IMG/VR virus record: IMGVR_UViG_3300020215_000044
DNA length: 39,156 nucleotides
Strand: one strand, 5' to 3'
DNA from: a virus
The notes beneath the pieces were generated by a model. It was not told where the DNA came from, made no database searches, and saw only the letters and a program-made list of their open reading frames with translations. A program made the position numbers and the translations under genes. Shown here in pieces: positions 1 through 39,156 of this stretch. How positions within the stretch are numbered: position 1 is the stretch's first letter; each line of letters opens with the position of its first letter.

Positions 1-127
1 AGCGCCAACTGCGGTCGAGCGTTAATCGGTGCAGTCGCCGGAAGAATCACGCTGAACGTGGCGGAACGATGCCTTCGTAACGACACCATCGTGCCAGCCG
101 TATTCCAGCACGAACTCGGACATTCCC
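1..127. repeat. Terminal direct repeat, left copy (identical to 39030..39156); signature of a circular or circularly permuted assembly
   Basis: Direct comparison: nt 1-127 (agcgccaactgcgg...ggacattccc) match nt 39030-39156 base for base. Confidence 0.97.
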
Positions 128-303
128 TCGGGCTGTGGCATGTATCGGACGGTCTGATGCGGAACCCGACATTCACCAATGCGACGGTCACCGAAGCCGA
201 GCGCTACCACGCCGCGATCGCCTACGCACGATCCGCCGGCAATATCGACGTCGACCAGGACGTGCTGACCAGCGCGGTCGTGGCACCCATGGTGAGCGAC
301 TAG
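1..303 (+). CDS. Zn-metalloprotease lipoprotein, C-terminal part (continues in frame from 38502..39156 across the circular junction; about 276 aa in total)
   Basis: Position 1 is a codon start of the frame opened at 38502. Contains HELGHSLGLWH followed by GLMRNP (HExxHxxGxxH plus a possible Met-turn, metzincin/matrixin-like). Stop TAG at 301-303. Confidence 0.75.
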   Translation, partial: SANCGRALIGAVAGRITLNVAERCLRNDTIVPAVFQHELGHSLGLWHVSDGLMRNPTFTNATVTEAERYHAAIAYARSAGNIDVDQDVLTSAVVAPMVSD

Positions 304-560
304 CGACGCGACGAGCGCACCTCCCGCAACGACCGCCGCAAATCCTCCAGCCGCGTACAGAGATAGCCGACCTTCCATGTGGGGATCTCCGGCTGCACGC
401 ACACCAAGAGGGATCCGCCCCATTCGTTATCAAAATAGATGGCGCTGATCGGATCTGGCGCCGGCGGCACAGGGGCGGCCTTCGCGCAACTGGCGAACAG
501 TAGACCCGCCATGGCCCCGATCACCACCACCGCCGCCACCCAGGCCAGCGCCCGCATCAT
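300..560 (-). CDS. Small putative lipoprotein (86 aa)
   Basis: MMRALAWVAAVVVIGAMAGLLFASC: signal peptide with a lipobox-like FASC. The ATG overlaps the upstream stop (ATGA). Start trimmed from ORF 300..683, whose N-terminal extension is R-rich filler. Confidence 0.55.
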   Translation of the reverse strand: MMRALAWVAAVVVIGAMAGLLFASCAKAAPVPPAPDPISAIYFDNEWGGSLLVCVQPEIPTWKVGYLCTRLEDLRRSLREVRSSRR

Positions 561-709
561 CGGGGCGGATCCTTCGTCGCCACGACCGTGACGACCGGCC
601 ACGTCTTGCCGCAGACGTTGCAATGATGCGCGCGCTCGTCGGTCGCGATCATCGACGGGCGATCCTCGCCACACATCGGGCACAGGGGCCGATCCGCGTG
701 CCGCGTCAT
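557..709 (-). CDS. Small zinc-ribbon protein (50 aa)
   Basis: CPMC...(17)...CNVC Cys4 pattern. ATGA overlaps on both sides. Start trimmed from ORF 557..766. Confidence 0.5.
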   Translation of the reverse strand: MTRHADRPLCPMCGEDRPSMIATDERAHHCNVCGKTWPVVTVVATKDPPR

Positions 710-1032
710 TCGTCTGCCTCGACCGGGCGCCCTTTGCGCTTGATGCGCTGGTACGCCTTCCACCACCGCGCCTTGGTCGGCTCGTCCATCTTCACGACCA
801 GCGCGCGGGCACGGCGCGTCACCGTGCGCTCACTGTAGGTCGGGAACCGGCGATGCAGCAGTTCATGGACCACGTATTCCAAGACGGCCGGCCGCGGATC
901 GATGTAGATGGAGTCGCCTTCCTGTAACCCGTAGACCTGCTCTTTGTCGGCCCGCAAGCTGACTTCGTACACCTTGCCTTTGTGCAGCTCGTTCCAGAGA
1001 TCGTCCAGCGCTGCCCAATCGGCCACGGTCAT
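706..1032 (-). CDS. Small HExxH-motif protein, putative metallopeptidase (108 aa)
   Basis: VVHELLHRRFP contains HExxH. Translationally coupled to its neighbours. Normal codon bias. Confidence 0.55.
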   Translation of the reverse strand: MTVADWAALDDLWNELHKGKVYEVSLRADKEQVYGLQEGDSIYIDPRPAVLEYVVHELLHRRFPTYSERTVTRRARALVVKMDEPTKARWWKAYQRIKRKGRPVEADE

Positions 1033-1274
1033 CCCCGCAACCGATACGCTTTGTACGTAATCAGGCGGCCGTAGCTGTTCTGCTGCCGCTTCGTCGTTTC
1101 AATCGCCTTTCCCACCCGGACGAGTGCCTTCAGATGCCCGCGCGCTGTGGCCACAGGGAGGCCCATCATGTCGGCGTATTCGTACTGGGTCAGCGCATCC
1201 TGATCGTCCGCCCTCGAGCGGACGCCCGCTTCGTCCAGCGCGCGCAACCACTCGTCGCGAGTAATCCCCGTCAT
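1029..1274 (-). CDS. Winged-helix/HTH-like DNA-binding protein (81 aa)
   Basis: YEYADMMGLPVATARGHLKALVRVGKAIE looks like an HTH plus wing. ATGA overlaps on both sides. Confidence 0.5.
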   Translation of the reverse strand: MTGITRDEWLRALDEAGVRSRADDQDALTQYEYADMMGLPVATARGHLKALVRVGKAIETTKRQQNSYGRLITYKAYRLRG

Positions 1275-2107
1275 ACTTCCTCAGGGCTGCGGTCAAAGCT
1301 CCGGACCCACCGCCGGTAATAGAACTCCTCATCGCCCTGCCGAATCAGCACGCCGCCCAACTGCGGCTCACTGATGCGCGCACCGGGGATCTTCCAGACG
1401 TACGGCGTTTTTCCCTGCCAGGCCGGCGTGACGAGGGCGGCGGCGTACCCTTTCGCGGAGTTGAGATCCACCGCGATCGAGCGATGCCGGTGGGACCGAA
1501 CCACGAAATCCGGAGGTTCGCGATTCCAACGCGCGGCTTCGACGTATTCCGCCGTGAGTTCCGCGTTGACCGCCGATGCCTCATGTGCGGCACTCGACGT
1601 GGTCCCGATGTGGTGCATCGCGTGGACTAACGCCTCTCCGACGCGCTTCCAGAGATCCCATCGCGCGTGTTGCCCGTGCTGGTTCGGCTTCGCGCCGAGT
1701 TTTTCGGCCAGCATTTCCTCGTACACCCCAGACTGCCCCACATGCGCTTGTGTGCCACGCACGTGGTAGTACGTCCCGCCACTGGCCTGACACTTCTCAA
1801 CTTCCGGCGCCATGACCGCATAGGCGATGTCGAGTTGGTCTTTCATGTTGTGGGAGATTTGAGTGGTCGAGCCGTGATGGACGCCGTCGATCGCGTCCCC
1901 GTTGTGGAGCAGGTCGTACGGCTCGCCGCGGGTGACTTCCGGCACCCACACGTCGAAGAACTCGCGCCAGAGTGCCCAGGTTTTGGCTTGAAAGTCGGAC
2001 TGGCGATACTCCCCGCCGTCATCGAGGCGGATCATGCCGGGCGGGCACAGCCCCAGCCGACATCCGCAGTGCGTGTCCGAGACAATCACTAGGTTGCGTG
2101 TCGGCAT
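1271..2107 (-). CDS. Calcineurin-like metallophosphoesterase
   Basis: VIVSDTHCG, HNGDAIDG and RGTQAH match the DxH / GDxxD / GNH-type metal-binding motif order of the metallophosphoesterase superfamily. Confidence 0.7.
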   Translation of the reverse strand: MPTRNLVIVSDTHCGCRLGLCPPGMIRLDDGGEYRQSDFQAKTWALWREFFDVWVPEVTRGEPYDLLHNGDAIDGVHHGSTTQISHNMKDQLDIAYAVMAPEVEKCQASGGTYYHVRGTQAHVGQSGVYEEMLAEKLGAKPNQHGQHARWDLWKRVGEALVHAMHHIGTTSSAAHEASAVNAELTAEYVEAARWNREPPDFVVRSHRHRSIAVDLNSAKGYAAALVTPAWQGKTPYVWKIPGARISEPQLGGVLIRQGDEEFYYRRWVRSFDRSPEEV

Positions 2108-2242
2108 CTACTCTCCCACCACGACCCACCAGACGTAGGCCAGGCTGGTACGACGGATGGCGGCGGCTAACAGGATGAGCGTGAGGAGCCCACCCGTGAG
2201 GCCGAGCGCCACGAGGGCCTTACCGGCCAGCCGCCCCAGCAC
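2108..2242 (-). CDS. Possible small single-TM protein (44 aa, GTG start), overlapping the 3-prime end of the preceding gene
   Basis: Hand translation: VLGRLAGKALVALGLTGGLLTLILLAAAIRRTSLAYVWWVVVGE. Stop TAG abuts the ATG of the next gene. Below the ORF-track size cutoff, and the start is uncertain. Confidence 0.25.
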   Translation of the reverse strand: MLGRLAGKALVALGLTGGLLTLILLAAAIRRTSLAYVWWVVVGE

Positions 2243-2501
2243 GACGGGCTACCACATCGCGCACGACGTTCTGCAGCGCCACGACGGCATCGATCACCTT
2301 CCGGATCGCCTGCTGCACGTCCGTGTCGTTCACCACATCGCGGCCGATCGAGGCTTCGACGAGCGGGACCAGATCGCTCACCATCGCCACCGCCTCGTCC
2401 TGTTTCTCGCTGCCCTTCTTCGTCGTCGCAAACCGCTCGATTGCGTTGACCGCCGTGACGATCAACGGAAACAACTTCAGTGCCCCGGCCACCCACCTCA
2501 T
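2220..2501 (-). CDS. Hypothetical protein with N-terminal hydrophobic segment (lysis-module accessory?)
   Basis: MRWVAGALKLFPLIVTAVNAI... ATGA overlap with the upstream gene. Start trimmed from ORF 2220..2720. Confidence 0.45.
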   Translation of the reverse strand: MRWVAGALKLFPLIVTAVNAIERFATTKKGSEKQDEAVAMVSDLVPLVEASIGRDVVNDTDVQQAIRKVIDAVVALQNVVRDVVARRAGAAGR

Positions 2502-2695
2502 ACCGATCCTCCTGTGCCGTTCTGTCGCGCGTGATTGCTCAGCGCCGGTCGCAGAATCGTGGCCAGCGCGCCCATCGCAAAGACGTGCAACTCCATGATT
2601 CCGAAGCCAATGCCCGCTGCGAGCAGGGCCAGCAGCACCGCGATGTGGCCGCCTGGGGAATCCAGCGAGTCTAGAAATTGATGCCAGTAGGTCAC
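2498..2695 (-). CDS. Small two-TM membrane protein (holin/antiholin-like)
   Basis: Hydrophobic stretches IAVLLALLAAGIGFGI and VFAMGALATIL. Located downstream of the endolysin. ATGA coupling. Confidence 0.5.
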   Translation of the reverse strand: MTYWHQFLDSLDSPGGHIAVLLALLAAGIGFGIMELHVFAMGALATILRPALSNHARQNGTGGSV

Positions 2696-2907
2696 GGCGT
2701 TTCGTCTCCATGATCCGCATTACGGATCGGATTACTCTGCACGTTGACGTTCACATTGGGCGGGCTGACGTCGCGCTCAGCGATCAGTACCTGCCAGCCC
2801 TGCGACGTCGCCACTGGGATCGCGGCTTCATCGACGAGGAGCGGCGCCAACTGGCGGCGAAATGTCGCCTTGAATCGTTCAGGATGCGTGAGCAGTGCCC
2901 ATCCCAT
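2692..2907 (-). CDS. Hypothetical protein (71 aa)
   Basis: ORF with normal composition immediately after the endolysin gene. No motif recognised. Confidence 0.45.
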   Translation of the reverse strand: MGWALLTHPERFKATFRRQLAPLLVDEAAIPVATSQGWQVLIAERDVSPPNVNVNVQSNPIRNADHGDETP

Positions 2908-2911
2908 CGCA

Positions 2912-3337
2912 TTACGCCTCGCCGGTTTCGAGTTGCCGCGTCACCGTCGTCGCACGGGCCGGACTATCCACCCGTGCCCATTTCGAGTCGCGCGCCGCTG
3001 CGGCGGCTGCTACATAGTCGCCGCGCTCTAAGGCCGCCAGCATCTGCTTGAACGCCCGGAAGCCGCCCGATCCCACCTGAAACCGCATATCCAGTACCGC
3101 CCGCTGGCGCACGGCGTTCAGCCGACCGAACCACGCAAACGTCGCGAGATCGTCCAGGCACGCCCGAATGTCGTTGTCGAGGAGGTAGAACGCTTCGTCT
3201 TTCGAGATGCCGCGCCCTTCGAGGTTTCGGCCAACACCAACGGTCAAGTACCCCGCCGAGCACTTGTAGACCGTCAGACGCAGCCCCTCATGCGCGACCA
3301 ACTGCTGGCGGATCGCATCCCGATCAGCGCTCGTCAT
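2912..3337 (-). CDS. Endolysin, phage lysozyme (GH24, T4-lysozyme-like)
   Basis: HEGLRLTVYKCSAGYLTVGVGRNL...DEAFYLLDNDI...RQRAVLDMRFQVG matches the catalytic E...D...T region and fold motifs of the phage lysozyme family. Start trimmed to MTSADRD. Confidence 0.8.
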   Translation of the reverse strand: MTSADRDAIRQQLVAHEGLRLTVYKCSAGYLTVGVGRNLEGRGISKDEAFYLLDNDIRACLDDLATFAWFGRLNAVRQRAVLDMRFQVGSGGFRAFKQMLAALERGDYVAAAAAARDSKWARVDSPARATTVTRQLETGEA

Positions 3338-3605
3338 GGCCCACGATCCCTTTCGCTTGCAGGCCGACGTAGAGAGTGTTGAGGCTGTGGGCGATCGTGG
3401 ACACCACGCCCCCGCGCTCATAGACGTCGTGCTTGACCTTTTTCATATCCGAGACGAGCCCGTTGGTCCCGTCCTCGCCGCGGAGAATCCTGAGCACGTC
3501 GCGGTTGATGTCCCGTTGCCACAGAAAGGCCCGTAGGAACGCCACGATGCCACCGCCCACCATGACGATGTCGGACAGATGAATCGTGGTGTCGATCTGG
3601 AACAT
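3324..3605 (-). CDS. Putative holin (one TM, 93 aa)
   Basis: TM segment IVMVGGGIVAFLRAFLW. Immediately upstream of, and overlapping, the endolysin start. Call is based on position. Confidence 0.5.
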   Translation of the reverse strand: MFQIDTTIHLSDIVMVGGGIVAFLRAFLWQRDINRDVLRILRGEDGTNGLVSDMKKVKHDVYERGGVVSTIAHSLNTLYVGLQAKGIVGHDER

Positions 3606-3728
3606 CGTGTCCTCACCTGTCCCTTCCCTGCACGGAAACCCGCACGCGCCCCTGTTCGCGGCACCGACTCCGGCCGTTATGGCCTTTAGGCGAGGACCGC
3701 GCGATCCCGGTCGCGTGGCACTCGCTCA

Positions 3729-3766
3729 GGGGACCGATGCGCTGTGCCGCAGCGCGTCGGCTCCCC
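3729..3766 (-). terminator. Imperfect GC-rich hairpin between tail genes and lysis cassette (no U-tract)
   Basis: ggggaccgatgcgctg / cagcgcgtcggctcccc inverted repeat with a 5-nt loop, 12 nt after the stop of gene 3778..4167. Confidence 0.25.
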
Positions 3767-3777
3767 GCTTGATCTCA

Positions 3778-4167
3778 TCAGAGCCACGGCCGCGCCTTGT
3801 AGGCGTTGATGATCTTGGTACGCGCCGCAACAAACTTCGCCACCGTCGCTGGCGCTGAGTACGTGTCGATCACCGCCCACACGATGGCGCTGGCGAGTCG
3901 GCCCCGATCCAACTCCGCCACAATCGCCCGATCCAGCTCGGCTTGTTCGTGCGCCGGATCGCTGGCGTTGAACGCATCGATCGTCGGCTGCGCTGCGCTC
4001 TGCAGATGCGGCGGCGACACCACCCAGGTCGCCTTGCTGGCGGAGTCCCCAATCGATACGCCCACAATCGGCACGCCGGCCCCTTTAATTGCGGCTTCTA
4101 CCTGTGCTGCCAGTCCCATCCGACGTTCCTTTGTCTGCGCGGGCGGTGCCGCCGCCGTTGCTGCCAT
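3778..4167 (-). CDS. Hypothetical protein downstream of tail fiber (129 aa)
   Basis: Well-behaved ORF. No motif recognised. The position suggests a fiber-associated or assembly role. Confidence 0.5.
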   Translation of the reverse strand: MAATAAAPPAQTKERRMGLAAQVEAAIKGAGVPIVGVSIGDSASKATWVVSPPHLQSAAQPTIDAFNASDPAHEQAELDRAIVAELDRGRLASAIVWAVIDTYSAPATVAKFVAARTKIINAYKARPWL

Positions 4168-4181
4168 GCGTTACTCCCGGT

Positions 4182-5714
4182 TCAACAGGCCACCGTGCCG
4201 GTCAGGCCGGCCTGTGTCGTCAGCGGTGCGCCATCATCGCCGCGCCACGTTGTCGTACCGACCGCTTCGCTGTATTCCAGCCACGCAAAGAAGTGGTACC
4301 CGACGCCAGGCGCAGTTGTCAGGTGCGCGCCATACGCACTCACCGCATTAGCGACGGCATTGTCGTTGCGCGCGGCCAGCGATCCGGTGGCAATGGCGGA
4401 GGTTGAATCCAGACCGATACCCGCGAAGTTATTAGTAATGACGTTGGTATTGGAGGAGAGCACCAAGAGCCGCAGGTCCACGATTGTCTCGTTGACCCCA
4501 ATTACGACGTCGACCTGATTCGCCGAACTGGCGTTAGCTTGCCGCCAAGCGGCCGTCGTATAGGTCCACGAGTTCGCATCCTCTAGCCGCCGTAAGCCGC
4601 GCACCACGCGGTTGTAGTAATTCCAGATGTACCGCTTGGTATAGGTGTCATCGGTCTGACCGCCAGAGGCGTTGATGTAGACGGTGCCGAGGTACCGCCG
4701 GGTGGTTGCGCCAGACTTGACATACACGCCGTTCTGTAGCGTCAGGGCCGTCGCTCGGGTGGTGGCATTCGTCCACGCCAGCGTTTCGATCGTGACGGTG
4801 CCCGCGTTGTCGTACGCGAAGATGTCGTAGGGCCGCGAGGCGGTGAGGCCGACCAGACTGATCGTGATCTCGCTGAAGGTGCGGATGTGCCACGACGCCG
4901 TGCCGTCATAGAGCGCGATTCGGTTTCCGCCGTACGGCGTGAAATAGATCGCGGTGGCGCCAGCGACGTCCCCTGTTGTTACTGGCGTACCACTTGTCGC
5001 GGTGAGGCGTCCCTGACACACCAGAGCGATCGGCTCGAGATCGCCCGACCGTGGAGACACGTCAATGGCGAGCGTCGTCGAGGTCAGCGCCACGCCCACC
5101 GACCGCACATACCCCGCCGGCGCCGTGCTCGTGATCTGCCCAGCCGTGGCGCTCACGTAGTAGGTCGATCCTGCCGACAGACCCGCGAGCGTATCGGCCA
5201 CGCCGCCCACGCGGAGCGTGGTCGTCCCTCCCGCGCTGACGGTCGCAATGACAAAGCCCAGGATCGGCGTACCGGCGCCGTAACTTAGGTCCGCGTCGGC
5301 CTTGTAGGCGCGGCCGGCCGTCAGCCCGCCGGACCCATCGGAGATGTAGGCGAGATCGCCAGCGGCGACGTCCACGCCGGCTACCACACTCAGTTCCACG
5401 TTCACCGCGCCGGATGACTGGAGCGCGTAGACGTTGTCGAGCGTCCGCTGCGTCACCCCGGCACTGTTCTTGAGGACGAACTTGTACGCCCGCGGCGACA
5501 GGTAGATGCCAACTTCGGACCCGGAGACCTGCGGGAAACCGCCCGCGTTCAGCGTGATCGTGGTGCCATTGGTCACGCTCAGGGCCGAGTCCGAATACGT
5601 TGCCAGCGGCGTGGAGGTGCCCGCTTCAAAGGTCTCCACGGTCCCACTCGCCAGCGGGTTGCCGTTCGCGTCCAGAAACTGCGGACGCCAGATCGGCATC
5701 ACGGTACCGGCCAC
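4182..5714 (-). CDS. Tail fiber / tailspike protein
   Basis: N-terminus FLDANGNPLASGTVETFEAGTSTPLATYSDSAL...NGTTITLNAGG is the recurrent phage tail fiber/spike N-terminal pattern. G/T/S/A-rich beta-type C-terminal part. GTG start preceded by GGAGG. Confidence 0.7.
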   Translation of the reverse strand: MAGTVMPIWRPQFLDANGNPLASGTVETFEAGTSTPLATYSDSALSVTNGTTITLNAGGFPQVSGSEVGIYLSPRAYKFVLKNSAGVTQRTLDNVYALQSSGAVNVELSVVAGVDVAAGDLAYISDGSGGLTAGRAYKADADLSYGAGTPILGFVIATVSAGGTTTLRVGGVADTLAGLSAGSTYYVSATAGQITSTAPAGYVRSVGVALTSTTLAIDVSPRSGDLEPIALVCQGRLTATSGTPVTTGDVAGATAIYFTPYGGNRIALYDGTASWHIRTFSEITISLVGLTASRPYDIFAYDNAGTVTIETLAWTNATTRATALTLQNGVYVKSGATTRRYLGTVYINASGGQTDDTYTKRYIWNYYNRVVRGLRRLEDANSWTYTTAAWRQANASSANQVDVVIGVNETIVDLRLLVLSSNTNVITNNFAGIGLDSTSAIATGSLAARNDNAVANAVSAYGAHLTTAPGVGYHFFAWLEYSEAVGTTTWRGDDGAPLTTQAGLTGTVAC

Positions 5715-5744
5715 TACCGCACCTCCGCGCTATAATGGATATCC

Positions 5745-5879
5745 ATGCCGGCTGGATTACTGGTGTTCATCGCCACCTTCCTCGCCACCGGCGGTGACAT
5801 GCTGGCCACCGTCCTGTCTATTGCCGTCATGTTTGCCATAGTGTGGGCGCTGCGCGCCTTTCTGAAGGCGCACCCCTAG
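5745..5879 (+). CDS. Possible small hydrophobic peptide (44 aa) antisense to the late operon
   Basis: Hand translation: MPAGLLVFIATFLATGGDMLATVLSIAVMFAIVWALRAFLKAHP. It fills an otherwise non-coding 160-nt gap. A perfect TATAAT at 5731-5736 lies 8 nt upstream of the ATG. About 80% GC at codon position 3. Confidence 0.3.
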   Translation: MPAGLLVFIATFLATGGDMLATVLSIAVMFAIVWALRAFLKAHP

Positions 5880-6877
5880 TCTCGAAGCAAATCCGATAAC
5901 CGATTGCCTACGTAGGTGCCAGTCGCGGTGACGGTGCCCCACGGGAGCGCACGCTTCAGGCCGGTCCACAGATCATCGATTGTCTCGTCGATGTTGGACC
6001 GCAGCGCGTACTCACGCATGGCCGATCGATACTGGGCACCTTTGCCGACTGACTCCGCCGCCTGCTCGGCGGCGTGGTTGATCAGGACGCGCAGATTTCC
6101 CAGTTCGCGCCGAATGACCGGCGACAGTCTCCGCGTTTCATCCGCTGAAAGTCGGCTAATGTTGGTCGCGTAGTCACGCAACTCCTCGTAATCGATCGGT
6201 CCCTTATGCGGATCGGTGGCACGTCGCAGGAAGTCGCGCACCACCTTGGGCATCGTGCCGCCACGCTCCGCCATCGTCATGATGCGGAGCGCCGTATTCC
6301 CAGCATTCGCAATATCCACTGGCACCTTGCCAGCCGAGCCCATGACCGCTTGGAAGTTCGCGCCTGCCCGCGCCCGGTTCGGAATCTGTGCTGCGACACC
6401 CCGTAGTCCAGCGTTGCCACCTCCGATGGTGACGCCTGCCTGCGTGGCGCGCATCCCAAGTTGCTGCCACTCGTTCTGCGGGGCAAGCCCCCGCTGATTG
6501 ACAGGATCCTGATAGGGCCGCGACACGTCCAACGCCTCAGGGGCCACCGCGTTCCACCCAGCCCGCGCCAGATCCCCGAGTTGCGCCACCGTGCTCACAC
6601 CTTCGCGTACAGCACCCACCGCCATACCTGGCAGACCTTCAGCGCCGAGAACACGATCGACCACTCCACGGCGTGGCGCCGCACTAATACCTGTCGCGCG
6701 CGTGGCGGCCGTTTGCACGCGGTCAAGCGGCGCGGTGTCATCACGGATCTGGCTGCGATAGACGGGGTACTTTTCAAGCATCGCCGTCACGAGTTGGTCA
6801 TCCGGCACGTTCGCATACACGGGATACTGCGCCTTGATCCGTTGTGCGAACTCTGCGCGCGAGACTTCGCCAGCCAT
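5876..6877 (-). CDS. Internal virion / ejection-type protein (333 aa)
   Basis: Position between head-completion genes and tail fiber, as in P22-like podoviruses. No catalytic motif recognised. Confidence 0.55.
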   Translation of the reverse strand: MAGEVSRAEFAQRIKAQYPVYANVPDDQLVTAMLEKYPVYRSQIRDDTAPLDRVQTAATRATGISAAPRRGVVDRVLGAEGLPGMAVGAVREGVSTVAQLGDLARAGWNAVAPEALDVSRPYQDPVNQRGLAPQNEWQQLGMRATQAGVTIGGGNAGLRGVAAQIPNRARAGANFQAVMGSAGKVPVDIANAGNTALRIMTMAERGGTMPKVVRDFLRRATDPHKGPIDYEELRDYATNISRLSADETRRLSPVIRRELGNLRVLINHAAEQAAESVGKGAQYRSAMREYALRSNIDETIDDLWTGLKRALPWGTVTATGTYVGNRLSDLLRD

Positions 6878-8130
6878 TACCTCGCGCCTCCCAACCCGAG
6901 ATTCAGTGGATCGCGGTCGTCCGTCCCCGTCGCGGATCCACCTGCGCTGGCGCCCTCAATCGCCCCCATGAGTTGCTGTATGCGCGCGATTTTTCGGTCC
7001 CGCAGGCTCTTGGAGTCGCCTGGGCGGGGGAACATCGCCTTGACGCTTTGAACGTCCTGTTCGGTCAAGACGCCGGTGTGGCCGAGCGCCCGTGCGATTA
7101 ACGGAGTGAAGCCTGAAATGATCGACTCGTACTCCGCTACGTCGTCATTGAGGTTGATCTGCGCTTTCGCTCGTTCGGCGGCTCCAGCAATCCGCGCGAT
7201 CGCGCCTTGCTGTGTGTTGATTCTTTCGGATAAATCCGACAGGGACGCCAAGATCGGCTCGGCCTTCGCGTACTGCCGTGCCTCGTTACGCTGCGCCTCC
7301 GTCGGTGCTGGTCCGAGGACGTTGCCCTGCGCGTCCGTGACCGGACGCACCGTGTTGCTACCACGATCTAGCGTGCCCACACCTGTCGGTGTCTGAATAA
7401 CGATTGGCGCCAGTGGCCGGTCGTCCGCCTGCTGGTACCGCCTGCGAGCGTCAGCGATCTGGTCGGCGGTCGGATTTGGGCCGAACTGTCGCACGACGAA
7501 ATCCTCGAAACTGCCGACAGTTGGCGCATCCGGCGTCATGGGGTTATCCGCGATCGTGTCGCCCGTAACCGGATGGCTAATCCGTGCTCCACGCGGCAGG
7601 ACCACGCCCTTTTCCGGTTCAGGGAACAACTGCTTGAACCGTTCCGTCGCCGGCAGGATCATCGCCATCCGCGACCGCACCCAACTCTGACCGGGGAAGA
7701 ACTCGGGCGCGTCTTGTGGCGTTAAGACGCCCTGCTGAATCAACCGATCTCGGCCCGACCGATACGCGGCGTTCATCACGTCGGGCACGTCATTACTCGC
7801 CACATCGGCCAGCCATTCCTGCACCGCCTGCGTCTTGGCGGCGAGAGCGCGGGCGGCATCGTCTTGCGCGATCTCTCTGCGCTGGCCCGCGAGCGTGCCC
7901 TCGTGCACGCGCCGTTGCAGATCGGCATTGGCGAGCGCCGATTCCTGCTGACGGCGCCCCATCTCGGCGGCGGCGATCGCCTGTGTCCGCGCGTCGATCC
8001 GATCCGGCAGCGCGGCGACGCCACGGACGACGTCACCCCAGAGCTGCCCGGACGCCCGCCGCCGGTCGCCCACGACGCGCCCCTGCTCGATCAGCAGATC
8101 CGACAGCCGCGCGTTGCTCTGATATGGCAT
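6877..8130 (-). CDS. Internal virion / ejection-type protein (417 aa)
   Basis: Large alpha-helical-looking, A/R/Q-rich protein. Its stop overlaps the next start (TAATG). Call is based on position. Confidence 0.55.
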   Translation of the reverse strand: MPYQSNARLSDLLIEQGRVVGDRRRASGQLWGDVVRGVAALPDRIDARTQAIAAAEMGRRQQESALANADLQRRVHEGTLAGQRREIAQDDAARALAAKTQAVQEWLADVASNDVPDVMNAAYRSGRDRLIQQGVLTPQDAPEFFPGQSWVRSRMAMILPATERFKQLFPEPEKGVVLPRGARISHPVTGDTIADNPMTPDAPTVGSFEDFVVRQFGPNPTADQIADARRRYQQADDRPLAPIVIQTPTGVGTLDRGSNTVRPVTDAQGNVLGPAPTEAQRNEARQYAKAEPILASLSDLSERINTQQGAIARIAGAAERAKAQINLNDDVAEYESIISGFTPLIARALGHTGVLTEQDVQSVKAMFPRPGDSKSLRDRKIARIQQLMGAIEGASAGGSATGTDDRDPLNLGLGGAR

Positions 8131-8132
8131 GA

Positions 8133-8969
8133 CTACAGCGCCGCCGAATCCCGATCAAACTCGGCCTGCCACTTCAGCCGATCGAAGATGTCCTGCTGCG
8201 ACTTCCGCCACATGTCGTAGTCGGTCATAAATTCATTGAAGCCGCGCGTGTAGTTCTCGTCGTCGGTGGCATCCGCGAGGCCGTATGTGGCGAAGGCATT
8301 GCCGACGTTGGTGGTGTAGTCCTGGAATTTGTTATTCCGGTTGGTCTGGAAGGCGTTGTAGCGGTTGCCTTCGTTCAGCTCAAACTCACCGCGCCGTCGA
8401 CCGTAGAAGTCGCCGTACCCCTGTCCGGCAAAGCCCTGGTTGTAGGCGAGCAGATCCTTGAGCGTGCCGCCTGACCGCGCTAGCCCCTGCGCCGCCTTGC
8501 TGTTCATCAGGGCACGCTCGCCTTCTCGGCGTCGAAAGTCGTAGCCTGGATCGGACTCGATCATGTCCTGCCAGCTCGGTGCCGTGAACGTGCCCGGCGT
8601 GTACGCCTCGGACTGGAACGGCTCAAACGTCGGCAGCGCCGCCGCGCGTTCCGGTCTCACGAACGCGCCGGGATACTGCCCAAGCAGTGACGCCAAGGTT
8701 GGTGGCTCGCTGGGCGGTGGCGTCGGCGTCGGCGTTGGCTCCGGCGTCGGTGACGGGGTCGGCGCTGGACTCGGCACCGGCGCCGGTGCCGGATCGGCCA
8801 CATCGGTAGTGCCTGTAGGCGCTGCGGCTAATTCAGCCGGATCGATCCCGTAGTCGGGATCGCCCCACTGGCGTCCCCACGGGTCCGGCCCGTAATACCC
8901 CCCACCCGGATCCGTCTCCATCGTGCCGCCGATGGGGTCGCTGTAGTAGTCGTCGTAACGCAGGGCCAT
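8133..8969 (-). CDS. Virion protein with Pro/Thr-rich linker (278 aa)
   Basis: Starts MALRYDDYYSDPIGG, preceded by GAGGA. Contains PAPAPVPSPAPTPSPTPEPTPTPTPPPSEPP. Trimmed from the 492-aa ORF, whose N-terminal part overlaps gene 8977..9945 and is R/S-rich filler. Confidence 0.55.
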   Translation of the reverse strand: MALRYDDYYSDPIGGTMETDPGGGYYGPDPWGRQWGDPDYGIDPAELAAAPTGTTDVADPAPAPVPSPAPTPSPTPEPTPTPTPPPSEPPTLASLLGQYPGAFVRPERAAALPTFEPFQSEAYTPGTFTAPSWQDMIESDPGYDFRRREGERALMNSKAAQGLARSGGTLKDLLAYNQGFAGQGYGDFYGRRRGEFELNEGNRYNAFQTNRNNKFQDYTTNVGNAFATYGLADATDDENYTRGFNEFMTDYDMWRKSQQDIFDRLKWQAEFDRDSAAL

Positions 8970-8976
8970 CAGATCC

Positions 8977-9945
8977 TCACAACAGGGCGGCGAGCGACTT
9001 GCGATCGCGCCGCGGGATATTAAGGGGCGAGGCAAATACTTCCGGTTGTGGCGCAAGGAGGCTTGAGAGCGTGCGATAGCCTTGGCCGGCGTTGGCGCGG
9101 AACGGGGCGAGGCGCGAATCCCGTGCGTCCTCCCGCGACCACAGCCGACCGCGTTCCTCGAGGTATTGCGCCTGCTGCCGCTCGTCGCGTCGCCGCTCCT
9201 CGGCGAGGGCTTCGCGGAGATAGGCGAGCTGGTCGTCGGCCGCTTGACTGTTCGCGCGGTGCTGCATGTAGCCGCCGAGCAGTTGCCCACCCAGGCCGAT
9301 CGCTTCCCGGCCACCGGGCGTCCCCGCCCACTGGCGCACCGACGAGAAGAACCCCGGCGCACCGGACGCCCCCACGAGGCCCGGTGCCGCGCTGGTGCCC
9401 GCCATGGCCGCGCCCGCTTGGCCGAGCGGCATCGTGGCCAACGAGGACGACGGCAACACGCCAGCGCCGGTGCCAGCGGCGCCACCAGCCCCCGCCGCGC
9501 CGCCGAACGCGCCCAACGCGCCAGCCGTGCCCACCGCTCCCGCCGCGAGCAGCGGATAGCGGAAGTACGGATTGCTCCACGCCGTCGACAGGCCGTGGTC
9601 GGTGTTGACATTGCCCGCCGGGTCGATCTGGAATTTCGACGCGAGCTGCGGAAACTGCGCCCGCACGAACTGCTCGGCGCGCGAGCGCTGGTGGCCTGTT
9701 AGCCTGATCGGCCCGTTCGGATTGACGCCCAGCGACTGCAGGAACGCGCGGTACTGCGGATTCGCGCGGAGCTGGTCGTTGAAGCGGTCCATTCCGGCGT
9801 TGTTGCCAGATGGCAGCATTTCGTATCGCGGGCCGGAGCTGGTGGCGTCTCCACGTGGCACAACCGTTCCTTGGGGCAGACTGTTCATGCGCCGCCCGTA
9901 AATCAGCTCAAAGAGCCTCGGATCGGTAATTGGTTGCTGACTCAC
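8977..9945 (-). CDS. Internal virion protein with Gly/Ala-rich central region (322 aa, GTG start)
   Basis: AAGAVGTAGALGAFGGAAGAGGAAGTGAG tract flanked by ordinary sequence. GTGA overlap with the upstream gene. Confidence 0.55.
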   Translation of the reverse strand: MSQQPITDPRLFELIYGRRMNSLPQGTVVPRGDATSSGPRYEMLPSGNNAGMDRFNDQLRANPQYRAFLQSLGVNPNGPIRLTGHQRSRAEQFVRAQFPQLASKFQIDPAGNVNTDHGLSTAWSNPYFRYPLLAAGAVGTAGALGAFGGAAGAGGAAGTGAGVLPSSSLATMPLGQAGAAMAGTSAAPGLVGASGAPGFFSSVRQWAGTPGGREAIGLGGQLLGGYMQHRANSQAADDQLAYLREALAEERRRDERQQAQYLEERGRLWSREDARDSRLAPFRANAGQGYRTLSSLLAPQPEVFASPLNIPRRDRKSLAALL

Positions 9946-10442
9946 AGCGCCTCCACCCTGAGATCAAGCCGGTACTGCGCCGGCGTCGCACCGCTGGTGC
10001 TGAACGCCACCGCATAGGAGATCGGCTGCGCCGCATCGCTGCGCACCACAAACGTCGCCCCATGCACCGTCGCCGTCGTGTTCCCGGTCACCGCCGCCGC
10101 ACTCTGCGGGCAGCTCACGCCGCCATCTGTGGCGGTGATGGTCAGTTGCACCGAACTGGACACTGTCGCCGCCCGCGTAATGCGGAGATAGGCCGTCACT
10201 CGGTAGACGCCCGCCGCCAATGCGGGCATCGGGATCGGCGTGGTGGCGATCGCCGCGTCTTGGGCGATCAGCGTGACCGTTACTAGGAACTCCGGGCTGT
10301 CCTCGGCGCGTGTCTGCTGTTCGAGAAACCAGTCAACCAGCTCCTGTGAAAAGTACGGACTGCGCGTTTTCTGGCCGTTCCTGTCGACGGTCTCCGGCGA
10401 GACCGGCACGTCGTACGGGAAGGGCGAGGTATTGCGGGCCAT
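9942..10442 (-). CDS. Hypothetical structural protein (166 aa)
   Basis: Starts MARNTSPFPYD. Its ATG overlaps the stop of the gp10-like gene. Beta-rich T/A/V composition. Confidence 0.5.
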   Translation of the reverse strand: MARNTSPFPYDVPVSPETVDRNGQKTRSPYFSQELVDWFLEQQTRAEDSPEFLVTVTLIAQDAAIATTPIPMPALAAGVYRVTAYLRITRAATVSSSVQLTITATDGGVSCPQSAAAVTGNTTATVHGATFVVRSDAAQPISYAVAFSTSGATPAQYRLDLRVEAL

Positions 10443-11881
10443 CAGGCCGCCCCACGTCGGACATCCGCGAACAGGTCCAGTAGCCGCCAGGGGATCGGGT
10501 CGGTCATGGTGAACCGGGGCACCGGATTCATACCGCTCCCGCACTTATGCCAGGTGATCCGTGTGTCGTAGGCCCCGGCCACGCCAGCGGATCGGGACCG
10601 CTGGTTGCCCCACGTCTTGCCGCCGTTGCGTGACATCTGCAGCAGCACTTGCGGATCACTACCCTGTCCGCTGACCAACCCAAGGCCCGTCTCGGCCTTC
10701 AAGCGCAGCCGGTCGATGTAGATCCGTTTGTCCTCGTTCTCAAGTAACGGAGGAATCCGCACGCGCTGCAGCAGATCGCCGTCGGCGTCGGTAGCGACAC
10801 TAATCGTCTGTTCGTAGATTGAGCCGGTCTGCGCGTGTAGCACCAGATGCTTGCCAAAGACGAAGGCGTGATACTGCGGGCCGAACGCGCTGGTTTCGCC
10901 CGTCTCGGTATTGAGCGAGCCGCGTTCGTGCCACAAGCCCTCGGTACGGTCGTAGACCCACGTCGCATCCGCCGAGGGGAAATTCAGGACGTAAAACTCG
11001 TGCCCCTGATCCTGGTAGCTGTACGCCACGGCATCATCAATGCGCGAATACTGGCTCAGGGCGTATTCGACTGGCTCTGTGGACACGACGGTTGGCGCGT
11101 AGCCGAGCGCTTCCACAACCTGCCCGTTCCCAGCTTGGTTCTGTGTCAGCCACATAATCGCGGGGCCGACGGCCTTGAGCGAGAAGGGCGCCGCGATGCC
11201 GTAGGGAATCTGCACTCCGGTAATCGGCGCGAAGGGGAAGGGGGACGTGCCGGCGTTGTAGAGCACGTCGCCTGAATGCTCGCCCAGCAACCAGATGCGC
11301 GGATACTTCACGAGCAGCGCTTTCCACGGGTCCGGCGCCGTGGACCGCTGCAGGATCTGCGTCGGATCCCACGTCGTTCCGTCAAGCAGGTCGGAAATTT
11401 TGAACGTCGAGGACGCCACGTCGAGCGCGACGAAATAGCCGTCGATCATCCCGCCCATCGTGACGTTGCTGACCACGCTCGTCAGGGCGTTCGTGGACAG
11501 GTTCAGGACGTAGCCGGTATCGCCCGAGATAATGAACAGCTCATCGCCGCCGTCGCCGTTGGTCACCATCGTCGCCGGATACTGGTCGGTGGCCACCGTG
11601 CCGCGGTTTGTCTTGGTCCCGTCCGAAAAGAACTCGTAGACGGCCGCGCCGATGACCGCAAAGGCCCGCTCCGTGTGGCTCACCGTCTGCCCAAAGATGC
11701 CCCGGCCTGGCGATTCCGGCGCCGAGGTGAACGAGCGCAGCCCTGGCGTCGGATAGAGCGCGTATTCCGTGCCCTGTGGCGTCCGCACGCGCTGCGGATA
11801 GAGATTCAGGCAGCGCTCGGGCGACGCCAGCATGGACTGACTGCGCTGATACGTCGGGCCGCAGAAATGGGGCCAGCGCAT
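10442..11881 (-). CDS. P22 gp10-like packaged-DNA stabilisation / head-completion protein
   Basis: LNLYPQ...YALYPTPGLRSF...GRG... N-terminus and ...SRNGGKTWGNQRS...YDTRITWHKCG C-terminus resemble the phage stabilisation protein family (recalled as Pfam Phage_stabilise). Gene order fits. Confidence 0.65.
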   Translation of the reverse strand: MRWPHFCGPTYQRSQSMLASPERCLNLYPQRVRTPQGTEYALYPTPGLRSFTSAPESPGRGIFGQTVSHTERAFAVIGAAVYEFFSDGTKTNRGTVATDQYPATMVTNGDGGDELFIISGDTGYVLNLSTNALTSVVSNVTMGGMIDGYFVALDVASSTFKISDLLDGTTWDPTQILQRSTAPDPWKALLVKYPRIWLLGEHSGDVLYNAGTSPFPFAPITGVQIPYGIAAPFSLKAVGPAIMWLTQNQAGNGQVVEALGYAPTVVSTEPVEYALSQYSRIDDAVAYSYQDQGHEFYVLNFPSADATWVYDRTEGLWHERGSLNTETGETSAFGPQYHAFVFGKHLVLHAQTGSIYEQTISVATDADGDLLQRVRIPPLLENEDKRIYIDRLRLKAETGLGLVSGQGSDPQVLLQMSRNGGKTWGNQRSRSAGVAGAYDTRITWHKCGSGMNPVPRFTMTDPIPWRLLDLFADVRRGAA

Positions 11882-11883
11882 CG

Positions 11884-12621
11884 TCAGACGTTCCCGCTCA
11901 GAAAGCGTGCCCGCGACAGCGTGCCGCGCCGCGCCTGCACCGTGGGATCGATCACGACCGTGGACGAGCGGTAATTCGCCCGCTTGATGTCCCCGAGGGC
12001 ATCACTCGCCTTCCGGATCAGATCCGGTGGCGGGGTCGCAGTCGGATAGTGCGACACCAGCTCCAGCGCGAGGTTGTAACGAATGGCTCGCCGGTAGCCG
12101 GGCGGGAATGTGTAGTCGTTCGACAGGTTGGCGAACTCCGTCAGCGCCGTCGGCGCGTACAACACCAGTTGCGTCGTGCTGACGGTCGGAATGGGGAACA
12201 CGTAGACCCGGCCGAGGCCCGCGGACCAGTTATGGTCGTACCAGATGGCCGACGTCAGCGACGACGTGAGCGTTTTCATCGCCGTCTGCGCATAGGCGTC
12301 GTCCGACAGCACCTGGATCGCCACTTCGGTCGGTGTCGTGGCGGTGGTGTCGAGAATCAAGCCCGCGTTCTCGATCCACTGCGGGCGCACAATGTTGATG
12401 TCGCCCCCGCTCCCGATGGTGTAACTGGCCGTCCCGCTCGTCAGCGTTTTGGTCGTGCGCGTGACGACGTACATCGTGAGCCGCTGTGTCCCGAGCGCGT
12501 CGATCCAGTCATTGAGGACATCGAGGCCCACTTCCGCGTCCTCGGCCGACACGTCCTCCGTGGGGTCGATGACCCCGATCAGCACCAGCGCCTGCTTGAT
12601 GAAGTCGTTGGCGCTGGGCAT
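11884..12621 (-). CDS. Head-tail adaptor / tail accessory protein (gp4-like position)
   Basis: FIKQALVLIGVID...AEVGLDVLNDWIDALG N-terminal pattern is common in podovirus adaptor-type proteins. It precedes the gp10-like gene. Confidence 0.5.
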   Translation of the reverse strand: MPSANDFIKQALVLIGVIDPTEDVSAEDAEVGLDVLNDWIDALGTQRLTMYVVTRTTKTLTSGTASYTIGSGGDINIVRPQWIENAGLILDTTATTPTEVAIQVLSDDAYAQTAMKTLTSSLTSAIWYDHNWSAGLGRVYVFPIPTVSTTQLVLYAPTALTEFANLSNDYTFPPGYRRAIRYNLALELVSHYPTATPPPDLIRKASDALGDIKRANYRSSTVVIDPTVQARRGTLSRARFLSGNV

Positions 12622-12624
12622 CGG

Positions 12625-12966
12625 TTAGAACCGTCCCGCGGACACGGTGCCCTGTAGATAGACCTGGACCGTGCCCGACGTGGCCGTGGAGAAACGGGCG
12701 CGCACCGTCGTATACCCGGCGACGTTGGCGGTCCACGCACCATTCGCGGTCGACGTGCTCGCGGCAGTGGCGCTGTTGGATGGCACCATGTTTAGCGCAA
12801 CCCACGTCACCCCGTCGATCGTGGCCTCGAAGGTCACGGTGCCGACCCAAGTGCCCGTGAGCTGGATCCCAACGGCACCGTAGCCGCGCACGTCCAGACG
12901 GGCCGCTTCGTCGGCGGCATCCAAGAGCGTGGGGAAGTCTTTGGGGCGCGGGCCAGGAATGCTCAT
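12625..12966 (-). CDS. Hypothetical structural protein (113 aa)
   Basis: Starts MSIPGPRPKDFPTLLD with ATGA coupling. Beta-sandwich-like composition. Trimmed from ORF 12625..13296. Confidence 0.5.
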   Translation of the reverse strand: MSIPGPRPKDFPTLLDAADEAARLDVRGYGAVGIQLTGTWVGTVTFEATIDGVTWVALNMVPSNSATAASTSTANGAWTANVAGYTTVRARFSTATSGTVQVYLQGTVSAGRF

Positions 12967-13187
12967 CGGGATCCCTTCTTCTTCCGCGATTCGCGCGGCG
13001 GCTCTGAGGTGGTCTCCGGCAGGTCCACCATCTGCACGATCGCCGGCACCACCTCGCCATGCGGATGCGGATACCGTTGGCCAGCAAACGGCACGGGCGA
13101 GTCGTGCCAGTCGGGGCCGAGGCCCGACACATCCTCGAATACGCGCCCAGTGGGCGCCTCTACCGCGTGGTAGCGCACAATGGCCAT
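12963..13187 (-). CDS. Hypothetical small protein (74 aa)
   Basis: Starts MAIVRYHAVEAPTG with GGAG upstream. Overlaps the 3-prime end of the membrane protein gene by 28 nt. Trimmed from ORF 12963..13418. Confidence 0.4.
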   Translation of the reverse strand: MAIVRYHAVEAPTGRVFEDVSGLGPDWHDSPVPFAGQRYPHPHGEVVPAIVQMVDLPETTSEPPRESRKKKGSR

Positions 13188-14134
13188 GTCGTCTCCAGCG
13201 CACACAGTCGCGTAATCGCCGCGCCCAGGCCGAGACTGATCGGCCCCATCGCGGCATACAGGTGGTGTTCTTGCGGGCCGGTCCACGTCTGCACAATCAG
13301 ACGGGGCCCCAGTACGAACAGCACGACGCCGATCCCCCAGCGCACTGACGTCGACACACGGGGGTGCAGGAGCGTCACCAGCGCGCCTGTCAGCAGCCCC
13401 GCGCCGAGCACGCGCCAACCGTCGCGGAGCACCCAGGGATCCCGGTCAATCGTGAAGCCCTCGAGCGTGATCACCGAGGCGAGGATCGAGGCCACGGCGC
13501 CGAGTTGCAGCCAGGCGCCTGGGAGACCCGTGATCGGACTTCCGCCGCCCTGCGGATTCACCGTGGCCATCGCGTACAGCGCCGGCCACAGCGCGATCAC
13601 GCTCACGACCGCCACGAGGACGAGGCCGGACCACGACCGTCGCGAGAGGCCGTGTATGCACGCCCACGTCCACAGCGCGATCGGCGCGACCATCAACCCG
13701 ATCTCTTTGCTCCACGCGCCGATAACGACGCCGAGCACGGCCAGCCACACCGACCGGCGCCACGCGCCCACACAGGCGACGAGTAGGCCGAGCGTCACCA
13801 GCAAATCCGCCCGCCCGCTGACGTACGCCACCGCCTGGACGTTCACTGGATGCAGCGCGAACACGCCGGCCGCCACCAATCCCACCCACCCGCCGCCGAG
13901 CGAGGCGACAAGTGTGGTATTGGCGAGATGTAACAGGAGATTGCCGAGATGCGCCGTCTGCGGCGACACGAGCGACGGGCGCAGCGTCTCAAGGGCGAGT
14001 ACGCGCGTGGGTGGCACCCAATCGCGCGGCTGCGTCGCCGCCTGCCGCGTCTGCGCGTCCTCGTAGATAAACGGCGCTCCGCCGAGGGGCGCATAGAGGC
14101 CGGCTACGAGCGCGAGGAGTAGCGCAACTCTCAC
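13160..14134 (-). CDS. Polytopic membrane protein, GT-C / PMT_2 / TMTC(DUF1736)-like glycosyltransferase membrane domain
   Basis: FIYED...RP...AHLGNLLLHLANTTLV...GVFALHPVNVQAVAYVSGRADLL...WSKEIGL plus at least 8 hydrophobic segments. This is the pattern of bacterial TMTC-like/PMT-family membrane domains. Confidence 0.7.
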   Translation of the reverse strand: MRVALLLALVAGLYAPLGGAPFIYEDAQTRQAATQPRDWVPPTRVLALETLRPSLVSPQTAHLGNLLLHLANTTLVASLGGGWVGLVAAGVFALHPVNVQAVAYVSGRADLLVTLGLLVACVGAWRRSVWLAVLGVVIGAWSKEIGLMVAPIALWTWACIHGLSRRSWSGLVLVAVVSVIALWPALYAMATVNPQGGGSPITGLPGAWLQLGAVASILASVITLEGFTIDRDPWVLRDGWRVLGAGLLTGALVTLLHPRVSTSVRWGIGVVLFVLGPRLIVQTWTGPQEHHLYAAMGPISLGLGAAITRLCALETTWPLCATTR

Positions 14135-14427
14135 CGCGCCAGCTCCCGATTGCGGGCGACGGCGCGCGCTACGGCGATCCGCTCAAGCGGATGTCGATCC
14201 AGGCTCGCGCGTTCCCCCTGCGCGTAGTACCACTGCGCCAGATCCCGCCGGCCTGTCAGGTGATACTCCCGCCCGAGGTTCAACCACGGGCGGGGGGATG
14301 CTGGGGACACGGTGAGCGCCGCCTGCCAGAGCGCCCGCTCACTCGTCCACGTCTGCACACGGGTGCCCGTCTGGAACAGGCCAGTCGCCATCCAGATCAG
14401 GACACCCGCGCGCAGGAGGGTCCGCAT
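14131..14427 (-). CDS. Small TM + TPR-like fragment protein (98 aa)
   Basis: N-terminal TM (GVLIWMATGLF), then WTSERALWQAALTVSPASPRPWLNLGREYHLTGRRDLAQWYYAQG, which is TPR-like. ATGA overlap with the GT-C gene. Confidence 0.5.
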   Translation of the reverse strand: MRTLLRAGVLIWMATGLFQTGTRVQTWTSERALWQAALTVSPASPRPWLNLGREYHLTGRRDLAQWYYAQGERASLDRHPLERIAVARAVARNRELAR

Positions 14428-14435
14428 CGACGGCG

Positions 14436-14933
14436 TTAGAAGGCGCCGGGGATGCTGTTATAGGTGACTGGAGACGTCGTGGTCGCCGTCCAGGCGAGGC
14501 CGCTGCGTCCGTTTTCCGCCTCGCCGCCACACTGCCAGACCAGCCCGTTCAGCACATTGATCCGCGGCAGAAACACCGCCTGCCCCGAGCCGCGAGTACA
14601 GGTGGCGCCGTAGTCGGGATCGGTCGTCTGGAAATGGCCCGCGGCGCCAGTAATCACAGGCTCCGCGTTGGCGTGTGCCCGCGCGACGGTGCCGAGCTGG
14701 CCCCGCTGCACGGTGATGTTCGCGCCGCTCACCGAGACGATCCGCATCACCTCGTTGTCGACGTACACGAAATTCCCGGCGGTAAAGCCGGTGCCGCTCG
14801 CCAGGGTGATCGTGGTGGCGGTGGCGGTGATGGCCCCCGAGAGCGTGGTGCGGGTAGCGACGGTCTGCGCCGACGCGGGCAGGGCCGACACCAGCAACGC
14901 CAGGATGACCAGAATGAAGAACTGAATACGCAT
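14436..14933 (-). CDS. Secreted Thr/Ser/Ala-rich protein (165 aa, Sec signal peptide)
   Basis: MRIQFFILVILALLVSALPASA/Q signal peptide with a strong GAGGAGAGGAG SD. The mature part contains the FVYVDNEVMRIVSVSGANITVQRGQLGT motif. Start trimmed to the second ATG. Confidence 0.6.
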   Translation of the reverse strand: MRIQFFILVILALLVSALPASAQTVATRTTLSGAITATATTITLASGTGFTAGNFVYVDNEVMRIVSVSGANITVQRGQLGTVARAHANAEPVITGAAGHFQTTDPDYGATCTRGSGQAVFLPRINVLNGLVWQCGGEAENGRSGLAWTATTTSPVTYNSIPGAF

Positions 14934-14960
14934 TGTCTGTGCTCCTCTCCTCGTCACCAC

Positions 14961-16181
14961 TTAGGCGCCCGCGATGGCGACGGAATGCTCGCCCCGCTGC
15001 AGCAAGATGCCGTAGACGACGTCCGTGCGGCACTTCCACAGGTCGGTGTCGCCGTCGTACCACTCGATGTAGCGGACACCCACGCCGCTCTGCTCGTCGT
15101 ACTTCATCGCTGCCGAGTTGACGCCCTCCGGCCGATCCAGCGGCACGATCGCCACCGTCACGGCTTCCTTGTTCCACGCGATCCCCTGCGCGAAGGTCTG
15201 CGCCGAGGTACCGAACATGGTGAGCGCCGCGTTATCCGCCGGCAGCGCGTTCACATTCTGGTGGACGTTGCCGGGGCCAACGATCGACGGGCTGATGGAG
15301 ATCGTCATCGCGCCAGAGGAGTCGCTGACCGCAGCGGTGACGACGAACTGCTGCAACTCCGACAGCGTGGCCTTGGTGACCGGGTTCACCGCGTAGACGT
15401 TGGCGATGGTGAACCGCTGGCCCACGGTCAGGTTGGACGCGCCCGAGGACCAGCCATCGGTGATAAGCGACGATCCCGACTGGTTCGCGCCGTTGACGAG
15501 CGGCGTGCCGCCATACGTGCCGTTGGTATGCACGTAGACGTTCTGGTCCATCGACCAGTTGAAGCCGGCGATATACTCGCCGTCCATCTCCGCGTTGTCG
15601 TACTGGCTGCTGATCTTCGAGGCGCGGTTAAAGAACCCTTCACCGGCCGCGATGATGTCGCCTTCCATCTCCGCGTTGATGTGCAGGAAGCGCTGGCCGT
15701 TCCCACGCGGACACGCGAAGTTGGACAGCTTCACACCGGCATCGCGGTACGTGTTGTACGAGGTGGGCGAGGTGCCCGGGGTGCCGACCGCGTTGAACGT
15801 CGCCTTGCTGACGACCTCAAGGATGTCCTTATCGACCTCGTTGGCCAGCCGAATCATCGCCGGGCGGATGATCTGGTTGGCAATCGAGTTGAAGTCGAGC
15901 TTCCGTTCCTTCGAGGACATCGACCAGTCGATGCCTTTCTGGTAGTTCAGCACGAGCGTGTCGTACTGCTCGTCGACGTCTTGGCCGCTCCAGCCCTGGC
16001 CGGTGCGGACACTGAACTCTGCGGGCTTGCGGATGCGGATACTGTCGCCCTTCTGCGCGCCCTTCTGCCCGAAGAGCGGTTCCACCTTGCGGGAGCAGTG
16101 CTTCAGCGCCCGCAGGTTGTTCTCGAAGCAGTCAAGGGCTTCAAGGGTGACGTGATCAATCGTGTAAACGTTATTGGCCAT
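14961..16181 (-). CDS. Major capsid protein, P22-coat-protein family
   Basis: MANNVYT...LEAL..FENNL...GDSIRIRKPAEF...IIRPAMIRLANEVDKDIL matches the N-terminal signature of the P22 coat protein family. 406 aa, downstream of portal and scaffold. Confidence 0.85.
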   Translation of the reverse strand: MANNVYTIDHVTLEALDCFENNLRALKHCSRKVEPLFGQKGAQKGDSIRIRKPAEFSVRTGQGWSGQDVDEQYDTLVLNYQKGIDWSMSSKERKLDFNSIANQIIRPAMIRLANEVDKDILEVVSKATFNAVGTPGTSPTSYNTYRDAGVKLSNFACPRGNGQRFLHINAEMEGDIIAAGEGFFNRASKISSQYDNAEMDGEYIAGFNWSMDQNVYVHTNGTYGGTPLVNGANQSGSSLITDGWSSGASNLTVGQRFTIANVYAVNPVTKATLSELQQFVVTAAVSDSSGAMTISISPSIVGPGNVHQNVNALPADNAALTMFGTSAQTFAQGIAWNKEAVTVAIVPLDRPEGVNSAAMKYDEQSGVGVRYIEWYDGDTDLWKCRTDVVYGILLQRGEHSVAIAGA

Positions 16182-16204
16182 CGATGGCCCTCACAGACCC
16201 GCGA

Positions 16205-17275
16205 TCAGCCCGCCCGACGAAGCCCCTTCTTGAGTGCGCGATACTGCGCAAGGCTCGCCGTCTGCGGGTTGAAGCTGGTCGGAGTGCCGCTCGCCCCGAC
16301 TGGCGTCATGGGTGCGGGCGGCGGTGTCATGGGTGGTGCGGGCGGCGCCGCTGGCCGCTTGGCCAGAGCCACCACTCGCGCTTCCAAGGCCCCGATTGCC
16401 CGCAGGTGGGCGTCGAGCGACGGCGCACGAAACAGCGCCTCGACTTCCTGCGGGTGGTTCCCGAGGAAGTAGGCGACGTCGTGGCCATGCTCGGCCGTGA
16501 GCAGGTACTGCACGAGCGGCCGACTCCCGCGCCCAATGCGCCTCAGGGTGTCGTGCAACTCGTGATAGGCCGCGTCGAAATCCGGATACCGCTGTTTGAC
16601 GTCCGGCAGCTTGGCGTCCCACGCCGATTGCGCGGAGTCGATCTGAGCGGCGGTCTGGCGCGCGGACTCGACGCGGGTCCGCTGCGCCTCAAACTCACGA
16701 TGCGCCTGTCGCGCTTCCCAGCGAGCGACGGCGCGGGTATACGCACTGTACGGATCGGGCTGATCCGCGAACTGCTCGAGCGTCGGCTCGGGATCGCTCG
16801 GATCGTGCGCGGCAGGTGCCGGTGGCACCTGCGGGCGGGCCGACTCAGGGGCGGGTGGCGCCTGCTGCGTCACGCGCTGCTCCAGCGCGGCGAGGCGATG
16901 CGCGAGCGCCGCCCGATCTTCCAACGCGCGCTTCATCTGCCGGTGATCCCGGCGCCGCATGTCCAAGCGGATGCCGGTCTCCGGATCGCGCCAGCGGTGA
17001 TCTGGCCCCTGCTCGGGCGGCTTTACGGTCGCCGGCTCCGGATCGTCGGGCGGCTCCGGCGGAGCGCTGAGCGGATGCGCTGGCTCCGGCGTCGTCGCGA
17101 CTGTCGGCGGCGCTGCGGGCGTCGGATCCGCGACCGGGACGGGCGGTTCTTTCTTCTGTGCGCGATAGTCGCGCAGGGTCAGGGTCTCGGGTGACGGCGT
17201 GGACGGAACGGGCGCGGCAGGCGTCACGGCAGCCGGAGCCGCAGGAGCCGGTGCGCTAGTGGTCGGGTCGGTCAC
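16205..17275 (-). CDS. Scaffolding protein (Pro/Ala-rich termini, coiled-coil core)
   Basis: Lies between portal and coat. Helical, R/A/E/Q-rich core. Start ambiguous: GTG at 17275 (AGGGGA upstream) or TTG at 17293. Confidence 0.6.
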   Translation of the reverse strand: MTDPTTSAPAPAAPAAVTPAAPVPSTPSPETLTLRDYRAQKKEPPVPVADPTPAAPPTVATTPEPAHPLSAPPEPPDDPEPATVKPPEQGPDHRWRDPETGIRLDMRRRDHRQMKRALEDRAALAHRLAALEQRVTQQAPPAPESARPQVPPAPAAHDPSDPEPTLEQFADQPDPYSAYTRAVARWEARQAHREFEAQRTRVESARQTAAQIDSAQSAWDAKLPDVKQRYPDFDAAYHELHDTLRRIGRGSRPLVQYLLTAEHGHDVAYFLGNHPQEVEALFRAPSLDAHLRAIGALEARVVALAKRPAAPPAPPMTPPPAPMTPVGASGTPTSFNPQTASLAQYRALKKGLRRAG

Positions 17276-17284
17276 AAATCCCCT

Positions 17285-17341
17285 GAAACGCAAAAAGGCC
17301 CGGCGGGTGCTCCCTCGAAGCGAGGAAGTCCCACCGGGCCT
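17285..17341 (-). terminator. Rho-independent terminator on the minus strand
   Basis: 11-bp GC stem (17297-17307 / 17330-17340, one G-U in the minus-strand RNA) with an inner cctcg/cgagg stem, followed on the minus strand by TTTTTGCGTTTC. Confidence 0.55.
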
Positions 17342-17439
17342 CGGTTGATGCCGTTCGGCCCAGCGTCTGCTGGATCGCTACATTGTTAGAAGGCCGCGCA
17401 CGCCGCCGCGCGAGCGTACAGCCGTGTCAAGCCTACGCG

Positions 17440-17673
17440 CTACTTCCCACACTTGTCAAGGACATGTCGAAACCTGGATGTCGATAAGTCGATATCGTCC
17501 GCAACCTCGAGCGGCGATACCTTCGCTCGCCTAAACGTCAACTTCGGCTTCACGTCCTGCACGATGCCGTCCCGATCCAGATTGATCTCGAGCGACGACG
17601 GCCGCACGCCCTGCAAGCCAAGCTGCTGGACGATCTGATCCACGAGCGTTTGCACCTGCGGGGTGAGGGTCAC
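17440..17673 (-). CDS. Hypothetical protein (77 aa), lower-GC gene
   Basis: Clean ORF between portal and terminator. No motif recognised. Confidence 0.5.
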   Translation of the reverse strand: MTLTPQVQTLVDQIVQQLGLQGVRPSSLEINLDRDGIVQDVKPKLTFRRAKVSPLEVADDIDLSTSRFRHVLDKCGK

Positions 17674-17687
17674 GCTAGCACCCCCGC

Positions 17688-19913
17688 TTACCGCCCTTCT
17701 TGCGTCCCATGCTCGCCCTCCTCGCGACCGTCATCTGCCTGCGCCGCCTGAAACGCCCGATCCGTCGCAGCGTGCCGCGTCTCCGCCTCCAAGTCTGACA
17801 ACTTCAGCAACCGCTTCGTCTCTTCCTGGAGCAGCACCTTCGCCGACGCCGCATCCAGTTCCGCGGCGGCCTTAATCAGATCCGCGCGTACCTGCATGGC
17901 CGTGGTCTCGGCGCCGATGCGCGCGATCTCGAGCTTGACGGCGTCGCCCTCGCGCTGCTTCACCAAATCGCCCTCGATCTTGATCTGGTCGGTCTGGATG
18001 GCCTGTCGCAGGCCGCTGATGACCTGCCCCATTTCCTGCATCTTGGCCTCGGCCTGTTGCAGCATGTGCCGCATCTGGTCCGGGTCCATCTCGTCGCCCT
18101 GCTCGCCCTTGAGGTTAGGCGGGAGCGCGGCATCAAGCCGATCGGCCATCTCTTGGGAGCCTGGGATGTCCATATCTCGCACCGCCAGCGGCGCAATCGA
18201 GGCGGCCATCGTTTCCGGCAACACCTTCATCAGCTCGAGTTTGGTCTGCGCCGATTCCTGCCGGCGGGTCGTGTAGGCCGCGCCGAGATCGACCACGATG
18301 TCGTACCGCCCCGCGCCCCATGTGAACATGCCCTGAATGCCCCGGCGCGTCTTGGCGCTCTTGCGCTTCCACGGGCCGCCGACCGTCACCGGATCGATCG
18401 GCTTGTCGTCCTCGCCCAGCAGTCGCAGGATGCGACCAGTGCGGTAATAGACCTTCGGGATCGCCCCCACCAGTAGCATCCCCTCAAACAGCAGCGCGGC
18501 CCGGTAGTTGTCCTTGTAGTTGATGGACGATTCCGCCTGCGCTTCCTTGCGCGCTAGAATCGCCCGGCCGCTCTGGTCGGTGTTCTTCCGGCTCGGGTCG
18601 GTGGCGTCATACCAGCCGGTCGTGGTGCGCAGATCCTGCTTGTCGGAATCCCGGGCGACCACCAGCGCCTGGATCTTGGCAGGATCGGTAAACTGGGCGA
18701 CTTGGGGCTGCTTGTATTCGCGGCCCTCCGGTCCCCATTGCACCCACGGCAGGACCGGCTCTGCATTCGACGGCGAGCGCTTCCAGATGTCCTTGTACGG
18801 CTCGATCGCCTCGGCGGGCGCCATGACCTTGGACTTGGGCGCCAGCGCCAACTCGTAGGCCAGTTCCGAGGAGTGGTAGTTGTACATCCGCTGCGCGTCG
18901 AGCGCCGCGCGCACTATCCCGCGGATCGAGCGTTTCCCGTCGACGACGATCGACTCGCCATACATCGGCACGACCGGGATATACGGCCACACCTGATCCC
19001 GGCCGCCCGTCTTGTCCGCATTGCCCTCGAGGATTTCCGCCCCGGTGATTTTGGCGAGCTTGACCACGCGCTTTTGCGCCCGCCGCTGCTGCAATATGAC
19101 CGTGTTCGGCGGCACCTGGTCGAGCGGCAGCACGCGGCCATCCCCCAACTGGGCGTACACGGGCTGCGTCTCGTCATCCACGAGTTCGGTGTAGTAGTAG
19201 TCGCTCACCCGCACATAGCCCTCGGGGAACCAGTCCGGGGCCTGGACGCCGGTCGCTTGGAACGCATCCTGCGACGTGGCGATCGCGTGCGGGTATTTCT
19301 CGGTGAACTCGTCCTTCGGCATGTCCTCGATGACATGGCAGAAGCGCGCCTTCCACGGTTCGTGTAATGGGCAGGCGGGATCGCGGAATACCGTGAACTG
19401 GTTTTCGATCGCCTGGTACTTGATGCACTGGTCGAAGATCGCCTCGGGCGTCGGTGGCGGCTCGGCGTCGTATTCGTAGGCCGTCAGCAGCCGGTAGTAG
19501 CCCCAGCCCGGGCCACACATCCCCTTGGACGCCTCGAGCCGTGCCGAGGCCGCGTTACCGGTGACCTCAACGTGCCGAATCAGCGCCTGGAACACGTCCG
19601 CGGTGTCGACATCCGCGCCGTTGTCGATCGGGCTGACGTTGATGGACGGCTTGGCGGATCGAATCGACCCGACGAGCTGACGATAGGGCTCGCCAATCTG
19701 GTCGATCGTGAGGGTCGGTTTATCCTGGGCGATCCGGTCGTTGTAGTCGTCCGTTTCCCACTGCTGGAGGTTTAGGAAGCGGAGATCGCGCTGGCCGTTG
19801 GTGCGCAGGTCCGTTTCCGCCGTGTTGGCGGTCTGCCAGCGGGACAGGGCGAGGGTCAGAAATGGGTTGCCCTCAGCGGGCGTGTCGGGCTGCTTCTTCT
19901 TGCGTGTCGCCAT
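17688..19913 (-). CDS. Portal protein
   Basis: 741 aa, directly after the terminase. N-terminal ...DLRFLNLQQWETDDYNDRIAQDKPTLTIDQI... matches the usual portal motif (QW...R...(R/K)P.lt.n). Confidence 0.8.
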   Translation of the reverse strand: MATRKKKQPDTPAEGNPFLTLALSRWQTANTAETDLRTNGQRDLRFLNLQQWETDDYNDRIAQDKPTLTIDQIGEPYRQLVGSIRSAKPSINVSPIDNGADVDTADVFQALIRHVEVTGNAASARLEASKGMCGPGWGYYRLLTAYEYDAEPPPTPEAIFDQCIKYQAIENQFTVFRDPACPLHEPWKARFCHVIEDMPKDEFTEKYPHAIATSQDAFQATGVQAPDWFPEGYVRVSDYYYTELVDDETQPVYAQLGDGRVLPLDQVPPNTVILQQRRAQKRVVKLAKITGAEILEGNADKTGGRDQVWPYIPVVPMYGESIVVDGKRSIRGIVRAALDAQRMYNYHSSELAYELALAPKSKVMAPAEAIEPYKDIWKRSPSNAEPVLPWVQWGPEGREYKQPQVAQFTDPAKIQALVVARDSDKQDLRTTTGWYDATDPSRKNTDQSGRAILARKEAQAESSINYKDNYRAALLFEGMLLVGAIPKVYYRTGRILRLLGEDDKPIDPVTVGGPWKRKSAKTRRGIQGMFTWGAGRYDIVVDLGAAYTTRRQESAQTKLELMKVLPETMAASIAPLAVRDMDIPGSQEMADRLDAALPPNLKGEQGDEMDPDQMRHMLQQAEAKMQEMGQVISGLRQAIQTDQIKIEGDLVKQREGDAVKLEIARIGAETTAMQVRADLIKAAAELDAASAKVLLQEETKRLLKLSDLEAETRHAATDRAFQAAQADDGREEGEHGTQEGR

Positions 19914-20132
19914 TTAACGGCCTCGCAGGACCCAGCGCAGACGCTGCCAAAACGTCCGCGACCGCCAATCGGTGTCCACCTGCGTGAGACGCCGGATCTG
20001 CTCCTCGCAGCCAATGATGCGCGCCTCAATCTGCCGCAGGACCGGCCCAAGCGAGGAAAGCGCCTGACTCTGCGCGTCCACGACCTCACGGACCTTGCGG
20101 CCGCTAACTCTGAAGTTATTGACCGTGCCCAT
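19914..20132 (-). CDS. Hypothetical protein (72 aa) between terminase and portal
   Basis: ORF abuts both neighbours without a gap. Confidence 0.45.
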   Translation of the reverse strand: MGTVNNFRVSGRKVREVVDAQSQALSSLGPVLRQIEARIIGCEEQIRRLTQVDTDWRSRTFWQRLRWVLRGR

Positions 20133-21692
20133 CTAGCGCATCCATCCCGTCCCGCCCATCCGCGGCGCGCGATACTTGGGGGCCTCGCTGAATGCCGGTT
20201 TCGACACGACCGGCGCCGCAAACGTCAGCGCCAGCGCATCCCCGTCGTCGGGCGAATCCAAGCCGCGCTTTTTCATCGAGTCTTTGCTCTCCAGCAGCAG
20301 CCGATCGTGCTTGTCGTGGAAATACCCAGGCCCTGTCAGGTCCGTCTCGAGCGCGGGCGCGGCGTCAATCCCCCCGCCGGCCGCCAGCCAATCGCGCAGC
20401 TTGGCCCACATGTAAGCGCGCATATTGGCCATCCTCGGATCAGGCGCGTCCCCGCCAAACTGGACATCCACGACGTTGCGATGCCCGAGCTGCCGCAGCC
20501 GATCGGCAATCGGGCCGCCAATGCTGCCGCCCGTGGCATCCACAAACAGCGTGGCTACTTTGCGCCCTTGGTAGTCGGTGGCCAACACGTCGGCGGCGAG
20601 GGCGACCAACTTCATGGAGTCGCGCGCCTGCTCGCCAGGGATCCGAATCGGTGGAATGGAACGCGCATCCTTCCCGCGCCGGAAGCGGATCACGCATTCG
20701 TCGGCGCCGCCGCGCGCCACGTCCAGGCCCGCCACTAACGGCTCATCCGGCAACACCTGCACCTGCGCCCGCTGCGCCGCATTCACCAGCGCATTGCCGA
20801 TAAATTGCGCGTCGGAGGCGTTCGGCGGCAGACCCAGCACGCGGACCCGGACGAAATCGCTGTCGAGCCCGTAATCCGTGATCCACTCATCGATCTGCTG
20901 TTTATTGGTGAAGCGCGACGTGCGGGAATCGATGATCCGCGGCGTCCAGCGGTGCCGCATGGAGCCAAAACAGGCCCGATGAAACGGGCCGGTGTTCTGC
21001 GTCGGGTTGCCGAACAGAAAGATCATCGGCTCGCCGTCGGTCAACCCGCCTTCGGCGACTTCGTAAATCTTGTCCGCGATGGCCGAGGCTTCATCCAGGA
21101 TGTAGAAGCTGGTCGAGTCCTTCGCGTGCTGGCCGGCAAAGGCTTCGCTGTTCTCTTCCTTACTGGACTGCTTCGCGCAAAACCAGCTTTCCTTAAAACC
21201 CTTGCGATAGATGCGCTCGCTGTTGATCTCAAACCAGTGCGCCGTGCGGCATAGCTTCGTCCAGCGCTGTATCGCCGCCCACGTCTTGGTATCGAGCTGC
21301 GTAATGGTGTTCGCGGTAATCGTGCCCTGGCAGTGGGGCCGGGTCGACATGATCCAGTCCACCAACCACGCGCACATCACGGACTTGCCGATCCCGTGCC
21401 CAGAACTCACCGCGAGCCGAATCGCGGGCACGGGCTCGGTTCCAGTGAACCGCCGCGCCTGCACCTGCGCCCCGATATCCTCGAGCATGGCGCGCTGCCA
21501 GGTATCCGGCCCCGGCTCCTGCTCGAGCGGCCCCGGCTCACCCCACGGGTACATCGCCAGCACAAAGCCGAGCGGGTCCGCGTAGTAGCGCGCGACCTCC
21601 TCGTGCAGCAGCGTCTCGTACGAAGGCTGAATGGCGAGGGCGCTACCCACGGGCCTCTGCGGCACGCTTGCGACCCTGCAGGAGCGCGGCAA
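20133..21692 (-). CDS. terL: Terminase large subunit
   Basis: Walker A SSGHGIGKS, Walker B FYILDEAS, nuclease-domain GLDVARGGAD. The start may be internal, because the first 50 nt overlap the upstream gene. Confidence 0.9.
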   Translation of the reverse strand: MPRSCRVASVPQRPVGSALAIQPSYETLLHEEVARYYADPLGFVLAMYPWGEPGPLEQEPGPDTWQRAMLEDIGAQVQARRFTGTEPVPAIRLAVSSGHGIGKSVMCAWLVDWIMSTRPHCQGTITANTITQLDTKTWAAIQRWTKLCRTAHWFEINSERIYRKGFKESWFCAKQSSKEENSEAFAGQHAKDSTSFYILDEASAIADKIYEVAEGGLTDGEPMIFLFGNPTQNTGPFHRACFGSMRHRWTPRIIDSRTSRFTNKQQIDEWITDYGLDSDFVRVRVLGLPPNASDAQFIGNALVNAAQRAQVQVLPDEPLVAGLDVARGGADECVIRFRRGKDARSIPPIRIPGEQARDSMKLVALAADVLATDYQGRKVATLFVDATGGSIGGPIADRLRQLGHRNVVDVQFGGDAPDPRMANMRAYMWAKLRDWLAAGGGIDAAPALETDLTGPGYFHDKHDRLLLESKDSMKKRGLDSPDDGDALALTFAAPVVSKPAFSEAPKYRAPRMGGTGWMR

Positions 21693-22056
21693 TCAACGCC
21701 TCGTCGCCGCTCACTTCCATCTGGACCGATTCCTTGGCCTTCCCCTCCGTCCAGTCAATGACGGCCTTCGAGGCTTGGAGCTGCACCGTCGGGAACTCGT
21801 CGCGGTCCATCAGTGCCTCGAGCGTGTCGAGCGCCTTGGGCTGCATAGCTTTGAGGCGGGCCATCGCGGCGAGCTTCACCTGCGGGGCCGCCCCTCCATG
21901 CAGGCGGCAGACCACACCGCCACGAATCGCCGGCTTCCCACATCGGCGCCCCTGTCTGTTCGTGGCCTTGCACTGGACGGCTTTCATGGGGTTGGGGAGT
22001 TCGATGGGGTGAGCCTCCGGCCTAGCCTTAATCGGGCCGCGTGGGGCGTGCTTCAC
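21643..22056 (-). CDS. Putative terminase small subunit / DNA-binding protein (position-based)
   Basis: Immediately upstream of terL. CKATNRQGRRCGKPAIRGGVVCRLHGG is a zinc-ribbon-like element. Function is inferred only from position. Confidence 0.4.
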   Translation of the reverse strand: MKHAPRGPIKARPEAHPIELPNPMKAVQCKATNRQGRRCGKPAIRGGVVCRLHGGAAPQVKLAAMARLKAMQPKALDTLEALMDRDEFPTVQLQASKAVIDWTEGKAKESVQMEVSGDEALIAALLQGRKRAAEARG

Positions 22057-22259
22057 GACTGCACCTCGAGGCGCTGGCCGCGATCCCGCATGGTCCCGCC
22101 GATTTGGCCCGCCACGCGCTGCTCGCCGGCACCGGGGAGTTTTTGCGACCAGGGATCTAGCGCGAACGGCCGCTGCTGCTTGATGACCGCTAGGGCGCGC
22201 TGGTAGTCGGCCTCGATCTTGGCCGCCGTGTCGACCGGATCGTGCGGACAGTAGGCCAT
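22053..22259 (-). CDS. Hypothetical protein (68 aa)
   Basis: ATGA-coupled ORF. Confidence 0.45.
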   Translation of the reverse strand: MAYCPHDPVDTAAKIEADYQRALAVIKQQRPFALDPWSQKLPGAGEQRVAGQIGGTMRDRGQRLEVQS

Positions 22260-22460
22260 TTACAGGCTATCGGCCGGCATGGTGCCGACCTCGTGAGTGT
22301 TGGGGCGGTCGCTGTCGCCCTGCCGACGCGACCACATCGCCCGCGTCGCGTCCTCATAGGAGCGACAATAAGTGTCGAAAAGGTCGAACAGGCGCATCAG
22401 GAACGCCCCCACTAAGACCCCGACGCCAAATGCTCCGGCAACCGCGATCGCGACGGTCAC
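22260..22460 (-). CDS. Small membrane protein (66 aa)
   Basis: N-terminal TM segment VAIAVAGAFGVGVLVGAFLM. Confidence 0.45.
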   Translation of the reverse strand: MTVAIAVAGAFGVGVLVGAFLMRLFDLFDTYCRSYEDATRAMWSRRQGDSDRPNTHEVGTMPADSL

Positions 22461-22888
22461 CGGCCGAGGCTCCGCATCTCGGCTTCCTGCTGCCGGATGA
22501 TGACCTTCAGCGCCTGCGTCAGCTTCTCGACCAGATAGGCCGCATCCTTCGCTTCCCGCTTGCGCTGGTATTCGAGGCTCGTTTCCGCCTTGATCCGGGC
22601 TCGATTAGCCTTCTGCTCGGTTTCGTAGCAGTTCGCCAGCACGCGCGTGTAGGCCAGTTCCGCGGCCGTCAGTTCCTCGCCCACATTGCCCATCAGGGCC
22701 GTGAGCTTGGCGAGCAAGTCGCAGGCACGGGCCGGGGATAGTTCCTCGTCGCGGATCACCGTCGCCATCGCCTTGATGCGATCACGGACGGAGGGCGTAC
22801 GAGGGCTATCGCTGGCCGGAGCGGTCGCTAAGTTAAGGGGAGCCGTAAGTGTAAGGATGCGCCTCAGCAGGCGAAGTGCATCCCCCAC
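22457..22888 (-). CDS. Hypothetical helical protein (up to 143 aa; start uncertain)
   Basis: Coiled-coil-like C-terminal half. An alternative start at MATVIRD (22768) is possible. Confidence 0.5.
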   Translation of the reverse strand: MGDALRLLRRILTLTAPLNLATAPASDSPRTPSVRDRIKAMATVIRDEELSPARACDLLAKLTALMGNVGEELTAAELAYTRVLANCYETEQKANRARIKAETSLEYQRKREAKDAAYLVEKLTQALKVIIRQQEAEMRSLGR

Positions 22889-22972
22889 ATGTGGGTATTT
22901 CTCTCTGCGCGCGTGGACGGACGTCGCTAGTTCGTGGCGGGGCGAGCTACCGCATCGACGCCCTGGCGCACC

Positions 22973-23311
22973 TCACACATGCACCGTTTCCATCGCTGGC
23001 GGGTACTTGTCTGGGTGTTCGTCGTCGTAATCATCTGGGCATGGCGCAAGCACGGCATCCGGGAGCGCTAGCAGGTCAATCAACGACTGCCGCACCGCAT
23101 CATTCTCCGCATCGGAGGCGTCGTCGCGCTTGTATTTCTCGAAGTTGTCCAGGCACCACTGCACATGCTCGCGCTCGAAGTTCTCGTCGTCCCAGACGAT
23201 GTGCGCGGCGCCGTAGTGCATCGCGCTCTCACCGGCAACAGCCGCGTGCTTTTGGTAGATCTCCGCCACCGGCTTCGACCACCCCCAGTGGCAATACCAG
23301 CAGATCCCCAC
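22973..23311 (-). CDS. Hypothetical acidic protein (112 aa)
   Basis: MGICWYCHWGWSKP... N-terminus and D/E-rich C-terminus. Normal codon bias. Confidence 0.55.
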   Translation of the reverse strand: MGICWYCHWGWSKPVAEIYQKHAAVAGESAMHYGAAHIVWDDENFEREHVQWCLDNFEKYKRDDASDAENDAVRQSLIDLLALPDAVLAPCPDDYDDEHPDKYPPAMETVHV

Positions 23312-23521
23312 CTACGCAATCCTCCGGTCCAGCACTTCTTTCGTTACGTAGCGGGCCTCACAGGCCGCGCATTCGCGGAAGCGATCCACGCCATCTTTAT
23401 CGTACACACGGCTTAATTCGCCGCCACAGGCCGGACAGGGCACCGCCTTGCTGCCCTTACGGCACTTCTGCCAGCCTCGAGGCACCCGGCTGGCCGGCGC
23501 GGTACGAGGATCGGCGGGCAT
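23312..23521 (-). CDS. Small zinc-ribbon protein (69 aa)
   Basis: CPACGG...CAAC. Its ATG overlaps the upstream stop (ATGA). Trimmed from ORF 23312..23800. Confidence 0.5.
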   Translation of the reverse strand: MPADPRTAPASRVPRGWQKCRKGSKAVPCPACGGELSRVYDKDGVDRFRECAACEARYVTKEVLDRRIA

Positions 23522-23820
23522 CACGTCAGGGTGTCCATTCGCGCAGCCTCGTCCTGGTCGTTCCTCCCCTCCGCTCCCTCGCGCTCGGCCACAGTCTCTT
23601 GTTTTCCGGCGCTGAGACCGTGTGGCTGCGGGTCGGACAACGAGCCGCGCCCGGCCGCTGGCGACTGAACTTCGGTCCCGCTGATGGCTCCGATGAACCA
23701 CTTGCCGACCTGCACGCCAACGATGTGGCCCCACGCGAACCGCCGATCTCGACGCGGAAAGTGCGCGGTGACCTCGAAGCCGCGTAGCCGCCAGAACCAA
23801 TACCAGTGAGCCTTCGCCAT
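23521..23820 (-). CDS. Hypothetical protein (99 aa)
   Basis: MAKAHWYWFWRLRGFEV... Supported mainly by ATGA coupling with the next gene. Confidence 0.4.
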   Translation of the reverse strand: MAKAHWYWFWRLRGFEVTAHFPRRDRRFAWGHIVGVQVGKWFIGAISGTEVQSPAAGRGSLSDPQPHGLSAGKQETVAEREGAEGRNDQDEAARMDTLT

Positions 23821-23845
23821 CTACTGCTCCCCCGTCACCGGCTGA

Positions 23846-24037
23846 TCACTCAGCATCAATGCCCTCGATGTCCGGATTCAGGTAGCCGTCAGTGTGCGTG
23901 GCGGCATAGCGCCGGTCCATCTCTGCCTTGCCTAGCATGGCCTCGGAGCACTTCGCGCACCGGCCCGTCTCAGCCCACACGCAGACCTTGAACTGGCAGT
24001 CTGGCGTCGGACAGTTCGGCCAATCCTCAAATTTCAT
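23846..24037 (-). CDS. Small Cys-rich protein (63 aa)
   Basis: CPTPDCQFKVC...CAKC pattern. Confidence 0.5.
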   Translation of the reverse strand: MKFEDWPNCPTPDCQFKVCVWAETGRCAKCSEAMLGKAEMDRRYAATHTDGYLNPDIEGIDAE

Positions 24038-25022
24038 GTCGTCGCTCCCCCGTCACCGGGGCGTCCAGGCCGACATCGCGCCGGAGTTGGTTGTGGTATT
24101 CGCGCTCCGCTGTCAGTTCCTTCGTCAGCCGTGCGACCTCGCGCTCCGCAATCTGTCGCAGACCATTCGCCTCGTCTCGGTCGTCCGCAGCTATTGCCCA
24201 CGCCTCTGTCGTCTTATCAAGGTCGGCCTTCAGTTCCGCCACCTCGCGCTGAAGGGCGTCCACCTTCGGATCGCGCTTCCAGATGTGGTGCGCGGCCTGC
24301 GCCAATGGTGAGCCGAACCCGTTGACCGGGGCTTCCTTCTCGAAGAACGCTCGCGGCTCGACGTCGTAGGCGTTCTCGACGTATTGCCAGAAGGCGGAGA
24401 TGTCGCGCTCCAGCGCCGCCAGCTTGGCTTCGGCGGCTTCGGCACGTTTCTCCCAATGGTCCATGTAGCTGGCTACGTTGGGGTTGCGGACGGCGATTTC
24501 AATCACACCCCATGAGCGCCATTGTTCGTTCTCGGCTTCCAGCGCCTCGACGCGGGCGAGGAGATCCGCGATGCCGCACTGACCGAAACACGGCTCAAGA
24601 TGTTTTCCGGCGCGGGGATCAACCGGCTGCGCCCCGGCGACCACATCGCGCCCGGCCACTGGGGACTGAGCCTGCGGGCACGTCGGTGCATGATTGGGAT
24701 AGTCGCCATCGCAGCACCACCACGAGCCCTGCCACTGCGGCTTTGTCCGAACTGCCTCGTTGGTCGGCGCGGTAGCCTGTTGATCGGGTTGCGTCCGGCT
24801 GTCCATGTGCGTCTCCAATTCTTCTTTCTGCTCTTGCTCGACGCGGGCGAGGAGAGGGGCGAGATCGTCGGCGCAGGAGCGTTTGCCGGCGTTGTATCCG
24901 TCGTAGTAGTGCTGACGATGTAGCGGCGTCTCTTCGCTGTAGTCATAAGCCTTCCGCCACTGCTCCATCAGCGCCTGGAGACGCACAGAGAGGGAGGAGG
25001 AACCAGAATCGCGCGTGGTCAT
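24027..25022 (-). CDS. Hypothetical coiled-coil protein (331 aa)
   Basis: Long E/A/R/L heptad-like stretches. Central WWCCDGDYPNHAPTCP. Confidence 0.6.
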   Translation of the reverse strand: MTTRDSGSSSLSVRLQALMEQWRKAYDYSEETPLHRQHYYDGYNAGKRSCADDLAPLLARVEQEQKEELETHMDSRTQPDQQATAPTNEAVRTKPQWQGSWWCCDGDYPNHAPTCPQAQSPVAGRDVVAGAQPVDPRAGKHLEPCFGQCGIADLLARVEALEAENEQWRSWGVIEIAVRNPNVASYMDHWEKRAEAAEAKLAALERDISAFWQYVENAYDVEPRAFFEKEAPVNGFGSPLAQAAHHIWKRDPKVDALQREVAELKADLDKTTEAWAIAADDRDEANGLRQIAEREVARLTKELTAEREYHNQLRRDVGLDAPVTGERRHEI

Positions 25023-25285
25023 CGGTGGCTACCTCCAACGCCGGATTCGACCGCAGGGACGGACAACGCTGATCCGCTACCTACATCAACGCGCTCCAGT
25101 AGCGCCTTGGCACGGCTGAGCGCCGTGAAGTGGTCGTTTTTGTAATGCACGTCGATAACGGCCACTAGTGACCGCAGGACGTAAATCAGCTCACCTACTG
25201 ACTCGTTGAGCGTGCCGCTAGACATCGCGTCGTCAATAAAGGCACGCACGTTTGGAGTGTCAAACCGCCGTTCACTGCTCATCAC
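25019..25285 (-). CDS. Hypothetical protein (88 aa)
   Basis: Clean ORF with locally lower GC. Confidence 0.55.
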   Translation of the reverse strand: MMSSERRFDTPNVRAFIDDAMSSGTLNESVGELIYVLRSLVAVIDVHYKNDHFTALSRAKALLERVDVGSGSALSVPAVESGVGGSHR

Positions 25286-25592
25286 GCACCTTTCCGTGAA
25301 GTCCGATGAAGTCGCCGTAGGACATGACCACCAGCCCCTCCGAATCGCGCTGGAGGGGCTTCTTGAGGATCAAGATGCCGGTCTTGCCCTTGGGCTGGGC
25401 ATCCCCGCGAATGCCGCTCAACCAGCCCCACAGCCACGCCGGGAGCGCCTTCCGCAGCTTCACCTGGACTGAGAACAGCGAAGTCTCGACGTCCGCCCCA
25501 TCGCGGTCTAAGCCGTTCACCGGGATCCGGCGCCCACCGAGATCGGCGGCTACCCGGCGCTCGGCGGCCTTCCATGTGCCACGGGCGGTCAT
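25272..25592 (-). CDS. PD-(D/E)xK nuclease-like protein, possible Holliday-junction resolvase (Hjc-like)
   Basis: AERRVAADLGG...GADVETSLFSVQVKLRK fits an E...D...(E/Q)xK arrangement in a 106-aa protein. Confidence 0.45.
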   Translation of the reverse strand: MTARGTWKAAERRVAADLGGRRIPVNGLDRDGADVETSLFSVQVKLRKALPAWLWGWLSGIRGDAQPKGKTGILILKKPLQRDSEGLVVMSYGDFIGLHGKVRDEQ

Positions 25593-25814
25593 TCAGGCGG
25601 CCTCGTGCTTCCGCCGGGCGCGAATGATCCGCAGCTGCTCTTGGTAGATGGCTTCGATCTGCTCCGGCGTTAAATCGGTCTGTCGCGTCTTGTAGCGACC
25701 GCGCTTCTTGGGCCTGGCGGCCTTCTCGCGCAACTTCCCCACGCACCGCGAGCACACATCCGATCCGGGGCGCATCGCCCCCGCGCACGCGGGGCAGCGG
25801 TCAAAGTGCTTCAT
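25593..25814 (-). CDS. Small zinc-ribbon protein (73 aa)
   Basis: CPAC...CSRC followed by a basic tail. Confidence 0.5.
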   Translation of the reverse strand: MKHFDRCPACAGAMRPGSDVCSRCVGKLREKAARPKKRGRYKTRQTDLTPEQIEAIYQEQLRIIRARRKHEAA

Positions 25815-25916
25815 GGGTTGGTACCGAAGTCGATGCGGGCGTTTTTCCCACCGTCCTGGATGGACGGTCGGTCCTCGCGCCGCGCGGGATCCAGTTCGCC
25901 CGCATCGACCGTCTCG

Positions 25917-26423
25917 TTACGCCTCATCGTCATGCTCCAGATTCCGCTGCCGTGTCTTAGCGATGTAGTCCTTCGGCAGAATGGGCCGTCCGTGCGTCCA
26001 GGCGGCCCGTACGGCATCGATCACGCGCGAGGCGAAGTCGCGCACTGCCACCCAACCGCGTCGGTTCTCAAGGCTGGTTGGCGCCGGTAGCCACGGATGC
26101 AGCCGACGGTGGCACGCATGGCAGATCCGGACGAAATTCCGCGGGTCGTTACTGCCGCCATGCTGGACCTGGATGATGTGGTGCCAATACAGGTGGCGCT
26201 CGGCGCTCCGGCACACAAAACACGCATCCGCCGTCAGTCGCACCGTCGTCAGCGACATGCCGGTGCGGATGCCGGCGCGATCCCAATCGGCTGGACGTGA
26301 CACAGCGATCGCCGCGCACTGCTCGAGGAGCAGCAACCGATCGGCATCAACCCGCGCCAGCGTCCAGAAGTAGTCCAACCAGTCGGTTTCGGCCATCCGC
26401 GACGTGTAGGTGGCCACCCTCAT
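25917..26423 (-). CDS. HNH endonuclease
   Basis: CFVCRSAERHLYWHHIIQVQHGGSNDPRNFVRICHACHRRLH: Cys pair, HH, N, and CxxCH of the HNH fold. Confidence 0.7.
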   Translation of the reverse strand: MRVATYTSRMAETDWLDYFWTLARVDADRLLLLEQCAAIAVSRPADWDRAGIRTGMSLTTVRLTADACFVCRSAERHLYWHHIIQVQHGGSNDPRNFVRICHACHRRLHPWLPAPTSLENRRGWVAVRDFASRVIDAVRAAWTHGRPILPKDYIAKTRQRNLEHDDEA

Positions 26424-26914
26424 CGCAGCACCTTCTGCCCGGCAATGGCCTGGAGCCGCAGCCGCACGGACTCTGGAATCTGTTGCACGTCCGGATACGC
26501 CTGCTCGTTCTCGCCCACGCCGGCCTCGCCTGGCAGCATGGCGATGGGTTCCAGTAGCCCGCGCTCAGCCAAGACCGCCTGATGTCGGCCGACGCACGGG
26601 CACCGCTCCATCCGCGTGACGCCATCGATCTCGGCGGCTCGCCAGCGCGGAGTGTCCTCGCACTCACAGCACGGGGTCCACGGCTGCAGCGCCAACTGCT
26701 GCCGACGCACACGCTCTGACGCCGCTTGGATCTCTGGCGCCGATGGGAAGAACCGCAGCCCGGATGCCGTCAACTGGTCGAGCGCGGCGGCCGCCAACGG
26801 CATGGGGACGTTCTTCAGAACGGCATGGTACGCCTTGAATGTGGGAACACCGAGCGGCGCGCGCATCGCCAGCGCCAACGGAGTGAGCAGGTCCACGGTT
26901 TCATCGAGTGTCAT
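26420..26914 (-). CDS. Hypothetical protein (164 aa), replication-module position
   Basis: Starts MTLDETVDLL (ATGA coupling). Cys cluster CCECE...CPC. Trimmed from ORF 26420..27112. Confidence 0.5.
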   Translation of the reverse strand: MTLDETVDLLTPLALAMRAPLGVPTFKAYHAVLKNVPMPLAAAALDQLTASGLRFFPSAPEIQAASERVRRQQLALQPWTPCCECEDTPRWRAAEIDGVTRMERCPCVGRHQAVLAERGLLEPIAMLPGEAGVGENEQAYPDVQQIPESVRLRLQAIAGQKVLR

Positions 26915-27687
26915 GCGATCCCTCGCTTGATGGCCGCCGCAGAGGCGAGCGTGCCCATCTCCCGATCGTTGACCAACTCCGTGGTGGTAAATTCCGGCAA
27001 CTCCTGCAAATAGGTGCCGTCTCGCAGCCACCGATCGAGCCGCGGCACCATCCCACGCCGCCAGCGGGCGCTCTGCTTGTGGCTCTCCAGCCGCGCCTTC
27101 AGGGCCACCCATGCCTCACGCGGCGTAGGCGCTAACTGTCCGTCCGTCAACGCCTTATACAAAGGCTGCTCAACCAGACCGGCGTGACACCGGCCCGACG
27201 GGTGCATCACGTTCACGAGCTCACGCGCACAGACGTCCATCGGTAACTCATCTTCAACAACAGCGACAGCGACATCTCTACTCATCTCAGGCGAGGTTTT
27301 CTGAGAGGTTAGTTGGGGTGAAACCTGCGAGGTTTCCTGCTCAATAACCTCCGAGGTTTTCCGAGGCCGGCCGCCATGCTTGCCGCCGTTCCGCTTCCGG
27401 GCTTTCAAATCCTCGATTTCGGCCGCCGATCGGTTGTGTTTCAAGTAGTCATGCACCCGCCAGCCGCCGTCCACCTTCTCCCACAGGCCGGCGCGCTCAA
27501 GGTGGTGCGCCAACTGTTTGGCGTTCTTGACCCCCAGGAAGGGCAAGGCTTCTTCGGAAATAAAGCCGTCTGTCAGCGCGTCCTGGCAGTAACCAAGCCC
27601 ACAGAGCCAGAGCCATGACGGGGCAGGACCGGCCTTGATGAACTTGCGGTTCGTGCGGACGCTGGCCTGTACCTGTATGTGAGCCAT
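26911..27687 (-). CDS. Replication-initiator-like protein (N-terminal winged-helix-like domain, linker encoding iterons, C-terminal domain)
   Basis: WLWLCGLGYCQDALTDGFISEEAL...AGLWEKVDGGWRVHDYLKHN is a pattern seen in phage replication/DNA-binding proteins. The central linker coincides with a DNA repeat cluster (see 27291..27362). Confidence 0.55.
   Translation of the reverse strand: MAHIQVQASVRTNRKFIKAGPAPSWLWLCGLGYCQDALTDGFISEEALPFLGVKNAKQLAHHLERAGLWEKVDGGWRVHDYLKHNRSAAEIEDLKARKRNGGKHGGRPRKTSEVIEQETSQVSPQLTSQKTSPEMSRDVAVAVVEDELPMDVCARELVNVMHPSGRCHAGLVEQPLYKALTDGQLAPTPREAWVALKARLESHKQSARWRRGMVPRLDRWLRDGTYLQELPEFTTTELVNDREMGTLASAAAIKRGIA
27291..27362. repeat. Iteron-like cluster: GAGGTT(T) x4 direct plus AACCT(C/G) x2 inverted (candidate origin)
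   Basis: gaggtttt 27294, gaggtta 27306, gaggtttc 27330, gaggtttt 27354 (spacing 12/24/24 nt). Palindromes gaaacct-gcg-aggtttc (27320-27336) and aacctc-c-gaggtt (27346-27358). Flanked by a lower-GC stretch. Confidence 0.5.
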
Positions 27688-27826
27688 TGGTCTCGTCGTT
27701 TCAGTTGTTCGTTAGTCGAGCCTGTTGGGGTCGCTCGTCTCTCCGAGCGGTCCACAATCCACACAATCTGTCGCGCGTCGGCGGCTCTACCCACTTCCCA
27801 AGCCGCGCGCTACCGCGCCGACCGCC

Positions 27827-28531
27827 TTACCCGTTACGCGGCGTACCTGCGCGCTTCCGCTTCGAGGATGCGCCGGCCGATCCACTCCGCGATTTGCGGG
27901 ACGATCGCGTTTCCGAGCGCGGCCAGTCGAGCATTGTCCAATCCTGGAGATACCCCATTAGCCACTCGACAAATTGCGGGTTCGGCTTCCCACCCAGCAC
28001 GTTGTCGAGCATCAGCCCGCCACCTCTCGAAATCGATCCGAGCCCGCGACCACCGCCGCGCCCGCCCTGCTTCTGACGCGCCTGCGGCGTCGGATACATC
28101 CGCACGTAATCCGTCAGCGTCGTGCCGGCGTGGACGCCAGTCGGAGGCGTTTTGAACCGTCGTGCTGTCGCGTTCGCGGCCGACTTCGCGTCGCCCTTCG
28201 TCGGCGTTGGGATAAGCGACGAGCCAGAGACGGTCACGCCCATGCGGGGCGCCAACGGCCGCAGCCTGAATGCAATCCCACTCCGCGTCATACCCGCACG
28301 CGGCCAAATCTCCGAGAACTCTTCCAAGCCCTCGAGCCAACAGGTCTGCGACGTTCTCCACGACGACGTAGCGCGGTCGAAGTTGGCGAACGAGTCGAGA
28401 CATCTCGAACCAAAGACCGGACTGCTCTCCGTCAAGTCCAGCCTTCGCGCCGGCGCTGCTGATGTCCTGACACGGGAATCCACCGCAGATGACATCGACG
28501 CGCTCAAGCTCGGCTCCAACGGTTCGGACAT
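27827..28531 (-). CDS. Embedded alternative-frame ORF (frame B, 234 aa) with methyltransferase TRD/motif-IX-type sequence
   Basis: SSWRTSQ..EIWPRAGMTRSGIAF..IPTPTKGDAKS..PPTGVHAGTTLTDYV..YPTPQARQ..NPQFVEWLMGYLQDWT. Codon-position GC (hand count) favours this frame over frame A across 27935-28531. The translation status is unknown. Confidence 0.45.
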   Translation of the reverse strand: MSEPLEPSLSASMSSAVDSRVRTSAAPARRLDLTESSPVFGSRCLDSFANFDRATSSWRTSQTCWLEGLEEFSEIWPRAGMTRSGIAFRLRPLAPRMGVTVSGSSLIPTPTKGDAKSAANATARRFKTPPTGVHAGTTLTDYVRMYPTPQARQKQGGRGGGRGLGSISRGGGLMLDNVLGGKPNPQFVEWLMGYLQDWTMLDWPRSETRSSRKSRSGSAGASSKRKRAGTPRNG

Positions 28532-28685
28532 CTTCGTATCGCTTCACCGCCGGCCAGTGCTTCGCCAGCACCGCCCGACAAAATGGGTCGATCTCGACCT
28601 GCCACCGAATCTCAAACCCGGCCCGCTCCAACCCCAAGTCGAAGCCGCCGATCCCCGCAAACAAGCTCCCAACCGTCAGCGCCAC
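27834..28685 (-). CDS. DNA (cytosine-5)-methyltransferase (frame A, GTG start)
   Basis: Ordered motifs FAGIGG (I), GGFPCQDIS (IV), ENV (VI), GAPHGRDRLWLVA (VIII), LGNAIVPQ (X). Confidence 0.85.
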   Translation of the reverse strand: MALTVGSLFAGIGGFDLGLERAGFEIRWQVEIDPFCRAVLAKHWPAVKRYEDVRTVGAELERVDVICGGFPCQDISSAGAKAGLDGEQSGLWFEMSRLVRQLRPRYVVVENVADLLARGLGRVLGDLAACGYDAEWDCIQAAAVGAPHGRDRLWLVAYPNADEGRREVGRERDSTTVQNASDWRPRRHDADGLRADVSDAAGASEAGRARRWSRARIDFERWRADARQRAGWEAEPAICRVANGVSPGLDNARLAALGNAIVPQIAEWIGRRILEAEARRYAA

Positions 28686-28688
28686 GCT

Positions 28689-28928
28689 CTATCTCGTTGC
28701 CCGCCGCGGTAGGGCTGTCGGTCGATCCGCCCATCGTTCGCCAGCGCGCATCACTTTCAAGTTCATGTACGTCACCGTGGATCGCTCCTGCCCCCGTGTC
28801 TGGATCCCGGAGGACATCGATCCACAGCCGTAGCCACACACCAAGCGCAGTCGTCCATCGACGATCCGTGGTAAGCCGTAGGCGTGACCGCCGAAACAGG
28901 CGCAGAGGAGACGACGCAGCACACTCAT
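28689..28928 (-). CDS. Small Cys-rich protein (79 aa)
   Basis: CACFGGH...VCGYGCG. Confidence 0.4.
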   Translation of the reverse strand: MSVLRRLLCACFGGHAYGLPRIVDGRLRLVCGYGCGSMSSGIQTRGQERSTVTYMNLKVMRAGERWADRPTALPRRATR

Positions 28929-28998
28929 ACGCGCGTGGCCGGCCGGTGGTCGTGAGCGGGACGATCTGGTACCGCAGCGGCCGTGGTTGCTGGTGCCA

Positions 28999-29196
28999 TC
29001 AGGCGTTCACCGCTCGCGTCTGAATGCGACCGCACCGGCCGCACTCACGCTGCTGATAGACGCGCTGCCCTGTCTCCATCGGCGCTCCGACCGTCTCGCC
29101 GGTAAGGCCACTCACGTATTGCGTGTAGACGATGACGCGCCGAGCAGCCGTCCACGGCCGCCACTGATGCAGCTTCCAAAACGGGCTGCACATCAC
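28999..29196 (-). CDS. Small protein (65 aa) with C-terminal CxxC
   Basis: ATGA overlap with the Dam gene stop. ECGRCG near the C-terminus. Confidence 0.4.
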   Translation of the reverse strand: MMCSPFWKLHQWRPWTAARRVIVYTQYVSGLTGETVGAPMETGQRVYQQRECGRCGRIQTRAVNA

Positions 29197-29645
29197 TTCG
29201 CCTCCTGCGGTGGCCGAAACACAATCACCACGGACGGGAACGGCGCCGAATTGCTCGAGCCGCCAAACTTCAACCGGCCTTTCACGAAGCGCACCTCCAC
29301 ACCTGGGCGCGGCTGGTGCGTGGCGCTGTCCCAGACGTGCTCATGCCACCAACGGGTATCCGTGCGGCTCGGCACCAGGCACACGACCGTGTGACACTTC
29401 AGCGACTCTGCCCGCGCCTTGGCGATGAACGCCAGGCACTTGGAGTACGGCGGGTTGACAAAGATCGAACTAGGCACCGTGGCCCACGACTCCAGCGCCA
29501 GCGCGTCGATCTGCCCGCCGTACCACACGCGGCACTTGGCGTTCTCGGGCGCCGCCGCAGCGTCCACGTCGAACTGGAACTCCTCATTGAGCCGATCAAA
29601 GAAGTCCTGCGGCGTGGCCCACTCGTCCTTCGCGCTCGAGAACAT
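29193..29645 (-). CDS. Phage Dam-type DNA N6-adenine methyltransferase
   Basis: DEWATPQDFFDRLNEEFQFDVDAAA...FVNPPYS...VCLVPSRTDTRWWH...VRFVKGRLKF matches the phage Dam MTase family layout. Start trimmed to MFSSAKDEW. Confidence 0.8.
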   Translation of the reverse strand: MFSSAKDEWATPQDFFDRLNEEFQFDVDAAAAPENAKCRVWYGGQIDALALESWATVPSSIFVNPPYSKCLAFIAKARAESLKCHTVVCLVPSRTDTRWWHEHVWDSATHQPRPGVEVRFVKGRLKFGGSSNSAPFPSVVIVFRPPQEAK

Positions 29646-29656
29646 AACCGCCGTGT

Positions 29657-29857
29657 TCACCGGCAGCTCCCGCACCGCTCGGCCGTCTTGCTGGTGAAGT
29701 AGAACGAGCGCCGGCACACCGCGCACTTCCGTAACTCGGACTCGACCACGTTTCGATCGTCATAGCTGCGTGGATCACCACTGGCTGGTGACGCGGTAGC
29801 TGGGACCGGGCGAATGGCTTGCAGGCTGTCCATGTGCGCCATCTCCTTCCTCACCAT
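29657..29857 (-). CDS. Small zinc-ribbon protein (66 aa)
   Basis: CAVC...CGSC at the C-terminus. Confidence 0.4.
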   Translation of the reverse strand: MVRKEMAHMDSLQAIRPVPATASPASGDPRSYDDRNVVESELRKCAVCRRSFYFTSKTAERCGSCR

Positions 29858-29938
29858 CGCTGTGGCCCTCGTCCTTCACTGATCCAATCGGGACACTCGA
29901 TCCCTGATCGCCAGGATCGCCAGAGACGGAGAAGGCGA

Positions 29939-30253
29939 CTAAGCACGGGACACGGCCTCGCGCGTGGTCGGATTTCCCGTATCAGTGGCTTGGGGATCTA
30001 CCGCGCCGGCCGCCTGTGGTAATTCCCTCAGCCGAAACATCCGGCACTGGCCGTTGTAGATGCCCTCGCGCGGGATCAGCGCCTCCAGCGCCCCTTTCAG
30101 CTTGTCGTCCGCGAACTGGTCGTAGTTGTAGAAAAGGTGCGCGTCCATCACGGCACAGCCGATCTCGTGCTTCCCATCGCCGTCGTTGGCGCAGCGCTCG
30201 CACCACTGCGCGCGGTAGATGTCGCCTTCGGTGCCGTTGCTGAAGTAGCCCAC
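29939..30253 (-). CDS. Hypothetical protein (104 aa, GTG start)
   Basis: VGYFSNGTEGDIYRAQWCERCANDGDG... preceded by AGGAAGGA. Trimmed from ORF 29939..30376. Confidence 0.5.
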   Translation of the reverse strand: MGYFSNGTEGDIYRAQWCERCANDGDGKHEIGCAVMDAHLFYNYDQFADDKLKGALEALIPREGIYNGQCRMFRLRELPQAAGAVDPQATDTGNPTTREAVSRA

Positions 30254-30255
30254 GA

Positions 30256-31170
30256 TCAGTCCTTCCTCACGACCCGCACCGCGATCTCCTCGCGCACGGT
30301 GAACTCCTGCCCGTCCTTGTCGTCCTTCCGCCGCTTCCACGCGACGAGTGACCGAATACGGACACAGGCTAGGCACTCTCGGCGGCCGTACCGTACGCGG
30401 GTGTTTTCTTCCGTAAACTCATGGCCGCGCAGGCAATGGGTCTTGGCCGTGTTGCCGTTAGAGATCGGCGGCGGCACAGACACCGGAGCCTTAGCCGCTC
30501 CAACGATCCACCCAGACACCGCAGACGGCAGGTGCAGCGACTGCACCCATTGCCGCCATGCGAGCACGTCACCGAGCAGCCAGGCGCGCTCCACGACCGT
30601 GGTCTTGTAGCTATGGCACCGGCGGCACAGCGAGACGAGGTTGTCTTGATGGTTGGCGAGCGCCTTGTCCTCGAACGACCGCCACGGCCGCACGTGGTCA
30701 ACGGACAACTTCTCTTTCCGTACCGTCCCGCATTCGCCTCGGCCGCAGCGACGGCAGGTAAACGAGTCACGCTCACGAATAGAGTCAGCCAGACGGTTCC
30801 AGCCAGCCCCGCGGTTGGGGTCTTTGTCGCCCCGAAACATGGGGCTGTTCTCACCACGGAAATACAGCGCGCGGCAGGCCGACCCACAGAATGAATGGCG
30901 CACGCGCTTCAGCGCTGCCGCAGTGCGCTTAAACGTCGCCTTGCACTGGGTACACGTGGCGGTCGTCATCGCGGGCCTGGCGCCAACCGTGGCGAAGTAG
31001 CACTTGCGCGAGCAGAACTTGTTGCTGCCGGCCGCCTTGGCGCTGTATGGGGGCAGATACTCAGTACCGCAGTGCGCGCACGCCTTCGGCTTCCGCCTGG
31101 CGTAACGCCTCTTCTCGGCGGCGGCCTTCTTGTCTTTGGCCTCATCGACGCGGCTTGGCTTGGGGAACAT
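30256..31170 (-). CDS. HNH endonuclease with several zinc-ribbon elements (304 aa)
   Basis: SVDHVRPW...NHQDNLVSLCRRCHSYKT (HNH). Upstream CAHCG/CSRKC, CTQC/CGSAC. C-terminal HCLRGHEF..ENT..RECLAC. Start trimmed to MFPKPSR. Confidence 0.75.
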   Translation of the reverse strand: MFPKPSRVDEAKDKKAAAEKRRYARRKPKACAHCGTEYLPPYSAKAAGSNKFCSRKCYFATVGARPAMTTATCTQCKATFKRTAAALKRVRHSFCGSACRALYFRGENSPMFRGDKDPNRGAGWNRLADSIRERDSFTCRRCGRGECGTVRKEKLSVDHVRPWRSFEDKALANHQDNLVSLCRRCHSYKTTVVERAWLLGDVLAWRQWVQSLHLPSAVSGWIVGAAKAPVSVPPPISNGNTAKTHCLRGHEFTEENTRVRYGRRECLACVRIRSLVAWKRRKDDKDGQEFTVREEIAVRVVRKD

Positions 31171-31337
31171 CACAGCGATGGGTCGCAGCCGAGAATGGCA
31201 AGGTCGCGCGGCCCGTACGCCTCGCCCTTGCGAATTGCCGAGTGCTTGACCTTGCGAACCGGCTTGGCCGTCGACGCGGTACGGGAGGCGGTGGATGTAC
31301 GCTTGCCTGCACCGGCGCGCATCTTTTTCGTGCTCAC
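31170..31337 (-). CDS. Possible small basic protein (55 aa, GTG start)
   Basis: Hand translation: VSTKKMRAGAGKRTSTASRTASTAKPVRKVKHSAIRKGEAYGPRDLAILGCDPSL. GTGA and TGATG coupling to neighbours. Better GC3 than the overlapping extension of the HNH ORF. Confidence 0.3.
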   Translation of the reverse strand: MSTKKMRAGAGKRTSTASRTASTAKPVRKVKHSAIRKGEAYGPRDLAILGCDPSL

Positions 31338-31513
31338 GCCGCATCCTTCGGGACGGGTGCCGCCAGGGCCGTTCCGACCGCTACGCAGTACGAACAGCCG
31401 CACGTCGGCAGGCAGTCATCGTCCACGTGTGATCCGCAGTCGGGGCACGTTTCCTCGTCGGCGGGATCGAACACGTCGCGGTCGTCAGAGCCGTTCCACT
31501 GGTGGCTATCCAA
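31334..31513 (-). CDS. Possible small Cys-rich acidic protein (59 aa, TTG start)
   Basis: Hand translation: LDSHQWNGSDDRDVFDPADEETCPDCGSHVDDDCLPTCGCSYC... GGGAG lies 6 nt upstream of the TTG. Confidence 0.3.
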   Translation of the reverse strand: MDSHQWNGSDDRDVFDPADEETCPDCGSHVDDDCLPTCGCSYCVAVGTALAAPVPKDAA

Positions 31514-31703
31514 GTGCCGCTCCCTTCTGCGCCAGCCGTCGCTGTTGCCGCCATGCCGCCTGATACAGCCGATGCCGCAGGCACATCTGCGTCCCGCCGT
31601 GCGCTTTGGACGAGCAGTGCTTACACAGCCCCTGCGCGCGTCGGCGCAGCTTGCGCAGGCGATCCTGCTCGGCCCGCGTCAGACCACTCGACGGGCGCGG
31701 CAT
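31506..31703 (-). CDS. Small basic Cys/His protein (65 aa)
   Basis: CKHC...CLRH. Its start overlaps the recT stop. Confidence 0.4.
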   Translation of the reverse strand: MPRPSSGLTRAEQDRLRKLRRRAQGLCKHCSSKAHGGTQMCLRHRLYQAAWRQQRRLAQKGAALG

Positions 31704-32668
31704 CAGAACGCCTGATCCTTCGGCGCGGTCGCCGCATCCTTCGCCACGATCTCGGCGTCGAGCGTGGCGTCATCGACCACGGGCGACGGCGGTGGCGTAA
31801 GCGGATAGCGGTGAATGGCCTTGACCTTGATCTTTCCGTCGCGGGCGCCCTTGACCAGCGTCAGCGTCACCGGCTGGCCTTCCTGCACCAGCTGCTCGGC
31901 CAGGGCGACACACTGCGTATCGGGAATCGGGTAGGCGTGTTCCACGCCGGCCGCGTCGACCACGGTCACGTCGCCGCCGTAGCGCTTGGGCGTCACGGTC
32001 AGCAGATAGACGCAGCCGTCGGGCAAGGGCGGGCGCTCCGGTGCCGCGAGCTGCGGCGCTTCGACCACCATCGACGCCGAGTCACGGCCGCTGTCCGCCT
32101 GCCCCATCTCGTCGGCGGTATAGAGGCCTGACAGCTCCTGCGGGAACGCTTTACGCAGCGCCAACGATTCGGCGCACTTGGCGATCATCACGTCCGGCAT
32201 CCGCTGCCACATGGCCGTGAGCGATCCGTCTTTCTTGGTCTGCGCGTAGGCCGCGAACCGCGCCACGCCCCACGCCGGCTCACGGAAGCCCTTGCGCCAC
32301 ACGCCGACACGCGCGGCGGCGGGCGTCGAGGATTCCAGCCACACATCGCGCCAGACACCATCAGCGGCGCACCACTGCGGCGGCGTCTGGCCTTCGTATT
32401 CCCCGGTGCGCTCGGCCACCAGCCTGAAGCCGTCGATGGACACCTGTGTGGACATGACCTCGCGGCCTTCCTTGCTGTCCCACCGCTTGACGGCGTAAAT
32501 CTGCCGGGAGAATGGATCCAGGCCGGTGCGGGCGCACTGCTGGAGGAACAGCGCCAGCTCGTCGTCGGTCGCGCCCTTGGCGATCGTGCGCTTGACGAGA
32601 TCGACCTGATCCGCCGTGAAGCCCTTATCGACGGCTTGCGGCGGCATCACCGCGAGTGCGCCCGCCAT
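31703..32668 (-). CDS. recT: RecT/Bet-family single-strand annealing recombinase with C-terminal extension
   Basis: [44 protein letters not shown]...[17 protein letters not shown]...[17 protein letters not shown] matches the RecT/Bet signature. About 110 extra C-terminal residues. Confidence 0.8.
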
Positions 32669-32907
32669 CAGAACACCTCCCGAATCTCAATGCCGTCCGG
32701 CGCATCGTCGCGCACGACCCGGCCGGTGCCCGTCTGCGCGCAGCCGTATTCGATGGACGCCAGCCGGTCGCTGTCCTTCACGTCCAGCAGCACCATCGCG
32801 GCTTTGAACTGGCCCCAGGTCAGCCCCGCCGGCACCCCCTGCACCCGCAGATCGAGGCTGGCGCGCAAGTCCTTCTCAAGCGTGGCGTCGGTGGTGACGA
32901 GCTTCAT
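32668..32907 (-). CDS. Hypothetical protein (79 aa)
   Basis: Starts [13 protein letters not shown] with GGGAGGGG upstream. Trimmed from ORF 32668..33024. Confidence 0.5.
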
Positions 32908-33200
32908 GCCGCCCCTCCCTGCCAGTCCGATCCATGCACCGCGATCAAATGGGCCGCGAGATTCCGCAGCTCCTGCCCTGAGCGCCGCGCCACCGAGCGA
33001 TAGGTGCAGCCTTCGCGGACGCAATGCACGATGTGCAGCGGCTTCGCCAGCACGCCCGCGTCCGAGATCCGCAGCCCCGTCGCCTGTTCAATGCGCTGGC
33101 GCTCAGCCTGCTGATACGCCTTGGCCCGATCGATCTCGGCCTGGCTCGGCATGTGCGCCATCCGCTTGCGCTCGTCTGGTATCGTGGTAATCGTTGCCAT
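32904..33200 (-). CDS. Hypothetical protein (98 aa)
   Basis: Starts MATITTIPDERK with GGAGGA upstream. Trimmed from ORF 32904..33332. Confidence 0.5.
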   Translation of the reverse strand: MATITTIPDERKRMAHMPSQAEIDRAKAYQQAERQRIEQATGLRISDAGVLAKPLHIVHCVREGCTYRSVARRSGQELRNLAAHLIAVHGSDWQGGAA

Positions 33201-33243
33201 GACGTCCTCCGTTGACGTTCTGGTAATGGAGTGGCTGACGGCG

Positions 33244-33702
33244 CTACCCGTTGGCCACTCGCTTTTCTGCCGTCGGTAAGCTGGCCTTCGCTTGGACCGG
33301 CCTTCCAACCTGCGCGGCGATCCGGCGCACAATCACCATCCGGTCCACCAGCGCCAGCAGCTCCTCGTTCAACTCGGCCGGGTCCAAGTCCCGCACGTTC
33401 ACGCCGAGCACTTCGCGTCCATACCGCTGCATCCACTTCACTTGGAGATCCCGCGGCAGCCGCTCGAAGTCATCCAGCCCAAACGCCTGCGTCCCGGCGG
33501 TCATCTTCGAGAAGGTCTGCTCGCTCTTGCCGCATTCGTCCGCGATGGCCTTGCGCGGGAGCGGATGCGCGTCGATTTCCGCAATCAGGCAACTCAGCGC
33601 AGCCGACTTGCCCTCACTTGCCGCCGCCCGCTCGTCGCGGCAACTCGCCGCTACACGCTTGCCGTGTGTTGCCGTCGATCCACTCGCTACAGTGGTCGGC
33701 AT
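33244..33702 (-). CDS. Hypothetical protein, possible HTH regulator (152 aa)
   Basis: RKAIADECGKSEQTFSKMTAG resembles an HTH. The assignment is weak. Confidence 0.45.
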   Translation of the reverse strand: MPTTVASGSTATHGKRVAASCRDERAAASEGKSAALSCLIAEIDAHPLPRKAIADECGKSEQTFSKMTAGTQAFGLDDFERLPRDLQVKWMQRYGREVLGVNVRDLDPAELNEELLALVDRMVIVRRIAAQVGRPVQAKASLPTAEKRVANG

Positions 33703-33711
33703 ATGTCGTCC

Positions 33712-33999
33712 CTACCCTCCCGCCGCCTGTATCAGCCGCCGCTTCCGTTCGAGGCTCTCCGCGAGCAGCCCTTCGACACCGCAGGGCACCAGCCACGCCT
33801 GGGCCTCGCTGATCTGGCCGAACCCGAGCCACCCGCAGGTGCAGCACGGAAACCACGAGCCGCCGCGATACAACACGTCCCGCCTGTGCAGCTCTCTCCG
33901 GACGGCCGCCGATCCCCGGCGGTCGTCCCCCGCCTCCACAGCGCGGTCGAGGAGTTGCTGATCGCCCTGCGGGAGTACGAACGGTGCGTGACTACTCAT
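33712..33999 (-). CDS. Hypothetical protein (95 aa)
   Basis: Starts MSSHAPFVLPQ and overlaps the upstream stop. Contains CCTCGW. Confidence 0.45.
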   Translation of the reverse strand: MSSHAPFVLPQGDQQLLDRAVEAGDDRRGSAAVRRELHRRDVLYRGGSWFPCCTCGWLGFGQISEAQAWLVPCGVEGLLAESLERKRRLIQAAGG

Positions 34000-34261
34000 G
34001 AGTAGCCTCGCGGGCCTTGAGCATCGCGTCGGCCAACGCATACGCCGCCTCAGCGACGTTGCGCGCTTCGCGTTGCACCATGCCGCTGTCGTGGCCGATG
34101 CCCCGGCGGTTGCTCACAGCCACGACGACGCCGCGCGTATCGCCAGCGAACGACGCAAGCGCTTGTACTGCGAAGTAGTCCCGCAGCGACATGCCTTCAA
34201 CTGGCTGCACGCTGCGATAGTCACCAGACGGGAACACCGGACCGCCCTCTCGAATCGCCAT
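33992..34261 (-). CDS. Hypothetical protein (89 aa)
   Basis: Clean ORF contiguous with its neighbours. Confidence 0.5.
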   Translation of the reverse strand: MAIREGGPVFPSGDYRSVQPVEGMSLRDYFAVQALASFAGDTRGVVVAVSNRRGIGHDSGMVQREARNVAEAAYALADAMLKAREATHE

Positions 34262-34570
34262 CTACTGCTCCCCTCGCACGAGCCGAAATTCGTACGTGTT
34301 GTGGACGCGCCGCCGCTCGATCACATGCCCGCCATGCTTGGCTTTCTTGGCGTTGCGAATTTGCGCGCTGATCGACGGCTCGGGATCGAGGATCCCGGTC
34401 ACAGCCGCGATGCGATGCCGGATCGCCGGCACGCTCCACCAGTCGCCATCGCCCATCACGTCCAACACCCGCCGCAACTGCGCACCGAGCCGCACATGGT
34501 CGGCCGCCGTCAGCGGCACGCCGGAATCGAAGCGCACCGGCAGATCGAGCAGCGAGGGCTGGTTGCTCAT
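34262..34570 (-). CDS. Hypothetical protein (102 aa)
   Basis: ATGA coupling to the upstream HTH gene. Confidence 0.5.
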   Translation of the reverse strand: MSNQPSLLDLPVRFDSGVPLTAADHVRLGAQLRRVLDVMGDGDWWSVPAIRHRIAAVTGILDPEPSISAQIRNAKKAKHGGHVIERRRVHNTYEFRLVRGEQ

Positions 34571-34788
34571 GCGAACCTTCCCACCGCCTCGGCGGGCAGT
34601 TCGGTAGGTTCAGGCTGGGTCGACCGTGTTTCCCCTGCGGCCCGCGAGAGATAGATGTCCAGGTCGTCGGGGTCGATGCGCCACACGCCGCCGATGCGCC
34701 GGGCCAGCAGCGTCCCGGCCTTAATCAGCTTGCGGACGGTCTGGTGATGCAGACCGAGCCGTGCGGCCACGGCGTTAATGGACAGCAT
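34567..34788 (-). CDS. Excisionase-type (MerR-like) HTH DNA-binding protein (73 aa)
   Basis: MLSINAVAARLGLHHQTVRKLIKAGTLLARRIGGVWRIDPDDLDIYL matches the excisionase-family HTH pattern. Trimmed from ORF 34567..34965. Confidence 0.6.
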   Translation of the reverse strand: MLSINAVAARLGLHHQTVRKLIKAGTLLARRIGGVWRIDPDDLDIYLSRAAGETRSTQPEPTELPAEAVGRFA

Positions 34789-34799
34789 GGGCCGGGCGC

Positions 34800-35030
34800 T
34801 CACGCGACCGCCTTTCCGCCAGAAATGAGGTAACGCCGCACCGAGAAGCCCAGGGCCGCCGCGATCTTGGCCGCCGTCCTGGCCGTCTGCCGCTCCCCCC
34901 TCAGGAACCGGCCGATGGTCATGTGCGAGACCTTCGCGCGCCGCGCCAAATCGATCGGGATCCACCCCCTCCGCGCCATGTCCTCTTGCACGAGGACCAC
35001 GTCAAAGGTCGGGCTCACTGCCTCTTTCAT
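34800..35030 (-). CDS. Cro-like XRE-family HTH protein (76 aa)
   Basis: IDLARRAKVSHMTIGRFLRGERQTARTAAKIAAALG. It is the first gene of the minus-strand operon and is divergent from the repressor. Confidence 0.65.
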   Translation of the reverse strand: MKEAVSPTFDVVLVQEDMARRGWIPIDLARRAKVSHMTIGRFLRGERQTARTAAKIAAALGFSVRRYLISGGKAVA

Positions 35031-35039
35031 CGTCAAGAA

Positions 35040-35068
35040 AGGGTAAGCGGGCAACCTTGCCGTGTCAA
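35040..35068 (-). promoter_or_regulatory. Candidate early promoter for cro operon (-35 TTGACA, 17-nt spacer, -10 TACCCT)
   Basis: Minus strand reads ttgaca-cggcaaggttgcccgct-taccct-ttcttgacg-ATG. The palindrome GGCAAccTTGCC (35050-35061) sits in the spacer. The transcript would be near-leaderless. Confidence 0.4.
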
Positions 35069-35631
35069 GAACTATTTTGAACCGCCTTGCACAATGCAAG
35101 GACCACGCGGCTACGCTGTCGGAGTTGCCGAAAAAGCGTGCGCGTCAGGCCCATCTGAGAGCCTTCGGGGCGTGTCTCCGCGAAATGCGCGGCGAGCGCA
35201 GCCGTCAGCAAATCTCGCAACGACTACAGGCGCTCGGGGTCAGCTTGGATGAATCGACCCTGGTGCAGTACGAAGCGGGAACCGTGTGGGCGCCCGATGT
35301 CGGCGCGCTGGTGGGACTTGCGGAGATTTACTCGATCCCGCTCCAGTCGCTCATCACACTCGTGCTGGCGAATCGTGCGAATACGCACGCGGAATCGTGG
35401 AGTGACCTACTGCGTCAGGCGGAGGATCAACAGTCGAACGCTGGAGGTACCGATGTCCCAGCGTCGGCTCGCCGCATCGCAGAACTCGAATCCCAAATCG
35501 CGCAATACAAAGCTCTTAACCGTGAGCTGCAAGATGCGTTCGGCCACCTTGGCGCGATCGCCAGAGAGTTCGTCATCTTGGAAGGCGGCGCACCAGTGGC
35601 GCAGCCGAAACGCAAACGTAAACGCGCCTAA
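35062..35631 (+). CDS. cI-like XRE-family repressor (no S24 peptidase domain; C-terminal coiled coil and KRKRKRA tail)
   Basis: LRAFGACLREMRGERSRQQISQRLQALGVSLDESTLVQYEAG...LAEIYSIPLQSLI is an XRE HTH domain. Start uncertain: GTG 35062, TTG 35077 or TTG 35125. Confidence 0.7.
   Translation: MSRTILNRLAQCKDHAATLSELPKKRARQAHLRAFGACLREMRGERSRQQISQRLQALGVSLDESTLVQYEAGTVWAPDVGALVGLAEIYSIPLQSLITLVLANRANTHAESWSDLLRQAEDQQSNAGGTDVPASARRIAELESQIAQYKALNRELQDAFGHLGAIAREFVILEGGAPVAQPKRKRKRA
35085..35101. promoter_or_regulatory. Perfect 17-bp palindrome CCTTGCA-caa-TGCAAGG (candidate operator)
   Basis: Seen directly in the lower-GC divergent region between cro-like and cI-like genes. It shares the CCTTGC half-site with 35055-35060. 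Confidence 0.4.
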
Positions 35632-35752
35632 CAAAATGCGTGTGCAACGCGACAATCTTGGCGGTTGCGCGCCCATACATTCGCGTGTACAAATTTGCCT
35701 TCCCTATTTCATTCCGGCGGCATCCTCCTCCCCGATAGGTTCGGTTGAACGA

Positions 35753-35959
35753 GTGAAAGTGGTCCCCTTCGCGCGGCGTACGTCGGCTGATGCGGAGGAG
35801 TGGCCCCGCGACCCCGACACCATCGCAGAAACCCGATCGCGTCTTGGCAACAAGCTGCAACGACTCGCCGCGCTCGATCCGCCTGGCCTTGTGGTGATCG
35901 AGATGCTGGCCGATCGGCTGCTGGCCGACGCGCACCGACGCCACGATGACAGTCTTTAG
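35753..35959 (+). CDS. Possible small protein (68 aa, GTG start) overlapping the integrase start
   Basis: VKVVPFARRTSADAEEWPRDPDTIAE...VVIEMLADRLLADAH. Reasonable GC3. The start is weakly supported. Confidence 0.3.
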   Translation: MKVVPFARRTSADAEEWPRDPDTIAETRSRLGNKLQRLAALDPPGLVVIEMLADRLLADAHRRHDDSL

Positions 35960-37163
35960 GCAGCCCGGCGGCACCACGTACCGCTACGACTTCTACTGGA
36001 AGGGCAAGCGCTACACCGGCACCACCGACCAGGTGACGAAGCGCGATGCGCAGCTGGTGGAGGCGGACATCCGCAAGCGCCTACGGCAGCAGGCGTGGGG
36101 CATCGCGCCGTTTGAACGAGACGCCACACCCACCTTTACTGCGTGGGCCGGCGTCTACTACGCCGAACAGCGGAAGCGGATCACCCGCCCCGACATCCTC
36201 GAGCGCACGTTGCGCATGGTGCTCGGCTTTTTCGGCGCGAAGCCAACCAAGTCAGAGGCGATCGACGGTGGCGTCTATCACAACCTCCGGCTGGCCGATC
36301 CGATTCTCGATCCCGACTGGCTGACGAAGTTTGAAACGTGGATGGACGAGCGCGGCATCGCCGGATCCACGAAGAACTCGTACCGATCGGCCGTCTCCGG
36401 CATGTACAAGCTGGCGCTGCGGCCGGCGTGGCGCAAGACCACACACATCAGCGCCAACCCCGTGCTCGGCATCCCACGCGACCCCGGCATCTCACGGCAG
36501 GCGACGTTGACCGTGGGCGAACTGCGCGCCTGGATTCAGGCCTCCTCGCCGCATGTGCGTCTCGCGCTGGCGATCGGCGCGCTCGCCCCCAAGCTGCGCT
36601 TGCAGTCGATTCTTGCGCTGCAATGGGCTGACTTCGACCCCGCGCTGACGTTCCTGACGAATCACCAGCACAAGACGATTCGCTCGAGCGGCCGGCCGCA
36701 GGTCGTGGCGGTCGATCCCCAGCTGGCGGATCTGCTGCGGCCGTTACGGGATCAGGCGCGGAAGGCGAAGCAGCGCTACGTCATCGCCTGGCGCGGCAAG
36801 CCGGTGCGGTCCATCCGTCGGGCGCTGCGGCGCTCGGCCATTGACGCCGGCATTGAGTACAGCCGCACCGCGATCACCTTCCACAGCCTGCGGCACACGA
36901 TGGCGACGATGCTGGCCGAGTTGGGCGTCCCGGACGAGCAGCGCCGGATGGTGATGGGCCACTCGGACATCCGCACCACGCAGGGCTATACGCACCTCCG
37001 GCCGACGCATGAGCGCGCGCCGATGGCGGCGTTGTCCGCGGCGGTGCCGCTTACCGATGCGGTATTGGGAGAAGTACAGGGACCAGGGATCGACAACCCC
37101 CGGAAAGTGGCGCAAATTCGATCATGGGCGCGCAAGCCGATCCGCAAGCGGCGCAGCGCCTAA
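35946..37163 (+). CDS. int: Tyrosine recombinase / phage integrase
   Basis: N-terminal YRYDFYWKGKRYTG arm-binding-type region. Catalytic-domain motifs FHSLRHTMATMLAE and MGHSDIRTTQGYTHL (R..HxxR..Y). Confidence 0.9.
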   Translation: MTVFRQPGGTTYRYDFYWKGKRYTGTTDQVTKRDAQLVEADIRKRLRQQAWGIAPFERDATPTFTAWAGVYYAEQRKRITRPDILERTLRMVLGFFGAKPTKSEAIDGGVYHNLRLADPILDPDWLTKFETWMDERGIAGSTKNSYRSAVSGMYKLALRPAWRKTTHISANPVLGIPRDPGISRQATLTVGELRAWIQASSPHVRLALAIGALAPKLRLQSILALQWADFDPALTFLTNHQHKTIRSSGRPQVVAVDPQLADLLRPLRDQARKAKQRYVIAWRGKPVRSIRRALRRSAIDAGIEYSRTAITFHSLRHTMATMLAELGVPDEQRRMVMGHSDIRTTQGYTHLRPTHERAPMAALSAAVPLTDAVLGEVQGPGIDNPRKVAQIRSWARKPIRKRRSA

Positions 37164-37202
37164 GTGGTGACACAGCGGCGGTTAACGACCGCTGGCTGTA
37201 CC

Positions 37203-37249
37203 GATTCGTAATCAGCAGGTCGTCAGTTCGAGTCTGACCGCCGGCTCCA
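37203..37249 (+). other. attP core candidate: 3-prime half of a tRNA-Thr(CGU)-like gene (anticodon loop to CCA)
   Basis: ttcgtaa loop (anticodon CGT), tcagc, variable aggtc, T-arm gtcag-ttcgagt-ctgac, acceptor cgccggc, t, cca. The upstream sequence lacks a matching 5-prime acceptor strand, D-arm and 5-prime anticodon stem. It lies 40 nt after the int stop. Confidence 0.65.
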
Positions 37250-37425
37250 TTTAGAGCCAATTACTTACAGCGTCGTACTGGGAAATCCATCAGCAAGACT
37301 AGTGGGACTGATACTGTGAGCAGGGTGCGCAACGTGGCGCTGTTTCGCGCACCGGATCACAGGTCGGCGCGGTAGATCCACATGCGCGGATCGCCACCGG
37401 CTGACCACGCGCGTATCCTCTGTGA

Positions 37426-37596
37426 ATGGACGACGAACAGACCATCTACACGCGGCTGCAACTGCGGCCAGTCCATGTGCTCTGCCCAACCTGCTTCCGG
37501 GTGATCCGGCGCGAGAGCGAGGCGGCCGACACGCCGACCGCAACGACGCGGATGGCGAAGGAGCCGTGCGCGACGTGTCTGGACGTTCGCGGTTGA
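37426..37596 (+). CDS. Small zinc-ribbon protein (56 aa)
   Basis: Hand translation: MDDEQTIYTRLQLRPVHVLCPTCFRVIRRESEAADTPTATTRMAKEPCATCLDVRG. About 85% GC at codon position 3. Below the ORF-track cutoff. Confidence 0.4.
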   Translation: MDDEQTIYTRLQLRPVHVLCPTCFRVIRRESEAADTPTATTRMAKEPCATCLDVRG

Positions 37597-37629
37597 CAGC
37601 GCCACGTCTGGGCCTGACTATTCAGCGGA

Positions 37630-37953
37630 TTGCCGGCGCCAAAGGGGCAAGTCTGCTTCGAGTGCACTGCGGCCGATGGTCGCACCGTGCGGCTGTATAA
37701 GAACCGCTACTACAGCCACATCCTGCGTGAGCACCCGGAGTTCACGCGCGATTTCCCCCTCCCCACTCAAGAAATTGAACGCGCCTTGACCCAGGCCACG
37801 CGGACCTACGCGGGCCAAGGGAAAACAAGGGTCTATGTCGGGCCGGAGGTTGAGGCGAAGTCCGACGCCGGACGGTGTCGCGTGCGCGTGGTGGTGAACG
37901 TGCAGGAAAAGGACGGGTGGGTCGTGACGGCCTACCCGGAGATCGTGCTGTGA
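37630..37953 (+). CDS. Hypothetical protein (107 aa; TTG 37630 or GTG 37687 start), small toxin-like fold suspected
   Basis: ...RLYKNRYYSHILREHPEF...EIERAL...RVRVVVNVQEKDGWVVTAYP resembles small nuclease/toxin-type phage proteins, but no family is firmly recognised. Confidence 0.5.
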   Translation: MPAPKGQVCFECTAADGRTVRLYKNRYYSHILREHPEFTRDFPLPTQEIERALTQATRTYAGQGKTRVYVGPEVEAKSDAGRCRVRVVVNVQEKDGWVVTAYPEIVL

Positions 37954-37960
37954 TGGACGA

Positions 37961-38335
37961 TCAGCGCCGGTTGCGCAGCTTGTACGCTGCGCTCGGTCCG
38001 TACTGCGCCAGCAGCTCGCGCGCAAAGCCCCGCGTGATGGCGCCGCGGTCCTTGTTGAACCGTTCCGTCACCGCAATGACTTCGATCCCGACCGGCTCAT
38101 GCGTGGCCCGGCTAACGCGCACGACGACGTTGTCGTCCACCTGGACGTTGTCGCACGGTTCCGGCTCGCCGCAACGGGCAAACAGGAGATCGGCATCCTC
38201 GTCGTAGCGGAAATGGAACCCGCCCCGATGGGCTGGCGCCGTCTCAGCGTGCACGGGTCGCATACCGAAGGCTCGGAGCAAACGCTGCGCCGGGGCGATG
38301 AGTTGAGCTGCGGTCATAGGCGTACGCCTGAACAA
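37961..38335 (-). CDS. DUF2283-like protein (up to 124 aa)
   Basis: FHFRYDEDADLLFARCGEP..NVQVDDNVVVRVSRATHEPVGIEVIAVTERF matches the YD.eaD.lyi....g.vGIEil pattern of DUF2283. Convergent with the previous gene. Confidence 0.55.
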   Translation of the reverse strand: MFRRTPMTAAQLIAPAQRLLRAFGMRPVHAETAPAHRGGFHFRYDEDADLLFARCGEPEPCDNVQVDDNVVVRVSRATHEPVGIEVIAVTERFNKDRGAITRGFARELLAQYGPSAAYKLRNRR

Positions 38336-38501
38336 TAACCCAACCCATTGGAACCTCGCAAGATGCGCAGCGTTTCGCTACGACTTCGCCATGACGTAGC
38401 CTCGCCGCAGGCTGTGCAATTTCCGACATAACCGTCCGGCTATCCAACACTTCAGCTCCTCCCTTGTTCGGTTCTAGCCCGGCCGTCGTTGTACCCTATA
38501 G

Positions 38502-39156
38502 ATGATGCGATTCGGCGCGGTGATCGCGCTGTTCGTCCTGGCCGCCTGCGGGTCCAACCCCTCCGGCCCGACCCCTGTTCCGCCCGCCTCCATCACCGTC
38601 CAGGGCACCCTCACCGATACCGTCTCCGGGGCGGTGCTGGGCAGCTTTACGCAGACCGTCGCGGCCCTGCCGGCGCTAATCGATGTCTCGGCCTCGGGCC
38701 ACCTGCCGCGGCGGGCGCGGATTACCTCCGATCGGCCCACGGTGGACCTGATCCCCGACGCGGCCCCGTTCGATCTGACGTTCTATCGGCAACTGGTGCG
38801 CGGATCGCTGGATGGGCCGCTGCAGCCGGTGCGCGTGCTGACGTCATCGCCTTCCATCTACTTGCAGCGCACCGGGCTGTCCGATGCGACCGTGGCGGCG
38901 CTCGAGCAGGCGGCGCGGGCCGTGGTGCCGGCGCTGACGGGCGGCCGGTTGCAGGTCGCCGCGTGGGAGACCGGCGAGACTGCGCGCTCGCTCCAGAACG
39001 GCTGGATTATGGTGGAATTAGTCAACGACAGCGCCAACTGCGGTCGAGCGTTAATCGGTGCAGTCGCCGGAAGAATCACGCTGAACGTGGCGGAACGATG
39101 CCTTCGTAACGACACCATCGTGCCAGCCGTATTCCAGCACGAACTCGGACATTCCC
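38502..39156 (+). CDS. Zn-metalloprotease lipoprotein, N-terminal part (open at window end; continues at 1..303)
   Basis: Hand translation: MMRFGAVIALFVLAAC (lipobox LAAC) GSNPSGPTPVPP... with no stop before the window end. Reaches ...AVFQHELGHS at 39156. In frame with ORF 58..303. Confidence 0.75.
   Translation, partial: MMRFGAVIALFVLAACGSNPSGPTPVPPASITVQGTLTDTVSGAVLGSFTQTVAALPALIDVSASGHLPRRARITSDRPTVDLIPDAAPFDLTFYRQLVRGSLDGPLQPVRVLTSSPSIYLQRTGLSDATVAALEQAARAVVPALTGGRLQVAAWETGETARSLQNGWIMVELVNDSANCGRALIGAVAGRITLNVAERCLRNDTIVPAVFQHELGHS
39030..39156. repeat. Terminal direct repeat, right copy (identical to 1..127)
   Basis: Base-for-base identity with nt 1-127. Confidence 0.97.

Follow-up and report, generated by a model that had tools for sequence, protein, structure and literature searches.

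The DNA analysed here (39,156 nucleotides from a virus, referred to below as the window) contains a locus that probably encodes a two-subunit cytosine-5 DNA methyltransferase, with the large domain in one polypeptide (alpha) and the small domain in a second (beta), the gene for the latter being nested in the +1 frame of the former. Both ORFs lie on the minus strand, frame B (beta) being displaced by +1 nt from frame A (alpha). The alpha ORF (27834..28685) has a GTG start and specifies 283 aa, with the large-domain motifs I to VIII, a linker and motif X; the beta ORF (27827..28531) specifies 234 aa from the ATG at 28531. The first-pass annotation of this DNA had placed frame B wholly inside frame A, which needs a small correction, as the B stop lies 7 nt past the A stop. 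In this temperate phage the methyltransferase gene stands as an orphan, and in the source assembly beta is the sole gene called at the locus, as a protein of 222 aa from the ATG at 28495. The alpha GTG start is located 3 nt downstream of the stop of an uncalled ORF of 79 aa (28689..28928).

Alpha carries the C5-methyltransferase motifs I, IV, VI, VIII and X in order and in one frame, as had been proposed from inspection of the sequence. Motif I (FAGIGG, AdoMet binding; 28644..28661) shows no variation in alignments A1 and A3, and motif IV (GGFPCQD, with the catalytic Cys; 28464..28484) is invariant at G68, G69, F70 and C72. Motif VI (ENV) occupies 28350..28358, whereas motif VIII (GAPHGRDRLW; 28224..28253) and motif X (LGNAIVPQ; 27894..27917), the latter followed by a C-terminal helix, pair in alignments with GIPQKRERIY and FGNSVVINV of M.HhaI, respectively. 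The separate profile searches that had been suggested for the two frames gave, for frame A, a match to Pfam PF00145 (E 9e-43) that covers aa 4-164 only; TIGR00675 was matched with 123 bits against a cutoff of 100.65, again with coverage stopping at aa 164. Alpha also matches phrog_363 (E 4e-82) and, by phmmer, the monomeric C5-methyltransferases (E 5e-18). The AlphaFold2 (AF2) model had pLDDT values of 92-98 for aa 1-160, 39-66 for aa 161-255 and 94-96 for aa 261-283, and Foldseek aligned it with M.HhaI and M.HaeIII (E 1e-16, rmsd 1.3-1.6 A). By AF2 and Foldseek alpha has the large-domain fold of this enzyme class; the structural match is limited to about 163 columns, with a TM score of 0.46 of the target, consistent with a protein that lacks the small domain. 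Indeed, a small domain between motifs VIII and X of the same polypeptide is absent from frame A by amino acid identity, by pLDDT and by the end of the profile match at aa 164.

In the predicted structure, alpha would therefore consist of a confident HhaI-like large domain and a motif X helix, joined by a linker of low confidence. The linker (aa 159-234; 27984..28211) is unconserved and stop-free, and corresponds to the alternative-frame reading of the recognition region of beta. Its prevalent residues are G, R, A, S, E and D; it varies in length from 36 to 142 codons across homologues, has pLDDT values of 39-58 and is predicted to be, and probably is, disordered. The sequence that follows it, EPAICRVANGVSPGLD (27936..27983), is the frame-A image of motif IX of beta and was modelled with pLDDT below 50.

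Three segments can be distinguished in beta ahead of its C-terminal tail. The N-terminal core (SFANFD..SSWRTSQ..FSEIWPRAGMTRSG..PLAP; 28214..28393) overprints alpha motifs VI-VIII, the bases that specify ENV in alpha being read as SSWRTSQ in beta. Near-invariant residues in the core are W46, R47, T48, Q50, W64, P65, R66 and R71 (numbering of P0121, the window's own beta ORF). The core is followed by a target-recognition-type region (27983..28213) that shows the B-frame wobble pattern and contains two PTP motifs (IPTPTKGD, 28190-28213; YPTPQARQ, 28073-28096), of which P96, T97 and P98 and P135, T136 and P137 are near-invariant among beta homologues. The third segment is motif IX, NPQFVEWLMGYLQDWT (27935..27982; family form ..LNPxWVEWLMGFPxGWT), in which L171, N172, P173, V176, W178, L179, M180, G181, P183, W186 and T187 are at least 90% conserved. 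It is colinear with LHPRECARVMGYPDSY of M.HhaI, an alignment that on its own scores -2 bits and is not significant. The tail (MLDWPRSETRSSRKS...; 27827..27934) corresponds, in the other frame, to alpha motif X and has no beta-frame constraint, and the position of the beta stop is variable among homologues.

The profile of phrog_1008, a family annotated as 'DNA methyltransferase', is matched by beta with E 8.5e-23 (aa 15-156 on profile positions 41-209 of 329). A Pfam search with frame B gave no match, and neither Pfam nor NCBIfam has a model for beta; comparison of a beta profile with PDB sequences returned chance matches only (E ~3), and AF2 modelling of beta alone gave a mean pLDDT of 60 and a pTM of 0.28. 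As the model is poor and sequence searches detected no solved relative, beta is taken to be the small domain on account of its motifs, their colinearity with known enzymes and the Eagle gp77 protein discussed below.

The hand counts of GC at third positions made in the first-pass annotation could be reproduced: frame A has GC3 values of 0.82 before the B ATG, 0.61 at 28214-28440, 0.57 at 27935-28213 and 0.76 past the WT motif, and for frame B it is 0.78 and 0.75 in the two middle segments, respectively. The order GC3 > GC1 > GC2 that had been claimed for frame B holds at 27935-28213 and fails at 28214-28440, where GC1 (0.48) is below GC2 (0.61).

Viral, metagenome and genome collections yielded about 240 related loci with the same two-frame layout, their GC contents being 44-67%. 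It was uniform in the first 30 viral loci inspected and in further metagenome loci, the stretch from PTP to motif IX lying in the +1 frame in each case. When loci were found via frame B alone, motifs I-VIII and X were again in one frame and the stretch from PTP to motif IX in the +1 frame (80/80). The layout is also present in gp80 of the cultured Mycobacterium phage Che9d and in an E. coli PT62 prophage. The beta search returned 392 homologues, and beta-like ORFs amount to 46,651 cluster representatives at 50% identity. In the plasmid collection there was one distant Leptospira match only. Gene callers and curated pipelines reported alpha or beta and never both, and in the literature searched no family-wide description of the overlap was found, which does not prove that there is none.

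This distribution bears directly on whether the layout could be an artefact, either of two compensating indel errors, as had been considered in the first-pass annotation and initially by us, or of a degenerating pseudogene with a frame A that is open by chance in GC-rich DNA. The window is a single metagenome contig with 65% GC and with short A runs at both points where the coding signal changes frame. However, the same frame relation recurs in the approximately 240 loci, which come from cultured phages and bacterial genomes as well as from independent samples, and a JGI sample contains an identical frame-A protein (P0001), for which a look-up found no separate DNA copy on record. When a chimera of frames A, B and A was used as query, the database proteins, rather than being single-frame homologues, continued in frame A all the way from motif VIII to motif X, and it was this result that overturned the idea of compensating indels. 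Together with the selection signatures in both frames described below, these observations rule out an artefact.

For the window considered alone, the evidence that frame B is maintained is weak (p ~0.04). With the A protein and codon usage held fixed, B was open over 231 codons in 3.7% of synonymous shuffles, a chance level that at 65% GC counts in favour of an artefact, and the conserved part of frame B was open in 21%. Comparison across homologues puts frame B far above chance. Among 75 non-redundant viral homologues, the +1 frame was stop-free over A codons 99-250 in 74, compared to 6.7 expected from synonymous shuffles, whereas the +2 frame contained a mean of 6.7 stops. The stop-free set includes genes of 44-49% GC, for which shuffles yield 4-8 stops. 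The converse also applies: frame A was open across the VIII-X interval in 75/75 loci ascertained through A, where 10.1 (~13%) were expected from B-synonymous shuffles, and in 80/80 loci ascertained through B. Frame A is held open over the recognition region of beta.

The pattern of substitution showed which frame is under selection in which segment. Third-position synonymous entropy in alpha was 1.74 bits for codons 1-97, 1.03 bits for codons 99-158 (p=2.5e-6), 0.23 bits for codons 235-250 and 1.53 bits for codons 253-283, so that synonymous variation in frame A is suppressed only where B is conserved, the outcome looked for under the first-pass proposal of two coding frames. In the region of alpha motif VI, V109 is GTG in 56/56 sequences and N111 is AAC in 71/75. 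In the image of motif IX, the alpha codons are nearly fixed (P236 as CCC in 65/65, R240 as xGA in 71/71, A242 as GCT in 63/63 and G244 as GGG in 74/74), and in divergent members this frame-A image varies while the frame-B motif is constant. The conservation of EPAICRVANGVSPGLD in alpha is mostly imposed by beta.

Amino acid identity in the VIII-X interval, determined by global pairwise alignment over 40 divergent loci, was 0.213 for frame B and 0.189 for frame A, a comparison that is too weak because recognition regions diverge. Consequently, codon-position counts in 7 close relatives, the DNA of which was fetched via exact-protein look-ups, were used instead. Within the interval, substitutions per site were 0.397 at positions that are first in A and third in B, compared to 0.126 and 0.103 at the other positions, and identity was 0.86 in B and 0.57 in A. 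Both flanks of the interval showed frame-A type evolution; past motif IX, substitutions were 0.442 at A third positions versus 0.193 at A first positions, and identity was 0.54 in B versus 0.70 in A. Thus, both frames are under purifying selection, each within its own segments, and this, with the maintenance of the two open frames, supports the first of the explanations offered in the first-pass annotation, an overprinted pair that forms a split enzyme with a catalytic and a recognition subunit.

A further explanation offered there was a single polypeptide made with one +1 and one -1 shift, that is, a 283-aa chain A(1-159)-B-A(251-283), a conventional monomer, produced by two programmed frameshifts that skip base 28208 past motif VIII (+1) and re-read base 27935 past motif IX (-1). 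This chimera has the canonical order VIII, target recognition, IX, X and is colinear with motifs IX and X of M.HhaI, and one-base shifts next to A runs would suffice at both junctions. Its residues 1-280 match positions 206-496 of phrog_116 in one stretch with 220 bits, versus 215 bits for frame A, and in Pfam the end of the match moves only from aa 164 to aa 196, with a gain of 2.6 bits. The first-pass annotation had linked the PTP and motif IX sequences to long single-frame C5-methyltransferases; single-chain relatives are suggested only by this weak colinear match to phrog_116, and Mycobacterium phage Eagle has the motifs in gp77, a gene of its own in the +1 frame. Against the double frameshift, a ribosome that had shifted would have no need of the open frame A that is found through the whole interval. 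Frame-B constraint begins about 60 codons upstream of the first junction, and the open stretch of frame B, which includes start codons of its own, reaches far upstream. No slippery motif is conserved at either junction, in agreement with the earlier failure to see one, and synonymous sites are free at A codons 150-156. Two efficient shifts in one gene, conserved across phages of many phyla, would also have no known precedent, and the M.EcoHK31I precedent consists of separate chains. We consider a double frameshift very improbable.

If beta is instead a separate chain, it needs a start site within alpha. The candidate ATG (28529..28531) is formed from alpha codons GAT-GTC (..EDV..) and is an ATG in 7/7 close relatives (MSEP/MSER/MCEP). 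Two alternatives lie downstream: the ATG at 28493..28495 (M13), chosen by the gene caller of the source assembly, and a TTG at 28433..28435 (L33), which has GAAGG 6 nt upstream and is homologous to the start site of low-GC members of the family. No convincing Shine-Dalgarno sequence was found in the window ahead of ATG 28531 or ATG 28495. In the family, an ATG in frame B is present upstream of the core in 72/75 genes, most commonly at the site of ATG 28495, 35 codons before the core (27/75), and in some members a single (G/T)TGAATG begins both frames. We infer that internal initiation yields beta as a chain of its own.

The lack of a strong ribosome-binding site at the frame-B ATGs of the window would suit another route, in which beta is reached from alpha by a single +1 shift between motif IV and A codon 99, giving a fusion of motifs I-IV to beta beside alpha itself. 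Two observations point the same way: in most genes frame B is open well upstream of the conserved core (median 80 codons), and two database proteins, P0146 and P0231, are one-frame fusions of N-terminal alpha to beta. The latter come from single contigs of 1.2-2.8 kb, however, and may be sequencing frameshifts. In low-GC members a frame-B stop lies only 15 codons ahead of the beta core, and in three of them (L071, L026 and L019) it is immediately followed by an ATG or GTG 6-9 nt past a AGGAAGGG-like purine run resembling a Shine-Dalgarno sequence, which argues for initiation rather than shifting. Moreover, synonymous sites before codon 97 are unconstrained, indicating that there is no conserved shift site, and the resulting fusion would lack motifs VI and VIII. 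A single +1 shift is, on these grounds, improbable.

The relationship of beta to the catalytic chain has also to be considered, as alpha might be active alone, with relaxed specificity or guided by another factor, and beta might be an independent DNA-binding or anti-defence protein that arose by overprinting. Compatible with this, beta belongs to no family of Pfam or NCBIfam, searches detected no solved relative, and monomeric enzymes have nothing that corresponds to its N-terminal core. At one locus beta is fused to an HNH nuclease domain and alpha is broken, suggesting that beta can work without alpha. On the other hand, the C-terminal motif of beta fits motif IX of C5-methyltransferases in both position and pattern. 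In phage Eagle, motifs I-VIII belong to gp78, and the homologous gp77 combines, in a single frame shifted by +1 from that of gp78, the PTP region with motifs IX and X; gp77 thus runs in frame into motif X. It matches phrog_1008 (E 1e-79), as does beta, with which it shares a ..FSxTxPxSGMTRSG..LPTPxATD.. region. In addition, alpha has no folded small domain, which in known C5-methyltransferases supplies all specific DNA contacts (PMC3404938), and the alpha chain of M.EcoHK31I is inactive without its beta, both chains being needed (PMC2836561). An independent role for beta is therefore unlikely.

The reading of the locus as a two-subunit methyltransferase has precedents. Natural C5-methyltransferases of two polypeptides are listed only twice, the vast majority being monomers (PMC3404938). 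M.EcoHK31I, an enzyme of E. coli HK31 that recognises YGGCCR, was described by Lee, Kam & Shaw (1995), as cited in PMC2836561 and PMC3404938. Its alpha contains motifs I-VIII plus X, and its beta, with motif IX, is encoded wholly in another frame within alpha (PMC2836561); methylation is lost once the beta start codons are removed by changes that are silent in alpha (PMC2836561, PMC3404938). The M.EcoHK31I beta has several possible internal Met starts, and its N-terminus is partly dispensable (PMC2836561, PMC3404938). Compared with this published description, the motifs in the window are divided between the chains in the same way, with I-VIII and X in alpha and IX in beta, and the second ORF is placed likewise, on the same strand, in another frame and nested in alpha apart from the overrun of just 7 nt. 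It differs in that the recognition domain of M.EcoHK31I has been assigned to alpha, with only motif IX in beta, whereas the PTP recognition-type region of the window is in beta; by this comparison, the position of the recognition region would be a departure from an architecture that otherwise appears the same. Further differences are the extra N-terminal core of the window's beta over motifs VI-VIII, and that M.EcoHK31I is part of a restriction-modification system whereas the window gene is a temperate-phage orphan.

The first-pass annotation had named M.AquI as partial precedent. It is indeed a split enzyme encoded by overlapping ORFs, but not the best comparison, M.EcoHK31I being closer because its beta is nested in alpha (PMC2836561). 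In M.AquI, alpha has motifs I-VIII along with a portion of the variable region, and beta has the rest with motifs IX-X (PMC3404938). Like the window, M.AquI and Eagle gp78/gp77 are natural C5-methyltransferases split at a point inside the variable region or where it starts; in both, however, alpha ends soon past motif VIII, motif X goes with beta and the annotated overlap is short. In the window motif X is in the alpha frame, and alpha reads through about 90 codons of beta, so that the arrangement of M.AquI, with IX and X together in beta, is seen in Eagle gp78/gp77 and not here. With the monomeric enzymes M.HhaI and M.HaeIII (PF00145) the locus shares the large-domain fold, the motifs and their order along the DNA, namely VIII, recognition region, IX and X, but its small domain (recognition region and motif IX) lies in the other reading frame. 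The locus resembles overprinted viral genes in having two same-strand frames, with synonymous suppression in the older one, and an apparently new segment, the beta core, over motifs VI-VIII. It differs from them in that beta is for the most part no newly arisen protein: it is the same enzyme's small domain, displaced, which makes alpha and beta parts of one machine rather than functionally unrelated proteins.

In the scheme that we favour, ribosomes initiating at GTG 28685 would produce alpha, 283 aa with the AdoMet-binding and catalytic large domain, in which motifs I, IV, VI and VIII would be followed by a linker of about 75 residues, with the domain then completed by the helix of motif X. 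Ribosomes initiating inside alpha in the +1 frame would produce beta, from ATG 28531 or possibly from ATG 28495 or TTG 28435. The beta core, the recognition region with its two PTP motifs and motif IX would together correspond to the small domain of a monomer such as M.HhaI. The two chains would associate on DNA to give the active enzyme, the specificity of which beta would presumably carry, and the enzyme would methylate phage and lysogen DNA against host restriction.

More likely than not, the nested alpha/beta arrangement is no peculiarity of a single E. coli enzyme but the standard layout in a very large clade of C5-methyltransferases from phages and prophages of many bacterial phyla, with the small domain in the +1 frame and the beta core overprinted. 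If so, the enzymes of the family are systematically mis-annotated as short single-chain proteins, and prediction of target specificity would have to use an unannotated frame that is modelled by none of Pfam, NCBIfam and PGAP. Because only alpha or beta is annotated, assignments of methylomes to genes, and of specificities, would be using the wrong protein or half of an enzyme. A naturally separable recognition subunit would also be attractive for swapping or targeting methylation specificity, a purpose for which M.EcoHK31I has already been employed (PMC2836561), and the overlap is directly testable in E. coli and Mycobacterium systems. With an overlap of 150 to more than 250 codons, these genes would then rank with the longest and best supported of the gene pairs that overlap on one strand in DNA phages, and the family represents a rare case of a long same-strand overlap in dsDNA phages and prophages that is both statistically overwhelming and functionally interpretable. 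The locus and its relatives suggest that nested two-subunit C5-methyltransferases are common in phages.

On the minus strand of the window, frame A (alpha; 27834..28685, 283 aa, GTG start) carries in order motifs I (FAGIGG), IV (GGFPCQD), VI (ENV), VIII (GAPHGRDRLW) and X (LGNAIVPQ) of a C5-methyltransferase, as described in the first-pass annotation, and the matches to Pfam PF00145 and TIGR00675 were confined to its residues 4-164. Frame B (beta; 27827..28531, minus strand, 234 aa) lies at +1 nt relative to frame A and reads ..SFANFDRATSSWRTSQ..FSEIWPRAGMTRSG..IPTPTKGD..YPTPQARQ..NPQFVEWLMGYLQDWT.. in that order. Earlier counts of GC at the third codon position were reproduced on recount; the statement that frame B lies entirely inside frame A was incorrect, as its stop is 7 nt past that of frame A. 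The window by itself provides weak evidence for dual coding: at 65% GC, frame B was open in 3.7% of shuffles that kept the frame A protein and codon usage. No gene is called in the roughly 310 nt between alpha and the preceding called gene, whose end is at 28999, and an uncalled 79-aa ORF (28689-28928, minus strand) terminates (TAG, 28689-28691) 3 nt short of the alpha start codon, GTG 28685.

Compensating indels in the assembly, one origin initially considered for the dual frames, would predict single-frame homologues. Using as homologue query a chimera, A(1-159)-B-A(251-283), in which base 28208 was skipped and base 27935 re-read, database homologues were instead found to run in frame A straight across the interval between alpha motifs VIII and X. 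All-frame translation revealed a second open +1 frame in 30/30 homologous viral loci (consensus ..LLANYDPxTSSW(R/K)TSQ..FSETWPRSGMMRNG..PTPTAxD..LNPxWVEWLMGFPxGWT..), and the layout is therefore a property of the family rather than an error of the window's contig. It was also present in the cultured Mycobacterium phage Che9d (gp80), in E. coli prophage genes, in further metagenome loci and in all 80 loci retrieved by frame B alone. These comparative data exclude assembly error.

Some copies are interrupted. In the metagenome relative L134 (Ga0181357_1000162) beta stops early, before motif IX (..GHGMGNLNV*), with alpha intact, and another homologous locus, L047, has one frame-B stop within the interval; copy decay or sequencing error could account for both. 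In the E. coli PCP07014 prophage (L169 2300-3061), whose copy is recorded as a pseudogene that has an internal stop, frame A (..SPLLV*IG..) and frame B (..CLFE*DL..) are each interrupted, at sites only two codons from one another; this looks as though a single small lesion disabled both products.

Selection was examined in 75 non-redundant viral genes (GC 44-67%), with synonymous-codon shuffles as the null. Across A codons 99-250 the +1 frame was stop-free in 74 of the 75, versus 6.7 predicted; for genes of 44-49% GC the shuffles contained 4-8 stops in the +1 frame, and the +2 frame has 10-15. Third-position entropy at conserved four-fold-degenerate frame-A residues was 1.74 bits over A codons 1-97, 1.03 bits over codons 99-158 (p = 2.5e-6), 0.23 bits over codons 235-250 (P236 CCC in 65/65, R240 xGA in 71/71, A242 GCT in 63/63, G244 GGG in 74/74) and 1.53 bits from codon 253. 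Alpha's synonymous sites are thus suppressed where frame B is conserved, the pattern that the first-pass annotation had proposed looking for. Among seven close relatives (the window, L001 and L164-L168), differences per site in the interval were 0.397 at the first codon position of frame A (the wobble position of frame B), 0.126 at the second and 0.103 at the third, and amino-acid identity was 0.86 in frame B versus 0.57 in frame A; upstream of the B core and downstream of motif IX the substitution pattern was normal for frame A. The interval evolves as a frame-B gene. All 75 genes nevertheless keep frame A open across the interval's 36-142 codons, where shuffles preserving the B protein predict 10 such genes; frame A was also open in the 80/80 loci found through frame B, which removes the concern over ascertainment. 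Selection on the frame-B protein extends from near A codon 99 as far as the WT of motif IX; the frame-B tail is free. The analysis shows dual coding, with both frames under selection.

An AlphaFold model of alpha (101 homologues) gave pLDDT values of 92-98 for residues 1-160, 39-66 for 161-255 and 94-96 for 261-283. Foldseek matched it to M.HhaI and M.HaeIII (E 1e-16, rmsd 1.3-1.6 A) over only ~163 columns, about half of those enzymes. This profile and the half-length match indicate that alpha is the large domain, with a floppy linker in place of the small domain. No Pfam or NCBIfam model matched beta; the separate family search proposed for frame B returned phrog_1008 'DNA methyltransferase' (E 8.5e-23), a family common to Mycobacterium phage Eagle gp77. 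With HMMER, ..KPNPQFVEWLMGYLQDW..ARLAALGNAIVPQ of the window was colinear with ..KLHPRECARVMGYPDSY..AYKQFGNSVVINV of M.HhaI, the score being insignificant by itself and the position right, and in divergent members the frame-B motif xEWxMGFPxGW is kept while its frame-A image drifts. Because of this kinship, colinearity and motif retention, beta is probably the small domain, made up of the recognition region and motif IX, and has in addition a conserved N-terminal core written over alpha motifs VI-VIII. At one locus (L172 1-1245, JGI Ga0467011_0137682) an HNH nuclease domain precedes a beta-type ORF in the same frame, the two forming one protein (database protein P0218, 330 aa). Alpha there has no motifs I-III and is interrupted by a stop within motif IV (GGFP*PCQD), although the remainder of frame A is open. 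The fusion may be genuine, joining a nuclease to a methyltransferase recognition module, or the short contig may be a chimera.

In M.EcoHK31I, alpha carries motifs I-VIII, X and a predicted recognition domain, and beta motif IX; neither chain is dispensable, and activity is lost when beta's start codons are removed by silent changes (PMC2836561, PMC3404938). The window has the same nested architecture, but its conserved recognition-type region is in beta and alpha's interval is just a linker. The overprinted split enzyme favoured at first is supported by this precedent and by selection in both frames, and we consider it quite probable that the locus encodes a C5-methyltransferase like M.EcoHK31I, built from two nested subunits, with the entire small domain encoded in the +1 frame. 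Selection patterns and precedent likewise suggest that the chains would be separately translated, assemble and be active. Another early proposal, a single polypeptide made by programmed +1 and -1 frameshifts, was rejected because frame A is kept open through the interval, no slippery site shows conservation, and constraint on frame B sets in well before the proposed shift site.

M.AquI, cited initially as a precedent, holds as a two-subunit split, but the window does not fit its type: in M.AquI and the Eagle pair, the other known split, motif X too stays with beta. In Eagle, the frame-A gene gp78 stops shortly past motif VIII, and gp77 carries in the +1 frame, as a single chain, the recognition region (LPTPVATD..), motif IX (..FSEWMMGWEEGWV..) and motif X (..IIGNGVVVQQ). 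This split (L081 960-2055, gp78/gp77) is carried by Cluster A mycobacteriophages. The annotated gp77 start may be too far downstream, since its frame is open for ~45 codons upstream across a conserved ..FSGTFPTSGMTRSG.. segment.

We infer that in the nested enzyme beta would be initiated separately from alpha, at its own frame-B start codon. In 72/75 genes the stretch separating the core from the nearest preceding stop contains a frame-B ATG; the three cases lowest in GC have a frame-B stop 15 codons upstream of the core, followed directly by ATG or GTG, 6-9 nt downstream of AGGAAGGG-type purine runs. Other members, and the E. coli and MAG copies, begin (G/T)TGAATG, placing alpha's GTG/TTG and beta's ATG 4 nt apart (gene starts of L009, L024, L027, L030 and L057; L170 1898-1910; L173 about 5995-6010). 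In these members beta stays open for the full length of the alpha gene, and one ribosome-binding site could start both subunits by alternative start-codon choice. The window's ATG 28531 is kept in 7/7 close relatives, with ATG 28495 and TTG 28435 as alternatives; no convincing Shine-Dalgarno sequence was found at any of the three.

The window phage is temperate, with an integrase, RecT, HNH and P22-type portal, and its Dam-type N6-adenine methyltransferase (PF05869; 29193-29660, minus strand) is two genes upstream of the C5 gene on the same strand. An N6_N4 methyltransferase also lies close to the C5 gene in three relatives (L164, L165, L173); such phages carry a stack of several orphan methyltransferases.

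A profile built from 92 beta ORFs and searched among 1.84 billion matched 46,651 cluster representatives (50% identity) at E <= 1e-3, of which 8,355 reached E <= 1e-30, and beta-like ORFs were found in genomes of Bdellovibrionota, Verrucomicrobiota, Actinomycetota, Myxococcota, Acidobacteriota, Pseudomonadota and Bacteroidota. Annotation of the nested type is inconsistent between sources. Beta alone was called in the source assembly (ENA ERZ27257312 k141_461622, 39,170 nt, nearly all of it the window) and in five related contigs (L164-L168); alpha alone is annotated in the GenBank/RefSeq records of Che9d gp80 (SEA-PHAGES) and E. coli PT62 WP_230069165.1 (PGAP). No record examined for the nested type annotates both (window 27827-28685; L164-L168; L082 987-1745; L170 1898-2635), and no family-wide description of the overlap was found in the literature searched. 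The arrangement is of interest mainly because it is apparently widespread and under-annotated, and the locus offers a long overlapping gene pair that is clean and can be tested.
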